Shown here: positions 1 through 64,000 of the stretch, piece after piece
Position numbering within the stretch: position 1 is the stretch's first letter
Layout of the letters: every line of letters begins with the position of its first letter
Assembly (NCBI GenBank): GCA_017654855.1
Contig: CM030333.1
Span: forward strand, 558,001-622,000
DNA: 64,000 nucleotides
Origin: Podospora anserina
Taxonomy: Eukaryota
Direction of reading: 5' to 3'
Made by a program: the position numbers and the translations under genes
The notes under the pieces: model-generated
What the model was told of the DNA's origin: nothing
Database searches by the model: none
The model's input: the letters and a program-made list of their open reading frames with translations, nothing else

Positions 1-3000
1 AGGGATAGCTCCTGGAGGGTACAGCGACACCTCACCCCCCAGCCCCCAACTAAACGGAACCCAAGCATCATAACGGAGCGCGGCAATCTGACTGCAGTGC
101 CGGGGAAGCCCGTTATTGCGGCGTGACTCTCTCTCTAGTGTCGAGCTTCGCGGGTACCGGACGACAAGGTCACTCATCGCCGCCCTTGATTGAATTGGTG
201 TGTGCCATCTGCCGTCTTAGAGCTTGCTTCCAGAATTGGCAGATACATTAGGGCACAGGACACAGAACGAGACGCTGACGTCAAAAGCCACATAGGCCAC
301 TCCCGCCATGCCTGAGGTTCCATTTTCGCAAACAACACGCGAGCTGCTTGTGCTGTGCGTATTTGCTGATGCGTCTTTTTTCATGACGGCCAGCATGAAC
401 CAGTGCATCAGACTCGGTGTGTGTTGTATGGCGCGGTGTGGTGTTGGTGATGGTGGGTGGTAGTGAGGTACAGCGGGAGCCACTGCAGGAGACAAAGTAC
501 TGCAGCGTGATGCAAGCGCGCTCCAGCGATCGATAATCAGATCTTGGGACCTGCCGGAGCAATATTGCCTGCGTCGGGTCAACTCTACTGCTGCAGGCAT
601 CAATGTGCCACGACAGCAGCATTGACCGAGTACATACATACTCCAACAACTTCCAGCGTGGTTTTTTGTTCGGTAAACTATGCAAGCAATATCGACGACT
701 GATCATCAAAGGTCCCGGATCTAGGTGGGCCGCTGCGCATTCCGGCTTTTCCAAGCAACTCAGGAAGCAGATGTCGCAGTTGACGCCGCGTTCAGCTCGA
801 GGTCCTCTCGACTGTTCAAACACGCAACGCCGAGTTGCAATAGCAACCGAGACAAGTTCCGTCCATCATTCGACTTGTGGAGCAAGCTGGGCATCCTCGC
901 AGCAGGGACGGCGATATCAGCCATCCTGTTCTTGGCAGGCCAGTTCGACGATGACCTTGCCGGGAGAGTCCAAGGCACACCCGCGGAGCCGTTCCCGGCC
1001 GTGAGTTAGGCGGCGGTCCTTCTGCTCCTTCAAAGCGGTCCCTCCCGTCGGCAAGTAAGGTAAGGAATCAACCATCATCATGCGCTGGGCCTTGACCTGG
1101 GAAGTCGGTCCGCCACATACTCCCACATCAGCAGTCTATTTGCTGAACCGCACCGAGAGCCGCAGAGCATTGTGGGTGCGGCGTAGATCTGAATCCTGTA
1201 TGTCGATGGGGCGTGCAGTGTACAAGCCTCAGCGGGGGTTTCGGGGGTGGTATGGCTGACCAGGCACCACGCCTTCGAAACTCGTAACGAGGAAACCAGT
1301 AAGGCGTCTCCAAAGATAGTTCGAGTTCATTGTGTAGCAGTGGGGGAAGTTGCTGTATTCTCCGATCCCATGCTGGAGTACTAAGTTAAGGTAGTTGACT
1401 TTGAGGTCCGAGAATCAGATGGTGTGTTGTACGAACAACGGACCCGGGGTTGTCTCCCGGGTATCTGGGTGGGTCAGTATAGACAAGGATGCTGACGACT
1501 TCACTAGTGATTTCTCTACTACTGACGAGAGATCATCACCAGCATATGATATCAGAGCGAACAGCCCAATCCATCCGCAACGAAGCGAGTTGAAACGGTC
1601 GTGCCAAGAAGAGATCGTAGAAACGGGACAGGGACCAGGGACGGGAGCATCTGATTGGCGTGCGGGAACCTGTGCTCACCGCCAAGGCTGTCAATGTTTC
1701 TTGAAACAAACCGCCGCTGCCATGGCGGCCTCTGTTTCCTGGCGCCGGTCCGGATCACGGAGTCGGGGGGCTTGACCGTGGGGCCGGGAGGATGCCGCTC
1801 AACTCGGCCATTGGGCGTGGTACGGAATGTCGACCGGAACCCTGACGGTCTTCTGTTCTGCTATGGCTAAATCTGCAGTCATCCTGTGTGGGTGCTCCCT
1901 CCCCTAGTTCGGCTACAGAATGGCATGACCGACATCGATACCAAAGATACTGGATTTAGCAGTTGGATCTCATCAGCACCCGAGTTTTAGGGCTATTGTT
2001 GATATCATCTTGTCACAGCGGGCGCTTCAGCCGTACCTCGCCCAATGGTGGCCAATGCGATGCTGCAGATGGTGGCTGCCCTCCCTGACCGTCACCCTGG
2101 GACTGGAACCCTGGTTCGATCTTGCGATCGGTGGGGGATGTGCCCCTCTACCTCCACCAGTCGGCCTTTTACCACAGCTCTACCATCTACCATGTGTGTA
2201 CTATATTACCAAATGTCGAAAAGGCGGCTGGGGACGGTGAGGACGGACAGCATACTATTGCCTGACACTTTGGTGGTTAGTTTGGTTAGTTTGATTTCAA
2301 GGATCGGCCGCTCCTGTCAGCGCTGGAGTCCTGCGTGCGCAGAGAGTATTTCCTAGTGGTCGCCTGCCTACCATCTGGGCAATCACCTGAGGTTGTAACG
2401 CGGAAGAGCATCAGAACATCAATGTCCTCCACCCAAACCAGGGGTTATCGGCCATGGAGACGGCAATGATGACTCGGCTGCCTCGGGACGACGACGGTAT
2501 GCGTAGAGAGTACTCCTTTCAATGACGACATCAAGACAGCACTCACCGAAAGGGCCGCCCAAACGAGGTCCCATAATCCCTTCGGTCCCCTTCCCGTTGC
2601 TGGTTGCTACTGTATGTGGCTCGTATCCACCGCAAGAACTTCAAACTCATCGCCAACACCTGTGTGCGTTGTGTCAGCGTGCTTTCGAGTTTCAATTCAA
2701 CCTTGCGATATGCCTGACCCCACTGCGCGGCACGATCTTTTCGGGAACCCTAATCATCCTTTGCCGGCGCCGGGCCCATGGTGATGATGGCACGATGGAG
2801 CCCTAGTGGTCTTTGGATGCCGACCGGGGAGCTCTGGGACGCGGCATGCGGGGACAAACGGAGTTTTGACCGAGGGGGCTCGGGAGCGGGCCAACCAGGC
2901 TGGCTTGACGAGCCCGCAGTGCTGCATGTCTTGCGGCCTTTCGTCTTGGGGTCCAATCAGGAATCGGCTCGATAGGACGGTCGCAACACAGCCTCGCGAT

Positions 3001-3686
3001 GGCTGACGGCTGCAGCTATTCGCTGTCGTCGTTGACTCGGTCGCTCAACAAATGGAGCATCAGTGACGTCGAAAGTGGAAACGGAATCGCCGGCAGGAAT
3101 TAGGAGACGGAAGATGTAAATGTTCGCAATAGCCTCTTCTTGCTGTGTTTCATCATTGGCAGTCTCCCCCACTAAACTTTAGTTGCTGCCAGTAAGTGCA
3201 TTTACAATTGCTTGCTTGGTCGGCTAGCACCCAATCAGGCATCAAAATCAGGCAGCAGTCCTTGGGGGTGCTGTTGATGCTGACCATGTGAAAGAGCCAA
3301 CCTCCCAAGAAGCTCGACGGAAACAAGGAAGGTGCAAAGCTGCAATCTATCTTACCCCACCACAGCAAACGTTCATCGGTTATGTTGTCGACGCCGTTGA
3401 GATGAGATGCGAGATTCTGGGCTCATTTCCAGCCCCCATCCATGATATCGCCGAACACTTTTATATCTCTTCTGCCAACACGAGCCTCTGTGAGTAATTT
3501 CTGAGTGGCTGTGAGCCATGACCATGATTCGGTCCAAGGGATATACGTGGTAACTGACCGAAAAACATAGGTCTGCCTCCCGTTAAGTGCCACAGTGTAT
3601 ACAGGAAAGTGTGGCTTCAAAACGACTAGAAACAGTCAAATGAGCGTCAGATTAAGCTTCATCCGCACTCATAGATGCCCGTCTTA

Positions 3687-4316
3687 TGTCGCACAAACTC
3701 TACAAGCCACCATCAGGACCCCCTCTCGGGTTGCTGTTCGGTCTGCCTTCTGCCGTACAAGGAGGTTCCCAACATCAGCTTCTCGATATTCATCTCTCCT
3801 GCGCTTACAGGAACCCATCGCCGTGTGGTATACTGTCGCCCAGTCTTGAGGGCTCATGCCACACAGTGCCGGAATCCGGACGGTTTCAGATTTGGGCGCA
3901 GAGAGACTGTGGCGATTACTACCCCAGATTCTTTAAAATGCCTTGAGATGCGGCACAGAGTCTTTTCACATTGTGTCGGGCCTTTCGAGTTGGCTTTGAA
4001 CCCAACTGTCATGCCTAGTTCAAGGGGCAAAGCTGCCTTTTGGCCCCCAACCCGCCCCCACGTTCCCAGCAAACTCGGTAAACTCACGTTTCACCTTGAA
4101 AATCCACAGAGAGGTCCTTTTGTCGCGGTACAATACGAAAAGACACTCGGCAGCGAGTATCGCTCCTGTGCCTTTCTGGGTTGATGGCCACCATGGATAC
4201 CCATCGAACTGTGTGTGGTTGCTGACATCGAAGTCGGTGTCGAGCATACCATATCCGATGAAGCTGTCCGGTCTGACTTCGAGATCACCTCTTGTATGCA
4301 GGAGACTGGACCCCAC
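3687..4316 (-). pseudogene. Possible decayed coding relic of unknown family
   Basis: The frame of ORF 4020-4316 continues as protein-like sequence through three nonsense codons (TGA, TGA, TAA) to ...LMVACRVCAT*. No family recognised. Confidence 0.3.
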
Positions 4317-4989
4317 AGGCTTTCTTAGCCAACCGTCGGCTCTCTTTCAATAGGGGGTAAATTGTGACCACCTGGGGAGCCTTTTCTGACCCCCTGACGT
4401 CTTCCGTCCTGCCCTCGCGGTGTCATGGGACACCACCTCTTTCTCAAGTGAGATGGATGCGTGATATTACATGCAAAGACGATGTGAATAGCAGCAAAAT
4501 AACCGGTACGAGGAATGTCTCTGGCACCGAACAGTTTTGGTTTGCCCTCAGGTCCAACTGGATGGTCACACACAGGGCCATAGCAAGGCACATATTCAGA
4601 CTCCCGATTGCACTGCCCAAGCCAGACTCGCATGAGTCGGCATGGAGAGATGGGCATTAGCGAAACAGTCAGCATCTTGCACGGGACGGGACGAGACGAA
4701 ACGGAACGGTTGCGATCCTGAGGAATCCTCCGCAAAGGCGTCGTCCACCCCCGACCGTGCGTCTTGTTTGCGCGATCCTTAGACTCCGTCCTCTGTCTCA
4801 TGATGAGGATCATAAGAGTCACTCGCCTTAGGCAAACACATCCCAAGTCTAGCTGACCCTACCCAGCTGAAGAGCCGGAATCCTGCTTGGTCCACCGTGT
4901 CCACTTCGTCAGGCTCGTGACGTCTCATCAACCACATGGCAGCCTACTTGGTAGAGTTTTCTTTGGGACTCTTAGATTAGCTGGTTGTT

Positions 4990-5499
4990 GGAGCTGGGCC
5001 AACCACAATCAAGGACCACATATCGACCAGAAGCAGCGCCGTAATACAACGGTGATTGCGTGACGACTCTCTCCGGGTCCTTCCCCGGCGCAGTCCGAGA
5101 AATTGTGCCTGTGAGATTCCCGAGAAACCGGGCACAGTTTCAGAAGCAGTATACAGATCGCCGAATATCGCCAGCAACGACGGAGAAAACGGAGATGAGT
5201 CAACGACAGACAAATGAAGGTAGGTACAAGAACCCGATGTATCTTTTGCTTCACACCTCTATCCAATACTCTCACACCACCTCACACCACACATGCTCAA
5301 CAGCAAGAACTGGGATATCTTCACCGGGTTATGCTACCTGTCTTATACTAGGCGCCTCGAGGTTTGGGTAGCACCACTGACTCAGCCCAACGAGGACTCC
5401 TGGTTAATCAAGCTCGAGGCTGGACAGGTATCCACCTTCTGGCAGGTCGACGACAGTCCAACAATTGTCGAGGCATATTCAATCTTGAGTTCGTGTTGA
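4990..5499 (+). pseudogene. Possible decayed two-exon coding relic
   Basis: Protein-like frame with internal TGA codons, joined through an intron-like GTAGGT...CAACAG segment (~5220-5301) to KNWDIFTGLCYLSYTRRLEVWVAP... No family recognised. Confidence 0.25.
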
Positions 5500-7049
5500 A
5501 CTCGGTGAGATCAGGTCTGTCCAGTCAATATACACCGTCACGATGTTTCACCCTCCTCTATCGCCAGACTGCCGGAGAGCCTCCCATCGTTGCGGCTCTC
5601 TCGGCATTTCTACTCTCGGCCAACTCGGAAATCAATCGCAAGCCTGTGAATGAGAACAAATTCTTACCCTGTAGACCCCCCTTTCCCGTCCCAAACTGTG
5701 TATATAAACAAGTCCTGGACAGAATTGCTATCCTTCAAGACCTATAGGCCATCTTTCCAGGCCTATCAACTGTCTCTTCAAAGGTATGGTTCAGTATTTT
5801 TGCAGCGTCAGTTATTCTGTCCACGACATACGTGATACCTTTGATCATCCCGTAATGCAAAACCCCCCAAACATCAATAATCAACCTCCCAGAATATCTC
5901 CCTGCTTTGCCTACCTACAGACACCACATCCGCACATGCCTCATTTTTACATGATACAATGTTGTGATTCCTCATACCCACACTCACAAACATCAACCGA
6001 CGTTCAGAATGAGAAAATAAGCGCGCGCGGCCAAAAAGAGGTATCGGATACCTCGCAATCAATTACCCAGGCCAACAGATCGTCGGCCTGGCTTTTTTTT
6101 CATGTACATCATGAACAGTGCATAAACCGAGGCACAACATATTTGAAATCATGATATCAGTATTTTCGAAATCATCAAGGCTGCTCTCGGGCTGGTGTGC
6201 AAGTGTAAAATCGTGGTGAATCTCGGTTACAGAAGAAACTAACCTATCATACGCCTTTAAATAAAATGAAGCCCCGTCAACAGGCAACTCTCGTAACGAC
6301 CACCACGGGGAGGGTATTCATCTCCATCGTTGTAGCCCGCCCCCCTTCCCCCCCCCCCCTTAAAGTGAGTACCATGTTTGCCATATCCTTATTCCAGCCA
6401 ACAGCTTCCACTTGGCGTGTTGTGTTTATGATCTCGATCGTTATTATGGGTGTACGTACAACTTCACAATAAATCCACAGCAAAGCTACCCACCGAAACA
6501 GTTGTATATTGCTCGGGTAAGTAAATTCTTTGACTGAAACGCCGAGGAGGTGGGCCTTTTGGTGTAGGTAACTACCTGCGGATGGTGTCTTTCTTCGTCT
6601 TCGTATGAGATACTTGCTAAAGAAGCCGATTGTACCTTAACAAGTCTTGATGTAATGGAAATATATTACCGCGTTGCTTATCACCTCTTTCAAAAAACAA
6701 AACGGATATGTACAAGACCCAAAAGACAAACACACACTGCAGGCCCTTAACCTCGTCAATATCTAATGCACTCTGTTAGTTTTATATACTATACAATACC
6801 TCCCCCGTCATATACTCGAATAATGATTCTCTACCCCATCATGCACCTTCGTGATGTTATGTTCTATGTCAAGAGTAGTGGTATAATACACGTCCATCAG
6901 TCGGCTAGAATACAATAAAACTCGCCCTTTCTAGGCCTGGCCAACCAAAATCGTCTTCTCTCATCTATGATTTCATCCTCCCTCTCAAAATTGCCCTCCG
7001 CTTCGCCCTTGCCCTCCTCGCGGCGAGTGGCCTTTGACCCTCTATAATC

Positions 7050-9647
7050 TCACGTTCCTCCCGGGTGTATCTCTTTGGATTGCCCTGACCGCAGCTCCTT
7101 CCTCCGTCTCTCCCTTTCCCCCCGTGCCGCCAGCGGTTTCGGTTGCTGGATCTTAGGCTCATCTTTCTGCACGTGAATTGCACCGCGACCTGGAACCCCA
7201 GGCTTTTTCCCCCGGCGCACGGCCAGCAGCTCACTCGCCTCAAAAACAAACCACCTATTTTTCCGCGCCGCCTTGAGCAGGGCCTCATCCTTGGCTGTAG
7301 CCCGCTTGATCATCTCACAAAGTGAAAATCTCGGCCTGAGAGAGAGATGTGCCGTTTTTGACCAGTCCCAGAAAGAGCGGATATCGTTGGTGGGTGCCGC
7401 TGATGCCCGATGTTTCCAATAATCATGACGGCGAAAGTCAGATAGCAACAGCCGTTTGTAGATGTCGGGCTTTGACAGGCAGACCTTTGCCGTCTCTTTG
7501 TTCAGCCACTGCTTCCACCGTTCCACTCTGGAAACTCCCCTCTTGATCAACGACTTTTCCAGAACTAAAATCTTGGCCAAATGTCGTTTGCTTCGAACGA
7601 AACGACCTGCCTGTACCCACTTTTCAGGCAAAGTAGAGAATCCCAGGTACTCTGTGAAATCAGGCGAGGTCGCCTTCAGGAGCGTCGCGACGCGGGATCT
7701 CATCAGATGTGAGTCAAACCCGGCGAGGACGGCATGACGGAATATGTAGGTAGTCAGGTGGAGGCGCCTAGATGTCCAGGCCATCGAGAAGAGCAGTCGG
7801 TATGTGATCTCGTCTGGCTGTGCTAGGCTGTGCTTGGAAAAGAATTCCAAGGTTGACATCGCCAAGCCGAGTTTCCGCTGGTCCCGGCAATGGGAGAGTA
7901 TTGTATTCAACGTAATTATATCCGGCCTTTCTCCAGCAGCAATCATAGCCTCAAGAACCTGGAAGAGGCTGTTGAGCTGCCCTGAGGTGCCGTATTTGTG
8001 AATCAAGATATTCCCGATCCAGACCGTCAGGCGCCAATCGGGACCATAAAGCTCGCGCTGGCTCTGAAGAAAAGACTGAAAATCTTGCTTCAGTTCAAGA
8101 GCCCGGTGCAGGTCGAGGCCAGCCATCTCTGCGTATATCCGGCGCATGCATTCTGGGTCCGTAAGATAACCCTTCGTGTTCATCGCCCGCAGAATGTAGC
8201 GCCTAACGTCTTCAGCCTTGATTATTCGCAAGAAAAGAAACCAAGTTTTGAAGTTTGGCGCATGCCCTTCTCGAACCATCGCACCGAGCGTCCGCTGGAA
8301 GGCTCGGAGGTGCTTGGACTTGACTGCGAATTGGGCAACCCAGTTGAAAACATCGGCATCGAGTTTAAGACCTAAAGACTTCACGCGGCGTACCAGCCCG
8401 CCTGGCACATGGGTGAAGCGGGATCCATGAGGTGATTGGGCGAGATATCGAAGAGCGTCTTTGAGGGCGGGAAGCGAAACTGCATCAACGCACTCCTCAT
8501 CATAAAAAGCGCGCTGCAGCTGGCGGACAACGACATCCACATGTGTGGCCTGTTCATCACCCTCATTCCCGTATAAGAAGCGGTGCTCACCAGGCGTCAG
8601 TTGGCCACCCACGAGTCGGCGAACGTAACGCAGGAAAGAAGCCTTGGTCCAAATCTCGCCAGGTTCCAAGGGTGGAATCTGATCTGCCCTAACCGCGAGG
8701 CGATATGGCTCTGGGTGAATTTCATGAAACCTCGCTAGTTCACGGGGACGCGAGACGGGCTTCCTGAACTGCATCTCCGTTGTGCTGTCTTTTCTCTGCT
8801 TCGAATCTTTGGCTTTGGGGCCCGCGATTCGCAAAGACAACTCCTCCACCGTCTTCGGTGAAAGCTGCAGCAGGTCTTCCCAATTATCCTCGGTTCGAGT
8901 TCCAACGAGAATGCCACCCTTCACTGCGCGAACAACCCCGTTATAGGCCGCTGTGACGTTATCAAGCCCACCAAAGATCAGGATAAACTTTTCCTGTGTA
9001 GCACTCCATTCCAACCCTTTTAGCCCACTCTCCCACACGGATGGTACCGGCCCCGTTCGTTTCCTATTTGTCGTAGTGTATAACCTCATCCGACATCCTG
9101 TTCGCGAACAAATATCCCAAAAGTTGTCATGAAAGTCGTCTTCCAAGCGCTTGAAGCCGTCATCTGGAAGTCGTACCTTGACCACAAGAATGTCGTGATC
9201 AAGAATAGGAGTCTGCTTCAACAGAGTCTCGAGAATGAGACGCCAGTCTGATACCCGCTTGTGACGCTCGTCGATATGTTGTGCTGCTTTGAGAGCGGCG
9301 CGGTGCTTCGAGGCTTGTTTCTGTCGAGATCCCCAGCTTGGGTTGGTGCCTAGATAGTCGACAGTAACGGGAATCGCCCCGTGAGGTTGATATGGCAGAA
9401 TCTCCAACCGGCTCACCAAGTTCTGTGCATTCTTAGTGGCGGCGGCCTTGGCGGAGGCATGAGCACTCGGGCGTGCATTGTTTGCTGGCTTCGGGGTGGT
9501 TTTGGCAAGGTTCGAGCGGCCGGCGTGGAAGAAGGCTCTCTGGTATCCGGAAAATGGGACAATCGCAGTCGAGGAGGACCAGTAGAACCGGGGAATCCGT
9601 GAGCGTTGCGACCAGGCCCTCCAAGGTTGCGTGACTCCCAGGCTCAT
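7050..9647 (-). CDS. Pentatricopeptide-repeat (PPR) protein, probably mitochondrial, 865 aa
   Basis: Single long ORF. PPR-like motifs (LDADVFNWVAQ, PNFKTWFLFLR, PDIITLNTILSHC, PDEITYRLLFSMA) and an Arg/Ser-rich, acid-poor N-terminus resembling a presequence. Confidence 0.8.
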   Translation of the reverse strand: MSLGVTQPWRAWSQRSRIPRFYWSSSTAIVPFSGYQRAFFHAGRSNLAKTTPKPANNARPSAHASAKAAATKNAQNLVSRLEILPYQPHGAIPVTVDYLGTNPSWGSRQKQASKHRAALKAAQHIDERHKRVSDWRLILETLLKQTPILDHDILVVKVRLPDDGFKRLEDDFHDNFWDICSRTGCRMRLYTTTNRKRTGPVPSVWESGLKGLEWSATQEKFILIFGGLDNVTAAYNGVVRAVKGGILVGTRTEDNWEDLLQLSPKTVEELSLRIAGPKAKDSKQRKDSTTEMQFRKPVSRPRELARFHEIHPEPYRLAVRADQIPPLEPGEIWTKASFLRYVRRLVGGQLTPGEHRFLYGNEGDEQATHVDVVVRQLQRAFYDEECVDAVSLPALKDALRYLAQSPHGSRFTHVPGGLVRRVKSLGLKLDADVFNWVAQFAVKSKHLRAFQRTLGAMVREGHAPNFKTWFLFLRIIKAEDVRRYILRAMNTKGYLTDPECMRRIYAEMAGLDLHRALELKQDFQSFLQSQRELYGPDWRLTVWIGNILIHKYGTSGQLNSLFQVLEAMIAAGERPDIITLNTILSHCRDQRKLGLAMSTLEFFSKHSLAQPDEITYRLLFSMAWTSRRLHLTTYIFRHAVLAGFDSHLMRSRVATLLKATSPDFTEYLGFSTLPEKWVQAGRFVRSKRHLAKILVLEKSLIKRGVSRVERWKQWLNKETAKVCLSKPDIYKRLLLSDFRRHDYWKHRASAAPTNDIRSFWDWSKTAHLSLRPRFSLCEMIKRATAKDEALLKAARKNRWFVFEASELLAVRRGKKPGVPGRGAIHVQKDEPKIQQPKPLAARGERERRRKELRSGQSKEIHPGGT

Positions 9648-10045
9648 TTGCTATGGATGTGGCATGTCGAATGGCGGAAGCATTCGGCCGGCCGGGGGTT
9701 CAATATCCGGGCCTTCCGATCTCTGTAAATGCCGCAGTCGCCGGCGTCGTCGCAGTCGCAATCGTCGTCGTCGTGGTGCCGTGGTTGCTGCTGTCTCAGC
9801 AAGCTGGAGCTTGTCACTCTTGTCAAAAAAATTCAAGAGCAACAATCCAGTCCCGCCCGCAGCCACACCGGCTGCCCCACTTCAACACAGTGACAAATAA
9901 GTTGCAAGGACACTGTGCTAGCATAATCGCTCTCTTTCAACAGAAAAAGGGGGTATTTTCATTATCAATGTTGAACTCCAGTTCTCCCATGCCGGTATTG
10001 CTATTCCCAAACGATATTACCCACGCCCATGAAACCATCATGACC

Positions 10046-11447
10046 TCAATTTTTGGTCTCGCCGTTTGGAGGAGCTGGCTCTGAAGGGCCGGATTTATCA
10101 ACGCCTTGCCACGACGGATCCCACCCCTTTCGATGATCCACTGCTCCTGTCGAATCGCCCTCCTCAGCCATTCCCTTGACGTCGCTCCAGTACTCAAGCT
10201 TTCTTACCTCCTCATCTGCATGCTTGACTGCGTCGGCGAGATTCCTCGCCCGCCGTTGTAATTCTCCATCTGCGTCCTTGCCTTTCTTGCTTTGTGCCAC
10301 CGTTTGATCATGGATCTCGGTCAATCTCGTCAGCAAGACCCTCCTCGAGGCCTGAAATACAAAGAGTGACATGATCTCATGCATCACCTTCTGTAGCCCT
10401 GCCAGGTCTTCCTGTGCATGTTCAAGGTAGTTGTCCACTGCCTCGATCTTTTCCCGGTCGATTCGGGATGTCCGCAGTACGGCCAGAAGATCGCCAACAT
10501 GCTCGATGTCGTCTGGTTGTTCGACACCACCTGATTTCGTTGAGCTCATGCTAAGTCTGCTGCCTCGGAGGCTGGCAGTCCGTTTACTCATCCTGCTCAA
10601 GCTGCGTTCGCGTTCGCGTTCGCGTTCACGACTCATTTCTGACGACGGTCGAACGGAAAAGTACTCGGGATTGAGCATTTGGGGGTCCTGTGCAATGTAC
10701 CCGGAATCTTTTCTGACCCGTTTCCTGATCCATGCTCGACGACGAACAAACGAGTTCCACCATCTCGCCTTGTGCCATGAAAACTTCTTAGAAAATGCAA
10801 ACGAATACTCCCAGCCCTCATCGTCGACATTGTCGTCCTTGTTGATTTTCCACTCCGGCCAAGCCCACTCCCAGCTAGGATCGGGCACCTGAGCTGTGTG
10901 TATATCTGTCGGGCTGGGCTTGTGGGCGTAGTTCGTCCATGCTGTTGGGTCCAAGTTGCCCAGGGCTTTGGAGGAGAAAAGAGGTATCCCGCAGAGGAAG
11001 CCGCCTCTTTGGTTCTCGTAGAGAATCTCGATTGCCGACTCAGGCGCCTTTTTCTTGCTCACACTCTTCCTCCTTGCTGTCCCAGCGTTGACAGCGTCGA
11101 CGACGTCTTCTCGTAATGGTGTAGGCTCTACAAGCTGTCAGTGTTGCTCTGCAGAAAAGATATGACAACGTGGGCGTACCATTGATGTGGATGGACGGGC
11201 GCGGGCGTTCCTCCTCGTCTGCTACACCTACTCGCGCATTGCTGGCATCACCATTCTCACGATCAGATACCCCTAGTGCTGACTCCCGTGTTGAGTCCTG
11301 CAATGACGAAGACGGCCCCGCAGTAGGAGGCCCGATGGAGTCGTCCTCGGCCTCGGACTTGTCAACGAGGTTGATCTCGTGGTCGAAGTCGCTATCTTTG
11401 GGCGGGGGCACGCGACGCGACGAGCGGTGATGTTTTATTCTCGGCAT
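10046..11447 (-). CDS. Dysferlin/peroxin-ferlin-domain protein (Mug65/Spo73-like), ~449 aa
   Basis: Two exons; intron 11128-11179 (GTACGC...CTGAC...TAG). Motifs LYENQRG, PDPSWEWAWPEW, DDEGWEYSF and FVRRRAWIRKR are typical of DysF domains. Confidence 0.75.
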
Positions 11448-12504
11448 GACTACCCCTCTACCAAAAGCATGACGTACCGCCGCCTTCTTTCAGATCCCTA
11501 TGTCCGCAAAAATACATTGACAAAACGAAGAACACGGGGCCGACGGCTATAGCTGGGGCGCTTTGTTGGGGTTCGTGGAGATGTTTGATGCAATGCGCTG
11601 GTGCCTTGGACAGAAGTTTGTGTTGGAGCTGGCGCGTACGTGTAGAGATCGATGAATCGACAGGGGTGTCCTCCTCAGGAAAAGGCCCCACGCAGGTGCA
11701 ATTCAAGACTAAGGCATGCGATTGAGACAATGGGCATAATTAGGGGTCCCTGATGGAAACCAAACTGGAGAATTGAAGTGTGCTTGTCGAGAGAAGCGTG
11801 TGAAGCTGAACTGGAAGCTTCGCCTGCGCCATGATGTAATGTCGTTGGGTTAGCGGTGGTGCCCTGGCCAGTTTGATGCCAAGCTCCCCAGGCTGGCTCG
11901 TGCTTTTGCATCTTTATAGTGGGCTGAAGAACACTGTCTGAGAGAGTAACTGATGTATAGCTGATGGCTACAAAACATGAAATAACCCCAAAATCTGACG
12001 ATGTATCAAAGGATTCAACAAGCACTGTAGAGCTGTCTACTAAAATGATATCCGCAGTGTCAACAAAGACTCTTTCCATGTCTGAAATCTGAATCTCGAA
12101 TACAGTGGACCCCATCCCCAAAGCGGGGCAGCGGCAGTGGTCGTGGCCCCACCGCAACGGACCTCTCGACCGCGAACTGCCCCTCGCCTACGTCATGCAT
12201 GACCCGTGAATGAAGAGCTCTCTCCAACAAGTCCCAGTTTGGTACCAGACAAAAGAGCAGAAAAACGTGCCATGAGGTGTAACCGGGAACGAATAGGGAG
12301 GTAGCAAACCAAGTAACAACTGGTGCTTGCTTCCCCCAAATGCATTGAAATACCACAACCACCCATCTTCTTTGACCTCCAACTTCCATTCATCAATCAG
12401 ATTTCACACAAGACACAGCTCCCATCCCATCAAAAGCAACAACGCTCGACAGCTTCCACTTCACCAACAAAACCACATAAACTTTACAAACAACCACAAT
12501 CAAA

Positions 12505-13045
12505 ATGTCCAAGTCTCGCGCCCCCCTCGCCCTCGGTGCCCTCGCCGCCTCAGGCATTGGTTACTACCTCTACAGCGCCGGCGGCAACCCCAGAGCAGCC
12601 GAGAAGCAGTTTGAGAGTACGTCCAACCATCACTTCACCACCCACCCCATCATCTACCCCTGATACTAACTTCCCCCTCAGGCGACGCCCACCGCGCCGC
12701 CGCCAAAATCGAATCCAAGATTCCCACCAACTACCCAACCCACACAACCCACAAGGCCGAGAAAGAAGGCACCCGCCTCGGCCACGAGGTCGGCACCAAG
12801 ATTGACTCTGCTGTATGTTTTACTCCCTCGTTCTCGCCCCTTTTTTCTTTCAAATCAAAAACACTAACAATCCAAAGGTAACCACCGTCAACCGCGACCT
12901 CAGCCAAGCCAAGCACGAAGCCGAGGCCATCGCCAAACAAGCCAAGGCCGATACCCTCAAGAAGATTGACGAGTTTGACCGTACGGTCGAGGAGAAGGCC
13001 GCCAAGAGCAAGAGCTACCTTAGCTCGTGGTTCGGGAGCAAGTAA
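12505..13045 (+). CDS. Small fungal protein with N-terminal hydrophobic anchor and LEA-like helical tail, 136 aa
   Basis: Three exons; introns 12617-12681 and 12813-12877 with CTAAC branch sites. CAAAATG start context. MSKSRAPLALGALAASGIGYYLY...SYLSSWFGSK*. Confidence 0.75.
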
Positions 13046-13361
13046 AGCTCAACCTATCAACTACTTAATAATGAAAGGAGGAGGTGGGAGGTGTATGATA
13101 ATGGAAGGGAGGGCGAACGGAACTGGTTTCTTTGTTTATCATCATGACATGAAGGTCGCGCCAGCGATATCTATACAACCACAACAGTCATGTTTGTGGG
13201 TTTTGATAACTGGGTGTTTTCAGGTTTTCGGGGTTTTCTAGTTTTGTTTGAATTTGATCTCAAGTTGATCGATCAATTGATATCATTATCCTATCCATAC
13301 GTGCCATAATCCCGTCCCATGTCCCCAAACCAATTCAACATTACAACACTCCTCCAGGACC

Positions 13362-16256
13362 CTACTCCGGCAAAGAAGCAGCAACCAACTTCAACATCTC
13401 CTCCGTACCCTTCCCCGCATTCTTCGGCATCTTGGCCACCCGCTGCCAATACTCCCCATGTCTCGGCTCCGCCAAAACACACCTGCTCACCAACCCAACC
13501 CTCTTCTCTTCCGTCCCATGCTGCAGCAAAAACTTGTAATACCACGCCCACGTATCCCCATGGTCCGTGTCCAGCTTCAGCGCTCTCTCAAACCATTTAT
13601 CCGCCTGCTCGAGTTTCCTCTCTTTCCAGAGGATATACGCCGCCGTCACCATCAGCACCGGGTCGTTCTCCACTTTCTTCATCGCCTCCGCCAGCAGCGA
13701 TTTGCGCTGGGTTCGCTGTTCCAGGTGAAGAATCCTCTCCGCCCAGAGGAGACCGCTCTTGGGCATCTGCTGCAGGGCAGTAGCCATGAGGGTCTTGGCC
13801 TGAGTGATGTTACCAGCGCGACGCTCAAGACGGATGAGCTCAGTCCACAGCTCCGCCGATTTGGGAACTGCCTGCCTTGCTCTGTCGAGGACGGAACGGG
13901 CCTTGACCACGTTGTTGAGGCGCTCCTCCAGACGGGAGTACAAAAGCCACAAGGGGACCGACGAAGGAACGGCGCGGACACCGGCACCATATGCCTCCCT
14001 TGCCTGCGCCGGCTGGTCCATGTCCTCGTAAATCTGCCCCTTCATCATCCAAAGCTTTGGAGCATTAGGGAAGAGGCGGAGGGCGTCAATGACGAGGTCA
14101 AGGGCGGCTTCGCTGTTGCCTAGCTGGCGCTCAAAGGCCACGGAACGCATCCAGACACGATCGGTAGGGGCGTTTTGCCGGGCAGTCTTGAGCAGGTCGC
14201 GGGCTTGATCGATAAAGCCGTTGTCAGCCTCAAGCTTGACAGCCGCAAGCCAGATGTCCTCGTTATCGGGGTTTTGCTTGAAGGCACGGGCCAGAACGCG
14301 ACGAGCCTCGTTAATCTCGCCTGCCTTTTCGCGGGCCAGCATGAGCCAGAAGGTCTCTTGGTGAGGGCAGGCCTCGACGGCTTTTTCAAGCGCGTTCCAG
14401 AGGTCCTCCTTGTTGCCGTGCTCTCTCTCCAGGTCAACGGCGGCGAGGTAAAGGCTCTTGCTGTTGGGGAAGACACGAAGAGCATAGGCGTATATCGCCC
14501 GGGCGGTGGCGTACTTTTCGCGGCTGATACTGGCTTTGGCATCTTCCATCCAGAGCTCCTTGCGGTCGTCGTCCTCGTCCAACCCCCAGCCGAGGGTCTC
14601 TTCGATGATATTGCTGCAGGTGATGACCGCGCCTTCTTCCTCGCACTTTTCAGCCTCAGCAATCCATTCTTCACGCTTGGGCATGGCGTTTTGCTTGGCC
14701 AAGAACTTAACGGCGTTCTTCATGACTGGTCGTCTTGCACCCTCACCAAGCTGCTCCTCCAGGCGAGCGGCCGCAATCCACAGCTCGTGGGAGTTGGTGA
14801 GCTTCTTGACGGCCTTGTTGAGCACCTTGCGAGCATTCTCCGGGGTCTCTAAATGTGCCAGTCTCAGCCACAAGTCGAGTGATTCGGGGATAAGCTCAGT
14901 GGCCTTGGCTAGCAAAATGCGGGCATCTTCCACATCTTCTTCCAGGTTCACCGCATGAATCCATAAAGCCTCGGATTGTGGGTTATGATCCAGCGCCTTT
15001 CGGATCACCTTCTTCCGTGATCTTTGGTCATTCTCCAGTTTCATGGCCGCCACCCAGAGCTTCACCGACTTTGGGTTGTTGCGGATAGCTTCAGCCGCAA
15101 TAATCTTGGCATTGTGAGTGTCGTTGATGTTGATATTCTCAAGCCAGATATCCTCATTCTTGGGGCAATGCTGGCACCCAGCCGCAATCAACTTGCGGGC
15201 GGCACCCGGTTTCCCTGCTGTCATCTCCAATCTTGCCGCAGCCATCCAACTGGACGCCTGTTTGGGGTTTGAGTCTACAGCAGACTTCAACATCTTTCTG
15301 AACTGCTCAATATCACCGATACTCTGCTCTGCACCTTGGGTGCTGGCTAGTGAGGTCAAGTAACCCCTCGGATCCAGACTCGTGGCGCTACCTGCCGTAG
15401 CAAGCCCGCTGGTTTGCGATGTCTGCTCAAGTCTTGCCTTCAACACCTTGTCGCGGGCGGCACCGATCTTTGCAAAATCCGTCGTCGTTTCGGTTCCTCC
15501 GGGAATAGCGCTGGTAGCAGTCCCATCGTCCGCAACTGTCGTGCCAAACTGACCCTGGTCTCTCGCAGCAGCTAGCACGCTGTCGGGCACAGCATAGAAT
15601 CTCTCCATCCTCGCTTGTCGTGCCCTCTTGGTCTTGCCGGTGGCATCCTTTGCCTCGGGTATGTTCGCCCAATCTTCGTCGGTGAGCTCGGCCAATTTTC
15701 TCTTGAGCCCGGCAAACTGCTGCTGAATCTTTGGGTTCTGTCGCTCGTATTCTTCTCGTTCGGCTTTTTCTCGTGCTTCCCTGTTCGCAAAAAGTAGACC
15801 GTTGGTATTTCGTTCTCCATTCATCTAAGGGTATAAGACGATAAACCGAGTGCTTTTGGGTGTACGTGTGGGAAGGAAAGCGCTGGGTTAGACTTGAAAA
15901 GGGGAGAGTACTAACCTTTGCTTTCTCCTCCTGTTTGCCATCTTCTCGTCTATATCTTCCCAGATCTTGTCTGCCTCTTCATCCTCCTTATCATAGAAAC
16001 CGCCGGCAAACAGGCCAACCTCGTTGTCTGGATCCTGATATCGAGCGGCGTCATCGGTGTCATCATCTTTCGCATTGTCGCCGCCGAGTCCCAATTGCGC
16101 TGTCCTCTTTGCGACGGCAGCCTTGATTTGGTCTTCGCTGGGACCTTCTCGCGCCGGACCCAAGTCAGATCTGGTGGTAAAGCCAGTGGCACCACGCCCG
16201 AGACCAGCGACGTAGTTCTCGGGCGCAGGCATGCTAAGGAAGTCCCTCCGTGACAT
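13362..16256 (-). CDS. PRP6: Pre-mRNA splicing factor Prp6 (Prp1/Zer1), U5 snRNP HAT/TPR protein, ~919 aa
   Basis: N-terminal PAPENYVAGLGRGATGFTTRSDLGPA, many HAT repeats, C-terminal EPRHGEYW. Intron 15781-15915. Confidence 0.95.
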
Positions 16257-17630
16257 TGTGGTGGCTGTTTATCGATCGCGATGTGGATGATGATGTCGTG
16301 TTCTATGACGAATCTTTATTCATGCGCCTGCAATGGTTGGCGGTCACCGTGGCCGGGGGAGCGAATCAATGGTGGTGAACTGGTAACTTTTTGTTGCATG
16401 GATTATCAGTTGTCGCGCCAGGCACGAGCGAGCTTCGAGAAGTCAAGCAATGCTGCACGCCAAGCTTTGAAGGAAAATAAGTGGGACATGCATCTGGCTT
16501 TGTTAGGGTGAGGACTAGGGTTAGGGTTCGGTCTCTAGCCGCATCATTCAAAGTTTTGGACAACTCTTGTATAAGGTGTTGAAATCATTAACATAAATTC
16601 GTAGAATTTTGGAAACTGATAGGCTGGAACGATCCTCTATCACAAGGTCAGTTAAACCTGTCCCGTGTGAGAAAGAGTGTTCCTACAACTTCAAGATGCT
16701 GATTATGTAACCGAGGCAGCCCAGCCTTCTGTGTCCTTGTACACATAAGCCAAGATGCGAGTAAGACTCCAACTAATGCAGTTGGGCATATCCTGTTGCT
16801 ATGGCTTGGCTGAGGAATCTGGATGCTGCCTAGGATTAGTCTGGGAGGCCGCGTCATAAAGCTTTGGGGCTGGCAAAAGAAGTTTACGAGGTGTAAGTGA
16901 GCTAATGGTAAGGCACTTGCTGGGCAGACTCTTGAGACTCGGCTTCCAGATCTTACTGTCAAGTTTGACACTTGGAAATACATATGAAATAGGAGCAGGA
17001 AATATACAACTCGTGGACATCATGGTCCCATGCACCAACGGCCGCCTTCGTGACTCCGAACCCGAGGAAGCCGTTTTAAAACCGCGGGGGTTGGCCCATG
17101 GTGGTTGCTGTTATACTATAGGGCTGACGGGTGCGCGCTTAGGGGGGGAGCAAAAGGGTGGGTTAGGGGTGGCTGGCAGCTGAGCGGGCATTGGACAATT
17201 GACGGGAGAACCTGGGCAAAAGACACAGCCGCAATGTCTACCAAAAAAAACAACAGCCACATGCCCCCATCTGCCCCCCCATCTGTCTCCAGTTGTCCCC
17301 GTCATAGTTAATTACCTTATTAGCGGCGCTCTCCCTAGCCGACTTGTACGGATTTACTTTTGGAAGCTCAAAACATCTCGACGTCGATTACAACTCCTCG
17401 CGCAAGCGCCCCCTACCCAAAAACTCGTTCTGTGTCGCTTGCCTGGCGGGCCTTCTTTAGCGGGGCATCGGATCGGTCAATGAGACATCACCCCGTCGCC
17501 GCATGAACCTCTGTGACGTCGGCACTCCACGAACACCACCAGAGTTGAACCTCGACCAACCTTCGGACGAAGCCGTGTAATCACCCAGACTAGCACTAGC
17601 CGACGGGCAAAGCGCACTTGAGCGCACACC

Positions 17631-20600
17631 ATGGCAGGCATTGAGCAATTGGAAATCCACAGCAAGGTATGTCCGTTCTGCCTACTGCATTTGTCAGAGT
17701 TGCCGCTCCTCACGGACCTGACGCGCCTTGCACTAGCTATTCCATATATGCTGACAGTTTGTCTTGTATCGCGAAATAGGCCTACATTGTACGATGGGTC
17801 AAAGTAGATGTTGGCCACACCATCTCCTGGAGCGTGCAACCTCACAAGAAGTCCATGTAATACCTCAGCCCAATGATGCCCCAATTGTCAGCCTGAGCCT
17901 TATGCTGATCCAATCTTTTCACCTAGTAACTTTGGCATTGTTAAGCACCCCGGGACCGGCGAAACGAATCTGACCTCCTTGGCCGACGATGCAGGGCTTG
18001 CCGATCAACACACCGAATGCGTCGCCGAGTCGAAACCCGGTCTCTTTGCGAAAAGGGATGCTAGTACCGCCCAAGATCAGCTCGCCAAAAAGGGCTTTAT
18101 ACCGATACACTGGCATGGAAAATGCGAAGCAGACAAGGTCTCGGTCGGCACCTACGATGTTACACAGGCTGGCATGTTTGGCCTAGTTTTTGACAATACC
18201 TTCTCGAAGCAAACATCCAAGACGGCGACATTCGTCCTTCTAACATATCCGACCGGCGCCCCTCCTCAGACTGCACGAAATCTACCCAATCTACAGGCGG
18301 GACCTCTTGCCAGCGCGAGTAGGACGAGCTTGGGCAAGCATGGCAGCCCCCGGCTCGGTGCTGCTGCCTCGGAATCCGTCGACAGTCTACCCAGCCACAC
18401 CCGAGGACGCGCATTGTCCACAGCTACCGCTGCCGGTAAGAGTGAGAGCGGCGTGTCTAGCTCCTACCATGTTGGCGTCCTGCTCAAGAGGAGGCGCAAG
18501 AAGGGGCAGGGCTACGCCAAGCGTTTCTTCTCTCTGGACTATACGACTTGTACTCTGTCTTACTATCATAACCGCAACTCCTCGGCTCTTAGGGGGGCTA
18601 TTCCGCTTAGCTTGGCTGCGGTCGCAGCGGACGAGAGGAGACGCGAGATTACCATTGACTCTGGAGCTGAGGTATGGCACTTGAAAGCATCGAATGCCAA
18701 GGAATTCAGCGATTGGGCACGGGCGCTGGAACGGGCAAGCAAGATTGCTCGGGGGGTGGAATTGCCTGCCACTCAACCAGTGTCCTCGGAAAGTCAGGGG
18801 GGAGTTGCACCGGCACCTCATATCACCATTCCGAACAGCGCGCAAGACGAGGAGAGGGAGTGGAGGCAAGTTGAATCTCTGGTCAGCAGGATGGTAGGCA
18901 CCAGAGATGCTCTCCGCCGCCTGGTAAAGGATATGGCTGTCGAAAAGCAGCCACTTAGCGGCCATGGATACCTTTCTCCAAGCACTCCTACACTTCCAGA
19001 GGAGACCGAGGGTTATTTCGGCCCGCCGACAACCGCATCAGCAGCAGATAAAAAGTCTTTCTGGAAGCGCAAGGCTAGCGGCGCCGCGTCTCCTCTCACC
19101 CCCCAGTCTTTCCAGACAGCTGCCAGTTCCTCGTTGACAATACCAGCATCGGGCCATAGCACCCCAACACAAAATGGGTTCAAGAAACAATATGGTGCTC
19201 TCCAGCAGGAAGGGCCAAATACTCTGGAGAATTGCACCGCGCTGTTGAGCGATCTGGATTCAGTCGTGATGGAGTTCTCGACTCTTCTCGCCACCAGCAA
19301 ACGGCGACGGTTGCCTGCACAATTATCTGCTCAGCCAAGAGCAAGCATTGAGTCGTCCACTTCAACGGTCGACGAGTTCTTTGATGCTGAAGGCGGTGAT
19401 GCGGATAGGTCGACAAACCAGCTGATGATCATCGAGCACCATAGTGAGGATGATACCCAGGCATCAGATGTTGAGGAATCGATCCACGAGTCCTCGTCTG
19501 TCTCTTCGATTGAAGATGAAGACGACTATGCTCAGAACGCAGAGGGTGGTGCCAACCTGTTCCCACCAAAGCCGAAATCATTGATCCCCCTTCCAATCAC
19601 GGAACCAGTCACCAGACGCAAGACGATCCCGCCAGCCAAGGTAGCGCCCCCAAGTTTGATCGCGTTCGTCCGCAAGAACGTCGGCAAGGATCTTAGCACG
19701 ATCAGCATGCCTGTTTCTGCCAACGAGCCGACGTCGTTGCTCCACCGCGTTTCTGAACAGCTCGAGTACGCTCAGCTTTTGGATGCGGCGGCTAAGCATC
19801 CTGACCCCAAGGACAGGTTGTTGTACATGACTGCATTTGCGATCTCTGGGTTCAGCAACACCAGGGCAAAGGAGAGGTCGATTCGCAAGCCCTTTAACCC
19901 ACTCCTTGGTGAAACCTTTGAGCTTGTCCGTTCCGAGGCAGAAGTGCCTGGTGGTTTCAGGCTTCTTGTCGAGAAGGTCACTCATCGTCCTGTCCGGTTG
20001 GCTATGCAAGCTGATAGTGCGCTGTGGTCTTTCTCTCAGTTCCCGGCTCCGTCCCAGAAGTTTTGGGGTAAATCTGCCGAGATTACCACTGAAGGCCGGG
20101 TAAGGGTTAGCTTGCGTTTGCCAGACGGCACAGACGAGCACTACAGCTGGACCATTGCCACTGTTTTCTTGCGCAACGTGGTCATGGGTGAGAAGTACGT
20201 CGAGCCGGTTGGGAGCATGAACGTGAACAATGATACGACCGGGGCCAAGGCTGTCATCGAGTTTGTAGCAAAGGGTGTTTTCGGCGGCAGGGGAGAAGAG
20301 GTCAAGGTGGAGACGTACGGCCCCAACGGCAGCAAATTGGGTGCTGGGTTGGCGGGCACTTGGACCAACGGACTGAAAGTCGTGCCGGGAAACAAGGAAA
20401 TCTGGAAGCCGGGGCAGTTGGTCGAGAATGCGGTGAATACCTATGGTATGACTACCTTTGCCGCCAGTCTGAACGAGATCACGCCGATTGAAAAGGGGAA
20501 GCTGCCGCCTACGGATACGAGGTTGAGGCCTGATCAGAGGTTTGCGGAGCAAGGGGATTTGGACCAGGCGGAGGAGTGGAAGGTGAAGCTGGAGGAGGCG

Positions 20601-20789
20601 CAGAGGGTGAGGAGACGGGTGTTGGAGGAGAGTGGGGAGGAGTATAAGCCCAAGTGGTTCGTCAAGGTTGCCGGGGGGGAGGGCCAAGCGGGGGAGGAGG
20701 TGTGGAAGTTGAAGGGAGGGAAGGACGGGTATTGGGAGGAGAGGGCTAGGGGGAAGTGGGAGGGGGTGGTGGATATTTTTGCTGGGTAG
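17631..20789 (+). CDS. OSH3: Oxysterol-binding protein homolog with GOLD, PH and ORD domains (Osh3-like), ~991 aa
   Basis: Exons joined across introns 17667-17779 and 17857-17926. PH domain (LLKRRRKKGQGYAKRFF), FFAT-like DEFFDAE, ORD motifs KPFNPLLGETFE, EKVTHRP and LPPTDTRLRPDQ. Confidence 0.9.
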
Positions 20790-23248
20790 TTTTTTTTTTC
20801 TTTGAGGAGACAAACTGAAGTGGGTTTTGGATGATGGGGATACCGAATAGACTTTTGGGTGGGGTTTTTGTGGTAGGATTTCTCTCTTCTCTGTACTCTT
20901 AGCAGGCAGGTGTTTATGTGTCAATTCAAGGAAGTATTGAATGTTCAAAACCAAGTCCGCGCAGCGTGGAGGAACAGGTTTCTTTTGGGGGTTAGGGTTG
21001 TAGGTAGCTCCTGGATCTATCGCCATTCGCATTTTCAGCACCTCGCAAAGCTAGAATCATGGATTGCTCATAAGGTATGACGGTTAGCACATTTATGACT
21101 GTCTCCGATGGAAAAGTTGGTTTTGGGATCTAGTACGTCCATACAAGGAATTTTGTCGGTGTTGGTTGTATCTAAGTATAGTTGGTCCTACGTGGACAAT
21201 TGAATACCTACCTTTCCAGGTTGTAGCCGTCCTCACCTTCAAAGATTCAATCATAGCAAACATTAGCCTTTTAACATGATCAAGTTTTGTTTTGATATCC
21301 GTCTCGGCGAAATCGATATCCTCTCAAAATCCGGTATGAGAATACATCTTGGCTACCTACATCTCCCCTCATTGGCGAACCCGAACCCCCTCAGTTAGGT
21401 AGCTCCTCTTTTCCCATCCGGCCACTCACCCCTCAAGTAAATAATTCCGCGGCCTCGTGATTCGATCCTCCCCCCCATCCATCCACCATACCTATTGACC
21501 CTCAAACTTCCCATGTCTGTCTGTCTGGGTGGTAGTCTGGCACGTGGCCAGTCTCTCATGTAAGGCAAGTGCATGGTACTTCATCACATCACATTCCCTT
21601 CTCCCACCCCCCCCCCACACACACATACAATGTACAACCCACGACACTCTCCTAAACTCAACAACGAAAAAGCATGGGGGTTAGTCTTACTTTCTTTTCT
21701 TTTTCTTTCCTTACTGACGACATGAGGCTATAAAGAATCCTTTGTGTGTGGGGGTTGCCATGCAGAAGGGATGTTGATATGCATGGGCTCTGGAATAGGT
21801 AGAGAGTCGACAAGCTTTGTTGATGTTGGTTGTTTCCTGCTCTGCTACCTACTGACGGGAGTTATAATACAGATACCACGTATATAACCCACATTGTATC
21901 CCACCACTTCTTATCTTTTGCCCACCTCGAGAGAGCACGCCTATACGAGCGAGCCACCCCCACCCCGCGGTCTTTCTCACGTTGTCACATGTTCGCTATG
22001 TGTATGTTGAATGGCTCCATTCAAAGATCGAGTGTAAATTCTTCCACAAATGTTGAAGCGTGGGAAATGTATACAGGATAGTTGGCGATGAAATCAACGT
22101 CGAGTTATCCCAGAGGTGGTGGTGTAAGTCAGTAGTCAAAAGAAAATGGACGATTCAAAGCACCCATTTCCTTCCTTTCAAACTTTTGTGTGCTCCTTGG
22201 GCTTGGGGGGCTGTTCCAAAATTCCATTTCCCCTTTTCGGCCGGACCCATCTCTGAGCTCGTGTTGTATGGCCAGCCAAGTAGCGTAAAGCCGGGCAATG
22301 GTTGCACCAGCCCTCACAAGGCTCCTGACCCTAGTTCGTCCACTGATCTGATCTTAACGGCTCGGTATATTATATTGAAAGCAAAATGCAGCTCTCCACC
22401 CCCATCTGTACCCCTCAGATGCTTCTCGACGAGGCCTCATATCGTCCCCTCAAGTCATCAATAGCTTCGTTTGAGATGCACACACCTCTCCGCATCCTGC
22501 ATTAGACGACCGATCTTGCCATTTTTCAACCCGAGGGGAATGTACAACAGCAGTCCGAGACAGGATTAACTGTGGGGGCCCTTCATTCTTGGTCATAGAT
22601 GGCGGGAGCAGTCCGAGGAACGCGCGCAGAAAATCGCACTTTGCTCGCTTGTGGACAATGGCTCCATGCAAATACTGCATCTCACGAGGGGGCCGCAGAC
22701 GCAGGAAGCCATCCAGATGCTCTGCAACCATAACAAATATGGCTCAACGTGCCAGAGCCTAACAAGTCGGGCAACGGCACCCCTCCAACCCGCATGCTGA
22801 AATTGGGGTCGTCTCGCACAATGGAACGGCGGGTTCTGTCTCCATGCACATTCCTTCAGAGCCTCGTCTACCATGTGGTCGTCCAGCTGAGATGTGCTTC
22901 TCAGGTAGGTATATGATGGAGAAGGATGGCGAGTGGCACAAAAGCTGTCGAACCTTTCTGTATATAAACATATTACTTGATGATTAGCTGAAGCCGGGAC
23001 GTGATCCTTGCCCTCATCCCGTCCCCTTTCCGTTTCCCCCCTTTTCCTATTTCACTGCACTTCACTCCAGCACCCTCAGATGGGCAATAGAAACGCATCC
23101 AGTGCAGATTTGTTGCACCTGCAACCACATTCACATGCAGGCGACGTGTCTCTGCATCTAAATTGCATCCATGATACCAGTTTGAAACCTTTTGGGCCAA
23201 TTGAGTGCTTGCTCAGGGATGATCCGCGTAATGTCTGTCAATCTCCAA

Positions 23249-25314
23249 CTATCGAGCGAAGTGGAAACCTGAGCCAAGTTGATGATACAATGCAGGTTCA
23301 ACTTTTTTCCAGCGGCTATCCTGGTTGGTCTCCGAAGATGATGTCGAGTCTGTGCTGCCGGCACGTAGAAATGGACTCGGCGACTTGCTAGGGTAGCTCC
23401 AGGTGAACTCCTTGCCTTTTCCTTTCTCCTGGAAGGGTATTATCCCCGAGTCAGAGACGTCACTGTGCCCTTCCATGATGTGTTGAACAGGTGGTACGCT
23501 CAGAGAGGGCCGATAGTCGGAATAGGACAATGTCCCATCCAGGTGAATAGAAGGGTCCCAAGAGACAAACACCAGGGCATTGAGGCCTCCGGGGGAATCT
23601 CCACCTGTGGAATAGACCAAGGAGCGTTCATCCCATGCCCCTCGAATGTTGCCGGTAAAGCCATCCGGATTCAGTACGGCGTACAAATCGAGGAGCACAG
23701 GATCTGGATTGGAAATGTCTGGCTCGGCAGGCCAGGAAACAACATCTTTGTGCCTGTAAAGATCATTTACTTCCTGGTCAAGTGCATCTTGGGCGCTGTA
23801 GTCTTGTGCTACGGGCGAAATTTGCCGTTCGTCCCGCTGCCCCAGGCTAGAGGTACCCCTGGGCCGTCGTGAACTGCCTCGGAAGCGGATTCGTTGATCA
23901 TTAGGATCCGTGGAGGTGGGGTCGTCCACCACGTCCAAAAATGTTTGACATGCTGAATAATAGCAGCGAATAGGGCTCTTGCTGATCGCGAACATCAGAG
24001 ACGAGGCGTTGTCGTCCCCCGGATGTACAAAATGGGGATCTCGTGATGGTGGTGCCGTGTACTCGGTGTGCTGCAGTTTGGGATTCATGGTCTCCGGTAA
24101 TGCTGCACTAGGGCTCCCAGATGATGAGGCTCGGCCATTTGTTGCTCGAGCGACGTCGGAAGTGGCCTCGTCGAAGTTTACCACAGTGGTGTAGTAAGTG
24201 CGTCTAGGCCAGATGCGCCCTGCAAGCCACTCTTTCCTAGACTCAACCACCTTGAGCTGGCCTGTTGACTCGTCCTTGAACATGCGAAGGAGGTACCACC
24301 TGTCATCGATCACACCCTCATGTTGATTCCTTCTAAAGATTGGTGGGTTCGGTGACTCCCATTTTTGAAGGCCCTCTCTTGTGACCGGGAACCTGAAGCA
24401 GGTATAATGTGAGATCCAATCAACCTCTTCCACCTCCAGAGCGGCTTGGTTTGAGATGCCGTAGAACCAGCCATCAAAGATCTCAAAACAAACTGTCGAG
24501 CCCACATCCACACCCATGACATCCTGTATCTCGAGTTTGTCACTCAGCCATCTGCGAGCACTCAAGTCGAAACCCCAGACGACCCAGTACCGGTACAGGT
24601 CCCTGCCGATCTCGGAATTGGTGCCATAGTAAAGAAAGTTGTTGTCGTTGCGTACGAAAATCTTGGTAGTCGATGCGACTTGGCGGACGGTAACCACCTG
24701 GCCAGTACACACGTTGAAGGCCAGAAGCCAGCTGACTTGCTCTTGGTTTGGCTTGGCGTGTGTGTACAAGCAAGAAACAATATCGTGGGCGTAGTGCAGT
24801 ACCCGGACCTTGTACCTGCGGGTCATTCTAGACTCGGGAAGGGCCACGTGGAGAAGGGAGCGGATATTGATGACGGTCTCCTGTGTTGCTGAACCGTGAA
24901 GATCCAGGATCCGAATCTCACGCTTGCGAATATAGCACAGTATGCCATTCTCGTAAAGCCATGTTTCCGCGTGGGCGACGACTCTCACAAGATAGGGAGA
25001 CACGGACGAAGTGGCAGCTTGGCGCTTGATCAGCCTCCGCAGCTGTTGGGGCCAACGCTGAGTGAGTCTTGCGCTGCTTGCCTCCAAGCTGTAGGGGGCC
25101 TTTGTCTACGCCACCGTCAGCGTCATCTTTTCCGTGTTTTTTCTCCAATCACGACAATACAAGTACTCACCTCAAGGATTCGCTTGGCAATGCAGTATTC
25201 CAGGGTCAAATACTGCATCCGCTTGCAGGTGAGACTGAGATTGCCGACGTCGAGCAAATCCAGATACTCAATAATAAATGAGACCAGCTCGTATGGAAGC
25301 TTGACCAGCGACAT
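23249..25314 (-). CDS. F-box domain protein, ~666 aa
   Basis: Exon 1 MSLVKLPYELVSFIIEYLDLLDVGNLSLTCKRM is an F-box motif. Intron 25106-25170 (GTGAGT...GCTGAC...TAG) joins it in frame to the 612-aa ORF. Confidence 0.8.
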
Positions 25315-25901
25315 CACCTTGGACCTTGATGTGGAAGATTGCCGTCAACCATCGAAAAAGCTCCATGGACCGGAGACAGTGGTGGTGAGGACAGACAGGT
25401 CCGGAAGACGAGACGTGGCAGAGAGCAACCAGGAAGGAGTGAAGGTGCGGATCTTGGGATTCAAAGCATTGTGACTGCTGCTGAGTGTCAGAACCAAAGG
25501 CAAGAACTGGGCAGTCGCTTCCATTTATAAGGGAGACCTGCCCTTAAGAAACCAGGAACGGAAAGTAGGTACCTCGATAGGTGAGGTAAGTATGTACCTA
25601 CTTACCTTTGCTTCTCAGCCCAGGCGAGGCTGGGAAACACCGTCTGCCATTAGCTGGAGCTCTTGCAGTTGGAGCACACAGGCCCCCCGCTCACTCAACG
25701 AGACTGCATGGATATCCACTTCCGGAAAATCTTCTTGGGTTGTCGTCTTGCAGTTTATTCGCTGAGTAAAAGGTGCAAATTTCAAGTTCCCATCAATAAC
25801 GAGTCTCGAAGTGAAGATCCCCTGAGGGAGATGGAGGTGGTTTCGGAATGTGGAATGGCAAGAGACACCGCACTCGGCAGAGGGCACCCACCCTTGTTGA
25901 T

Positions 25902-26746
25902 GCGTGATGCGGCTCTGCTCATGCCCTGAGCCACGGATCAACCACAAACACCTAGTCTGGCTGGAAGCGGCGCTATCGCTCTTGATGCCACATGCCCCCC
26001 TTCCCATCCATGTATACCCCCGAAGGACCTAGGTTGCATCCCAAACCCCTGTCTAGCCGCCCATGATACCAGCCAAAATATGACCACCATTGTGAGTGGC
26101 ACATTGATACCTAGGTACTTAACAGAGCCGCATCCTCTCTGTTTGTCTCGCTAATTTCTTAATGTTTTTGTGACATCAACCTCCTTGTTTGGTGCTCCCT
26201 CCAGAGTTGCAAAGATTGGCCAATTAAAAATGGCGGAGCTGACCTTTAATGTGGGGTACATTCAGTTGAGCCTCCTTTTTCAAGATTCTGACTGGCCCCC
26301 CCACAATCATGCTCCGTTAAGCTTCAGTCTTCTGAACTTCAACGCTTCAACATCACAACATTTACAACAGAACCCCCACCAACTACCGATAACACAGTGT
26401 GTTTCCTCCGTATCCGTTCCTCAATACCAAGGACCATTGTTTGCCCAGACTATTTATCACATTTCTTGCGTTGGATCGTCATGTTGGCGGTATACATATA
26501 CCTGCAAGCTTACCTACTTAGGTACAAGCCAAGCGTGATGAGGCTCTGCTCTCACATTTCAAATTCTTGGTGCCGTCCATTGAGAAACCGTTTCAACAAC
26601 CTTCCTTTTGTGCGTCATGGGCTTTGATTCGTCGGTTAAAGGTTGATGCAAGCTCTTTTACCCCGCTTACTTTACTGTCCTTGTGAGCATTAATTCTTGC
26701 TCAAAACTGGGCGCTGTCTTACCTCCCCTCCTGATGAGGCTCTGCT
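25902..26746. repeat. Four dispersed copies of GATG(A/C)GGCTCTG
   Basis: 25902-25920 (+), 26123-26134 (-), 26533-26551 (+), 26732-26746 (+). Copies 1 and 3 match at 18 of 19 nt. Confidence 0.7.
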
Positions 26747-28971
26747 GTAGGCCCTTTACACTAGCTTCCATCCGGACTGGCACATGAAGTTTCAGTCCCG
26801 TGCCTCCTCCAAATCCCACCTCTCTCCCCCTCTCAGGATGTCAATACCCATATGATATTTCATTTCAGGGTGATATTAGACCCTGTCACTGAGACTATCA
26901 GCGCCTCTTTACATACCTCTAAAATATGCATAGGTATCTCAGGAGGCCCTCGCGGCAAGGTGTGCCAGGCTACAATCAAGCCGCCACAAGCAAGCTGAAG
27001 ATCAAAGATCGTAAGGAATTCAACATGTCTTTGCGGCATTCCACAGTTCTAACTTGTCAAGTGTGACAATCTCAACAATTTTCTTATTGACAGCCTTGCC
27101 GCCGCCACACCAGCGCTATACCGTGAACACCATTCAGCGCCGACATGATATCGTGCGACAATACGCTCTGCTATCACCCTGTTGGCTCCGGGTAGCGGCG
27201 AACCTAAAAACACAGAACTTTGGCTCCGCTCCGATGGCACTACGGTCCGGTTTCCTCGGCAAGAGCCTCAGTCCACGGTACATCCTGAGGGACATGCATT
27301 CTTTACCAGACTTGGAATCTCGGCGAGCAGTCTTATCTTGTTTGAGCCTCCGTACATGCGACTTGGGAATAGGGAATTCGGAGTCTGAGAGAGCAGACGA
27401 CCGAAATCAGCACATTGTCGTGTGACCCTTCCCGTCGACCGGACGTGCGATCCCGTTTGAGCATGCGGTCAGGCAAATACCTGCCTGTTTGAAGAAGGAG
27501 AGAGTTCAAACTCCGTGGGAACACGAGAATCCGGATGCCGAGGTATCGAAAAGCTCGCGATTACGTCAAGGAGAACATTGCCGGACCAAGGATGGAAAAG
27601 GACAGTTTGGCTACTTCCGTTTCTGTCACCGGGCTAGGTCAAATTACAGAACGTGGGCGAGACTTCAATGGGTGTGTCATTGATCGATGCCGTCAAGGGC
27701 TACCCACGTTCGCGTATCAACGCCACATCTCCTCAAGTATGGGATGGAATTATGCCGCATCTTTGCATCGATGGCTGCAAGGACGTGGTTTGATCATCTC
27801 GGGAGGATGTCCTGTTACGCGTGCAAAGTTTGTCAGGTGACGATTGAAGGGGGCTGTGTAGGTATGTCAGATTCTATGTGCCTGGGGCTGGACGTGAGGG
27901 GTGCTTGGGACTGGCACTTGAACAAACCGCAGCTCGAAGACATCATGATCAAACTCTCCAAAATTTTCACATCGAAACTTGCGCCTTTACTAAACTTGGT
28001 GTTTGCCCAACAAACTACAGCGAAGACACCATCTCTGTTGCTCCTTGCCCTTGGCCCGGCAAAGCAGATGGCCTGGCACCAATCATGGGTGGTGCGGGAA
28101 AATCTAATGAGTTTTCCTCCCTCTTGATCTGCCGTTTCATCCGTCTTCTCTCAATAAGGTAGGCCCGGCTATCTGCGGTACCTTATATTTGATAAATTCG
28201 TGACACTGTCACGTCGCACAAAGAGGCCCTGCAGCCTTGGCCTGGCCATTATTGAGCCTCAGGGTTGACTGATAGCCACATTCTAACAATCGAGGGTTAA
28301 CAATGAGATACTGTATTTCATAGCGGTTTGGCGCGGGTTAATCACCAAGACGCACGCTGCACCGATTCTCGAACCTGTGCAAGCTGCCCTCTTTGCCGCG
28401 AGTTCTGCATCGTTTGCGAAGAACTCTAGACATCCATGAAGCTGCGTTGCTATGCAGTATACCACCAACCACACCCTCAGCCTTCTGTGTGCGGGGCCAG
28501 CATTTGCCCCTTTTTTTACCCCTTTTTCTATCCAATGCTACACGTCCATCTCTGCAGCAACAAAACTGTGGAGATCACCCAAAGGTCTGATTAAGCAGCC
28601 GCTCACAACCATCACCTGAGGTAGGGCAAAAAAAATTAATAGCGGATAAGTCATGTACATGAGATGAGGAATATGGATTAGTAACAAAGTAGCAACGAAC
28701 CGCATTGTCGCTGTTGTTCTTTTTTTTTTTTTCGGTCGTCAAGTCCGGGAATATGACTTGCTCGATATCAATGAAGAGGGGGGATGTGGGGTCGGGAAGC
28801 TATGACAGCATCAGCTTGGATGATAGCTCACTTATCAACGTTTCACTTACATACATCAAACGTGCTGGAAAGACACCGAGGCTGCCTCATCACTTTTATT
28901 CAAGCTGCGCTGCTTGCTTGTAGCGTTGCGACATTCTTTTACAGTCAACAAACAACATCAACGCCATCAAA

Positions 28972-30862
28972 ATGGTTCACCAACCACCCCCTCTTCCACT
29001 AGGTTCAGACGGCGAGGTCGACCTCCGCGCCCCCCTGACATCAGATACCATCCTCCAAGTCCGCACCGGCCGAATGGCTCCTCTCGCTCCCTTGAGCATA
29101 AAATCCGGCATCAACAAAACTTTGAGGTCTGGACCTGTTCAAATCACAAAGTTGGGGTTGGAAGGTGACGAGCAAGATCCTACGTTTCATGGGGGTGTTG
29201 ATAAGGCTGTTCACGGGTGTATGTCCCCTTTTTATTTCTCGACAAAAATGTACCTAAACAGTGGCTGATAAGACGAACTACAGACTGCGCAGACCACTAC
29301 AAGTCCTGGCAAAAGGAATTCCCCCAAGCCGCCGAGAGGTTCGTCCCCGGGGGGTTCGGGGAGAATCTTGTTCTTGGCTTCATGAACGAGAGGAATGTTT
29401 GCATAGGCGACATCTTTGAGATATCAGACTCAAATGCCGTGTTGCAGATTTCACTTCCAAGACAGCCTTGGTAGGTACCATTTACCCCTTAATCCACCAA
29501 CCACACAAAACCCCTTCTTGCTTTTTAACAGTAGTGTTATATATATAAAGCTTCAAACTCAACCACCGCTTCCACCTCCCCAACTTCGCACCCAACACCT
29601 ACCGCCTCTCCCGGACGGGGTACTACTTCCGCGTTCTCACTCCCGGGCTCGTCGAAGCAGGGAATAAACTGACTTTGGTCTCCCGCCCCCACCCCGACTG
29701 GACTATTGAGCGCATCCAGCGGTACCTCCATAAGGAAACAGACAACTATGACATGAACCTCGAGCTTTCTCAAATAGAAGAGTTTGGGGCCGAGTGCAAA
29801 GACAACTTCACCCGGCGAGTCCTACGAGCGAGGGCAAAAGCCAATAAAAAACCAAAGGAGAAGTGGGTGCCCTACCAGGTGGTAGAAAGAAAGGAGCAAA
29901 CGAAGAGGATAACTTCCTTTGTCCTCGAAGCGGTTGACAAATTTGCGGAAGGGGAAGAGAAGGAGCTCAGCCCAGGTGCTCACGCAAAGATCAAACTGGG
30001 AAAGGGCCTCGTCAGGGCGTATTCCATCGTCGACGGTGACAAAGAGCGGTTCCAGTTGGCTGTTGCCCTTGAGGAAAAGAGCCGCGGTGGGAGCAAGTAC
30101 CTCCATCACGAGGTCAAAGTAGGGGATGTGCTACAAGTGGGGGCTATCACGGCTGCGGTGCCGACTGTTTCGGCGGCTAGTCACCATGTTTTTGTCGCGG
30201 GTGGCGTGGGTGTTACGGCGTTTTTGGCAATGGTATGTATGTCTTGGAAATGCAGCTTTAGGTCCCAACCAACCAGGCTGACAAAGATTTTCTACAAGGT
30301 CGAGTTCTACAAGAGTATACACTACAGCGTTGTCCTGCATTACGCCGTCCGATCTGCAGATGATGTGCCGTTTCGAGACCGGATCGAGGAGCTGAAGAAG
30401 GAAGGACAGCTGGTGCTCTACGACAAGGCTGCCGGGCAGAGGATGGATATACGGCAGATCATCCAGAGTAGGGGTTGGAACTCGCAGCTGTATTTCTGCG
30501 GGCCAAAGAGATTGATGGATCAGGCCGAGAGGGAGGTCAAAGAACTTGGTGTTTATCAAAAGGAGGTGCACTACGAAGCCTTCGAGGCAGACCTGAGCGG
30601 GGATCCCTTTGAGGCTGTCGTGGCGAACAAGGGCGGGGTGGTTGTCAAGGTCGGGGAAGACGAAACCCTGCTCGAGGTCCTGCAGAAGCAGTTTGACCAG
30701 CCCGACTCGAGCTGCTGTGTGGGGAACTGCAAGACTTGTCTGGTTGAGCTCAAGGCTGGCCGGGTTGATCACCGCGGGACGGCTCTGACGGATGACGAGA
30801 AGGTCACATCAATGTTGTCGTGCGTCAGCCGTGGGGTTGGGCGTATTACCATTGAGATCTGA
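28972..30862 (+). CDS. MOSC-domain / FAD-NAD-binding / 2Fe-2S ferredoxin oxidoreductase (YiiM-like plus PDR/VanB-like), ~559 aa
   Basis: HGGVDKAVHGY, GFGENL and LPRQPCFKLNHRF (MOSC); RAYSI, SRGGS and AGGVGVTAF (reductase); SCCVGNCKTC...LSCVSR (2Fe-2S). Introns 29219-29283, 29471-29550, 30233-30298. Confidence 0.9.
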
Positions 30863-31042
30863 TGGATCGGCCGGGTGGCTTCGTCAGGATAGCCGGCTGC
30901 ATGTTCCGGTCTGCGTCAGCTGATGCTGTGTTGAGCATGCGACGGCCGTTCAAAGGTGGGTAAAGATATCACCCATTGCACGCTAGAAATGTTGAAGAAC
31001 TGCACTTGTGATCACTCATCCCGTACTTCTCCCCGAGTCCTG

Positions 31043-32721
31043 CTACATAACCCCGCTTGTTGATGCCGGTAGTTCTTCATCATCGGGTCTTTGTCTTTTG
31101 GGCGCCTCATCAGGCCTCGCCCCAAGCCAAAAAGAGACAACCGCTCCTGCCGCAGCCCACACACCACAATACCATGTGGTGGTTCCCCAACCTGATCCTG
31201 CTTGGATGTACCCAGCTGTGATGCTGCCAATCGTCCCACCGAGAGCGTATGCAGTGGTGAACAGACCATAGGCGATACCATAGACCCCCTTTTCACCCCA
31301 CACTCCCGGCTGTTGAGCCTCACGCTCATCGATAGCGTAGGTTATTTCTGCCATGAGGGGTGTGTTGGCCAAGGTAACAAGTGTAACGCCCAACAACGTC
31401 AAAAGTGCACAAAGCAAGACCTTGTGCTCTATCGTGTTACGCGTCACAAATCGAAGGCAGACCAACGGCGGGATAGAGAGGGCAAACCCGGCGACTGAAA
31501 ACCACTTGGCGCCATGCTTGTCGGCGAGCTTACCAACAATCGGAGATACAAAACCGGGGACCATGACACAGATGAAGATCAGGCCGGCTGCCGTCGAGTT
31601 CCATTCGAATGTTTGTTTAACGTAGAGCGGAATCACAGTATCAAACGCGAACCTGTCAGAGAAATCAGCACTCGCAAGGCTATTGGCAAATGACCGGCCT
31701 ATCGGACCCGATCCGGAGCAAAAAGGACAAGTTCTCACACGATACACGCTTCAATCGCTATACCAACCAAGGCAGCTAACATGCGACGATTCTTGATTAG
31801 CTCCCAATGGGGGTGTTTTGCAGGATTCAGGACCGGCGTCGACAATGCTGCAATCGGGTCACCGGAACTGGTTCCGGCTCGGGTCGGTGAGGGTGGCAAG
31901 GCTGGGTCGGCTCCTGCATGGCTTGTTGCTTGGACCTGCTTTTCCACATCTTCCCTGTTATTGGTAATTGTAGTTGCACTTTCAGCTTCCGAAGACTCAG
32001 GTCCTACGACCCATTGTTGAGCAACTCTCTTCTCGACCAACACCAGGCGGAGAGCGATATCGCAGGCTACAACTGCAAAGGCGATATAGAACACAGCATA
32101 GTAGCCAGCTGCTTCGTATACCGCCCCACCAATAACCGGTGAGATCAGCAAGCCTACCGACATGGCAATCGTGACATATCCCATGGCATAACCGATGTCT
32201 CTCCCGACCGTGTCGACCAACAATGCCAGCCCAACCGACCAAACGATGGCGGCACTCAGTCCTTGGAGCAGCCTCCCCACCACAAGCAGGGCAATCGTCT
32301 TGCTCAGACACAACAATAGGGTAGACCCGCAGAGCGCCACCAGCCCAAGAAGCAGCGGCCATCTACGCGATGAGGAATGGTCGGCGTAAAACCCGACAAT
32401 CGGGGCACCCAGGAAAAGAGTGACGTTGTAACAGGCGAGCAGGATGGCGGTCCATTCTTGCACTTTGTTTTCTGCCAACCCGATCTGTTCCAAGAGGCTG
32501 AATGGGAAAACGGGCACGATTAGGCCGTAGAACAGAATGTCGGTGAAAATAGCCAAACAGACGGTGAGGAGGATAAAGAAGGTGGAGGAACGGAACTCGA
32601 GGAAAGGCGGTGGTGGTTGTTCAACATTTTTGCGGCGGGTGCCGGGGAAGTTGATAAATGATAGTAGACGTGACCGCTTGGGTGTGGTAGCACCAGCTGA
32701 GACACTATCCAAGCCAGTCAT
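31043..32721 (-). CDS. MFS transporter (vesicular amine transporter-like), ~530 aa
   Basis: Multiple hydrophobic segments; FTDILFYGLIVPVFP, GRLLQGLSAAIVWSVGLALLVD, GKLADKHG. Intron 31653-31738. Start codon uncertain (32721, 32751 or 32820). Confidence 0.88.
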
Positions 32722-33199
32722 TCTCCTGTGACGGTAACTCTTAGTAAATCTCATCAACTCGGCGTACGTTAATTGGAACTTAAGGTCAAGGTATATATGT
32801 AACCACTCATGAAAAATCAACGAAGCATCCTGGGAGCTGAACGCCGCTTCTCAAAAAACAAGCAGATTTATAGTCAAAAAGTCATTGACGAAAATGGCGG
32901 AAAGCGGCATTGTAGAGCTGGTCATGATGTGACCGAATCGCCAGCAGCAAAAGACCAATCATTCATACAAATCGGAAACATGAGCTCAAAGCACTTGCCC
33001 CAATTCATCGTCACTACCGCCGCTCCGATAAGCTCAGCTCTTATCGCCTATCGCAGGCCAACCAATAGACTAACATGGATAACGCCGCAAATGCCAAAGT
33101 GGGTCACAAAAGTTTCTCGACCTTCAATCAACCACTCAACCCATCGCGACCATCTCCCACACGCGTTCACCAGCCAAATTCATCCCTACATCCCACAAA

Positions 33200-34171
33200 A
33201 TGCCTTCAACGCCCCCCACATTAGGGGAATTCACCGTCCTCCCCATCTCCATCCCACCATTACCCTCCTTCCCCAAACCAACAACCCACTACCTCTACCT
33301 CCGCCGCAACACCCCCAAGATTCCCACCCCAACCGACTCCCGCTCCCTCTTCCTCACCAACTGCCCAGTCGACAGCACCGACATCCACCTCCGCTCCCTC
33401 TTTGCATCACTAGTGGGACCCGGCCGCTTCGAATCCGCCACCTTTGAAGACGAGCGCAAAGACACCGCCCACAAGCTCTCCCCACTGGACGCCGCCGTCC
33501 CAGTCAACGCCGTCCACCTCCTCCGAGCGCACGGTAGCACCAAGAAGCGAAAACGCGAGGAAGAAGAGGACGCGGAAAGAAGCAAGGAAGACGAGGCCGC
33601 CAGGCTCCCCTCGACGTGGACCCGCCCGCTACGAAGGTCAGGCAGCACAGCGGTGGTATTACTAGCAGACGAGAAATCCGTCGAGCAAGTCCTCAAAGCA
33701 TGTGCCAAGGCTTCCAAGACGAAGAAGTACCCCGAATGGGGCGCTGGTGTCGCTGATAAAGTCCCTGCGTTGGGATCAGTCTGGGTCAAGCAACATAACC
33801 GGCTCTGCTACCCCGACCCTGCCACCCTTCAACAAGCGGTCGACGCTTTCTCTGCTGTTTTTGCCAGAAGGGAGAAGGAAGCCGCCGAGATTTCCAAGAG
33901 ATTGCGCAACGAGCCGGATGAGGATGGTTTCGTTACTGTAACGAGAGGGGGCAGGAACGCACCGGCGAGCAGGTCCGAGGCGGAGGAGGCAAGGAAGAAG
34001 ATGATTGAGCGGGCGGAGAAGAAGAGGCAGGAGATGGAGGGATTGTACAGATTCCAGCTGAGGGAGAAGCAAAAGGAGGAGCAGGAGGAGTTGCTGATGA
34101 GGTTTGAGGATGACAGGAAGAAGCTGGAGGCGATGAGGATGAAGAGGGGCAAGTTTGTGCCTGAGGCGTGA
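33200..34171 (+). CDS. RRP7: Ribosomal RNA-processing protein 7 (SSU processome), 323 aa
   Basis: N-terminal RRM-like region (HYLYLRRN, RSLFLTNCPVD) and Rrp7 C-terminal motif PDEDGFVTVTRGGR...YRFQLRE...RFEDDRKKL...KFVP. Confidence 0.88.
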   Translation: MPSTPPTLGEFTVLPISIPPLPSFPKPTTHYLYLRRNTPKIPTPTDSRSLFLTNCPVDSTDIHLRSLFASLVGPGRFESATFEDERKDTAHKLSPLDAAVPVNAVHLLRAHGSTKKRKREEEEDAERSKEDEAARLPSTWTRPLRRSGSTAVVLLADEKSVEQVLKACAKASKTKKYPEWGAGVADKVPALGSVWVKQHNRLCYPDPATLQQAVDAFSAVFARREKEAAEISKRLRNEPDEDGFVTVTRGGRNAPASRSEAEEARKKMIERAEKKRQEMEGLYRFQLREKQKEEQEELLMRFEDDRKKLEAMRMKRGKFVPEA

Positions 34172-35418
34172 GGAAGGGTTGGAAGCACTGGAAGACAAAA
34201 ATGAGATACCCCAATGGAAAGCGTCAAGGAAGTTCGAAATGAGAAGTGATATTGCGAATGGTGAGTTCATTTTCTCTGCCTCTTTTCTTCTTATCACGCC
34301 ACAAGACTATGATGACGCACGCGGGGCCATCAGATTATCCATTGTCCTTTGGCGTTTTCACACCCATCGAGGCGAAGGATGTATGCTGTACAAAAACCGC
34401 GTTACAATAATCTTCTCAAACATTCTGAAGTCTTTACCTACTACTCTCTTACCTCGTTGAGCGCAAAATCTGGAAGGGGTTGCAGTTTCGACTAACATTG
34501 TCAATTTTACTAGAGACCTAATCAAGTCAGGACGGAGAGTGACCATCACAACTAGATATCGATGTTCAAGGACTAGAGAAGGTTAGGTCATCTTGACATA
34601 GCCTTAGTTTGCTGGGCTGCCCTTCTACAATGTAGCAGCTGCAAAGGTGCAATGCCAACAGTATTGTCGTATGAGAACGAGAGTTTGAGGAAGTTTAAAG
34701 ATTATCCATCCTTGGACTCGTGATGATTATGAGTGATGTGGGATTAGCACTATTGAAAGCTAGTGCCTTGTGGCTACATGAAGTTCGGCAGTTATCCTAC
34801 CAGCGGGCTCTTGATGTTTGATATTCCTAGAATGCCAGAAGACCATCGGCGATATCCGCCAGGATCAACAGTTAGCGGCTCCATATTTTGGATTCTTGGA
34901 CCTGCGTCATAGGAATACACATTGTTGATTTGACGTCACAAGGTAACTTCAACTTCGTGATGGATACTCATTAAACATACGAAGACAAAAAGGGTTCTAT
35001 TTTGCCCTTTGTAAAGGCATCTGTCTGTCTATTCATCGCAGAACCATTCTTTACAATACACGAAAAGATTTCGCCTTCTCGACTTGCAAACGCCGCCATT
35101 TTCCCCCTCTTTAGAAGAGAAACACACAGAATGCAACCCCGCCCAGTGTCCTCGCTGATAAACAGCCCGTATGAAAAACCCAAAACGCTAAAAAGGAATC
35201 TCATGAAGCTCATCTATCGCTCTGCAAAACCCCACCCATATGTCTTGAAATCATCATCTCTAGCCCAACCAGCAAGCTAGCCGGTGAAAATGAGGATGGT
35301 TCATTATCCTCCCTTCCATGCCCCATGTTATCCCAGGACTCGGCGTTTATATCCCGCCCAGTCCCGACCCATCGAGGCAGGACCCTCTAGAAGTAAAGTT
35401 ATCCGGACATGAGTCCCT

Positions 35419-35967
35419 TCACTTCTTCTCCTTCTTCTCAAACTTTGGCTTGCCGATATCGCTCCCTCTGAGTTTGACGTTGAGGACGCGCTCCATATTG
35501 GAAAGGACCTTCTGGTCTGGGGTGGCGTCACCGCGCTCGAAGGAGGCGACGATGGTGGGGGTAGTGTTGCACTTGGTGGCGAGATCCTTCTGGGTCATGC
35601 CCTTGGTGCCGTTGGGGTTGGCGAATTCGGAGCGGGCTTTTTGGATAGCCTGGCCGACTTCCTTGCCGACGGTCTTGGGCTTGACGATATCGTCGGCGCG
35701 GTCGACCATGGTGAGGCGCTGGCCTTCTACACCGGGCTTGGAGGCCTGGGGATGGAAATGTTAGTTATTGATGACTACGCGGTTGTTAAAAGACGCAGAA
35801 CATACAGCGTTGCCAGCCCCGAACTTCTTCTCGGTCGCGATGGCGGCACCGCTACGGCGAGCAGCGTTGAGGGCTGATTGACCGCGGACAACAGTCTCAC
35901 GGGGTCCGCCGGCGCCGCTGCGGACATTCTTTCCAATCTTGACTGTATCGGTATCCCAGGCAGACAT
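35419..35967 (-). CDS. MBF1: Multiprotein bridging factor 1, 162 aa
   Basis: [12 protein letters not shown]...TEKKFGAGN and the HTH region [11 protein letters not shown]...[10 protein letters not shown]. Intron 35746-35805. Confidence 0.95.
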
Positions 35968-38024
35968 CTTGACGGTTTGTGTGGGTTGTTTTTGTGGTTG
36001 GGGACGAGAAGATGGATGAGTTGCTGAGAAGGCGAGCTGAGTGTTATCAAGCTGGCGAGATGTTTGTTTGCTGTGGTGGAAGGTGATGTCTGGTGTAAAA
36101 AAAACTTCCAGAAAGAAGTGGATGCAAAGACAAAGGTTGTTGGTTTGTCCCGGATGGTTGCAGCGAGACGGTAAGGCGGGGATTTAAAGAGGTGGCTTCC
36201 TGGTCGGCGCGGAAGGTGATGGGCGGCCGTCGAACCGCAGTGACTCGAGCGGCGAGAGTGGTCCGCACCCAGCAGCCCCGCGCCACAGGGAGGCTGTGGG
36301 CCCGACCAGCCCAGGCACGCAGGGATCCACCGGCCCGACAACTGGTGGAGGGCATGCCCGTTTGGGGATTCTGCAACTTCAACACCACCACTCGGCCGCG
36401 ATATCCATATTGCCTTCCGTCCCTGACATAATTCTTACTTTGGTCTGAATTTGGTCCTTTGATATTCTAGGGGACCTGTGGCGGTTCTAGGTTTCAAGGG
36501 GCACCTACCAAACGACGCTTTGGCCTGCATCCTCCACCAACGCCATGTGGCGGCCAAGGCTGACAAAGCTCCAGGTCTTTTGACCATAGACAGCCCAGAT
36601 GGCAACTGGTGCCGATTTTACTTTAGTCACGGAGATACCCAATGCTTCAGGACCTGCCTTCACTATAACTGTTCCCCCAATTTCCGATAGGTTGGTCTGG
36701 TCTGATTCCAACACTCCGGGATTTGGACAACGCCGATCTTGGCAAACCTGTTCGCATATCTTGCTGATGCAGGCTCCCGAATGGCCAGCTAGGGTCGCCG
36801 GAGTTACTTGAGAACACCTGCGTCCGATATCAGTTGCTTCGCATCCTAAAAAGCAGTACTGGTAGAACAAAACCTGCCGGGTGCCTCGCCGAGCAACACT
36901 CCTGAGGATATGCTCGTTGACTGCGAAGGAGTTGTGCCAAGCAAAACCTCGTTTTTGGTGGTTGAAGCAAACTGGCCGCTCTTCGCGGTCTCCATATCCA
37001 TCCGAGATAATTACCATCATGCAATGAGCACGCTGAGGAGGTACCTGGTGGCACAGACCTCAAGCTTGTTTTCAGGCATGAGTAATGGCCGTCGACTCCA
37101 CGTTTCATGGTCAGATAGGGTTGGATGAACCATGGCAGCTTACTCACAGCACCATACTGACACTAGGGAATGATTCCTCGTCTCGATATTCACCTATGGT
37201 TTGTTGAAAGATGAACAAATTCGGAGTATTGTTATTCAAACGAAACATGTACCGTAAAACAAACTGATGAGGGGGTCTCCGGAGTTCAATCGGGGTTGTC
37301 GGACACCTTTAACCAAACAGACAGTGACACAGATATATGTCTATGTCAATGCTGGAATTCTACTATCTCGGTCCCGCGCTGGCGGATCCGAGTAACAGTA
37401 ACTTAACATCCCAATAAATAGGTCAATTCCAAATACCCCGTTACATAGTTGGTGGGATTGTTGATGACACCTACCTATATATGGAAAGATAAGTTTGTGG
37501 GGTTGCACAATCATGACAAATAATTTATACCCCGCGCCAAAAGCTGCTATTGACAAGACAGGAACCGCAACGTTTTGTCGAATTGGTCTTTGTGAGTCCG
37601 ATCCTCGCGGCAGGTCTACTCGGATGAGAAGCTCTCACAGGAAACAAGGAGTTTTTCCAGTGCTTCCAAATTCCCCATTATTACCCGATCCGGGGGAACC
37701 GAGATGCAGGTATTTGGAAAACAACCCTGTGATAGTACCTTATCTCACTGTTGTCTAGGCCTGCCGATCCGCCAGCGGCGCTTGGGACTGTCTCTTGTGT
37801 CCCGTCAGGAACTTGAACCGGCCCAGGAGCTTATTCACATTGTGCATTCGGGGCGGTGGGTGAGTTGGTGCTCGTTTGAGTATTTAAAGACGTTGATCGT
37901 CCCCTCTTTGTTGAACTTGCTCTCCATCTTTCATCTCACAACCTCCAGTCTCATCAAACTTTGCTTGACTTGTTACCTTATCTTTCACTTGTATATCTTC
38001 ACTTGACCATATACTCAGCTCAAC

Positions 38025-38588
38025 ATGCCTCTCTCCGGACACTGCCTTTGCAAAGCCGTCACCTACAAGGTCGACATTGACGCCCCTCTCCTCACTGGTT
38101 ATGACCACTGTGATGATTGCCAGCGTCAATCGGGCTCTACCTACTGTAAGATTATCCCGTCATTATTCCTACGTCACTGCCCGGACTCGAGGTGCTACCC
38201 CACCACCGTTTCGATCTTATCAGATCGCTAACAAATTCGATGTAACAGCCCTTGTAGTCGTGGTTCCCAAGGACAAGCTTGAAGTCAAGGGACCCGTCAA
38301 GAAGTGGAAGGGCACTGCCGACTCCGGGAATGCCGTCTGGCGTTGGTTCTGCGAGGAATGCGGCTCTCCCATTGCTCACGACCCCGATGCCGCTCCCGAG
38401 ATCATTGCCCTCAAGGGTGGCAGCTTGGATACCGAGCTCAAGAAGGACTTGAAGCCTGTGAGTTATTAGTCAATCTGAGCAAGAACTGGAAGCTAACAGA
38501 AGCATAGGACACCGAGATCTGGACTGCCAGCAAGCTCCCCTTCTGCCAGGAGCACCTGGCGAAGCCTTTCGTGCACATGCCCCAGTAA
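38025..38588 (+). CDS. GFA/Mss4-like (CENP-V) zinc-binding protein, 136 aa
   Basis: GHCLCKAV, DHCDDCQRQSGS, RWFCEECGSP, EIWTASK. Introns 38146-38248 and 38458-38507. Confidence 0.88.
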
Positions 38589-38716
38589 ATACTTACTATC
38601 TTTTCTAGTCATTGATTGATCTGGCATAGCATTCGCATAGCAAACTGGGAGGATAGGGACTAGCATATGAAGGGGCTGAGAAGGCTGATTAAATGAATCG
38701 ACTCAACTTTATATAG

Positions 38717-39041
38717 CGATGGCGAACCAGACGAAAACAAGAAGAAATCCAAAGGCAAGGCCGTGTCCAAGACCCCAGCGAATACGGGAACCAAGACCTC
38801 CAAACCAGTAAAATCGAAGATGCCTACCCCGGCGAAGACAGCTACAAGTAAGAATAAGTCCACGACGCAAGCGTCCACAAGTAAGACCAAGCCCGCGAAT
38901 AAAACCAAGACCACGGCGGCGAGTAAAGTATCCGGCAGTAAGGTAGCCAAGGAGGATGTCACTGGGATAAGACGGAGTCCACGTTTTAGACCCCGTGGCG
39001 GAGATCCATTCCCGAAGAGTCCCATGCCAGAATGGGTTTGA
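38717..39041 (+). other. Lys/Thr/Ser/Pro-rich open frame; orphan or alternative 3' exon
   Basis: DGEPDENKKKSKGKAVSKTPANTGTKTSKP...RRSPRFRPRGG... It is preceded by a plausible 3' splice site (TATAG at 38712-38716) and has no ATG at its start. Confidence 0.35.
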
Positions 39042-39488
39042 GGAGATGGGCCGTTGTTTGGTCCGCCATCAAAACGAAGTCGAGGTAGGTGAATGCTGTA
39101 AAACCACCGCACATATAATCCCTGTTTTACTGCCGAGGAAGTCTCCATCTCCAGGTCCATCTATTGGGGCTACCGACCTGTAGGTTGACTCAACATCGCT
39201 TGAAACTGAACCGTCGCGGACCAAGAACGTCGTGTAACAGTAAAAAAACAGAAGTAGGTATCACCACCGGGCCAGCAAATAGCAAGTCCAAATTTCCGCC
39301 CTCGTACAACTCCGTTCCTAGAGCCAAGCTGACATAGCAGCGGTAGAAAAAGTCATTCAGGAGTTTCAGGAGTCAAGATTCGAAACACTGTATCTACTAT
39401 CAAAACGCCAGCTAGGCGGCAAAAGACAAAAAACACAATCCCATTCAACTACATCCAACATGAGATTATAAATACCCTTTCATGTTAC

Positions 39489-41179
39489 TCACCTTCCATA
39501 ACCCCCCTGAAACCAACTCCTCCCACCTTGTCCCCCTTGCTGTCCCTCACCACCCTGGCCCTGTGGCCTCTCATCAGGAGTATAAAATCTCTCATCCGCC
39601 AGACTCATCGGGCTCAACTGCCCAGGATCACTCCCATAAAGCTCAAACCTCGCACTATCACTCCTCTGAACTCCCCCCCCTTGCCCAACATCACTCTCCG
39701 TAACCCCACTCACACTCCCTATCCCCGTCCCCCCCGTAGCCGTCGTCGCCTGCCTCCTAACACCCCCCTCGGCAATCTCCACAGGCCGCTGTATCTCCCC
39801 GGGATCATTAGGCATAACCGGCACCCCCTGCCCCGTAAAATTCGCCGACGGCGCCGGAATAGGTGACATCATATTCGGAAAGTAAGCCTGCTGGTCAATC
39901 CCCGGTGTCGTGCTCGCCGACTGAGGATTAGGACTCCCAACATACCCACCACCACCACCGTTGGGGTAATAACCCCCAAGATTATCCGGCGGCGACGGAT
40001 CAGAATACGGCCCTGGCCGCGCCTCAGGACCGGTGTACTCCTGCGTCCCAAACGGTACCCGTCCACTCTGCACCTCCGACGCCGCTGGTCCTCCCCGGCC
40101 GTCTTCCGTCCCGCCAATGAATCGGGGAACTCCAGAAGCGGAAGTCGCAGTCCCAGCTTGGGTGCGGCCTTTGTGTCTGCGGTGCCAGTACCATGTTGCT
40201 GCACCTATTAAGATTCCGGCTGCAATGACGACGCCTACCGCTATGCCGGCTTTGGCGCCGACGGAGAGGTCGTTCGAGACGTTTGCCTCGTTGCGGTCGA
40301 TGGAAGAGATGTCGCTTCCTGTCGGGATGACGGTCGTCATGGCACACACCGGGGAGCCGTCAGACTGGGAACAGGCGAGGGTGTTGGGGCAGCAGCCGCC
40401 TCCTAGACTGCTGGCGCAGGTTATTTGCCCTTGGGTGCAGCCTGACGGGACGGGGGTTAGTAAAGGGGGGGTGGAGGGGGCAATGGTGTTGAGGCATAGG
40501 AAAGAAGTGCCGCAGGTTTGGCCGTGGCGGCAGCAGGCGCCGCCAAAGTCTAGGGGGCAGCCGTAGTAGGAGATTTGAGGGCATTGGCGGCGGCAGCAGG
40601 CGGAGGAGGTGGTGGTTACGGGGGTGTTGGAGCTGGTGCGGGTGACGGTGACGAGGCATTGGTACTTGTCTGCTGCGCAGGGGGAGTCACAGGTCGAGCC
40701 GATGCGGCAGCAGGCGGCTTCGGAGGGGTTGGTGCTGTTGATGATGCAGCTGTTTGGATGTTAGTATATGAGCCGGTGTGTGTAACTGTGGCTCCATGAC
40801 GCCGGACAGGCGCATAGATCCTTTAAAGACCTTTGAACTTTAGGGGAAGACCTACTATTGATTATTCGGACAACAGAATCGTTCTCCTGGAGGCCCCAGC
40901 TCGCCGCCTGTGATATTGTCAGTGATAATGCTTGAGAGAAGACGATGAGAACTTACATGGATGCATATCATCTTGAGGGCATCCAACCTGCCTCTTCTCC
41001 ATTGGAAATCCCGGTATGGCATAGAAGGCTCGCGGCATCAAGTATCCCTCATGTGGAGGGGATGTTTCGATCGCGGCAAAGCGTTCATGGCTGGTGGTGG
41101 TGGACGGAACAGCAGCGCGGACGTCCCGGACAACGAACATAGCCGCAATGAGTGCCCGCGCAATTATTGAGGTAACCAT
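39489..41179 (-). CDS. Cys-rich type-I membrane protein (signal peptide, CCxxGxxC repeats, single TM, low-complexity tail), ~511 aa
   Basis: Signal-like N-terminus, a KR site, FCCPNNQYC, ACCRIGSTC, GGACCRHGQTC and GGGCCPNTLAC, then TM LSVGAKAGIAVGVVIAAGILIGAATWYWHRR. Introns 40908-40956 and 40750-40855. Confidence 0.8.
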
Positions 41180-42556
41180 CGTGAGAAGGCGCGCAAAGTA
41201 AACTCAGGCTAATTAGATGAGTAAGTAAGGCACTGAGACCATGACTGAGAACATCGCCACCATCAACAACAACGCCGCCGAGGATGGAGAATGGGGTGAA
41301 AGAGCAAAAACTCGAGATGTCAATTCGATAGTTCCATGGTGGTGTAGTCGATGGAAAATCCAACCCGGCCTGGTTTACGAATACATATGCATGTCAGCAG
41401 CACCTCTTCCCAAACCCTTCTCGTAGTTCCCGATCGAGCTGTTTGGTGTGAACACCCCCCATGGAAATAAGGACCCAGATCACCGGCCGGGGTTCTTCAA
41501 TGCCCGTGGACAGGGGTCATGGAGGGGTCTTGAGCGCGATGGAGCTGTCGTTGCTACCCTTCCTCTTCCAGATGAAGATGGTGGCTGTGGGTTGGCCGAC
41601 CGCAGTCACTCCCAGTTGAAGAGCCAATAGTGGCAGAGGATGCACGCCTCCCGTCTTTTGCCCTCCAACCCGGATAGATGGCAATCTATAAAATGGATTT
41701 CCGTAAGGCGGTGCTCGGTAAAGGAATTGTAAATGCAGAAGGAGGAGGCCAACGGCTGCTGGTCTTCACATGCTAGTTTGTTGGTGTTGGTGAAAGCGCC
41801 AAGGGTTACTTCAAGAATGTCAGCAAAGTTGAGCTTCCGACGGGGATCTCCAAGCGTGGTGTATGGTTCGCTGATACAAGGTGAGAGCATGCCGTAAGGT
41901 GAGAGCTCACACCTCACCTCAGACGAACCATAGGTAACCCAAGTCGAAAAAGGGTCCTATTTGTGAGAGCATATTGGCGGGGCTCTAGGATGATTAGAGA
42001 GATAATGGGGGTCGTGGTTGTTCGAATCCCATGGACGAGAGTGGTCACTGTAAAGATGTTATGTCGTTATCCTCATCCAAACACCCATTCCTGCCTCGTC
42101 TCTCGGCGTAAGAACGCACCGAGTGGCCGTGAAATCCATCATGAAATCAACGACATCACTGATCTCCAGATATGAATTAAGGTTCTGGGGCACCCCAAGG
42201 GCACGGTGCTGTCAAAATATAGTGCGGGCCCCCAGCGGGGTACCCCAGCGCTAGCAGCTGGCGATTGCTATACCGCATAGGACAGCCCCGTTAAGTGCGA
42301 TTTCGGCGTGGCTGCCCCGCGCACTAGGGCCAGATACCGACAAACTGAGCCGGGGAACCCCTCCGCCGCCCACCCCCCGTCCCAGCATCAACACCGCACA
42401 TCCAGCCAACGACGGGCGTCTTCAAAGGGGTCACTGCAACAAAGTTGAATGCCGCACTGCCGCAGCTTGACGTAGTGGGCTCCTTTTCCACATACTCCAC
42501 CCACACAACCGAAACTCGATAAACCGATTACCCATTCCACGATAGCCGTCGCCAGC

Positions 42557-44989
<2,433 letters not shown>

Positions 44990-45595
44990 TTATTGCATAT
45001 TAATAGAATTCTGATATTTCCGCGGATGGAGAAGATCAACATTATTTCTTCCGTTTCTCTTTGTTTTGCTGTGCATTTGCTGAGAAGGATTGCTGTTTGT
45101 CTGTTGCTTTGTGGAATTCCCATCACTTGACGGCTGGGGTTGGAGGACGAATTGTATCATTCCAGTTAGCTGGATCTGTGTGTTTGATACCTGTCTGTAG
45201 TCGATATCGGGGCTGTGCCCCCTATCTGTATCATCGACATGCAATGCCGGTAAGGCCGCACCCGCCTCATAGGCAAGCATGTTGAGGTGGACCCATGGGG
45301 GCACAGGCTGCTGTTTTAGCTTCACAGCATGTGTTGTGTGAAGGAGCCTCTCCAATCATCTCCAATTACGGCTCTTACAACTCGTGGCCCTGTCATATGG
45401 AAAGCGAACCGACGAATCGGATGTCACCATGTTAATCTATCCTGTACTTCACACAAGAGCTGAAGCACTACTACCCGTCTCCATAAGGATGATCTGCTCT
45501 AGGTGGAACGATACTTATATCGTGCACCCTCATAAGGCTGGCCATTCTGGCATGAGCCATGATCCAGGCTGACTTCAGCACACTGAGCTGTAACA

Positions 45596-47838
45596 ATGGC
45601 AACTAACTCACCACGATATGACGGACACCAATACGCACAGGTCTCAGGACCACCGTCGCCGCAAACCACGGCGACAGGAGGGCGCGTTTCCATGGAGCCG
45701 CCGTCAGTGCTCCTTTCACCGCCGAGTCGTTATGCCAGTCCAGTATCACCTTTCCCCCAGACCGAACACCACAAGAAGTCGAGCAATATCACATTCGTTC
45801 CCATCGTCGATACGGACGAAGATCCGCAATATGGCCACACGCCAACGAGAAAACCAGTCACTCGGACTTGGTCGGCAATTGGCAACTAGTGGCCTGAGAT
45901 CGCCAGCTCCTTGCTCAGTCTCTTGTGTGTCCCAGCCCTCGTTATCCTCTTACGCAGCTATGATGACCGCCCGCTCTCAGAGTGGCACCTCATTATCACA
46001 CTCAACACCGTGATTGCTTTCATATCCACCATCTGCCGAATGTCCTTCATTTATCCTCTGGTACAGGCCCTTGCTCAGCAGAGATGGAACTGGTTCAAAA
46101 GCCCTAGGTCTCTAGACGATTTTCGTGTATTTGACGAGGCCTCTAGGGGGTCATTGGGCAGTTTGTTGTTGATGATTAGAATGAAGGGGAGGTAAGCAAT
46201 CATGATTTCACCACGCATGATTGAATGGTGCTGGATATTGACAATATTTGTATGAAGGCCGCTGGGAATTGTCAGCTGTCTCGTCCTCATCACAAGCATC
46301 GCTACCTCGACTCTCACTCAGTCTGTCGTCACTTACCCAAGTCGCATGGTGCCTGTCATGGGCAATGACACGGCTGTTGCGAAAAAAGTTGACGAGTTCT
46401 ACTATGTCTCAGGCAACCGCGCTAGTAAGTAGGATGCCGCTGTTGAGACAGCGTAACTCAGCTAACATGTGGCCAAGATGGACGCTTGTTTCCCCTTCAG
46501 CAAGCCCTACGAAGCAGCGGTTCTACCACACCCACACAACCTGTGCCCTATCTACCACCCACCTGCCGAACTTCCGAGTGCACATGGCCCGAATTCAACA
46601 CCATGGCAGTTTGTGTAAACATGACCAGTGCGTGCGGAGTACAACCCCGAGCAGAAATTCCCAGGCTAATCACTGCGGGCAGATGTCACAAGCCTCCTCA
46701 CCTACGACGACCTAATCCCAGGAACATCCGAGTGGCACAGAGGCGGCAGACCAAGAACAAACGTCAGCCTACCCAACGGAGTCAGCTTCCAGCCCTACCC
46801 CTACAGAAAAGCCGGTCGACAGATCGGTCTCGATGTTGGCATCGGAGCAGGTCTCACCTCCAACTGGTCAGAGCCGCAGCGAGAACAGGAGATTGCCTCC
46901 CTCTCCTTCAACGGAACAGAAGGCCAGAAAGCCGAGCTGACGAGCGTTTTCCTCTTGTATTCTGATCCCATCCGGGCGACAGAGGTGATGTTTCACTACT
47001 GCGTCAACAGATACAACATGTCAATATCGGAAAACGTGCCCAAGATCCAGCTTTTGGAGTCTAGTACAAAGGTCGAGTATCACGATGCTGAACACCCTCA
47101 CATGTACAAAACTCTTGTCGATCCTCAAAACTCGAGTGTGACGTACAAATTCGGGTCGACGTCTAATCACTTTCTTACTGGGATGCTGAGGGATTTTTTC
47201 GTGGAGAATTCCACTGATAGATCGATGATGGGGACGATGAGGGATATGTTTTCTGTGTTGCTGTATCAGCTCCCTTTTTCGAAGGGCAACGACGATAGAG
47301 AGGAGAGGGATGAGCAGGGGTTAGATGATTTTAGGTATGATGTTGTTAGGAATATGTCGTTGAATGTGGCTATGGGGTTGACGAATGTGTATGTTTTTCC
47401 CTCCCTTTATTATTTCCCCCTTTGATCGGCTGGCTGATTTGTACGGATGGCAGTATGTTTGACAGCACGACGCAAGCTGTTTCCAGTCTGGTCAGTGGCA
47501 CGGCTTGGCAGGAGGAGAGGTATATCTCTGTTCGGTGGGAGTGGCTTTCTCTTGTGGCGGCGCAGATTGGGTTGGCGCTGGTGGTTTTGGTGTTGGTCAT
47601 GGTCCAAACTGCGAGGTTGGGGGTGCCGGTGGTGAAGAGCGATATTTTGCCGGCGTTTTTTGCTGTTGGGTTGGCGGAGAGGGCGGAGGCTGAGAGGGGG
47701 CGGGTGAGTGATGTTGGGTTTTCTCCAGAGGTGAAGAAGAACGGGGCGACGCCGGAGGAGAGCTTTGCTTTGATGGGAGAGCTGCAGAAGACGCAGAAGG
47801 GGAAGTGGGTTTTGGAGGGCTTGTATAGGAGGAGGTGA
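45596..47838 (+). CDS. DUF3176-like membrane protein with one in-frame TAG (codon 98); candidate A-to-I-edited gene, or a young pseudogene
   Basis: Introns 46192-46257, 46425-46477, 46628-46682 and 47389-47453 give a 2004-nt frame. Motifs: ITLNTVIAFIST, QQRWNWF, LDDFRVFDEASRGSLGS, CRTSECTWPEFNTMAVC, GTAWQEERYISVRWEWL, PVVKSDILP. Only lesion is TAG at 45887-45889. Confidence 0.8.
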
Positions 47839-48491
47839 TCTTGGGAGTAATAGGGAGAAGTAATGGTAGGTATGAGGGAGCCTTTTTGGAGCTGCCTGAT
47901 GGTTACCTACCTATCGAGTTGATATGCCTTGAGGCTTGTTGACCGTCTTTCAAGACCTATTTAACATGTGATGAGGCCCAGAAAGACGATTGGAAGAATC
48001 TGCGTTGAAGACCTTTCGGTAGCTTCAAGTAGGCCCCTGTATAGTGTCTAAGGTATTTCAACCTCACTGTTACCTAGTATAAAATTGATTGGACAATGGG
48101 ACAAAGGACTTTGAGCCAAAGTCTGGCAGTCGAAGAGAGATGAATGAACCGACCAATGAGCCCACAGACGGCTGCGAACTTCTAATATACATAGCCGAGC
48201 TATGGAAGTGCCTTACTTTATTTTCCGTCTTTTATCTCATACTCAGGCAATATCAAATGTGGCCGATTGTACCTCCTGTTGAGTCACGCCGTTCCACAAA
48301 CTGAAGATATATTTGCTTCGGGGACGTACTTCGCCATCAAGCCGTGAAGTTGTATATCATCACGGATTGGTAAGTAGGTACGCCAGCGTCTTCAGACGTG
48401 ATGATGTCTCCCAACCAAGACACCACGGCACTTAAAAACCCCCTCGGGGCAATTTTTTGGAAACCTGTCAACCTGCAGCACAGTTACCGAT

Positions 48492-50510
48492 ATGGCACAA
48501 AACACTACACCTCATGAGAAAAGTCCCAATATCGACATGATTCATCACGCTTCACTACGGTCGCTAGGCACGATGATGCCTGGCCCGATCGAAGCCTCGT
48601 CCATGGTTTTCCTTCCAGCCAGTCCACATAACAGTCCAGCAACGGTTACATTGTCCGCAAAAAGATCTGTTTCTACACTCCGGACAGCAGTCATTAATTG
48701 GGGGCAGGCACTGACTAGCATTGCTTTTAGTCTTTGCCTGTGGCTTCCCATAATCATCGGTATATTGCACGTTTATGATGGGCGCCCTCTGGCGGACTGG
48801 CTGCTTCCAATCACACTCAACGCCCTTATCGCTTTCATTTCAACTGCCTGTCGGACGGCTTTTATCTTCTCATTAGTGCAGGCTCTCGCTCAGCAACGGT
48901 GGTATTGGTATGAAAGCCCAAGGTCACTTGGCGATTTTAGTGTTTTTATGAGGCTTCGAGAGGAATATGGGGAAGTGTGAGACTGATGGGTACAATGAGA
49001 GGAAGGTAAGAAGCCTACACCAGCCTTAGAATTTGGCATTCCATAACTAACACTTCCTATACAGGCCGCTGAGTAGTATGACATGCCTTGTTTTAGTCAC
49101 AAGTCTTGCGACGTCAACCATGACTTAATCCGCCGTCACTTATCCCGTCCGTTTTATTCATGTTAATGACGTCGAGTCTGCTGTGATTGCGAGATGCATT
49201 GGGTCGAGAAACATGAGGGCATTGAATCCGTAAGCAACACTTCCTAAAGCGGCGGGAATAATACAGTTTTGACCTGGAATAAAGCTATAAATTCAAGCGA
49301 CTTCTCGTGAGCAGCCCTCTAACTCTGTCATCTCATAATTCGGCATCACGAGTACCAATCTGTAAGACCGCAAAATGCACATGGCCCGAGTTCAGTACCA
49401 TGGAGGTCGGCGCGAAAACTGCAGGTAACGAACGGGATAAAACTCAAGCCAGTAAAACCAACCCCCGACGTCTCAGGAACCTTTACCATGGCCGCAGGGA
49501 TCACTGACCCATATTGGTCTCGTTCAAGCCTCTCTTCGCTGTACTTTAATGGGACTGATGAACATAAGGTGCAAATCGCAAGTCTTTTTTGCCCTGGCAG
49601 ATTTGCCGTTCTATCGCGCATACGAAGTCATATTCTACGACTGCGTCAACCGATACCAAGTATCAGTATCTGAAAACATACCAACGACAGAACTGATTTC
49701 GTCAACCGCTCATACAAACGTCGGTGACGGTGGGCAGTGGTTGATCGACAAAGAAGACCCTCTTATCACATACCTGGTTTCCAAAGGCTATAGCACATTC
49801 ACGTCCAAGAACCTGAACGACATCTTCCTCCAAAGCAATGAGTTCGGACAAATGCTATGGGAGTGGTGGTCATACTATAATAATTCAAAAGACGGACAAG
49901 ATTGTACAAGCCAAGAGTTGCATCTTGACTCCGTTATCCATAAAATGTCACAGAATCTTGCTGCTGAGCTCACCAATGAGTATGTCAGACTTTCGCTTCT
50001 CAGCTTCAAGCTTCCCAGCGCAAAAATGATATCGACCTCTACCCACTCATCCGAGCATCTCAGCTAACAATCTTGCATCACAGCCTCCTCGATCCCAGGA
50101 GTGAGGATGTTAGCCTCGCGTTGGGAACAGCATGGCAACAGGAGATCTAGGTCTCAGTCCGTTGAGAGTGGCTTTTACTTATCGCCGCACAGGTTTATCT
50201 ATCTCTCATTGTCCTCATACTGGTCATAATCCAGACATCAGATCTCGGCCTCCCCGTGGTCAAGAGCTCCATCCTGCCTGTTTTCTTTGCTGTTGGAATG
50301 GCCGACAGAACGAAGATAGAGAATGAACATGAGAGAGGAGCTGCCGGATTAGCCACCTCTGGCTTGACAGACGAGGAGAAAGACATTGGCCCGGAAAAGG
50401 CATCTAAACGGGGCAAGAAGATGGACAAAACAACACCCAAAGAAAGCTACGCCTTGCTTGGGGAGCTACAAAAGACACAGAATGGAAAATGGGCTCTCAG
50501 GAGTGTGTAA
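48492..50510 (+). pseudogene. Decayed tandem paralog of the DUF3176-like gene
   Basis: Colinear similarity (ITLNALIAFIST, QQRWYWY, CTWPEFSTM, PVVKSSILPVFFAVG, ELQKTQNGKW). Lesions: 1-nt frameshift at ~48947, TAA 49126-49128, TAG 50148-50150, TGA 50163-50165. Confidence 0.85.
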
Positions 50511-50779
50511 CGGGAAGGCTGACGATAAGCGTTCCACCAGAGCTTCATCTCGATCTAATACAACCAGATATTCTAACAAGACAATCAACAAGGGATGCGA
50601 ACACTAGTATAAATATATACAAAAGGCTGGACAATATATACAATGATAGGCCTTACAGCGCAGCACACATGGAGGATCGATATTAACGAAAGTGAAACAT
50701 CACGTTCTCAGCCCCAAACATTTCTTCTGGGAGATCTATTACTCGTTGCCTTGTCCAGCAAGTTCGACTCTATCCTGCC

Positions 50780-51785
50780 CTAAAGTCTCCCCTCCTCCAA
50801 AACCTCGATCAGTTCATCCAACCTCTCAATCACCAAATCAGTATGCTCATGGTCCACCAAATGTCTATTCACATCATTGACCAACAAGACCGTCTTGGCA
50901 CCCGCCCTCCTCCCAGCAGTGATATCATCCACTGAGTCACCCACCATTATCAACCCACTCGCATCCGCCACCTCCTCTCCCTTCTCCGTATGGAGTAGCT
51001 CCCCCTCTTCTTGCCCCCTCTCGGCAATCTTTTCCTTTTCCTCCGCCTCATCAACGGGAATGCCAGGCTCACCAGTTGACTTCCTCACCAAACCCCAAGA
51101 ACGGGCAATATGGAGAATACCAGCGGGGTCGGGCTTGGGAGGGCGGAAATCACGGGTGACGATGGGGCCAAAGACGGAGGAAGGGAGGAATTTGTCAAGG
51201 AGGTTCTGGACGGGGAGGTCAAAGTTGCGGGTGCAGATTCCTTTGCGGATGGAGCGGGAGTCGAGGTAGGACATTAGGGGGGCGAGGCCGGGTTGGGGGA
51301 CCTGGGTCAGCATGGCTTCGCGTTCTATGGTGCGGATTTTCTCCATGGCGGTGTGTTGGTCTTCGGGGGTGGGGAGGGAGTAGACGTGGTCGAGGATATC
51401 GACTGATTTGGGGATGCCGAGGGCGGAGCGCATGGCGGCGAACATGTAGGTTTGGGGTTCACTAGTTTTATGTTAGTTGGCATGCTTTTGAGGTTGGGGG
51501 GAATGGAAGTGAGAGTGAAATGGTGGGTGAGTGAGACATGATGGGTGGGAGGTATGAGATGTGACAGGTAATATGGGGCAGGCTTCATAAGAGCTAGAGG
51601 TCGAAAGACACAACCTCGAAGTCTGACTCAGGGACTCAAAGCCCAGGCTAGAAACACAAATAAGCTCACCATAGCGTCCCGTCGACATCAAAAACGATGC
51701 CCTCTAGCTTGCGGGTGTTGGGGCTAGGAACAAATGGCTGTTTCAACGGCGCGAATTTCCACGGGGCTGAAGTAACGGCGGACAT
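50780..51785 (-). CDS. HAD-superfamily hydrolase, ~265 aa
   Basis: Motif I IVFDVDGTLC, GICTRN, PKPDPAGILHI, IMVGDSVDDITAGRRAG. Intron 51462-51669. Confidence 0.9.
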
Positions 51786-52743
51786 GATGGGCCAAAATCT
51801 TCGCATCCCACCGTCTGGAAGTTACTTGAAATAAAAGGTGCGGGGTTGCCAACAACCCTATATAAAAGTTGTAAAGAAAGTGAGGGTATCACAATATCGA
51901 TAATTGATGAGGGGCTCGAGTGAGGATCCAATTCGTAAATGCCAAGAGATATAGCTCCAAAAAGATTGATGCTTAAATAAACGGCACAACAAGAGGTTAG
52001 GTACCAAGGATTCGGAATGACGAGAAAAGGCAATCAATCAGCAGCTCAATGTGAAACAGCACTCGTACAAGTCACACTCTGTCAAAAGAAGTCTCACTTG
52101 ACCCCGCGATTTCACCTTTTGCTTGCTCTCAAAGCGTCCGTTCTTCTAGAATGTTTTAGGGCTGGTACGTCACTGGCTGCGATTAGGCGATGGATCACCT
52201 GCGGGCGGCTTGACCAACCGAACAGCGCGCAAAACACCCCGGTCCGGCAGCCCCCATGCACGGCCTGACAGGGCAGTTTTAGCGGGAAGTGGCCGCCTTT
52301 TTCTTTCAAGGATCTGCGGGCAACACAAGGAACCTGCGGCGGGGTGCGACAGGAAGACCAGAGACGGATCGAACGGCGGCGGCAAGCTGAGGCAAGCTGT
52401 GGGTGGTGCTGCTGCCCGCTGCCGGAAGCTGCACCTCAGCTTGATCTGGGAACCTGACCTGCCTGCCCAAGTGGAAGAAGCATCAAAGAAAGGAAACCAG
52501 GAACCAGCAAAAAAACAACCTCCGAATTCCATTGCATACCTCGATTCAAACCACCATCCGAACTCTCTGACGGCGAGGGACCTGTTCTTTTTTCTCCCAC
52601 TCGTGTCCCTTGCATTTCCCCTTTCCAACAACATCAACACGTCTCTCTTTGCGTCTGCGTACTGGAGACTTGTTGTTCTATTCCTAAGCCGCTCACCCCT
52701 AGGTTGTTCGAAGCTTATCTTCAGATTGACTATGAACTGCTAA

Positions 52744-55700
52744 ATGAGCTCCTCTCCGACACTGCCTTCGCCAGGCCAATGGCCACCGCGAAGGCCCTCC
52801 AAAAGAAGTGTATGTTATTATACTCCATCACGCGACATGATCCCCAAACTAATCTAACATCCTCAGAAACTGCGCAATGGCACCTTCATCATCCCCGCCA
52901 CCGGCGAGCGCTCCCGCCGCGTCTTGACCCTCCGCACCAACAGCTCCGGCCTATCCTCCCAAACCGACGGCACCCGTTCCCGCTCCCTCTCGGGCCTCAC
53001 CACCTTCCCCTACGAACAAACATCCTTCTCCGACCGTTTCTCCCACCTTGCGCGACAAACCCGCGAGAAATGCGCCTGGATCCTCCGCTGGCTCGACTCG
53101 CCCGTCGGCCACGGCGTGCTGAAATGCACGCTGGCGTACACACTCGGCAGTCTGGCTACCTTCTGGGCGCCCATCTCCGACTGGTTGGGCCGGCCGGACG
53201 GTAAGCACGTGGTGGCCACGCTGACTGTTTATTTTCATCCAGCGAGGTCCGCCGGCTCGATGATTGAGGCGGTGCTGATTGCCATTGTTGCGGTGGTGTA
53301 TGCGCAGATTGTCTCGATTTTGTCCATGGCGACTTCGGTGCTGGTGGGAGGGCAGTGGCATTGTGTTCCCTTGGCGCATGCGCTGGTGCTGGCCGTCTTC
53401 ATAGGGGGAGGATTTGGGTTTATTGGTTGGGTGAAACAGCGGATGGGGAATCCGTTGGTGGATGTGGGGAGTACGCTGGCTTCGTTGGCGATTATTGGGG
53501 TGGTGACCAAGGAGACGGCGGTGTTGACGGGGGTGTTTTCGAATCAAAAGATCATTCAGATTCTCAAGATGTTCTTTTTGGGGGTCAGTGCTACTACCGC
53601 GGTTAACCTTTTGGTGTGGAGGGTTTCGGCGAGATCGTTGTTGAGGGACACCATGACCAAGTCTTCGACTTCGCTGGGACACATGCTGGCCTTGATTACG
53701 AGTGGGTTTCTCAGTGGCTCAGAGGAGGATGTCACGTCGGGCCAGTTTGCGGCTGCTTCAGCTGCGTACAACCAGGTGTATCCTCAGATGATTAAGAACC
53801 TACGGGAGTCCAAGTTTGAGCGGTATCTTCTGGGTCAGGAGAAGCTGTACCAGCTTGACAGAGCTGTTGTAAGGTCTATGGAAAGGTTGGCACAGTCGAT
53901 TGGTGGGCTCAGGAGCGCGGCCAACACGCAGTTTGCGCTGTTGAGAGAGTCGATGATGCAGGGGTCTGGAATGATGTCTCCGGCGGCGTCGCTCTACTCA
54001 CCCGTCTTGCAGCGGACGTTGTCAAACCCCCTTAAGAGCGGGAAAGGGTTTGGTATTTTGTCCGCGATTGACGAGGCGTCAGACGAGAGCAACGAGGACG
54101 AGAGAGGCCGTGTTAAAGACCGGCGTCGATCGGATGCTACGACTGCTAGCATCCCGTTCCGCAACTCTTCTGATATCTTTGAGCTCTTTATCAACCTGCT
54201 GGGTCCGTCGATGAAGTCCTTGGCGTATACGCTCTCCGAGGTGCTGCGCGACCCACCATTTGGCACGGCCCCCGACTACGACATCACTATCAATGATCAC
54301 TTCCGCCAGAGTCTTACCGATGCTCTGTCACTCTTCAACGGGGCAAGGGCGGACGCTCTTCAGGAGTTGTACAAGCACATCGAGCTGGATCGTACGAGAT
54401 CGGCCAGTATCCAAGCCGACTTTGAAGAGGTGGCGGCGGCATGTGGCCACTTCAGTTTTAGCCTGCAAGCGTTTGGGGAGGAGATGCAAAAGTACCTCGA
54501 CGTGCTGGATGATTTGAAGTTCGCCAATGAGCACAGGTTACGGAGCTGGCATTGGATGAAGTGGTGGGGCAACCGACGCGGATACAACAACCGCAAGATC
54601 ACGTTGCCGTTTGACCATGCGGAACGGGAGACGCTGATCAAGCCGATCAAGAAGAGCCAGATGCCGAGGGGTATTGCGGATTCCATGGTGCAGAGACGTG
54701 ATACGTATGCATGGAGTGCTGTTCCTGGGACGAACAAGGTTATTGCTACGCTCTCCCAGAGGCTTCTCCGGGTGTTGAGAAAGGTGGCGAGGGATGACAG
54801 TGAGTTAAATTTCTAGCTGCTATGAAATATGCCCATGCTAACAGGTAAACAGTCCGGTTCGGCTTAAAAGTCGGGGCTGGAGCAGCATTTTGGGCCATGT
54901 TTGCCTTCATTCCGCAAACTAAGGATACTTACCAGCACTGGAGAGGCGAATGGGGTCTGCTGTCGTTCATGATCGTGTGCTCCATGACGGTTGGCGCATC
55001 TAACACCACAGGCTGGGCCAGATTTATGGGAACGGTGGCCGGTATCTCAGCATCGGGCTTCAACTGGACTATCAGCCAAGGCAGCACACTGGCACTTATC
55101 CCCCTCGGAGCCATGGTGGCCTTCTGGGCCTTTGTCGTCATTGTCGCTTGGGGTAAGGCTCCGCTGGGTAGAATCACGCTCCTCGCCTACAACGTTTCGA
55201 CCCTGTACGCCTACAGCCTGTCGCAAAAGGTGGATGACGACGACGACGATGAAGGCGGCTCGAATCCCATCATTGGGGAAATCCTCCTCCATCGTTTCGT
55301 GGCTGTCACGGCTGGTATCTTGTGGGGATTGATCATTTGCCGGCTGGTGTGGCCCATATCGGCACGCAAAAAGTTCAAGGAGGGCTTGAGCATGTTGTAC
55401 TTGCAAATGGGGCTCATCTGGAAGCGAGGACCGCTGGCTATCCTGCTCAGGAGTGATTGTTCCCGGTCCTATCTACGGTCTGGTGAGCAGGCTGCTCTCC
55501 AAAAATACGCCGCCCGGCTGGATGCCCTTCGTGGGAGCGCGACCAATGAGTTCGAGCTCCGAGGTCCCTTTCCAGCCGAACAATCCGCTCGTCTGATGGG
55601 CTGTGCGCACCGGCTCTTGGACGCATTTTACGCCATGTCACTGGTCACGCAGAGGAAGGGCAGTTTAACGGAGGGGGAGCGAGCGCTGCTGATGTACACG

Positions 55701-56105
55701 GCTGACGAGAGAGCGCAGCTGTGCGAACGCATCTGTCATGTGTTCCAAGTGCTGGCTTCTTCCCTGATGCTGGAGTACCCCCTGACGGACGCGGTGCCGA
55801 GTGTTGACCGGACGAGGGACAGGCTGCTGGCCAAGATTTTCCAATTCCGAAAGGAACACAATCCTAGCGTGGTGCTGGACTATTCTTCTTCTAATGCGGG
55901 AAGTGGTAGTATCGGGTCGTCGGGGATGGGGTTCGGAGGACTGCTGGGTAAGCTGTCGCATTTGAACGTGGAGGAGAGAGATTATGCTCTGCTGTATGCA
56001 TATGCCTTGGTAACAGGGCAGGTGTCGGAGGAGCTCAAGGTGGTGGCCAAGGAGATTGAGGGGTTGTTTGGTGTGTTGGATGAGGATGCGCTTTTGTTGC
56101 AGTAA
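52744..56105 (+). CDS. FUSC/ArAE (aromatic acid exporter-like) multipass membrane protein, ~1083 aa
   Basis: TVYFHPARSAGSMIEA, IRFGLKVG, RGEWGLLSFMIVCSMTVGASN, EFELRGPFP. Introns 52810-52866 and 54800-54852. Confidence 0.8.
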
Positions 56106-56583
56106 ATAGGGTCAAGATTGAGTACGATAAGGGAGTGACGGCGGGCTAAAAAAGGAGTTGGTTTGGTTTGGGTAGGATGGGCAATGGGAACAGGAAAGGG
56201 AATTTTTATGGGAAATAGCATGGTAATGATACCTAAGAATAAATGACATAGATGTACAAAGTTCACTTGAAGCCTTTGGTGACGTTGGTGTGGAGGTGTT
56301 GTCCGATGCCTGGCTGGAGTCTGATGTTTTGTTAGAAAACGGACTTTGACTTTGAACTGGCAGGTTGTCATGGGCACCAGTCACTGAACTCATCCCGCGA
56401 TATCCCAGACTTCCCCAGACTTTTGCCCGCCACTCATGATCATGACGCTGTTGACATCTCGCGACAACAGGCAGGACGAGGTCAAGAAAATGCCAAGGAA
56501 AGACATTCTTGTTGTCTGATTGGACAATGGTTGGCTGACAATGGGCCTCTGTGGAGCGCTGTCTGAGCTGTGACCCGCCTGTT

Positions 56584-56670
56584 TCGCGTCGTCGCGAACA
56601 ATTTACGCGTGAATGCAGCGCGTCGCGCCAGGGGCAGGAATCCTGGATCCCTGCCTTTGCTCCTTCGCGT
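56584..56670 (+). promoter_or_regulatory. Cluster of MCB-like (ACGCGT / CGCG-core) cell-cycle elements upstream of CDT1
   Basis: Perfect ACGCGT at 56605-56610 plus TCGCGT, TCGCGA, GCGCGT and TCGCGC within ~90 bp, about 180-260 bp upstream of the CDT1 ATG. Confidence 0.55.
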
Positions 56671-56845
56671 TCTTCACTTTTTAGCAATCCACTCTCGACT
56701 TCAACCTGCACTTGCTTCTGTTTTCCCTCCATTCGCTCTTCCCAGCTGTTTTCAAGACATCGTTCTCTACCCAAAAGATACCCAGCTGTGACTTCCCATC
56801 AACTCCTCCAACAAAACATTGCAGGAAAGAAAGAACCAGATCACC

Positions 56846-58315
56846 ATGCCTGGTTTAATAACTCCCCGTAGGACGCGGTCCACCGTCAAGGGCACCAAGA
56901 TCCCTCCTGCCACGTCGAGTATTGCCAACTTAACAAAGATCTCTAAGCTCTCGACCCTTGGGAAGGACGTCACTTCCGAGAAGAAGGCCACCACCGGCAC
57001 CATCTTTGGTCGCACCTCCAACATTGAGATTGTCCTCACCACAAAGAAGAGGAAGGTTCAGGATGAGGTCGAGCCCACACCCAAGAAGCAATGTCGGGAG
57101 CCCGAGTCGAGACCAATCACGACTACCATTCCTGTTTCGAAAAGGAAGAAGACTGTCACATTCGACCTGACTGAGAACTCCGCCCCGGCCAAGCCAACTC
57201 CAAAACGCGCCGCTCCGGCATCCACACCCAGCAAGAAGCGGTCATACCAAGCCGACGACGAGACCGATGCCTCTTCTCACACCTCGGCTCTTCTGGAACG
57301 TCTCAACATCCGATCCCCCATCCCGAAGCGCACCAAGACAGTTGTCACCCCAGCCCAAAATGATTACGACCTCCCCCAAGAGCTCCTCGACCTCCTCGAC
57401 ATGCAGACCGCCTTCCTCAAGACCCTGAACATGGAATACGCCCACAATGGCACCAACTCCCCCATCGACCTCCGAAACCTCTACCCCAGTGTCACCCGCA
57501 CCTGGGGAAAGCGTAGAGTGTTACTCGTCGACATTCAGCGTCTGCTCGGAGTCCTAAACTGGACACCCGCCAAGTCCTCCCTCGAACCCCTTTTCATCCT
57601 CTCCGACTATGGCCGCCAGAAAATCTGCATCGACTTCTCCCCATCCCTGCCTGCGGGCCCGATCAGAGAGGCCGACTTGAATATGGATTTCAAGTCCAAC
57701 CTCCGCACGTTGTGGATGTCCTCCAACAAGAACGTCACCCTCTTCCTCGGCACCCTCCCCAAGGCTCCAATCAAGAAGTGCGAGAGCCTTCTCAAGGCCG
57801 CGATCCCAAAGCAGACAACCCTTGACTCCCTCAAGGCTGGTATCCAAGCCAGAAAAGAAGCCGAGCAAGCCGCCAAGGAGGAAGCCGCCAAGAAACTCGA
57901 GCAGGCGGTCAAGCCTGACGGAACAAAGATGACGCTGCTGGAGCGGATCAAGATGAAGGAGGTGGAGCTGAAGAATATGCCCGCGGGTCCTACGCCTCAG
58001 GAGCTGCAGAGGCAGGCGGCGCTTCACAGGGCGGAGGATGTGGCGGCCGTGATTGGGATGTTGTGCAAGGCCAGTGGTGGGCAGGCGAGGGTGTCGTTTA
58101 CGATGCAGCAGGTCCTGACCAAGCTGAAGGATTCGCTGAGGACGCCGATTAGCAGGGAGGACGCGGGGATTTGTGTGAGGTTGTTGGCGGCGGAGGTGAC
58201 GCCCGAGTGGATTAGGGTTGTGAAGCTGGGGGCGAGGGAGATGGTGGTTGTTGCTGTTGCTGGGCAGCCTAGTCTGACGGTGTTGAAGGAGAGAGTTGGC
58301 AAGTTGTTGGGTTGA
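56846..58315 (+). CDS. CDT1: DNA replication licensing factor Cdt1, ~489 aa
   Basis: Basic disordered N-terminus; LPQELLDLLDMQTAFLKTL...TRTWGKRRV; SDYGRQKICI; TLLERIKMKE; C-terminal winged-helix-like SFTMQQVLTKLKDSLRTPISREDAGICVRLLAAEVTPEWI. Confidence 0.78.
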   Translation: MPGLITPRRTRSTVKGTKIPPATSSIANLTKISKLSTLGKDVTSEKKATTGTIFGRTSNIEIVLTTKKRKVQDEVEPTPKKQCREPESRPITTTIPVSKRKKTVTFDLTENSAPAKPTPKRAAPASTPSKKRSYQADDETDASSHTSALLERLNIRSPIPKRTKTVVTPAQNDYDLPQELLDLLDMQTAFLKTLNMEYAHNGTNSPIDLRNLYPSVTRTWGKRRVLLVDIQRLLGVLNWTPAKSSLEPLFILSDYGRQKICIDFSPSLPAGPIREADLNMDFKSNLRTLWMSSNKNVTLFLGTLPKAPIKKCESLLKAAIPKQTTLDSLKAGIQARKEAEQAAKEEAAKKLEQAVKPDGTKMTLLERIKMKEVELKNMPAGPTPQELQRQAALHRAEDVAAVIGMLCKASGGQARVSFTMQQVLTKLKDSLRTPISREDAGICVRLLAAEVTPEWIRVVKLGAREMVVVAVAGQPSLTVLKERVGKLLG

Positions 58316-59536
58316 GGGGAGGTTGAGATTAGGGTTGTCTGGGTGTGGCTTGAGGTTATTTACGGAAAGGGTGGGGGAGTCTGGGTTATGGCTTGGGAAG
58401 ATGATGCGTTCTTTTTCGAAATGGGAAACATGAAGAAGGAAAAAAAAAGACATGGTGATACCCCTGTATTTTGTTGGGGAACTTTATTGTATAAATTTCT
58501 GGGAATGGGGACTTTGGGGGTATGTTATTACTACTACTTTTATAACTTTGCATTTTGGGGTGGGCATGGCATTGCGTTTTTGTTGTACTTCATGGGAAAA
58601 GTACGCGCGTGGTATTATGGCATAGCATAGTTGGACTGAGAAGTCTGTCGTGTTTGAATGAAGAAGAGTCAAAGCAAGAGTTGTGCCTGGTGGGCTTGAT
58701 GTGTGTTGGTGTGGAGATATATACTCATCACTGCGGAGCAAAGCTTTTGGAAGAGGGTTTTTGTTTGTGTTTCAAACAGCAAGACGTAGGTAAACACTTT
58801 GGGACTTTCTGACTGAGATGGTCATTTTTGAGAGGAGAGAGATGCATGCATGCCATTCTCAACTTTTTCCGAATGGCACTTGAAAGATAGTCCGCCGACT
58901 TTTAGAAATCCTTGGTAGGTCTCCGAGGATAGTTGTTGATAATCAGTTCAGGGTATTCAAAACATTCCATACCTACCATGATGCCCAAACCCAGTGTAAC
59001 AAAAGCGTAAGCACAAGGATCTCCCATAACTGCTGGCTAGATAGGCAACCTGGAATACAGGCGCACAGTGTTCAACCAAGTTTATTGCACATTGTACAAA
59101 ACCCCTATCATCTTCCATCTTGACTCCCCTTCCAGATCTAACAAAATCGCCTGCCGGGCTTGGCACACAATATCCATCGTCCGCCCCATCCATCCAAGCA
59201 GCTTCCCAAGCCCCCCCCAGAAAAACCCATCCCCCCCTATCCTCCCGTTTAGGCTGGGCGAGAAGTGATGTTGTAGTTAGGTCAGGACAGCTGTTGGCTT
59301 GATTAAGAAGGCGACGGCATAAACGTGATCTGGTCTGCTGATATAGAACTGGTATTTCATCGCTGAAGCTATGGAAAGACTCTTTCTTTTTGTGCCCACG
59401 ATTCTGAACAGATCAGGGGTGGAGAAAAATGTGAGATGAGAGAAAATAGTGAAGAAAATCGAGGAGAAAAACAAGTCTGAAAAGAGATGATGATTTGATG
59501 CAAGGAAACACCCTTTTCTCGTACGAATGGTTTCTC

Positions 59537-61393
59537 TTAGTAGTGCCTGCCGCCTGAGGACGACCCCGGCCCCATGGCCCGTCGTAGGTTTTCCCTTCTC
59601 AGCTCCTCGGAGGTTAACTGTCTTCGCGGCGCAGGAGGGAGAGGTCCGCTGGGAGGAGCTGGTCGCATGGGCAACGACATGGTGGTTGATTTGGTGGCGG
59701 TACTGGGAGATGATGTGCGTTGAGGAGGAGCCATGCTCGGGGACGCTGTGCGCTGGGGGGGAGCCATGCTAGGAGAGGCGGTGCGCTGAGGGGGAGGAGC
59801 TGTACGTTGGGGAGGAGGAGCCATGCTGGGGGAGCCGGTACGACGAGGGGGCTGTTGGTCTTCATAGGCAACAGAGCCAGAGGGCCTGGATCTGTGCTGC
59901 ATCACCGAGTTCGTGCTGGCTACTCGCGGTCCCAGTCCCGGATGTACATTCGCTCCACCTGCGCGGCCAAGGCTGATTGATCCGCTGCCGCTGCGTGGCG
60001 GGGGTCGTGTCGGTACGCTATCAAATTGGTCACGAGGTGACACCATGGTCCCCAAGATGGGAATCTCACCTGAAGTGGGTGTTTGCTGAACCCCCCCCTC
60101 ATTCTGTGCTGGGTACGATGGCGAATCACTGGAGCGCAGGAGATCCTGGATAGCCGGAGAGAGCTGCGGTGCCAGATGGGACTTGCGGTTGTCCCTATCC
60201 ATAAGACCGCAGGCCCATTCCCTCAGATCCACAGGTGTTCTCTTGGCTGCTTGTACAAAAGGATCGCGGTCCTGTGGGTTGGGTCAGTGTCGGTGTTGAG
60301 TAACATGCTAGGTGAGCCATCACTTACAAAAAGCTCTTGAGGGGTTGGTCGGCGCTCGGGTTCCTTGTACAGACACTTCTGAATCATATCATCAAGAATC
60401 TGAGGGAAGGCGTCGCTCTTGGGTAGCCTGGGCGCGGGCTCGTGTACAATCTGCTGAAGCAGGTCAAGAATACCGGCAGGGGCGCTCTCGGCATCAGAGA
60501 GTTGGTCCGCTGCGGCGAATGGGAACTTTCCAATAGCCAGTTCCATGATGGACAAGCCGAAACTCCACACATCTGACTTGACCGTATACTTCTCACCCTG
60601 AATTCTTTCAGGGGCCATGTATGTTGACGTACCGACAAAGGTGTCAGCGATCGAGTTGATGAGCTCACCGGATACGCCAAAATCGCAGAGCTTGATGGAT
60701 CCTCGCGAGTTGACGAGGATGTTGGAGGGCTTGATGTCGCGGTGCATGATGTGGTGTTTTGAGTAGAGGTATGTAAGACCTCCAAGAGTCGCCTCGGCGA
60801 TCTTGCCCAAAACATCCACACGGACGGGACCGAATACTCGTGATACCCTGTCCAGAGAGCTATCCGAATTACTGTCAGCCGTGTCAAACACCTTGAGAGC
60901 AAGAATACAACACACCCGACATCCATGTACTCCATGCACATGATCACATCGTTGTTCTCGTTCAGGAAAGCGCCGTAGAAGGTCACGATGTAGTCGGAAT
61001 GGCAGCCACGCATAATCTGAAGCTCACGAACTATGCGCTTCCGCATCTCCTTCTTGGCCTCGACATGAATGATCTGTCATTTGGAGGTTAGAACACCCAA
61101 GGAGCCAAGCAAGCCACCTTACGAAGACTAACCTTGCGGGCCATCACTGTGTTGGTCGGGATATGCTTGACTTTGCTGACGGTTCCACCATTGCCAGCTC
61201 CAAGATCCTTGATGATCTCCAGGTCTTCAGGCTTCAAGTCCAAGTTGAACTCGATACCAATTTCTAGCTGTTCGTCTTCCCCCTTTGGGCGAGCATTCTC
61301 GGCGGTCGGGGGAGGCTTAGGGGCGGCAGGTGTCAGAGCAAGACCCTTGACGTTCTTGCGCTTCATAGAGCGCGGGGCGAATGCGTCAGCCAT
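59537..61393 (-). CDS. STE7: MAP kinase kinase of the Ste7/MEK-2/Fuz7 type, ~561 aa
   Basis: Docking site MKRKNVKGLAL, LGAGNGGTV, HRDIKPSN, DFGVSGELINSIADTFVGTSTYMAPERIQG. Introns 61074-61132, 60861-60916, 60272-60327. Confidence 0.93.
59700..59847 (-). repeat. Coding tandem repeat (33-nt unit, QRTASPSMAPP) in the MAPKK C-terminal tail
   Basis: GGAGCCATGCT recurs at 59727, 59760 and 59817. Peptide: RRTGSPSMAPPPQRTAPPPQRTASPSMAPPQRTASPSMAPPQRTSSP. Confidence 0.8.
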
Positions 61394-63520
61394 GGTAGAC
61401 GGTTCGAATTCGCGACGAGTCTTGTGTTTCGATTGTCTGGAATTACTGAGCGCGCGCCGAACCTGATCGCAATTGCCTGCGGGCAGGAGGCAACACAGGT
61501 GGAGTTTGGGCTCGGGGGGCTGGCAGGCAGCTTTGGACCGTTCGTCGGGCGCCGGTGAAAAGTAGTCTGTTGCTCCGTGGTAACCCTCTCAGAGCTACCG
61601 GAGACTAAAGATAGGTATTACTGGCAACGGATTCTCGCGTACCTCCTCGGGGTGCTGGGCTCGTCGCGTTTAGTGAGCGGTGGATCGGGCAAACCACAGT
61701 GTTGGAGAGGTCCTCGTAACCTGGAAGTCCTTGAGGCGGTATACGTATGATATGTAGGCTACAAGGCAGGTAGACACAGACAAGGCGCAGCACAGGTTCA
61801 AAGAGATAGTGAGTGAGGCCTTAAAGCGATGGCAGCGGAGAAGGAGGTTTCATTCAGAAAAAATCGGGGGGATGTGGACGTTTCCTAAGACTGAGTGTCG
61901 CGGACGGTCAGTGGCAGTCAATGTGGGGTTCCAGGAGGTGGCCTGGGCTGCGAAGAGAGAAACGAGGCACAAAGGAGGGGTGGTGTCCGTGATCCCCTGC
62001 GATTGGGAGGAGACAGGGGATGAGCCAGGGGCACGTCCCATCAAGGTGCCCTCCACCTGCCAACTGCCACTGCACGCTCACCAATGATTTCTAGAGAACG
62101 GCTGGTTTGCCGCCAATATTTGCAATGTCTTGGATGAGAGTCAGCAGTAAAGGAAATGCGACTGGATTTCCCAAGATGCGAATAAAAGGCGCAGAGTTGA
62201 CTTATCAGTATTGTCCATGTCTCTCAAAGCACAGTGTTTGGTTGAAATGGACTGCACTGTGTAAGGTAACCAAGACTTTCAGTTGTGATGGGAACCCAAC
62301 TTTGAAGATGGGCTGGTAGCTACTGTAAACCTAGGTGGTAGGTCCGTTCGTTATGGCCTGGATCTGAGGTCATTTTATTACGAATTCAATATCGAGGTGC
62401 AGGATGAACGGTCCCCTTGCACTGGCAGGAAATCTCGAATCCGCGGCGAGAAATAGGGGCAGGCGTGTTTCGTCTGGTTTTGGTTTTTGGTAAACCATGC
62501 CGTCTGGCTTGATTGGGAAGATTTCATGCGACCTCTATATCTGAAGAGAGCTATCGCCCACGACCGCGGAGATAAGCGCTGGGCGTTTAACTGCCCACTG
62601 CGTTTGGGCTGCTACCGCCACGCTACAGCCGTCCTCCCTTGATGATCTCATCCCTGGCCTCCAAGAGCCGAGTCGTTCCCGGCCTCCACTGCACATCAAG
62701 GAGTTTCCTGGGTAGCTTCCGCCCCCGCGCCGCCCCGCTGCCGGGGAAGCGAACGCCGAACCCACGTGCGTCAAGCCCGGGATGCTATTCCCGACCGACC
62801 TGAAGCTTTGAGGAATAAAAAAGTGAGATACTACATAGAACAGAGACTTGAACTGTAGTTGGAGACAGGGGACAGTGTACGTTACACATCATCAATATCA
62901 GGGATTTCTGAGAATGATATTACAGAGCTTAAAAATCATTGGGATGCGGCACCAGTGTGTGGATCTGAAATGGAAAGTATTCTTCGTTAACCAGCAATTT
63001 TAAAGGATGCCGGGATTTTGCGTTGGAATCGAGGGAATATAAATTCAAAGCAGCATGTATTCAAGATTGTGCGTTGGCTACTGGGCGAGAACAGTTAAAG
63101 TTGAATCCCAAGTCTTACATCACTGGACCTTGAAGCACGGACCACCTACATACTCTGCACGATTACAGGCGAGGCTGAACGCGTCGTGGTGCCACAGTTG
63201 GGGCGTGCGTTGCTCCAAAAAAACCAATCTTCCTGGCTTCGCAGCAGTGTCAGCCTTCCCGTCTGTGTCGCCGGCAACTTTTGGCAGCAGGCAGCCAGAA
63301 CCTTTGAGATCCCCACCACTCGCTGGACAACTTGCGCCGGCCACTCCTTTCCCTTTTCTTTTGCTTTCTTTCCTTCTACACCACACGCCCGCGCCCAATT
63401 GCCAGCGGCGCTTCCCACTATCGCAAGTGACCGCTTTTTGGCCAAGCAACAAAACGCGCCAACTTACTCCGTAATACTGCTGCAGACCGACCTTCAGTTT
63501 GCGCGATCCCAACCACGAAA

Positions 63521-64000
63521 ATGAGCAACGACTTGCGCAACTTGATCGATGGCGAGGCCGAGCTCGATGACGAGGATGATGATGCCTCCTTTGATGAGGA
63601 GGCCGGCGAGGGCCGTAGGGACAAGCCCTTAATCGATGATTCCAGCGAGGAAGAAGATGATGACGATGATGAGGAAGAAGCTAGAAGAGTATGCTCCACC
63701 TTCACCATGCGCCCACCATCCCTAGTTTCTGTTGCTAATTCATCTTTGACGTGCCTAGATTCGAGAAGGCTTCATTGTCGATGAGGACGAGGAGGAAGAG
63801 GAGGACGAAGATGTCGAAGAGCGACGCAACAGAAAGAGGCGTCGGAGAGCCGAAAGAGAAGAAGAGCAACTCGATGAAGAAGATCTCGATCTCATCGGTG
63901 AAGCAAACCCAGACTGGGGACGCAAGGCACAGCCCCAGGTACGCTCAGCCAGTTGATCATACCAACATTCATCATGTGCTAACACCATGTCCAGCAAAAC
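63521..64000 (+). CDS. SPT6: Transcription elongation factor / histone chaperone Spt6, 5' partial
   Basis: Acidic N-terminus [18 protein letters not shown], intron 63689-63758, then [10 protein letters not shown]...[13 protein letters not shown]. Runs off the window end. Confidence 0.85.

What the first reader, a model, noticed from the sequence alone, without database searches (positions are those of the whole stretch)
45887..45889. Single in-frame TAG at a Trp position in an otherwise intact gene: candidate sexual-stage A-to-I restorative editing site
Seen: the gene at 45596-47838 splices across four canonical introns into one 668-codon frame. Its only interruption is GGC AAC TAG TGG CCT GAG ATC (G-N-*-W-P-E-I), just before the first hydrophobic segment. 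The tandem paralog has ATT AAT TGG (I-N-W) at the matching position. Established: Sordariomycetes carry out ADAR-independent A-to-I mRNA editing in fruiting bodies, which turns premature UAG into UGG (e.g. Fusarium graminearum PUK1, AMD1) and favours U at -1 and purines at +1/+3. A45888 has U(-1), G(+1), G(+3). Inference: vegetative cells would make only a 97-aa Pro/Ser-rich peptide, and the full 667-aa membrane protein would appear only in perithecia. Alternative: a recent nonsense mutation (TGG>TAG is also CpA>TpA on the opposite strand, i.e. RIP-like) or an assembly error.
Basis: partly seen in the sequence, partly recalled or inferred. Interest (0 to 1): 0.82.

Follow-up and report, generated by a model that had tools for sequence, protein, structure and literature searches.

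The report
Stop codon at conserved tryptophan, Podospora
A membrane-protein gene of the dung fungus Podospora anserina carries one real stop codon where every relative has tryptophan, in a sequence setting that fungal fruiting-body RNA editing favours, but whether editing repairs it is still untested.

Summary
TAG at 45887-45889 is codon 98 of a 667-codon, five-exon gene (Podospora anserina Pa_2_780, Pfam DUF3176) and is its only interruption. RNA contigs of four public runs confirm all four introns and carry the TAG in the mature mRNA.

The codon replaces a Trp that is W in 11 of 11 aligned family proteins and in 73 of 75 metagenomic family loci.

The editing reading is plausible but unproven.
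- For: the setting C-U-A-G-U-G-G has favoured bases at 5 of 6 positions by the Fusarium rules. The A lies in a hairpin loop in the ±30-nt fold.
- For: since the split from P. pseudopauciseta, the P. anserina copy shows 4 derived residue changes against 21. It has therefore stayed constrained.
- Against: the RNA contigs keep A in 4 of 4 runs, though their stage is unknown and contigs hide minority variants.
- Against: P. pseudopauciseta has Trp here, so the stop is not old, and its own copy is wrecked by frameshifts.
- Against: the tandem paralog in the window is a dead pseudogene, not an intact comparator.

Truncated gene models in three other genera cannot count as evidence for a conserved stop.

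My odds: restorative editing about 0.45, young null allele about 0.37. If confirmed, it is a new member of a known kind.

The parts
45596..47838 (+). Gene Pa_2_780 (DUF3176 membrane protein). CDS exons are 45596-46191, 46258-46424, 46478-46627, 46683-47388 and 47454-47838: 667 codons plus the stop.
   Evidence: Open-frame enumeration. Spliced RNA contigs use these four introns in 4 of 4 runs. Downstream part is 100% identical to PODANS_2_780. Pfam PF11374 E 1.4e-26.
45887..45889 (+). In-frame TAG, codon 98, at the first Trp of the family's W-W-x-E motif. A45888 is the candidate edited base.
   Evidence: Sequence. W in 11 of 11 aligned proteins and in 73 of 75 metagenomic loci. TGG in 72 of those loci.
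45886..45892 (+). Setting C-U-A-G-U-G-G (-2 to +4). Bases are preferred at -2, -1, +1, +3 and +4, and neither enriched nor depleted at +2.
   Evidence: Sequence compared with the preferences reported for F. graminearum in PMC9600606 section 6.
45881..45894 (+). Weak predicted hairpin GGC[AACUAGUG]GCC with A45888 in the 8-nt loop.
   Evidence: Seen only in the ±30-nt fold. In the 31-nt and 101-nt folds the A is paired, and no fold is more stable than shuffles.
45596..45886 (+). Codons 1-97: a Pro/Ser/Thr-rich, predicted disordered N-terminal region. This is all that would be translated if UAG is read as stop.
   Evidence: Composition. The equivalent residues 1-88 of the T. verruculosa ortholog have pLDDT below 50.
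45890..45964 (+). First transmembrane segment (codons 99-123), immediately after the stop.
   Evidence: Hydropathy. A helix lies at the equivalent place in the ortholog model.
46040..46042 (+). ATG of Met149, the start of the deposited 519-aa model. Met is a derived residue here (the family mostly has Thr).
   Evidence: P0010 starts MSFIYP. Alignment. Seven other ATGs precede it in the mRNA.
48492..50510 (+). Tandem paralog (DUF3176), a pseudogene. It has a frameshift after FSVF, in-frame TAA, TAG, TGA and TAA, and internal deletions. It keeps TGG at the matching Trp (48699-48701).
   Evidence: Sequence. tblastn with Cercophora samala and T. verruculosa orthologs. Pfam hit on its first exon.

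Best explanation
Pa_2_780 of Podospora anserina acquired a TGG-to-TAG change at an invariant Trp just before its first membrane helix. The change arose after the lineage split from P. pseudopauciseta.

Shown: the gene is still transcribed and correctly spliced. Apart from this codon it has kept evolving slowly.

Inferred: in mycelium the UAG is read as stop, giving only a 97-residue disordered peptide. In fruiting bodies the Tad2-Tad3-Ame1 deaminase known from other Sordariomycetes converts A45888 to inosine in part of the transcripts. UAG is then read as UGG (Trp) and the full 667-residue four-helix glycoprotein is made.

This would make it a young restorative (premature-stop-correcting) editing site. 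The editing itself was not observed.
For: - The stop is TAG, the one editable outcome of a single change in TGG, at a position that is W in 11 of 11 proteins and 73 of 75 loci.
- The setting CUAGUGG has preferred bases at 5 of 6 positions by PMC9600606 section 6.
- With that paper's own ±30-nt folding window, the A lies in a hairpin loop. The paper's classifier, built on such features, reached AUC 0.96.
- Residue changes between P. anserina and P. pseudopauciseta, polarised with outgroups, are lopsided. In codons 149-667 there are 2 derived in P. anserina, 13 in the sibling and 4 ambiguous (binomial p 0.0074).
- In codons 1-148 the counts are 2, 8 and 2. This includes codons 99-148, which would be untranslated without read-through (1 against 5).
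- There is no rate excess against C. samala, T. setosa or A. backusii: 22:17, 27:29 and 33:28.
- The mRNA is present, fully spliced and carries no other lesion.
- Published premature-stop-correcting sites are mostly N-terminal or lie before the conserved domain. 50 of 71 such genes have disordered regions, and 16 of 71 are also abundant outside perithecia (PMC10776026).
Against: - No A>G was seen. Contigs of 4 of 4 RNA runs (3 studies) read A at 45888 with no other letters.
- No full-length read-through protein from this species turned up in the protein search; the best N-terminus-bearing hit was the sibling's, at 92%.
- The stop is not conserved. P. pseudopauciseta and T. verruculosa have Trp, whereas published sites are generally conserved.
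- Loss of this gene is tolerated in the group. The sibling's copy carries four frameshift or deletion blocks, and the tandem paralog here is dead.
- A-to-I mRNA editing has not been reported for Podospora in the papers I could search.
- The hairpin is weak and appears in 1 of 3 fold windows.
Confidence: 0.45

Rival explanations
1. Plain young null allele. The TGG-to-TAG change is a recent, fixed loss-of-function mutation in a gene that has become dispensable. The transcript is still made, but only the 97-residue peptide is translated. Any editing is incidental and without consequence, and further decay has simply not had time to accumulate.
For: - UAG is kept in the contig consensus of 4 of 4 RNA runs.
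- The sibling species lost the same gene by indels while keeping Trp at this codon, so the ancestor had TGG and loss is tolerated.
- The tandem paralog in the same genome is a multi-lesion pseudogene.
- A single G-to-A transition is enough.
Against: The stop must be very recent to fit 4 derived changes in P. anserina against 21 in the sibling, and no indel against four indel blocks. The near-optimal editing setting would be a coincidence, although it follows partly from the ancestral AAC TGG TGG. An mRNA with an early stop and four downstream introns is still at depths of 6-37 beside 14-91 for the neighbouring SNF1 gene.
Confidence: 0.37
2. The deposited model is right. A shorter 519-residue protein is made from Met149 (ATG 46040-46042), which is a derived Met in this clade, and the upstream part is a leader.
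For: The deposited P. anserina protein and the models in C. samala, T. setosa and A. backusii all start at this Met. Met at this position is derived, since the family mostly has Thr.
Against: RNA contigs start at or upstream of 45631 and include the upstream ATG. Seven ATGs precede the Met149 ATG, the first with A at -3 and G at +4. The product would lack the first membrane helix. Codons 99-148 evolve slowly in P. anserina (1 derived change against 5 in the sibling). Shared truncated starts can be explained by models copied from the P. anserina template wherever a Met is available: all 5 models with Met there start at it, and all 3 without it are full length.
Confidence: 0.08
3. Artefact or other recoding: an assembly or base-call error, a mutation private to one laboratory strain, or translational read-through of UAG.
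For: None positive. It cannot be fully excluded that most public runs come from one strain.
Against: 19 of 24 listed runs from 9 studies hold 0.93-1.00 of the sampled words of exon 1. The three laid runs below 1.00 are explained by contigs that start 2 to 41 bases into the query. The deposited reference protein starts after the stop. I know of no read-through motif that fits UAG-UGG-CCU (recalled, not tested).
Confidence: 0.1

Closest known systems
[quoted passage not shown]
   Same: A single in-frame UAG at a sense position. The site is N-terminal and lies before the conserved domain, with U at -1 and purines at +1 and +3. The protein has a disordered region, the transcript is present, and the organism is a Sordariomycete.
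   Different: Editing is not shown here. The stop is absent from a sibling species, whereas published stops are generally conserved (44 of the 77 sites are shared between two Fusarium species complexes). No expression data by stage are available. Podospora is not among the species in which editing has been reported.
CHE1 of F. graminearum, a conserved premature stop edited also in vegetative hyphae under oxidative stress (PMC11169179; search listing and start of abstract only)
   Same: A premature UAG in a gene whose transcript is present outside fruiting bodies.
   Different: No hyphal editing is visible here in contig consensus. Minority editing cannot be seen in contigs.
Ordinary unitary pseudogenes made by one nonsense transition, as in the tandem paralog at 48492-50510 and the P. 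pseudopauciseta ortholog
   Same: A disabling change at a conserved codon, in a gene family that is visibly decaying in this group.
   Different: Only one lesion, no excess of residue changes, and transcription and splicing intact.

Membership tests
Restorative (premature-stop-correcting) A-to-I editing site of Sordariomycetes | Genomic in-frame UAG at a position that is a sense codon in relatives | tested here: met
   TAG at codon 98. W in 11 of 11 proteins and 73 of 75 loci.
Restorative (premature-stop-correcting) A-to-I editing site of Sordariomycetes | A in DNA but G in sexual-stage RNA at that base | tested here: inconclusive
   4 of 4 RNA runs read A in contig consensus. Their stage is unknown, contigs drop minority variants, and no raw reads were on offer.
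Restorative (premature-stop-correcting) A-to-I editing site of Sordariomycetes | U at -1 with a preferred neighbourhood, and location in a hairpin loop | tested here: met
   Bases are preferred at 5 of 6 positions. The site is in a loop in the ±30-nt fold but paired in the 31- and 101-nt folds, and no fold is more stable than shuffles. The sequence part is met; the structure part is weak.
Restorative (premature-stop-correcting) A-to-I editing site of Sordariomycetes | Stop conserved in related species | tested here: not met
   Trp in P. pseudopauciseta and T. verruculosa. Unknown in the other species, whose models start after the site and whose DNA I could not reach.
Restorative (premature-stop-correcting) A-to-I editing site of Sordariomycetes | Coding constraint maintained downstream of the stop | tested here: met
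   Relative-rate tests give no excess. Derived changes are 4 in P. anserina against 21 in the sibling. These are protein-level counts only; dN/dS was not possible without ortholog DNA.
Restorative (premature-stop-correcting) A-to-I editing site of Sordariomycetes | Host has the sexual-stage editing machinery (Tad2, Tad3, Ame1) and shows transcriptome-wide editing | not testable with these tools
   No genome is held for this window. One preprint notes ADAT-type genes up-regulated during P. anserina sexual development. Editing is called common in Sordariomycetes, but Podospora is not in the review's species list.
DUF3176 (Pfam PF11374) | Match to the Pfam model above its gathering score | tested here: met
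   93.2 bits against a cut-off of 27, E 1.4e-26, residues 116-198 of exon 1.
Unitary pseudogene | Disabling mutation together with signs of lost constraint (further lesions, raised substitution rate) or lost expression | tested here: not met
   There is one lesion only, no rate excess, and the gene is transcribed and spliced. A very young pseudogene would look the same.

The most novel reading that the evidence does not exclude
Pa_2_780 is the first premature-stop gene repaired by A-to-I editing to be identified in Podospora, and it is a young one. P. anserina switched the protein off in mycelium with an editable TAG and kept the gene under selection. The sibling P. pseudopauciseta kept TGG and then lost the gene through frameshifts. 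The pair would be a natural experiment for the idea that editable stops resolve a conflict between vegetative growth and sexual reproduction. A second family member from a metagenome with TAG at another invariant Trp (L078) hints that this protein family may be prone to such switches.
Probability: 0.3. Interest if true: 0.6.

Novelty: new member of a known kind. Interest (0 to 1): 0.45.

Why it matters
Stop codons repaired by RNA editing in fruiting bodies are established in Fusarium and Neurospora, and whether they are adaptive is currently debated in print.

A young case in P. anserina would have two advantages. It is a genetic model with easy allele replacement, and it has six sibling species more than 98% identical in genes. 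The origin of such a site could therefore be timed, and its benefit tested directly with TAG, TGG and TAA alleles.

If instead the site is unedited, it is one more recent gene loss in a decaying pair of genes, and the deposited 519-residue model should be flagged as doubtful.

Tried and rejected
- **Whole genome:** none is held for this window.
- **RNA runs:** no RNA holder is listed as such, and all 24 runs carry only a guessed kind. Five added runs hold next to none of the words, which is not evidence of silence.
- **Paralog:** 48217-50432 had no cover in the four laid runs. That is no evidence either way.
- **Short protein pieces:** a search for short proteins that would mark a conserved stop in other assemblies found 4 candidates, none scoring.
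- **Cluster members:** I could not see which 5 sequences form the cluster of the 519-aa model.
- **Metagenome scan with exon 1:** 148 pattern matches, none related.
- **Metagenome scan with the alignment:** 80 family loci, none an ortholog and none with a stop at this Trp.
- **RIP:** TpA/ApT 0.62 and (CpA+TpG)/(ApC+GpT) 1.22 for the gene, 0.69 and 1.31 for the paralog, the same as the window (0.64, 1.27). No RIP signature by the usual thresholds, which I recall from memory.
- **Truncated models as evidence for a conserved stop:** rejected. In C. samala, T. setosa and A. backusii the start coincides with a derived Met149. All 5 models with Met there start at it, and all 3 without it are full length. 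This is what template-copied annotation would give.
- **Structure:** the model of the T. verruculosa ortholog has mean pLDDT 66.8. Foldseek against the PDB gave 0 matches at E <= 0.001, so there is no functional lead.
- **Earlier findings of this scan:** nothing relevant.
- **Single stops flanked by open stretches:** 15 stops in the window are flanked by 95 or more open codons on both sides. Most sit in introns or off-frames, so that criterion alone is not informative.
- **Papers:** 13 papers hold 'pa2780' and the 12 listed concern other organisms. Two Podospora papers had no text on editing.

Full report
**What is there.** The window reads GGC AAC TAG TGG CCT GAG ATC with TAG at 45887-45889. 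I listed all GT..AG combinations that leave a frame with a single internal stop. The combination that keeps the family's Cys-rich CTWPEF motif has these exons:
- 45596-46191
- 46258-46424
- 46478-46627
- 46683-47388
- 47454-47838

That is 667 codons plus the terminal stop, with TAG as codon 98 and the only interruption. Exon 1 matches Pfam DUF3176 (PF11374, 93.2 bits, cut-off 27).

**Which organism and gene.** A protein search with exon 1 read through gave 17 hits among 1334 candidates. The deposited P. anserina S mat+ protein PODANS_2_780 (519 aa) is 100% identical to the downstream part of my model. It starts at MSFIYP, which is Met149, the first in-frame Met after the stop. The window is therefore P. 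anserina or something indistinguishable from it, and the reference annotation already works around this stop. The upstream neighbour is an SNF1-type kinase.

**The stop is real and is in the mRNA.** 19 of 24 listed public runs, from 9 studies, hold 0.93-1.00 of the sampled words of exon 1. I laid four of them (three studies) on 42400-50700.
- All four are spliced RNA: the SNF1 introns are removed, and one run shows a poly(A) loose end.
- All four use exactly my four introns.
- Their contigs cross the stop with no other letter and no gap.
- The runs with shares below 1.00 are explained by contigs that begin at 45592, 45603 and 45631.

An assembly error is therefore excluded. The same result also means the contig consensus is UAG in 4 of 4 RNA runs. 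Two limits apply. The stage of these runs is unknown to me, and contigs drop minority variants. A paper that re-used public P. anserina RNA-seq never mentions perithecia (0 occurrences), so much of the older public RNA may be vegetative.

**The codon replaces an invariant Trp.** In the alignment of 18 sequences, every one of the 11 proteins that reach this region has W at the position, in a W-W-x-E motif just before the first membrane helix. A metagenome scan with that alignment returned 80 family loci.
- Of the 75 loci whose alignment spans the position, 73 have W, one has F and one a gap.
- 72 of them show TGG.
- None has a stop there.

The ancestral codon was TGG, and one G-to-A change gives TAG.

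**The protein.** Hydropathy places membrane segments at about 99-123, 132-156, 200-219 and 568-601. Ten N-glycosylation sequons lie between 235 and 528, and the first 97 residues are Pro/Ser/Thr-rich. A model of the full-length T. verruculosa ortholog (mean pLDDT 66.8) has a disordered N-terminus, matching helices and a beta-rich middle domain. Foldseek found nothing in the PDB at E <= 0.001. DUF3176 is uncharacterised in the papers I could search: 3 hold the term and 1 was listed. Read as stop, the UAG leaves only a soluble 97-residue peptide.

**Relatives.** A search with exon 4 found six orthologs among 1230 candidates:

| Species | Length (aa) | State at the site |
|---|---|---|
| P. anserina | 519 | model starts at Met149 |
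| P. pseudopauciseta | 643 | labelled low quality; Trp at the site |
| C. samala | 518 | model starts at Met149 |
| T. setosa | 526 | model starts at Met149 |
| A. backusii | 530 | model starts at Met149 |
| T. verruculosa | 680 | full length; Trp at the site |

At first the three truncated models in other genera looked like evidence for a conserved stop. I reject that. Met149 is a derived residue, since the family mostly has Thr. Every model with Met there starts at it, and this includes the T. verruculosa copy of the paralog. Every model without Met there is full length: T. verruculosa, the C. samala paralog, and P. pseudopauciseta with Ile. That is the pattern expected if models were seeded by the truncated P. 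anserina protein. The Podospora species-complex annotation did use P. anserina proteins as evidence. I could not reach the DNA of these species, so the state of their codon is unknown.

**The sibling species is informative.** P. pseudopauciseta has Trp at the site. Its copy nevertheless shows four blocks that read as compensated frameshifts or deletions, at residues 204-222, 478-494, 540-546 and 568-578. Two of these destroy membrane helices.

I left those 49 columns out and polarised the 19 isolated differences in codons 149-667 with four outgroups.
- 13 are derived in the sibling, 2 in P. anserina, and 4 are ambiguous (binomial p 0.0074).
- In codons 1-148 the counts are 8, 2 and 2.
- The two P. 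anserina changes at 186-187 (Ser, Leu) are residues common in the family: S in 10 and L in 28 of 80 loci.
- Relative-rate tests against C. samala, T. setosa and A. backusii show no excess in P. anserina: 22:17, 27:29 and 33:28.

Species of the complex are more than 98% identical in genic regions. The sibling's copy therefore looks neutral since about the split, while the P. anserina copy looks constrained for most or all of that time. Because a decaying copy kept TGG, the common ancestor most likely had TGG and the TAG arose in the P. anserina lineage.

**The paralog.** The tandem copy at 48492-50510 keeps TGG at the matching codon (48699-48701). Against its C. samala and T. verruculosa orthologs it shows a frameshift after FSVF, in-frame TAA, TAG, TGA and TAA, and deletions. 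It is a pseudogene, not an intact comparator. Neither copy shows a RIP signature.

**Fit to the editing system.** What follows rests on named sections and passages of the cited papers.
- Sexual-stage A-to-I mRNA editing is carried out by Tad2-Tad3 with the stage-specific Ame1 and is called common in Sordariomycetes (PMC11087585, passages).
- It corrects premature UAG in 71 F. graminearum genes and in N. crassa genes (PMC10776026, sections 6 and 10 and passages).
- Preferred bases are C/U at -2, U at -1, A/G at +1, +3 and +4, and G at +2, with C/A depleted at +2. Over 62% of sites lie in hairpin loops when ±30 nt are folded. A classifier on such features reached AUC 0.96 (PMC9600606, sections 6, 7 and 14).

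The site here is C-U-A-G-U-G-G, preferred at five positions and neutral at +2. In the ±30-nt fold the A sits in the 8-nt loop of GGC[AACUAGUG]GCC. In the 31-nt and 101-nt folds it is paired, and no fold beats shuffles. Part of this fit is automatic: any TAG has U at -1 and G at +1, and the following Trp codon supplies +2 to +4. Podospora is not among the five species a 2024 review lists as having editing. A preprint on P. anserina sexual development only notes ADAT-type genes that rise in perithecia.

**Weighing.**
- For restorative editing: the editable stop type, the near-optimal setting, continued constraint on the whole frame (including codons 99-148, which neither the 97-residue product nor a Met149 start would translate), and intact transcription and splicing.
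- For a plain young null: no G seen in any RNA contig, Trp in the sibling, demonstrated tolerance of loss (the sibling's copy and the paralog), and the fact that picking single-lesion genes selects for very recent nulls.
- A Met149 start is unlikely. The transcripts include the upstream ATG, which has A at -3 and G at +4, and seven ATGs precede Met149.

I put restorative editing at about 0.45, a young null allele at about 0.37, a Met149 product at about 0.08 and the rest at about 0.10. The editing step is inferred, not shown.

**Novelty and print status.**
- No listed paper mentions Pa_2_780 in Podospora: 13 hold the string and the 12 listed concern other organisms.
- The search for P. anserina with A-to-I, RNA editing and perithecia gave 19 papers, none of which by title reports edited sites in this species.
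- Supplementary tables were closed and may hold expression data for this gene.

If confirmed, this is a new member of a known kind, notable for being young and sitting in a tractable model. If not, it is an ordinary recent gene loss.

Noticed in passing
window 48492-50510 (+): The tandem DUF3176 paralog is a multi-lesion pseudogene: a frameshift after FSVF, in-frame TAA, TAG, TGA and TAA, and internal deletions. Its orthologs in C. samala (648 aa) and T. verruculosa (497 aa) are annotated as proteins.
   Followed up: yes
window 43840-44024 (+), SNF1-type kinase gene: Two acceptors are used with one donor. 43840 joins to 44024 in 4 of 4 RNA runs, and 43840 joins to 43949 in 2 of the 4 runs (X12, X14). 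This is an alternative 3' splice site.
   Followed up: no
L078:460-462 (metagenome contig, DUF3176 family): Another family member has TAG at a different invariant Trp, equivalent to W164 of this protein, which is W in 79 of 80 loci. The TAG lies inside an exon block that aligns without stops in its closest relative L043. One more stop lies in a later block, so it may simply be a pseudogene.
   Followed up: partly
window 46040-46042 (Met149) and proteins P0010-P0013, P0015: Gene models in four genera start at the same derived internal Met, and models lacking that Met are full length. This looks like a truncated P. anserina model propagated through annotation pipelines. The N-termini of these deposited proteins deserve re-checking.
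   Followed up: partly
protein P0001 (P. pseudopauciseta ortholog): The ortholog keeps Trp at the site but carries four frameshift or deletion blocks and 21 derived residue changes. It is a decayed copy in a species more than 98% identical to P. anserina in genic regions.
   Followed up: yes
window 14121-14123 (+) and 30131-30133 (-): Two other TAG codons are each flanked by long open stretches in the same frame (280 and 242 codons; 225 and 102 codons). I read the local sequence only and did not test whether these frames are coding.
   Followed up: no
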